From the NCBI RefSeq assembly GCF_006345805.1, contig NW_021825484.1, forward strand, positions 1 through 15,108: a stretch of DNA of 15,108 bases, read 5' to 3'. Under the pieces are notes generated by a model. It made no database searches, had not been told where the DNA came from, and saw only the letters and a list, made by a program, of their open reading frames with translations. Positions 1 through 15,108 of the stretch are shown here, in pieces. Origin of the DNA: Octopus sinensis. Its lineage: Eukaryota. Position numbers and translations under genes: made by a program. The stretch's first letter is position 1. The number at the start of each line of letters is the position of its first letter.

Positions 1-102
1 ACTTTACCTTTCATCCTTTTGGGGTCGATAAATTAAGTACCAGTTGCATACTGGGGTCGATCTAATAGACTGGCCCGTTCCTCCTTGTGCCTAGAGTAGA
101 AA
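1..102 (+). mobile_element. SINE family A, 3' part (cut by window edge)
   Basis: ctttcatccttttggggtcgataaattaagtaccagttgcatactggggtcgat matches the body of the copies at 4816-5886 and ends in the cttgtgcct..agtagaaa tail. Confidence 0.85.
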
Positions 103-172
103 ATAATTTTTTTGCCAATAAAAAGACACATTCTAACCTAGATCCAAGCCTTCTTCATTGGAATTTCAACAT

Positions 173-314
173 GTATGTATGTATGCATGTACCCATGTAT
201 GTATGTATGTACTATGTATGTATATATATATGAGGGAAGTAGTAATATTTCAGAAGAGCATTCTGCTTACTTTTTTTAACGTGGGACATGTTGTACGAAA
301 GGAACCATACATAC

Positions 315-347
<33 letters not shown>

Positions 348-348
348 G

Positions 349-380
<32 letters not shown>

Positions 381-392
381 TATATATATATA
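173..392. repeat. (TATG)n, (CATA)n and (TA)n microsatellites
   Basis: Directly visible. Confidence 0.95.
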
Positions 393-454
393 ATCCGCAT
401 CAGCCAAATTAGAAAAGAATAAGTTTTGCTAATGAAGAGAAAAATTCTGTGTAG

Positions 455-630
455 GGCTAAGTCGGTTTCATTGACCCCTGTACTCAACTTGTGCTTATTT
501 TATCGGCCTTGAAGGGGATAAAAGGTAAAGTTGAACTCAGCGGCATTTGAACTCAGGACGTAAAAACGGACGGAAATGCCCGTAAGCAATTTTACTCGGA
601 GTACTAACAATTCTGCCAGCTCGCCACCTT
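455..630 (-). mobile_element. SINE family A, diverged copy
   Basis: Reverse complement reads aaggtggcgagctggcagaattgttag...gagttcaaatgccgctgag...gataaaataagcacaag...ggggtcaatgaaaccgactt, collinear with 4816-5036. Confidence 0.85.
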
Positions 631-1168
631 GCGGGAATAATAGATATTAATAAGACAGAGAGCGGCTAACTGCATACACAATTATGGTGAAGGTAAGGTA
701 TAAGTTCATTTTTGGTGCTCAAATGCGTTTCTTTGCTATCCAGGTTCGATTTACGTCGAGAACGGCCTTACCACTTTAATTCTTACATTGAGTCAAAAGG
801 AAGCAAAGAAATTACTAGTCGAGATTGCATTCGATATAATCATGTCTGGCTTTATATTTTAGTTAAAAATCAATACGTGCAACAATATTTATACTATTTA
901 TGCTAGGTTTTTAAAATATTCAAGAAAATCAAAAATCAAGTATTAAGGAAATATGAAATAATATGACGTGGAGAGAAAAAATAAATGAAGACTTAAAAGA
1001 GAAAAGGGATTAATTCTAGCGGTTTATGCTATTTCTTTGTAGAGGATATTTTCAATGTTTAATTCTTAATACGGGAGGCGGAAGCTACGTGGCATAAAAG
1101 TATTTATTGAAGTCAGCCTTCTGAGAATACGACCCAAGTTAATATACGTTCAAAATACAATAATAATG

Positions 1169-1233
1169 CTAACAAAAAATAATGATCAGAATAATAATGA
1201 TAATAATTGTAATAAATAATAAATAACAACAAC

Positions 1234-1297
<64 letters not shown>

Positions 1298-1342
1298 GTA
1301 ATAAAAATAGTAATAATAGTAATAATTATAATGATGATAATG

Positions 1343-1397
<55 letters not shown>

Positions 1398-1446
1398 TAA
1401 TAATAATAATGATAATGATGATAATAATGATAATGATGATAATATA

Positions 1447-1497
<51 letters not shown>

Positions 1498-1498
1498 C
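1169..1498. repeat. (AAT)n/(GAT)n microsatellite, ~330 bp
   Basis: Directly visible. Confidence 0.97.
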
Positions 1499-1606
1499 AT
1501 TACAGCAAAGTATCATCAAAAAGGGATTCAGACTCGACAAAGAATGCAAACGTAATACAATGCTTGGATTGTAATTTCCAAGAAAATATAACTAAATATA
1601 AGTCTA

Positions 1607-2117
1607 TACACACACACACGCACACACGCATACACACACACAAACACACATACACACATACACACACACACACAAACACATGTATATATAAATATATTTA
1701 TATATACACACACATTTATATCTATGTATGTATGTCTGTGTGTGTGTGTAATATTCTAAACCTGACTAGAAAAGCTGCTAAAGGTAAAGAGGAAAAAACG
1801 AAAAGAAGAAGAAGAACAACAACAACAACAAGGAGAACAAGAAGAAGAATGAGGAAAAGAAGAAAGAAAGAGAAAAAAGATGGAGGAGGAGAATGAATTA
1901 AAAGAAGGTAAGAGGGGGGAGGAGGAGAATGTGAAGGAAAGGACGAAAGGGGAGGAGGGGAGAAGGAGGAGTAACAGGGCAATGAAAAGAAGGAGGAGAG
2001 AGAAGAGGTTCGGGAAGAGGAAACAAAGCGGGAGAATGAGGAAATGGAGGAGGAATAGGATAATAATGATGATAATAATAATAATGATATTAATGATGAT
2101 AATAATAATAATAATAA

Positions 2118-2148
<31 letters not shown>

Positions 2149-2270
2149 AAGGAGAATGAGAAGAAGAAGGAGAAGATGAGAAGAAGAAGAAGATGAGAAG
2201 AGAAGAAAAAGGAAGAAGAGAAGATGATGATGATGATGATGAATGATGATGATGATGATGATGAAGGAGA
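1607..2270. repeat. (CA)n/(TA)n followed by purine-rich (GAA/GGA/AAT/GAT)n low-complexity DNA
   Basis: Directly visible. Confidence 0.93.
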
Positions 2271-2384
2271 AGAAATCATCAACAGCAGCAACAACACTAG
2301 CAACACTGAGTATAAACAAGAGAATCGCAGCTGGATTAAAGCTCGTCACATCATTCATGGTGTCCAGAATCGAATTTATATTCA

Positions 2385-2850
2385 AAAACCAAACAAAAAC
2401 AATCAAACAATCAAACAATCAAACAAACAAACAAACAAACAAACAAACAATCAAACAAACAAACAAGCAAGCAAAGACCGTTAAAACTTTTAAAAAAAAA
2501 AAAAACCCAGATCTTTTTTTCTCATTTCTGCCTTGTATTTTATTGTTGGTATTATTATAACCGCGTTCGAGCTAATGCTGTTGTTGTTGTTGGTGGTTGG
2601 TGTTGTTGTTGTTACTGTTGCTTATAGGAGCGATTGTTGTGATGTTTCGTGGGAACGATGGGGAATGCTTGTGAGGATGGCTGTGTGTGTTGCTATTTGT
2701 TTTGGACTGATTTTTTTAGTTTTTTTCATTAATGTATCAATGTGTTTGTTTTGTTTTGTTGTAGTTACCATTCTTCTTCTTATTATTATTATTGTTGCTC
2801 TTGTTGTTGTTGTTGTTGCTGTTGTTGTTGACTATTATTATTTTTTTTTT
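2385..2850. repeat. (CAAA)n, poly-A/T, (GTT)n and (TTA)n low-complexity DNA
   Basis: Directly visible. Confidence 0.9.
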
Positions 2851-2958
2851 TTGTAGTTGACGCCAATCTTTTCATATTCTGCTCTGACTTCCGCTTCAAT
2901 GGTGTTCCTTTGAAATGATTTGAATAATAGATATGTCAAAACAGTTGTAACCTCGAAA

Positions 2959-3290
<332 letters not shown>

Positions 3291-3371
3291 ATGGAACGGA
3301 AGGAGTGTGCTCATGATGGGGATGAAGTCGGTGAAGTTGCTGATAGTAGGTCTCGGTAATGATGATATTGA

Positions 3372-3424
<53 letters not shown>

Positions 3425-3610
3425 ATCATCCTTTCTTCTATAGGCACAAGACATGAAATTTTAGGGGAGGTGTAATCGATTTCATTGACCCCAGTGCACG
3501 ACTGGTACTTATCTCACCGGACTTGTAAGTCAACCTTGGCGGAATCTGAACTCAAAGCATGGAGATCAGGAGGGGATACCATGAAGGAATTCAGCCCGAT
3601 GCACTAACGA
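3372..3610 (-). mobile_element. SINE family A, decayed copy with (ACT)n tail
   Basis: Reverse complement contains ataagtaccagtcgtgcactggggtcaatgaaatcgat...cttgtgcctatagaagaaaggat, running into the (TAG)n array at ~3372-3423. Confidence 0.75.
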
Positions 3611-3654
3611 CAAAGTTAGAAGCATCAAGTCACAACCTTTCATAATAATAATTA

Positions 3655-3716
<62 letters not shown>

Positions 3717-3724
3717 TAATAAAT

Positions 3725-3920
3725 GCCCTGATGCAGTGCCAGGCAGTGGCTCTCGTGGCTTCTCATCTTAACTGATTGTACATTGTTTTGTCTTGGTATA
3801 AATGATAGGCAACAGCAAATATTCTGCTCAATACCACAGATCTACTTGTCAGTTGTTTGACCATAACCAGTTGAGCATGTCCCTTAGTGGCTGACGATAT
3901 GTGCATCTCTGATCATGAGC
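3725..3920. mobile_element. Element B, truncated copy in the opposite orientation
   Basis: gccctgatgcag...catctctgatca abuts (AAT)n at ~3643-3722, has a 14-bp internal deletion relative to the 6411-6966 copy and stops at a (GATA)n array. Confidence 0.85.
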
Positions 3921-3924
3921 CGAT

Positions 3925-3925
3925 T

Positions 3926-3984
<59 letters not shown>

Positions 3985-4072
3985 GCATACATACATACAT
4001 GCATACATACATACATACATACATACATACATGCATACATACATACATACATACATACATGCATACGTACAT
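3925..4072. repeat. (GATA)n followed by (CATA)n
   Basis: Directly visible. Confidence 0.96.
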
Positions 4073-4815
4073 AGTATATGCACTTGAAATATTGTGGCAA
4101 TTTATTAAGCGTGCCTTACTCGGAATACTGAGTACCTTATGGAGTACCTAAGTACTTCTACAAATAACTTAGGCTCAAGTAGACTTCTGTTTGTAGTAGG
4201 TGTAAAAAACCAGCAACACAATCACCAGCAGCAGTAGCAGCAGCAGCAGCACCAACAACAACAACAGCAACACCACTACCACTACTACTGTCTTTGCTGC
4301 TGTCGCTACTTTCGCTTTTGCTTCTCCAGCTGTTTTTGTTTTCGGTGTTACATATTCCTAATTATTCATGTATGTATGTATGTCCGTGTGAGAATATTTG
4401 TTATTTATAATAATGAAGTTCTCGTTAATAGATTAAGAGGAATAAACGTTAATTCAAATTTACATTCTTATACAAATAAATTCCTATGATAAATCCACCT
4501 TATTATGTTCACAAAATTGAATGCTAATCTGATTTAATGCAAAGATTGTATTCCTACATGCAACGCTATTAACGATGCATGCGTGAGAAGCAATACCAAT
4601 GTTTGCAGTTCTTAATAGGAAAGGAATTATGTCTTTATATTTTCAATTAATTTTCTGGTGACTGACTTCTTCTTGTGATTATGTTTTTACTTTAATGCTA
4701 ATAATTATACATCGATGATTTGCGGCGACTTCATCGTTGTTTAACACCAGTCAGCTCAACACAAGCAGATCCAAGTAAACGATGTTATAGTGTTATCTTA
4801 TTATTGTTAAGGCCG

Positions 4816-5036
4816 AAGGCGGTGAGCTGGCAGAAACGTTAGCACGCCGGGCGAAATGCTTAGCGGTATTTCGTCTGCCGTTACATTGTGAGTTCAAATT
4901 CCGCCGAGGTCGACTTTGCCTTTCATCCTTTCGGGGTCGATAAATTAAGTACCATTTACGCAATGGGGTCGATGTAATCGACTTAATCTGTGGCTCAAGT
5001 TTCAGGCGTTGTGCTTATAGCAGAAAGGATTGTTAT
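4816..5036 (+). mobile_element. SINE family A, near full length (tRNA-like Pol III head)
   Basis: Head ggcggtgagctggcagaaacgttagc, B-box-like gagttcaaattcc, conserved body and gaaaggatt tail; multiple copies in the window. Confidence 0.9.
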
Positions 5037-5040
5037 ACTG

Positions 5041-5205
5041 GCATCCGGGTGGTAGAATTGTTATCACGCCGGACAAAGATATTTACAGATCTTTATGCTA
5101 TGTGTTCAAATTCCGCTGAGGTTTACTTTGCGTTTCCTTGTTATTTAGATAAAATATATTTTAAGTTGACCACTAAGCATGATCGACTAGCCACAACGAG
5201 AAAGA

Positions 5206-5253
<48 letters not shown>
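5041..5253 (+). mobile_element. SINE family A, heavily decayed copy plus (ATT)16 tail
   Basis: ggtagaattgttatcacgccggac and tgttcaaattccgctgaggtttactttgc align with the family; (ATT)16 lies at 5206-5253. Confidence 0.65.
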
Positions 5254-5257
5254 GAAA

Positions 5258-5666
5258 AAGCGGCGAGCTGGCAGAAACGTTAGCACGCCGGGCGAAATGC
5301 GTAGCCGTATTTCGTCTGTCGTTACGTTTTGAGTTCAAATTCCGCAGAGGTCGACTTTGCCTTTCATCTTTTCGGGGTCGATAAATTAAGTACTAGTTAC
5401 ACACTGGGGTCGATGTAATCGACTTAATCCGTTTATCTGTCCTTGTTTGTCCTCTTTGTGTTTAGCCCCTTGTGGGTAGTAAAGAAATAGGTATTTCGTC
5501 TGTCTTTATGTTCTGAGTTCAAATTCCGCCGAGGTCGACTTTTCCTTTCTTCATTTCGGAGACGATAAATTAAGTACCAGTGAAACACTGGGATCGATGT
5601 AATCGACTAGTCCCCTCCCAGCAAATTTCAGGTCTTGTTCCTATATTAGAAAACATTATTATTATT
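5258..5666 (+). mobile_element. SINE family A, composite copy (head + body/tail 1 + body/tail 2)
   Basis: gtatttcgtctgtc occurs at 5307 and again at 5491; the body is repeated with two different 3' tails and ends in attattattatt. Confidence 0.85.
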
Positions 5667-5886
5667 AAGGTAGCGAGCTGGAAGAATCGTTAGCGCGTCG
5701 GACGAAATGCTTATCTGTATTTCGTCTGCCGCCAAGTTTTGAGTTCAAATTCCGCCGAAGTCGACTTTGTCATTCATCTTTTCGTGATCGATGAAATAAG
5801 TACCAGTTACGCACTGGGCTCGATGTAATCGATTACCCCCCCCCTTCCCACCAACATTTTCAAGGCTTTGTGCCAAGATAAGAAAT
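5667..5886 (+). mobile_element. SINE family A copy
   Basis: aaggtagcgagctggaagaatcgttagc...gagttcaaattccgccgaagtcgactttg...taagtaccagttacgcactggg. Confidence 0.88.
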
Positions 5887-6283
5887 AATCTAGGCGCAAT
5901 GTATTTAGGACTACGTCTAGCCTTCCAAAGAGTCGTTCCTTTTTCTTTTCGACATGAGCATGTGATTTGAGAATGATTCTGTAGCTAATTTTAGCCGGTC
6001 AATAGATCTTGCAGACGCTTCCTCGTTGACTGGTAAAACTGTGTTGCGTCAGAAAGCAAGTTTCATCAAATTGTATGTTGAGATGCTCAAAGTCTCACCT
6101 GTTACTAAGGCACTTAGATTACAGCAATATCACACGTGAAGATTTTGAATCAAACTTTAGGAAAGACTACAAATGAATGGAGGAGCCATTTCTCCGTCGT
6201 AGCATCCATTTCATACGATTCTCATTGCACAGAAAATTTAGCTGAATCAATACAGGTTCGTTGTATTTATTTGAGGTACAAAT

Positions 6284-6366
6284 TCATCATCATCATCATC
6301 ATCATCATCAACATCATAATCACTATCATCATCATCATCATCTCCTTCTTCTTCTTCTTCTTCTTC

Positions 6367-6410
<44 letters not shown>
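6284..6410. repeat. Compound (CAT)n-(TTC)n-(TTA)n
   Basis: Directly visible. Confidence 0.95.
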
Positions 6411-6965
6411 GAGTGAGAGAGCAGTTCATGCCATCAAAGTGACACTGGGGTAAAATATACGAAGCCCAATATACCCATCATGACTACCCGTCTGATAAAG
6501 GTACACCAGGCACATGCATCACAACCATATGTGCGCGACATGGTGATCTCATATCAAGATAAACAGCACATGACCTTGCAGGTGGGGCCCAGTTAGAATT
6601 TTCTTCAGGTTGAGTAGCCCATCCCGCTCAAACGGTCCCTGAATAAGGGTTGTTTAAGGATGTTGAAAGAACCACCCATGTTTCCAGAGGTGAACTATTC
6701 AAACCCCAAAAGAAATCCCTCTCAACACATGGCTATGATGCTCCCCCACTACTTCTGCCAGTGATCAGAGATGTACATATCGTCAGCCACTAAGGGACAT
6801 GCTCAACTGGTTAAGGTCAAACAACTGACAAGCAAATCTGTGGTATTGAGCAGAATATTTGCTGTAGCCCATCTTGTATACCAAGACAAAACAATGTACA
6901 TGATAACACTTCCAATCAGTTAAGATCAGAAGCCATGAGAGCCACTGCCTGGTACTGCATCAGGG

Positions 6966-6966
<1 letters not shown>
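6411..6966. mobile_element. Unclassified non-coding interspersed element B, flanked by (ATT)n on both sides
   Basis: 6760-6966 matches the reverse complement of 3725-3920 (about 93% by manual alignment). No ORF, TIR or tRNA head found; sense strand is uncertain. Confidence 0.8.

Positions 6967-7056
<90 letters not shown>
6967..7056. repeat. Perfect (ATT)30
   Basis: 90 bp of uninterrupted ATT. Confidence 0.97.
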
Positions 7057-7057
<1 letters not shown>

Positions 7058-7340
7058 TATGTTTGACTTTTGCTTTATGTTTGTACAAGTTGGCTCCAAG
7101 TCTCACCCAGAGACCTCAAGAGACAACAGGCTGAAAGTTTACGTTGTTGATATGTCTAGTGTGCCATATATTTATTTGGGTTTTTTTTTTTGGTGTTGTA
7201 CTAGTGAATGTCTAATAAATAAATTTTTTAAAAAAGTTTGTTTTAAAACTTGAGATTACATAGAGAGTATTTTGCGTAGGATATGAGCAGTTCCCATGAG
7301 CACTATCTTTTGAATTTCTGCCATTTTTGCCATTTGGGGG
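7057..7340 (-). mobile_element. R4/Dong-clade non-LTR retrotransposon, 5'-truncated 3' end (ORF C-terminus + 3' UTR)
   Basis: 7339->7256 translates PQMAKMAEIQKIVLMGTAHILRKILSM*, resembling the QKxVLxGTAHILRKxL C-terminus of REL-endonuclease R4-clade ORFs; (TAA)n flanks both ends on the sense strand. Confidence 0.8.
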
Positions 7341-7439
7341 TTATTATTATTATTATTATTATTATATATAAAGGACATGATTTGATCGGGAATCAAATTT
7401 CGGTGCAAAGAATTGATGCATGTTAGATATAGGGTTAGA

Positions 7440-7828
7440 CAAGCGTAGTTGTGTAGTTAAGAAGCTCGCCTTGCAATCACGTGTTCTTGTGATCAATTCA
7501 ACCGCACGGCACCATGCGCATGTTTCTTGTACTGTAACACTGGGTAGACCAACGCCTTGTGAGTAAATGTGATAGTTGGGAACTTTGTGGAAGATTACCT
7601 AAATATATGTGTGTGTGAGAGAGAGAGAATGTGTGTGTGTGTGTGTGTTTTTTCCGCAACCGCAGCTCCACGACCGGTGTTGGTTGCTTGCTTACGCCCC
7701 CGCCCCAAACTTAGCGATTTGTTCAAAGGTAGTCGATAGAATGAGTAGCAGATCTTAAAATGTAAGTACTGATGCGGTACCCCAGCTTGGCCGCAGGCCA
7801 GTGACTGAAACAAGTAAAAGGTAAAAGA
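7440..7828 (+). mobile_element. Decayed tRNA-derived CORE-type SINE with internal microsatellite
   Basis: Degenerate head (gtgtagttaagaagctcgc...), ggcaccatgcgcatgtttcttgtact resembling the CORE domain, internal (TG)/(GA) tract, and terminal gactgaaacaagtaaaaggtaaaaga. Family recognised from memory of octopus repeats. Confidence 0.65.
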
Positions 7829-8434
7829 TGCGGCTATAAAATGGCGATAGACATCTTTACACGGTGAATATCAACGACTACGCTTTCATAATAACCATCC
7901 GCTATTTTTATGGTTTCAAGGCTAAAGGTAATTCTGAATTAAACCAGGTAATTTGCGAGACAATTGATTTTAAATTCTTGAGATCGATTTTGATAAATAA
8001 TCGTTTTATTTTGAAGGTTGATGCTAATTACAAGTTAAAGTAGATAATTTGCCAGACAATTGATTATTAGTTGTGCGGATCGAATTTAAATCCTGATTGT
8101 CGTCTCTTCAATAATTGAATTTGTATGAACTGAATGCATAATTACAGACTGAATCTCGAATTGGATCGAACAGGAATTGGCGAAAAATATCTTCTTCCTT
8201 CTTACCCAATGGAGAGGAAGCTAGACTATATCGAGGAATACAGCTGGAACAAAAAATCAATTATAGAAGTTTGGGTTACTGCCACTTATAATCAGCGAGA
8301 CGTAATTAGAGTTTAATTCCAGTCATTTCAAAGGATTTACTTTTCCATTTAAATTTCAGTTTCATGTTCTTCAAAGTTTTTATATTTTACTATATCAAAA
8401 ATTTAACCATAAGACTTATTACATGCGCACTATT

Positions 8435-8817
8435 GGAAGCACTCCGTCGGTTGCGACGATGAGGGTTCCGGTTGATCCGAATCAACGGAACAGCCTGCTC
8501 GTGAAATTAACGTGTAAGTGGCTGAGCACTCCACAGACACGTGTACCCATAACGTAGTTCTCGGGGATATTCAGCGTGACACAGAGAGTGACAAGGCCGG
8601 CCCCTTGAAATACAGGTACAACAGAAACAGGAAGTAAGAGTGAGAGAAAGTTGTGGTGAAAGAGTACAGCAGGGATCACCACCACCCCCTGCCGGAGACT
8701 CGTGGAACTTTTAGGTGTTTTCGCTCAATAAACACTCACAACGCCCGGTCTGGGAATCGAAACTGCGATCCTATGACCGCGAGTCCACTGCCCTAACCAC
8801 TGGGCCATTGCGCCTCC
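8435..8817 (-). mobile_element. tRNA-derived SINE family C, tail type 1, full length with 14-bp TSD
   Basis: Head ggaggcgcaatggcccagtggttagggcag with A/B boxes; perfect TSD acatgcgcactatt at 8421-8434 and 8818-8831. Confidence 0.92.
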
Positions 8818-9269
8818 ACATGCGCACTATTACACACTCATTCAGTCATGCAGACACGCAACTTTACTTATATAGTTGAGATTATAAATAAGAGAAAGCG
8901 AATAAATACGAAGCGACGTCTGAACTTTTCATACACAGACACACACATATATTACTTTGCTTTTAGTTATTTAAAATCTTTGAGGAAGGAGCTGGTTTCT
9001 AATATAGATACAAAACCTGTCGTTGGAATATAGATTACAAGAACAAATTTGGGAAACGTTTTGCATAGTTTTATAGTTCCACTTATAGACTGCATTCTTG
9101 GATTACAAATACACAGCCTTCGAAGTTATGTCAATATTACCATCTACTTCCAGGTTTCGGGAAGCATACCCTTTGCCATTGTCTCTTTTTGATATGCTGA
9201 GCGTTTCACATCTAGGTCTTCATTGAAATTTGTTAGCCCAGCCGACACGAAGGATTTTGTTCTCTCCAC

Positions 9270-9385
9270 TTTTCTTCTTTTCTTCTTCTTTTCTTCTCTT
9301 CTTCTTCTTCTTCTTCTTCTTCTTCTTCTTCTTCTTCTTCTTCTTCTTCTTTCTTCTTCTTCTCTTCTTCTTTCTTCTTCTTCTT
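9270..9385. repeat. (CTT)n microsatellite
   Basis: Directly visible. Confidence 0.95.
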
Positions 9386-9672
9386 CAATGAAGACTCACG
9401 CCATTAGCCACAAAGAATAATCTCAAATTCGAGCCTACTATAAGCTACTAAGAATGCGTGTGTAGCAACTTGAAGATCCACCCACTACATGCGATAGACA
9501 GGCGGTTGCACGGGCGCGAAAGCTACGTTCTTATCCTCATTCCGTAAACGGTGGAGAGCTGAACCATCCTGGGGTACAGAGGATTCGCAATCTATAGTAG
9601 AGTCTGAAAGATTATCACACCATAGTGGGTTACACCATGGTTCCTCTGCTTTGTGGCAAAAGTAGGAAGACA

Positions 9673-9812
9673 GAGTGAGAGAAAGTTGTGGTGAAAGGGT
9701 ACAGCGGAATAAAAGAAAGAATATCTGTCTGGTTTAGCATCTGCAACTCCCGCCGGAGCCTCGTGGAGCTTAGATGTTTTGCTTAATAAACACTCAAAAT
9801 GTCCGGTCTGGG
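9673..9812 (-). mobile_element. SINE family C, decayed body lacking the tRNA head
   Basis: gagtgagagaaagttgtggtgaaagggtacagc and gccggagcctcgtggagctt...aataaacactca...ccggtctggg match 8640-8753, with a ~40-nt replaced segment. Confidence 0.8.
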
Positions 9813-10034
9813 CATAATATTCTCGTGTCACTGTCTTTATCCACAGCATCTTGGTATGAGTTTTCTACAATGCATTAGTATTCGTATCATTCTTTGTGTG
9901 GATTTGGAGATATTAGAGATATTGTTAGATCGTTAATGTTCAGGTTTTGTGTGCAGGTGACTGATTTCCCACGTTCAGCAATCGAATACGAAAATTTGAC
10001 TAAATTATATTTGCTATGTCAGCTGAAAATGTTG

Positions 10035-10112
10035 TAATTAACTTCAGCTTTTTGAAATCAGAATGTCACAACAAGCATTTTGCCCGGCACGCTAACGATT
10101 CTGCCAGCTCAC
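10035..10112 (-). mobile_element. SINE family A, 5' head fragment
   Basis: Reverse complement gtgagctggcagaatcgttagcgtgccgggcaaaatgcttg matches the family head. Confidence 0.75.
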
Positions 10113-10319
10113 AAAGTTTACCTTTGAAATATCAGTAACATTGGGATCAATTATTCTGCTCTCAGTTCTAAGCGTGAGAATTGTTGTCTAGATATTTGTA
10201 CGCATAAAAGTATGTGTACATGTATATATGTGAGTGTATATGTAAGTATATATGTATACTGTGTCTATATATACATCTCTCTCTCTCTCTCTTTCTCTCA
10301 CTTCCTGTTTATATATATA

Positions 10320-10600
10320 TATATATATTATATAAAATCCGTTCTGTCAGTCTGTATATCTTCTAGGATCTCGAGCATCCTCCATCCGATTGCGCTCAAG
10401 TTTGATATGTAGATACCGACGGTATCAGGGCGTGTACAAGTCTAGAAAAAATGACAAAAATCGGTTCCAGGTGAGAATGAGATCGATAAAGCCGTGGGAA
10501 CGTCCATTTGTAAAATCGTTTTTCTTGGAATAGAAAAAAAGTATATCTTTATTTCTTCTTTTGCTGGAGTTTCAAATTTAGGTTAAATCAGTGTTTCTCA
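10320..10600 (+). mobile_element. Helitron/Helentron-like non-autonomous element, 5' portion
   Basis: tatatattatataaaa, then a ctgtcagtctgt short repeat, ccgattgcgctcaagtttgatatg, and hairpin gatacc-gac-ggtatc (10412-10426): the layout of invertebrate non-autonomous rolling-circle elements. No 3' end identified. Confidence 0.5.
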
Positions 10601-10975
10601 AAGGGGAGGCCTATGGGACGGTCGGACAAGTTGTTTTGAGAAAATTTGGTTGAAATGTTTGATAACACAGCACCGTTCATTGGACGGGGGACGTTTTGCT
10701 CGTGTATATATATGTATATATATCTGTAAATATAATATGAGACAATTATTCGGTAGCCATGATAAAACTCCGAGTTTCGGATGTCGGGGCGGAAACCCAC
10801 GCCGCCATCTCTTCAGTTATCCGGCCATCGAAAAAAAATGCTATGAAAATGACCGTTAAACAAAGGGAAATTACTGTGTGATTGACCGTTATTAAGACAA
10901 AAGAGCTATTAGAATGACCGCTAAGTGAGGGGCGGAGTAAAGGTAAGAGAGTAGAAATGTTCATAGTATTCGCGT

Positions 10976-11048
10976 ATAGGGGAAATGGGATTATATATGT
11001 GTGTGTATATATATATATATATATACAAACATAGTCCTATTCCCCTAT
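10976..11048. repeat. Imperfect palindrome (fold-back) centred on (TA)n
   Basis: ataggggaaatggga at 10976-10990 pairs with tcctattcccctat at 11035-11048. Confidence 0.75.
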
Positions 11049-11444
11049 TTTTTATGTAAAATGAATTTACAAAAATGCTTTGTTTTACATAGTTACAATT
11101 TAAAAGCAATACAAACAAATTTAAATAATGAAAATGGTTTTTATCTTTGCTGGTGTTTCGAATACCTTTCAGCGTGATAATCGAAGCTGGGATGATGGAA
11201 ATCGTGTGGGGAACACTGTTGGACAAATAATCGTACTTGTAATTCGTGTTACTCATGAACAACGGTACTACACTGTATATACTCCGTTTATCTAACAATA
11301 GAAATATTGAATCAATTGAGGCAACGTCTATCGTCATCATGTGATCATGTGATTTTACTGAAGTGTGTAGGACTTCTTTCGTAAAAAAAGCTCTTTATGA
11401 AATTATGCAAGTGAAAATTTTAATTCCTTTCACAAGAAATAGTT

Positions 11445-11549
11445 TTGGAATATTATTGATTTAAATTCGGTTAATCTAGAGTAAATAATGCCGAATATGG
11501 CATCAATGCTGTTCTAAAATTTATATGTAAGCATATAATTTGCTTAGAC
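11445..11549 (+). repeat. Short dispersed repeat, copy 1 (paralogue of 13256-13349)
   Basis: 11471-11549 versus 13272-13349 is about 91% identical by manual alignment. Confidence 0.85.
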
Positions 11550-11559
11550 TCGTACATAC

Positions 11560-11702
11560 AGGTGTGAGTGTACGTGTGTGTATGTGTTTGTGTGTTTGTG
11601 TGTGCGTGTGTGTTTGTAAGTATATATACATATATATAATACATACACACAAATATATACAAACATACATATATATACATAGAAACATATATATACATAC
11701 AT

Positions 11703-11736
<34 letters not shown>

Positions 11737-11836
11737 TTATAGATTGATAGATAGAAAGATAGATTCATAGATAGATTCATAGATAGATAGATAGAAAGAT
11801 AGATTCATAGATAGATAGATAGATAGATAGATAGAC

Positions 11837-11900
<64 letters not shown>

Positions 11901-12122
11901 GATAGATAGACAGACAGACAGACAGACAGAAGCAGACAGATAGACACGCAGACAGACAGACAGACAGACAAATACACAGACAGACAGACAGACAGATAGA
12001 TAGATAGATAGATATAGATAGATAGATAGATAGATGATAGATAGATGATAGATATAGACAGACAGACAGACAGACAGATAGACAGGGGCCAGACAGACAG
12101 CAAAACAGACAGGCAGACAGAC

Positions 12123-12203
<81 letters not shown>

Positions 12204-12205
12204 TA
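11560..12205. repeat. (TG)/(TA) tract followed by ~500 bp of (GATA)n/(GACA)n
   Basis: Directly visible. Confidence 0.96.
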
Positions 12206-12975
12206 TGAATACAGACGTATGTACATAATAGATAATAGATAACAGATAAATGTATTTAGTCACTGTACCCATCTGTTTCCAATAACAACAAAGAAAGAAA
12301 ATGCTTTCATTAGCAGAAAACGAGACAGTGAAAAATCGAATAAAATTAACTTTGGAAAGTATTTGACACCAAAGATTATTATGACTAATGTTAACAAAAT
12401 GCTTCTGTTTACTAGTGTATAGAAATAGGAGAACGTATATAAATATACAAGGCGATTTCGTGAACACTTTCTAAGATATTCCTCGACATAAACATTTAGT
12501 AATCACACGCTCACATGTAATTATATGGGTGGGATATAGATGTTGTGTGCTAAGTGTTATGTTTCTTAAGTGACATTCTTGAAGACGCGAAACGAAATTG
12601 TGCAGAAATATACTTGCTTTTAAATAGGATATATTTAGTGTAAACGAACTCCCAAGAAATCCTTCCAGAAGAACACAGTTTACGACAGTGATAGACATGA
12701 GTCATATTAACAAACACCATTTCTGCTGAAGCCCCCCCCCCCAAAAAAAAAAGAAAAAGAAAAGAAATTGCTGCCTGGAAGATGTTTGTAAGCCATTCAA
12801 GAACACACAAAAACCGTTAGTTTCACTTCAGCATTTAAATTTCATTTGAGTCAAAATATGTTCGTCGCTTTGCAACCGCGAACTGTTCACTGACAGTCAG
12901 TAAAGAGGTCGCGGTTTCAAAGTGACAAAAATATTTCGACACAAATAATATTTAAGTATTTATTATTGGAATATT

Positions 12976-13251
12976 GGAGGCGCAATGGCGCAGTGGTTAG
13001 GGCAGCGGACTCGCGGTCGTAGGATCGCGGTTCGATTCCCAGACCGGGCGTTGTGAGTGTATATTGAGCGAAAATACCTAAAGCTCCACGAGGCTCCGGC
13101 AGGGGATGGTGGCGATCCCCGCTGTACTCTTTCGCCACAACTTTCTCTCACTCTTTCTTCTGTTGGCCTGCTCGCTTAGCCAGCGAAGCGCATTGTAACC
13201 AGCGATGTGTAGCACCATCTGATAGCCTGGTCGGTCACGGTGATCACGGAG
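12976..13251 (+). mobile_element. tRNA-derived SINE family C, tail type 2 (RTE-like tail), with 14-bp TSD
   Basis: A box tggcgcagtgg, B box ggttcgattcc; perfect TSD attattggaatatt at 12962-12975 and 13252-13265. Confidence 0.93.
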
Positions 13252-13255
13252 ATTA

Positions 13256-13349
13256 TTGGAATATTATTTACTTAATCTAGAGTAAATAATGACGAATATG
13301 GCCTCAATTCTCTCTAAAATTTACATGTAAGCATATAATTCGCTTAGAC
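13256..13349 (+). repeat. Short dispersed repeat, copy 2
   Basis: ttaatctagagtaaataatg...gtaagcatataatt.gcttagac is shared with 11471-11549. Confidence 0.85.
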
Positions 13350-13440
13350 ACATACATGTGCGCGTATGTGTATATATATATATGTATGTGTGAGTGTGTT
13401 TGTGTGTGCGCGTGTGTGTGTAGATTTAAATATATATAAA

Positions 13441-13765
13441 CTATTAAGGTGGCTACTTGCAATTTACAACCGAAAGGTGACAAGTATAGTCGTTACTAGC
13501 ATTGCTAGAAATAAGAGTCAAAACAACTCTTAGCCATGTGAGAGAACTTTTTAACGACTGACAAGGGAGACAAGCGAAATGGAGTCATATCAACGCTGAT
13601 TTCAGCTTTCATTAATGATCATTACTGACCCATTACCTCCTTTCTGTGGAAAAGCGTAGGCTCGAAACGTTAAAAACTTTTACACTTCCCGAGCGTTATA
13701 CTAATACATCTGTTTGTTGTCTACACCATCTGTCTTCGTCTTCTGTTTTTATTTTGTGAACTCTC

Positions 13766-13768
<3 letters not shown>
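13441..13768 (+). mobile_element. Probable Penelope-like terminal (pLTR) fragment
   Basis: Contains tttctgtggaaaagcgtaggctcgaaacgt, the CTG..GA-stem-CGAAACGT pattern typical of PLE ends; bounded by microsatellites. The left boundary is uncertain. Confidence 0.55.
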
Positions 13769-13800
<32 letters not shown>

Positions 13801-13803
<3 letters not shown>

Positions 13804-14012
13804 CTTGATCACCTTCACCGACCAGTCCGTCGGGCGTCCATTTGACACCGCTGGTTACAGTACACTGTCCACTCCTCTCTGGATCGTGCCTGTCTCATCC
13901 ACGTGATCCCAATCGTACTCCTGAAATCGTAACTCCACCGTCGTGGAGGCCTTCCGGGTGGTCGTTTCCGCTCGCGCGGGTACCACTCGACATCGACACG
14001 GGTCCGGTGAGA
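13801..14012 (-). mobile_element. RTE-clade LINE, 5'-truncated 3' end
   Basis: Minus-strand frame gives [41 protein letters not shown], typical of the RTE RT C-terminus (EWxPRxxKRxxGRPxxRWxDD...W...A..R..W); short 3' UTR followed by (AT)16 at 13769-13800. Confidence 0.88.
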
Positions 14013-14105
14013 TATACACACACCACACACACACACCACACACACACACAATACATATATAGTATATATATATATATATACACATATATATATACATATA
14101 TATAC

Positions 14106-14138
<33 letters not shown>

Positions 14139-14270
14139 TATACATATACATATATATATATATATTTAGAGAGAGAGAGAGAGAGAGAGAGTGTATACAC
14201 ACATATATATTATACATGTATATACATATATAACACACATATATAATTTTAATAGATATATACACAAAAA
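14013..14270. repeat. (CA)/(TA)/(GA) microsatellites
   Basis: Directly visible. Confidence 0.95.
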
Positions 14271-14839
14271 CACAATGCATGTATTGTCTGGATCTATTCG
14301 TTCGTGTATGTGCCCGTAATAATACGTACGCGTTTGTATGTGCATAATAAAAATTTCAAAATTAGATATGAACGAATTTTACCTAATCTTTAAACAACGC
14401 ACCTCATGCAACTCTATATACTCCACCAAAATAAACAACTCATAGTAATAAAGTCGGTATCCAGCTATCTTATTCTCGTTAGTCAATGTCGAATATACAT
14501 AATGTAGAAAAATCATGTTTCATATAACGTTTATAGATATGAAGGCTTGATTTATGTTCGTGAGGTAGGCAGGCATATACGATTCGGTTCTGTTTAATTT
14601 ATTGGTTAGTTTTGTTGGTTTTTATCGCCATCTTGTCTCTCCATTTCGTAACTGTTGTTGTTATTCATACTGTTGTTGGTGTTGTTGGTATTGTTGTTGT
14701 TGTTCTTATTGCTTTTACTCGCTCTTGTTTAGATGTAGTAGATTTTCATAATATAAATCATTTAACGTAAGATCAAAAAGATAGCCTCAACGTAAAAACA
14801 CGAATACACCTACACATATAAATATACACATAAAATATG

Positions 14840-15080
14840 AAATTATATATGTATATTGTGTGTGTATATATACATATATCTTAATGCTTGTGTGTATATG
14901 TATATATATATGTGTAATGTTTGTGTGTTAGTGTATATATATACATATATATATACGTAATATATATATATAATATATATTATATATGTATGTATGTATG
15001 TATATATACATATATATGTGTGTGTATTTATAATGCGTAGATACAAACATATGTATTGATATATGTATATATGTGGGGGT
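14840..15080. repeat. (TA)/(TG) microsatellite-rich tract
   Basis: Directly visible. Confidence 0.93.
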
Positions 15081-15108
15081 ATTGATATATACTAACAATA
15101 ATATTTAT

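What the first reader, a model, noticed from the sequence alone, without database searches (positions are those of the whole stretch)
13193..13860. SINE and its probable partner RTE LINE share a 3' terminus, about 550 bp apart
Seen: the SINE end (13193-13253, +) ttgtaaccagcgatgtgtagcaccatctgatagcctggtcggtcacggtgatcacggagat aligns to the RTE end (13860->13799, -) ctgtaaccagcggtgtcaaatggacgcccgacggactggtcggtgaaggtgatcaaggtgat. Manual alignment gives 43/62 matches overall and 23/27 in the terminal block, and the homology spans the RTE stop codon. Established: many SINEs borrow the 3' end of the LINE whose RT mobilises them, and cephalopod Ceph-SINEs share RTE tails. Inference: this SINE subfamily is driven by this RTE family or a relative. 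The clean 14-bp TSD suggests a fairly recent insertion.
Basis: partly seen in the sequence, partly recalled or inferred. Interest (0 to 1): 0.7.

Follow-up and report, generated by a model that had tools for sequence, protein, structure and literature searches.

The report
Octopus SINE carrying an RTE tail
A short parasitic repeat (SINE) in an octopus genome ends in 69 bases copied from the end of an RTE-type jumping gene, the usual way a SINE borrows the copying machinery of a LINE, so this is a sound but ordinary example of a known mechanism.

Summary
The last 69 nt of a 278-bp SINE (12976-13253, +) align end-to-end with the last 71 nt of a 5'-truncated LINE fragment (14015-13799, -). In the window this gives blastn E=1e-5, and 0 of 5000 shuffles reach the score.

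The LINE fragment encodes a C-terminus of the kind found in single-ORF endonuclease plus reverse-transcriptase proteins (RTE-like). Its stop codon lies 16 nt before the element's end, which abuts an (AT)n run.

I fetched about 264 kb of Octopus vulgaris, O. sinensis and O. bimaculoides DNA. It holds a second, independent copy of the same RTE 3' end. The SINE tail matches that copy 40/48 ungapped (z=15). It is closer to each RTE copy (69-73%) than the independent RTE copies are to each other (53-64%). Common descent of the SINE tail from this RTE family is therefore well supported.

The head and body of the SINE are repetitive, with at least 11 copies, but they carry at least three other tails. 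No second RTE-tailed copy was found. I could not tell whether this is a propagating subfamily or a one-off template-switch chimera.

It is not a Ceph-SINE by two published motifs. The 550-bp proximity to the RTE fragment is incidental. Verdict: a new member of a known kind, of low to moderate interest.

The parts
12964..12975 (+). Upstream copy of the target-site duplication, TATTGGAATATT (14 nt, ATTATTGGAATATT from 12962, if the shared AT is counted).
   Evidence: Exact direct repeat flanking the whole SINE including its RTE-like tail.
12976..13253 (+). SINE copy 'A', 278 nt: head, body, 14-nt linker and RTE-derived tail.
   Evidence: Positions 1-189 are 91.7% identical to a second copy at 8817-8626 and 74-93% identical to copies in octopus loci L004, L007-L010 and L012.
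12986..13039 (+). Pol III-type promoter in the head: A box TGGCGCAGTGG (12986-12996) and B box GGTTCGATTCC (13029-13039), starts 43 nt apart.
   Evidence: Read directly from the sequence. Both match the textbook consensus TRGCNNAGTGG / GGTTCGANNCC, quoted from my own knowledge. ARAGORN and Rfam do not call a tRNA here.
13051..13170 (+). SINE body shared with the B-type and C-type copies, up to ...CTCTCACTCTTTCTTCTGTTGGCCTG.
   Evidence: Multiple alignment of 9 copies; the tails diverge after this point.
13171..13184 (+). 14-nt linker CTCGCTTAGCCAGC of unknown origin, between the body and the RTE-derived tail.
   Evidence: It aligns neither to the other SINE tails nor to the RTE copies.
13185..13253 (+). 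RTE-derived 3' tail of the SINE, 69 nt.
   Evidence: The nhmmer profile hit covers 13185-13253. Identity is 69% to the window RTE, 73% to L009 and 64% to L004; 62/69 positions are matched by at least one RTE copy.
13254..13265 (+). Downstream copy of the target-site duplication, TATTGGAATATT.
13799..14015 (-). 5'-truncated 3' end of an RTE-like LINE, 217 nt. It encodes [66 protein letters not shown].
   Evidence: Translation. 71 protein representatives match at E<=1e-3, best 5.5e-10. Full-length hits of 839-974 aa match at their extreme C-terminus and carry Exo_endo_phos plus RVT_1. There is no other LINE piece in the window.
13799..13869 (-). Part of the RTE fragment homologous to the SINE tail: the last 18 codons, the stop (13817-13815) and a 16-nt 3' UTR.
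13770..13798 (.). (AT)n microsatellite directly abutting the RTE 3' end.
   Evidence: [quoted passage not shown]
8435..8817 (-). SINE copy 'B' (comparison): same head and body, a different ~185-nt tail, 14-nt TSD AATAGTGCGCATGT.
9666..9815 (-). Older, 5'-truncated copy of the same SINE body, followed by a fourth tail unrelated to the RTE.

Best explanation
The element at 12976-13253 is a composite SINE. It has a head with Pol III A and B boxes and a body shared with an abundant octopus SINE family. Its last 69 nt descend from the 3' end (last codons, stop codon, 16-nt 3' UTR) of an RTE-like LINE family that is also present in the genome. A truncated copy of that family happens to lie 545 bp away. 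Inferred mechanism: the SINE transcript, or a chimeric RNA/cDNA carrying this tail, presented the RTE 3' end to the RTE-encoded endonuclease/reverse transcriptase. That enzyme nicked the target at ...AT/TATTGG, primed reverse transcription on the tail (target-primed reverse transcription), and left a 12-14-nt target-site duplication and no poly(A). Shown here: the homology, its co-terminal position, the TSD enclosing the tail, and the RTE-like nature of the LINE fragment. Inferred: that the RTE enzyme did the insertion, and that RTE-tailed copies form a propagating subfamily (about even odds).
For: Co-terminal similarity in the window: E=1e-5, 0/5000 shuffles. An independent RTE 3' end lies in an MCCC2 intron of O. 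vulgaris (L004:15701-15773) with its O. bimaculoides orthologue (L009:12977-13049), found with a tail profile. Their orthology is confirmed by flanks that are 84.7% identical over 621 bp. The SINE tail against L009 is 40/48 ungapped, z=15, 0/3000 shuffles. The SINE tail is more similar to each RTE lineage (69%, 73%) than the independent RTE lineages are to each other (53-64%), and 62/69 tail positions are matched by at least one RTE copy. This is what is expected if all descend from one RTE consensus. The LINE peptide matches the C-termini of endonuclease plus RT single-ORF proteins, some encoded on ~3-kb contigs. The ORF ends 16 nt before the terminus and a microsatellite follows, as reported for the octopus element RTE-2_OV. 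The TSD encloses the tail. Other members of the same SINE family carry other tails, with 12-15-nt TSDs where I read them and, in most B- and C-type copies, microsatellite ends, so tail exchange is a habit of this family. Two hairpins in the tail are kept in all four sequences, with compensatory changes in the 3' one. Cells paired are 85.7% against 20-52% when the partners are slid.
Against: Only one RTE-tailed SINE copy was found in 15 kb plus 264 kb (about 210 kb non-redundant) of octopus DNA, and only two independent RTE tails, so no family consensus could be built. No full-length RTE with this tail was recovered, and the clade was assigned by architecture of relatives and C-terminal motif, not by phylogeny. 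The hairpin evidence rests on four sequences, two of them orthologous. Single-sequence folds are not better than shuffles (z -0.2 to -1.4). The head is not recognised as a tRNA by ARAGORN or Rfam.
Confidence: 0.75

Rival explanations
1. One-off chimera. During a single RTE retrotransposition event, the reverse transcriptase started on an RTE RNA 3' end and switched template to a SINE RNA after about 70-85 nt. This produced a unique SINE-body plus RTE-tail insertion that never became a source gene. The tail homology is real, but there is no 'SINE subfamily driven by RTE'.
For: No second RTE-tailed copy was found in 279 kb. Of 12 head/body copies seen, 8 have tail B, 2 (plus orthologues) tail C, 1 a fourth tail and 1 tail A. 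A 14-nt filler of unknown origin sits at the junction (13171-13184), as is often seen at template-switch junctions (my own knowledge).
Against: The sampling has little power: a family of 10,000 copies in a ~2.7-Gb genome would be expected less than once in the DNA sampled. The head and body of the A copy differ from every B-type copy at three CpG sites, one of them (TTCG) also kept by the C-type copies. Its source was therefore not the common B master but a separate lineage. The tail is 27-31% diverged from both RTE lineages, though this does not date the event.
Confidence: 0.3
2. Chance resemblance between two unrelated short sequences in AT-poor islands of a repeat-rich window.
For: Only about 70 nt at 69% identity in the window itself.
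Against: 0/5000 shuffles and E=1e-5. The alignment runs to the last base of both elements. An independent RTE copy from another locus matches the SINE tail at 83% over 48 nt, z=15.
Confidence: 0.01
3. Local exchange (gene conversion or ectopic recombination) between the two neighbouring elements created the similarity after insertion.
For: The two elements lie only 545 bp apart.
Against: They are in opposite orientation. The TSD lies outside the tail, so the tail arrived with the SINE. The 5' 48 nt of the SINE tail are closer to the L009 copy (40/48) than to the neighbouring copy.
Confidence: 0.02
4. The partner is not an RTE. The fragment belongs to another LINE clade that shares the ...KRxxGRPxxRW... 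C-terminal motif, and the SINE is mobilised by that clade.
For: Clade assignment rests on a 66-aa C-terminal peptide at 40-58% identity to relatives, and no phylogeny was done.
Against: The full-length relatives are 839-974-aa proteins with endonuclease plus RT and no further C-terminal domain. Three of them checked lie on 2.8-3.1-kb contigs. The very short 3' UTR, microsatellite end and absence of poly(A) also fit RTE. A BovB-like fragment in L003 shows the same motif family.
Confidence: 0.07

Closest known systems
RTE-mobilised SINEs that share the 3' end of an RTE-clade LINE: Bov-tA/Bov-B in ruminants, Sauria SINE/Bov-B in squamates, Au-like SINEs/plant RTE (Malik & Eickbush 1998 and Ohshima & Okada 2005, cited in PMC9115989; PMC6007223)
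   Same: Head with a Pol III promoter. A 3' tail homologous to and co-terminal with an RTE 3' end that includes the end of the ORF. No poly(A). A TSD of 12-14 nt. The partner LINE ends in a microsatellite. In this single case the TSD starts with T, 11-13 nt downstream of a TTT run, as in the published RTE insertion signature (flank).
   Different: Only one copy with this tail was seen. The shared segment is short (69 nt). The head is not recognisably a particular tRNA. The same head and body circulate mainly with other, non-RTE-like tails.
Modular 'jigsaw' SINEs of molluscs (PMC4758252) and SINE tail replacement (PMC5786205)
   Same: One head/body module is combined with several alternative tails (A, B, C and a fourth). 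Tail B is also carried by a CORE-like SINE with a different head.
   Different: Those studies cover gastropods, bivalves, squids and cuttlefish. The octopus family seen here is not described in the papers I could search.
Ceph-SINEs of squids and cuttlefish (Akasaki 2010, as discussed in PMC5786205)
   Same: A cephalopod host, and a historical link to RTE sequences.
   Different: Neither published Ceph-domain motif (CCTTGGGAAAG; CCTCCAGCTATGGGTTAAATAGT) occurs in the window, even allowing 1 and 3 mismatches. In Ceph-SINEs the RTE-derived part documented there is a 5'-UTR fragment in the body, not the tail.
Octopus RTE elements (RTE-2_OV, PMC9115989; RTE-BovB expansions in octopus, PMC8967140)
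   Same: A LINE with an RTE-type C-terminus whose ORF runs almost to the 3' end, followed by a microsatellite.
   Different: A BovB-like fragment in L003 clearly belongs to a different family from the one here.

Membership tests
LINE-dependent SINE with an RTE-derived tail | Internal Pol III promoter (A and B boxes) in the 5' head | tested here: met
   TGGCGCAGTGG at 12986-12996 and GGTTCGATTCC at 13029-13039, read. The consensus is quoted from my own knowledge.
LINE-dependent SINE with an RTE-derived tail | Head demonstrably derived from a tRNA (or 5S/7SL) | tested here: inconclusive
   ARAGORN finds no tRNA. Rfam gives no hit at the gathering score or at E<=1. Only the two promoter boxes and their spacing are tRNA-like.
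LINE-dependent SINE with an RTE-derived tail | 3' end homologous to and co-terminal with the 3' end of a LINE of the same genome | tested here: met
   69-73% identity to two independent RTE copies. The alignments with the window copy and with L004 run to the last base, and the profile hit on L009 also reaches the terminus.
LINE-dependent SINE with an RTE-derived tail | Target-site duplication enclosing the whole element; no poly(A) | tested here: met
   12-14-nt exact repeat. The element ends ...GGAGAT, like the RTE copies (...GGTGAT...CTGTGAT).
LINE-dependent SINE with an RTE-derived tail | Many dispersed copies of the same composite (a family, not a single insertion) | tested here: inconclusive
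   The head and body are repetitive: 3 copies in the window and 9 in 264 kb of octopus loci. The RTE-tailed form was seen once. The sample is too small to exclude thousands of copies.
LINE-dependent SINE with an RTE-derived tail | RTE-type insertion signature (TSD starts with T about 10 nt downstream of a T stretch; PMC6007223) | tested here: inconclusive
   The single case fits: the TSD TATTGG... starts with T, and TTT lies at -13 to -11. The flank is AT-rich and n=1.
LINE-dependent SINE with an RTE-derived tail | Mobilisation in trans by the RTE-encoded protein | not testable with these tools
   This needs a retrotransposition assay.
RTE-clade LINE (for the fragment 14015-13799) | Coding homology to the C-terminus of single-ORF endonuclease plus RT proteins | tested here: met
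   71 hits, best E=5.5e-10. P0009, P0036, P0059 and P0060 match at their last ~60 residues and have Exo_endo_phos plus RVT_1.
RTE-clade LINE (for the fragment 14015-13799) | Very short 3' UTR, no poly(A), microsatellite-like end | tested here: met
   Stop at 13817-13815, a 16-nt UTR, then (AT)n at 13770-13798. The same is reported for RTE-2_OV.
RTE-clade LINE (for the fragment 14015-13799) | Endonuclease and RT domains in this element; placement of its RT in the RTE clade by phylogeny | not tested
   The copy is 5'-truncated to 217 nt. No full-length copy of this family was recovered.
Ceph-SINE superfamily | Ceph-domain in the body (motifs CCTTGGGAAAG and CCTCCAGCTATGGGTTAAATAGT, as printed in PMC5786205) | tested here: not met
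   0 matches in the window with up to 1 and 3 mismatches respectively.

The most novel reading that the evidence does not exclude
The octopus-specific SINE expansion may be driven by one Pol III head/body module that repeatedly swaps its 3' tail among different LINE partners (at least four tails seen here). On this reading the RTE-tailed copy is a young or nascent lineage caught close to its birth. Its 69-nt tail would then contain the minimal RTE recognition element: a 5-7-bp terminal hairpin, kept by compensatory changes, followed by ...GTGAT.
Probability: 0.25. Interest if true: 0.5.

Novelty: new member of a known kind. Interest (0 to 1): 0.3.

Why it matters
SINEs make up roughly a tenth of octopus genomes and RTE elements are expanded there (PMC13282606, PMC8967140). 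RTE-2_OV has been proposed to be active in the brain (PMC9115989). The papers I could search do not say which LINE moves which octopus SINE. A documented SINE-RTE tail match gives a concrete, testable partner assignment for at least one lineage. It also points to a short candidate recognition element of 69 nt with two hairpins. In kind it is textbook biology: LINE-tail borrowing and SINE tail replacement.

Tried and rejected
- **Protein word-index searches.** Searches with the 66-aa LINE peptide and with a SINE reading frame found no candidates.
- **Exact DNA scans.** Scans of metagenome, viral and prokaryote genome collections for a SINE body 20-mer and an RTE-tail pattern gave one chance hit and otherwise nothing.
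- **Look-up of a window ORF** in the gene index: not on record.
- **P0010**, the most similar protein hit, has an unrelated 3' UTR and is a different family.
- **O. vulgaris transcriptome supplement.** Text search of the first 400 kb found no k-mer of the SINE body or tail; a control k-mer was found.
- **Two long genes** (ERR, HHAT) returned no DNA because their ranges exceed 100 kb.
- **Fourth tail at 9666 downwards.** I tested whether it is a diverged RTE tail. It is not: scores are within the shuffle range.
- **Paralogous segment 11471-11639 as an empty site.** It shares a single TTGGAATATTATT, but BLAST homology starts only 18 nt downstream of the SINE end, so I count it as weak support only.
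- **Ceph-SINE membership:** rejected.
- **tRNA identity of the head:** not supported by ARAGORN or Rfam.
- **Fold stability.** Single-sequence folds of the tail are not more stable than shuffles.

Full report
**What is in the window.** The window is AT-rich, microsatellite-rich eukaryotic DNA with no tRNA or Rfam family at gathering score. A second SINE family in it (4816-5885 and elsewhere) matches an Octopus vulgaris chromosome at 88-95%. The window therefore comes from an Octopus-genus genome or a close relative.

**The SINE.** The element of the finding spans 12976-13253 (+), 278 nt.
- Its head has a perfect A box (12986-12996) and B box (13029-13039). ARAGORN and Rfam do not recognise the head as a tRNA.
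- It is flanked by the exact repeat ATTATTGGAATATT.
- Its terminal ...GAT is shared with the RTE copies, so the duplication proper is probably 12 nt plus 2 nt of microhomology.

**The LINE fragment.** On the minus strand, 14015-13799 is a 217-nt fragment.
- Its reading frame ends ...[57 protein letters not shown]. The stop is at 13817-13815, followed by 16 nt of UTR and then (AT)n.
- An exhaustive HMMER scan of 1.8 billion representatives gave 71 hits (best E=5.5e-10).
- The full-length hits (839-974 aa) match at their very C-terminus and have endonuclease plus reverse-transcriptase domains. Three that I checked lie on contigs of about 3 kb. This is the RTE architecture.
- The octopus element RTE-2_OV is described with a microsatellite beginning at the ORF end.
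- No other LINE piece is in the window. Clade placement by phylogeny was not possible.

**The observation.** SINE 13185-13253 aligns with LINE 13869-13799 at 49/71, to the last base of both elements.
- blastn E=1e-5 in the window.
- No dinucleotide shuffle out of 5000 reaches the local score or the forced co-terminal score.

**Independent evidence from other octopus DNA.** No tool gave direct access to a cephalopod genome, so I obtained octopus DNA indirectly.
- ORFs translated from O. vulgaris transcripts printed in a supplement of PMC9115989 were found exactly in the protein collection.
- Their genomic loci were then fetched: L003-L012, 264 kb from O. vulgaris, O. sinensis and O. bimaculoides, about 210 kb non-redundant.

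A tblastn hit and then a tail profile found a second copy of the same RTE 3' end in an intron of the MCCC2 gene: L004:15701-15773 in O. vulgaris and L009:12977-13049 in O. bimaculoides. The flanks are orthologous (84.7% over 621 bp), so that insertion predates the split of the two species.

The SINE tail matches the L009 copy 40/48 without gaps (z=15, 0/3000 shuffles). Pairwise identities over the tail:

| Pair | Identity |
|---|---|
| SINE - window RTE | 69% |
| SINE - L009 | 73% |
| SINE - L004 | 64% |
| window RTE - L009 | 64% |
| window RTE - L004 | 53% |

Of the 69 SINE tail positions, 62 are matched by at least one RTE copy. The SINE tail therefore sits between the decayed RTE copies, as expected if all descend from one RTE 3' end. 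Its 5' half resembles the distant copy more than the neighbouring one. This rules out local exchange and shows that the 545-bp proximity is incidental.

**Anatomy of the SINE family.** The head and body (to about position 195) recur with other tails.

| Type | Where seen | Tail |
|---|---|---|
| B | 8 copies including window 8817-8435 | ~185 nt, most copies ending in (CAA)n-like repeats; also carried by a CORE-like SINE with a different head |
| C | L007/L008 | ends in (CAAA)n |
| fourth tail | window 9666-9815 | not RTE-like |
| A | window 12976-13253 only | RTE-derived, 69 nt |

In copy A the body is followed by a 14-nt linker of unknown origin (13171-13184) and then the RTE tail. Copy A keeps CpG at three sites where every B copy has CA or TG, and the C-type copies also keep one of them (TTCG). 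Its source was therefore not the common B master. No second A-type copy was found. With this little DNA, that does not separate a family of thousands of copies from a single chimeric insertion.

**Mechanism.** I consider the following most likely (0.75). The RTE-encoded enzyme recognised the RTE-type 3' end on the SINE RNA, or on a chimeric template, and inserted it by target-primed reverse transcription. Whether A-type copies propagate is about even odds; the main rival is a one-off template-switch chimera (0.3).

A possible recognition element is suggested by two hairpins retained in all four tails. The 3' one is a 5-7-bp stem just upstream of ...GTGAT and shows compensatory changes between RTE lineages. 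Cells paired are 85.7%, against 20-52% for slid controls. With four sequences, and single folds no better than shuffles, this is only a lead.

**Comparison with what is known.** This is the classic RTE-SINE relationship: Bov-tA/Bov-B, Sauria SINE, Au-like SINEs (PMC6007223). It is combined with the modular tail-swapping described for mollusc SINEs (PMC4758252) and for tail replacement generally (PMC5786205).

It is not a Ceph-SINE by the two motifs printed in PMC5786205. That paper links Ceph-SINE bodies to RTE 5' UTRs rather than showing shared tails.

Octopus repeat papers class octopus SINEs as tRNA-Core, tRNA-Deu or unclassified, and report RTE expansion. In the text I could search they name no LINE partner.

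**Verdict.** It is a new member of a known kind, interest about 0.3.

Noticed in passing
window 1-103, 460-624, 3357-3609, 4816-5885: Copies of a second SINE family (B-box-like GAGTTCAAATTCCGC; body ...GGGGTCGATAAATTAAGTACCAG..., which from memory resembles the Deu domain). Four lie nearly head to tail at 4816-5842. They are 88-95% identical to copies in O. vulgaris locus L003.
   Followed up: partly
window 8435-8817 (-); L004:6504-6867; L009:8453-8836 and 26999-27360; L010:17578-17953; L012:15670-16026 and 1222-1536: B-type copies of the same SINE: identical head and body but a ~185-nt different tail, in most copies ending ...GACGGAGTGCC plus (CAA)n. Where I read the flanks there is a TSD of 12-14 nt. 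They are the majority form in the DNA sampled.
   Followed up: partly
L004:27560-27865, L004:6890-7112, L004:36800-37023, L009:23200-23414: The B tail is also carried by a SINE with a different head and a CORE-like body (GTGTCCTTGAGCAAGACTCTTTATTTCA). Tails are thus shared across octopus SINE families.
   Followed up: partly
window 9666-9815 (-): An older, 5'-truncated copy of the same SINE body, with a 26-nt insertion and a fourth tail that shows no similarity to the RTE tail.
   Followed up: yes
window 11471-11639 vs 13272-13439: A duplicated 168-bp segment (80% identity) starts 18 nt downstream of the SINE end. The paralogue has a single TTGGAATATTATT where the SINE locus has the TSD pair. 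It may be an empty-site witness, but the evidence is weak.
   Followed up: partly
window 3777-3915 and 6762-6900: A 139-nt inverted pair, 94% complementary and 2.8 kb apart. These are probably two copies of another repeat in opposite orientation.
   Followed up: no
L004:15633-15773 and L009:12900-13049: The second RTE 3' fragment lies only about 35-60 nt downstream of a 5' splice site of the MCCC2 gene in both O. vulgaris and O. bimaculoides. L009 has an extra tandem ACTGTGGT unit at the RTE end.
   Followed up: partly
L003:23398-23622: A BovB-like LINE C-terminus (AYFGHVMRRKSLEKDIMLGMVSGKRGRGRPRTRWLDTIK...) near the O. vulgaris rhodopsin gene. It is a different RTE-clade family from the one in the window.
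   Followed up: no
window 13185-13253; 13799-13869 (-); L004:15701-15773; L009:12977-13049: Two hairpins are conserved in the shared tail: GCAUUGU-AACCA-GCGAUGU, and a terminal 5-7-bp stem with GC/GU to AU/UA compensatory changes. This may be a reverse-transcriptase recognition element.
   Followed up: partly
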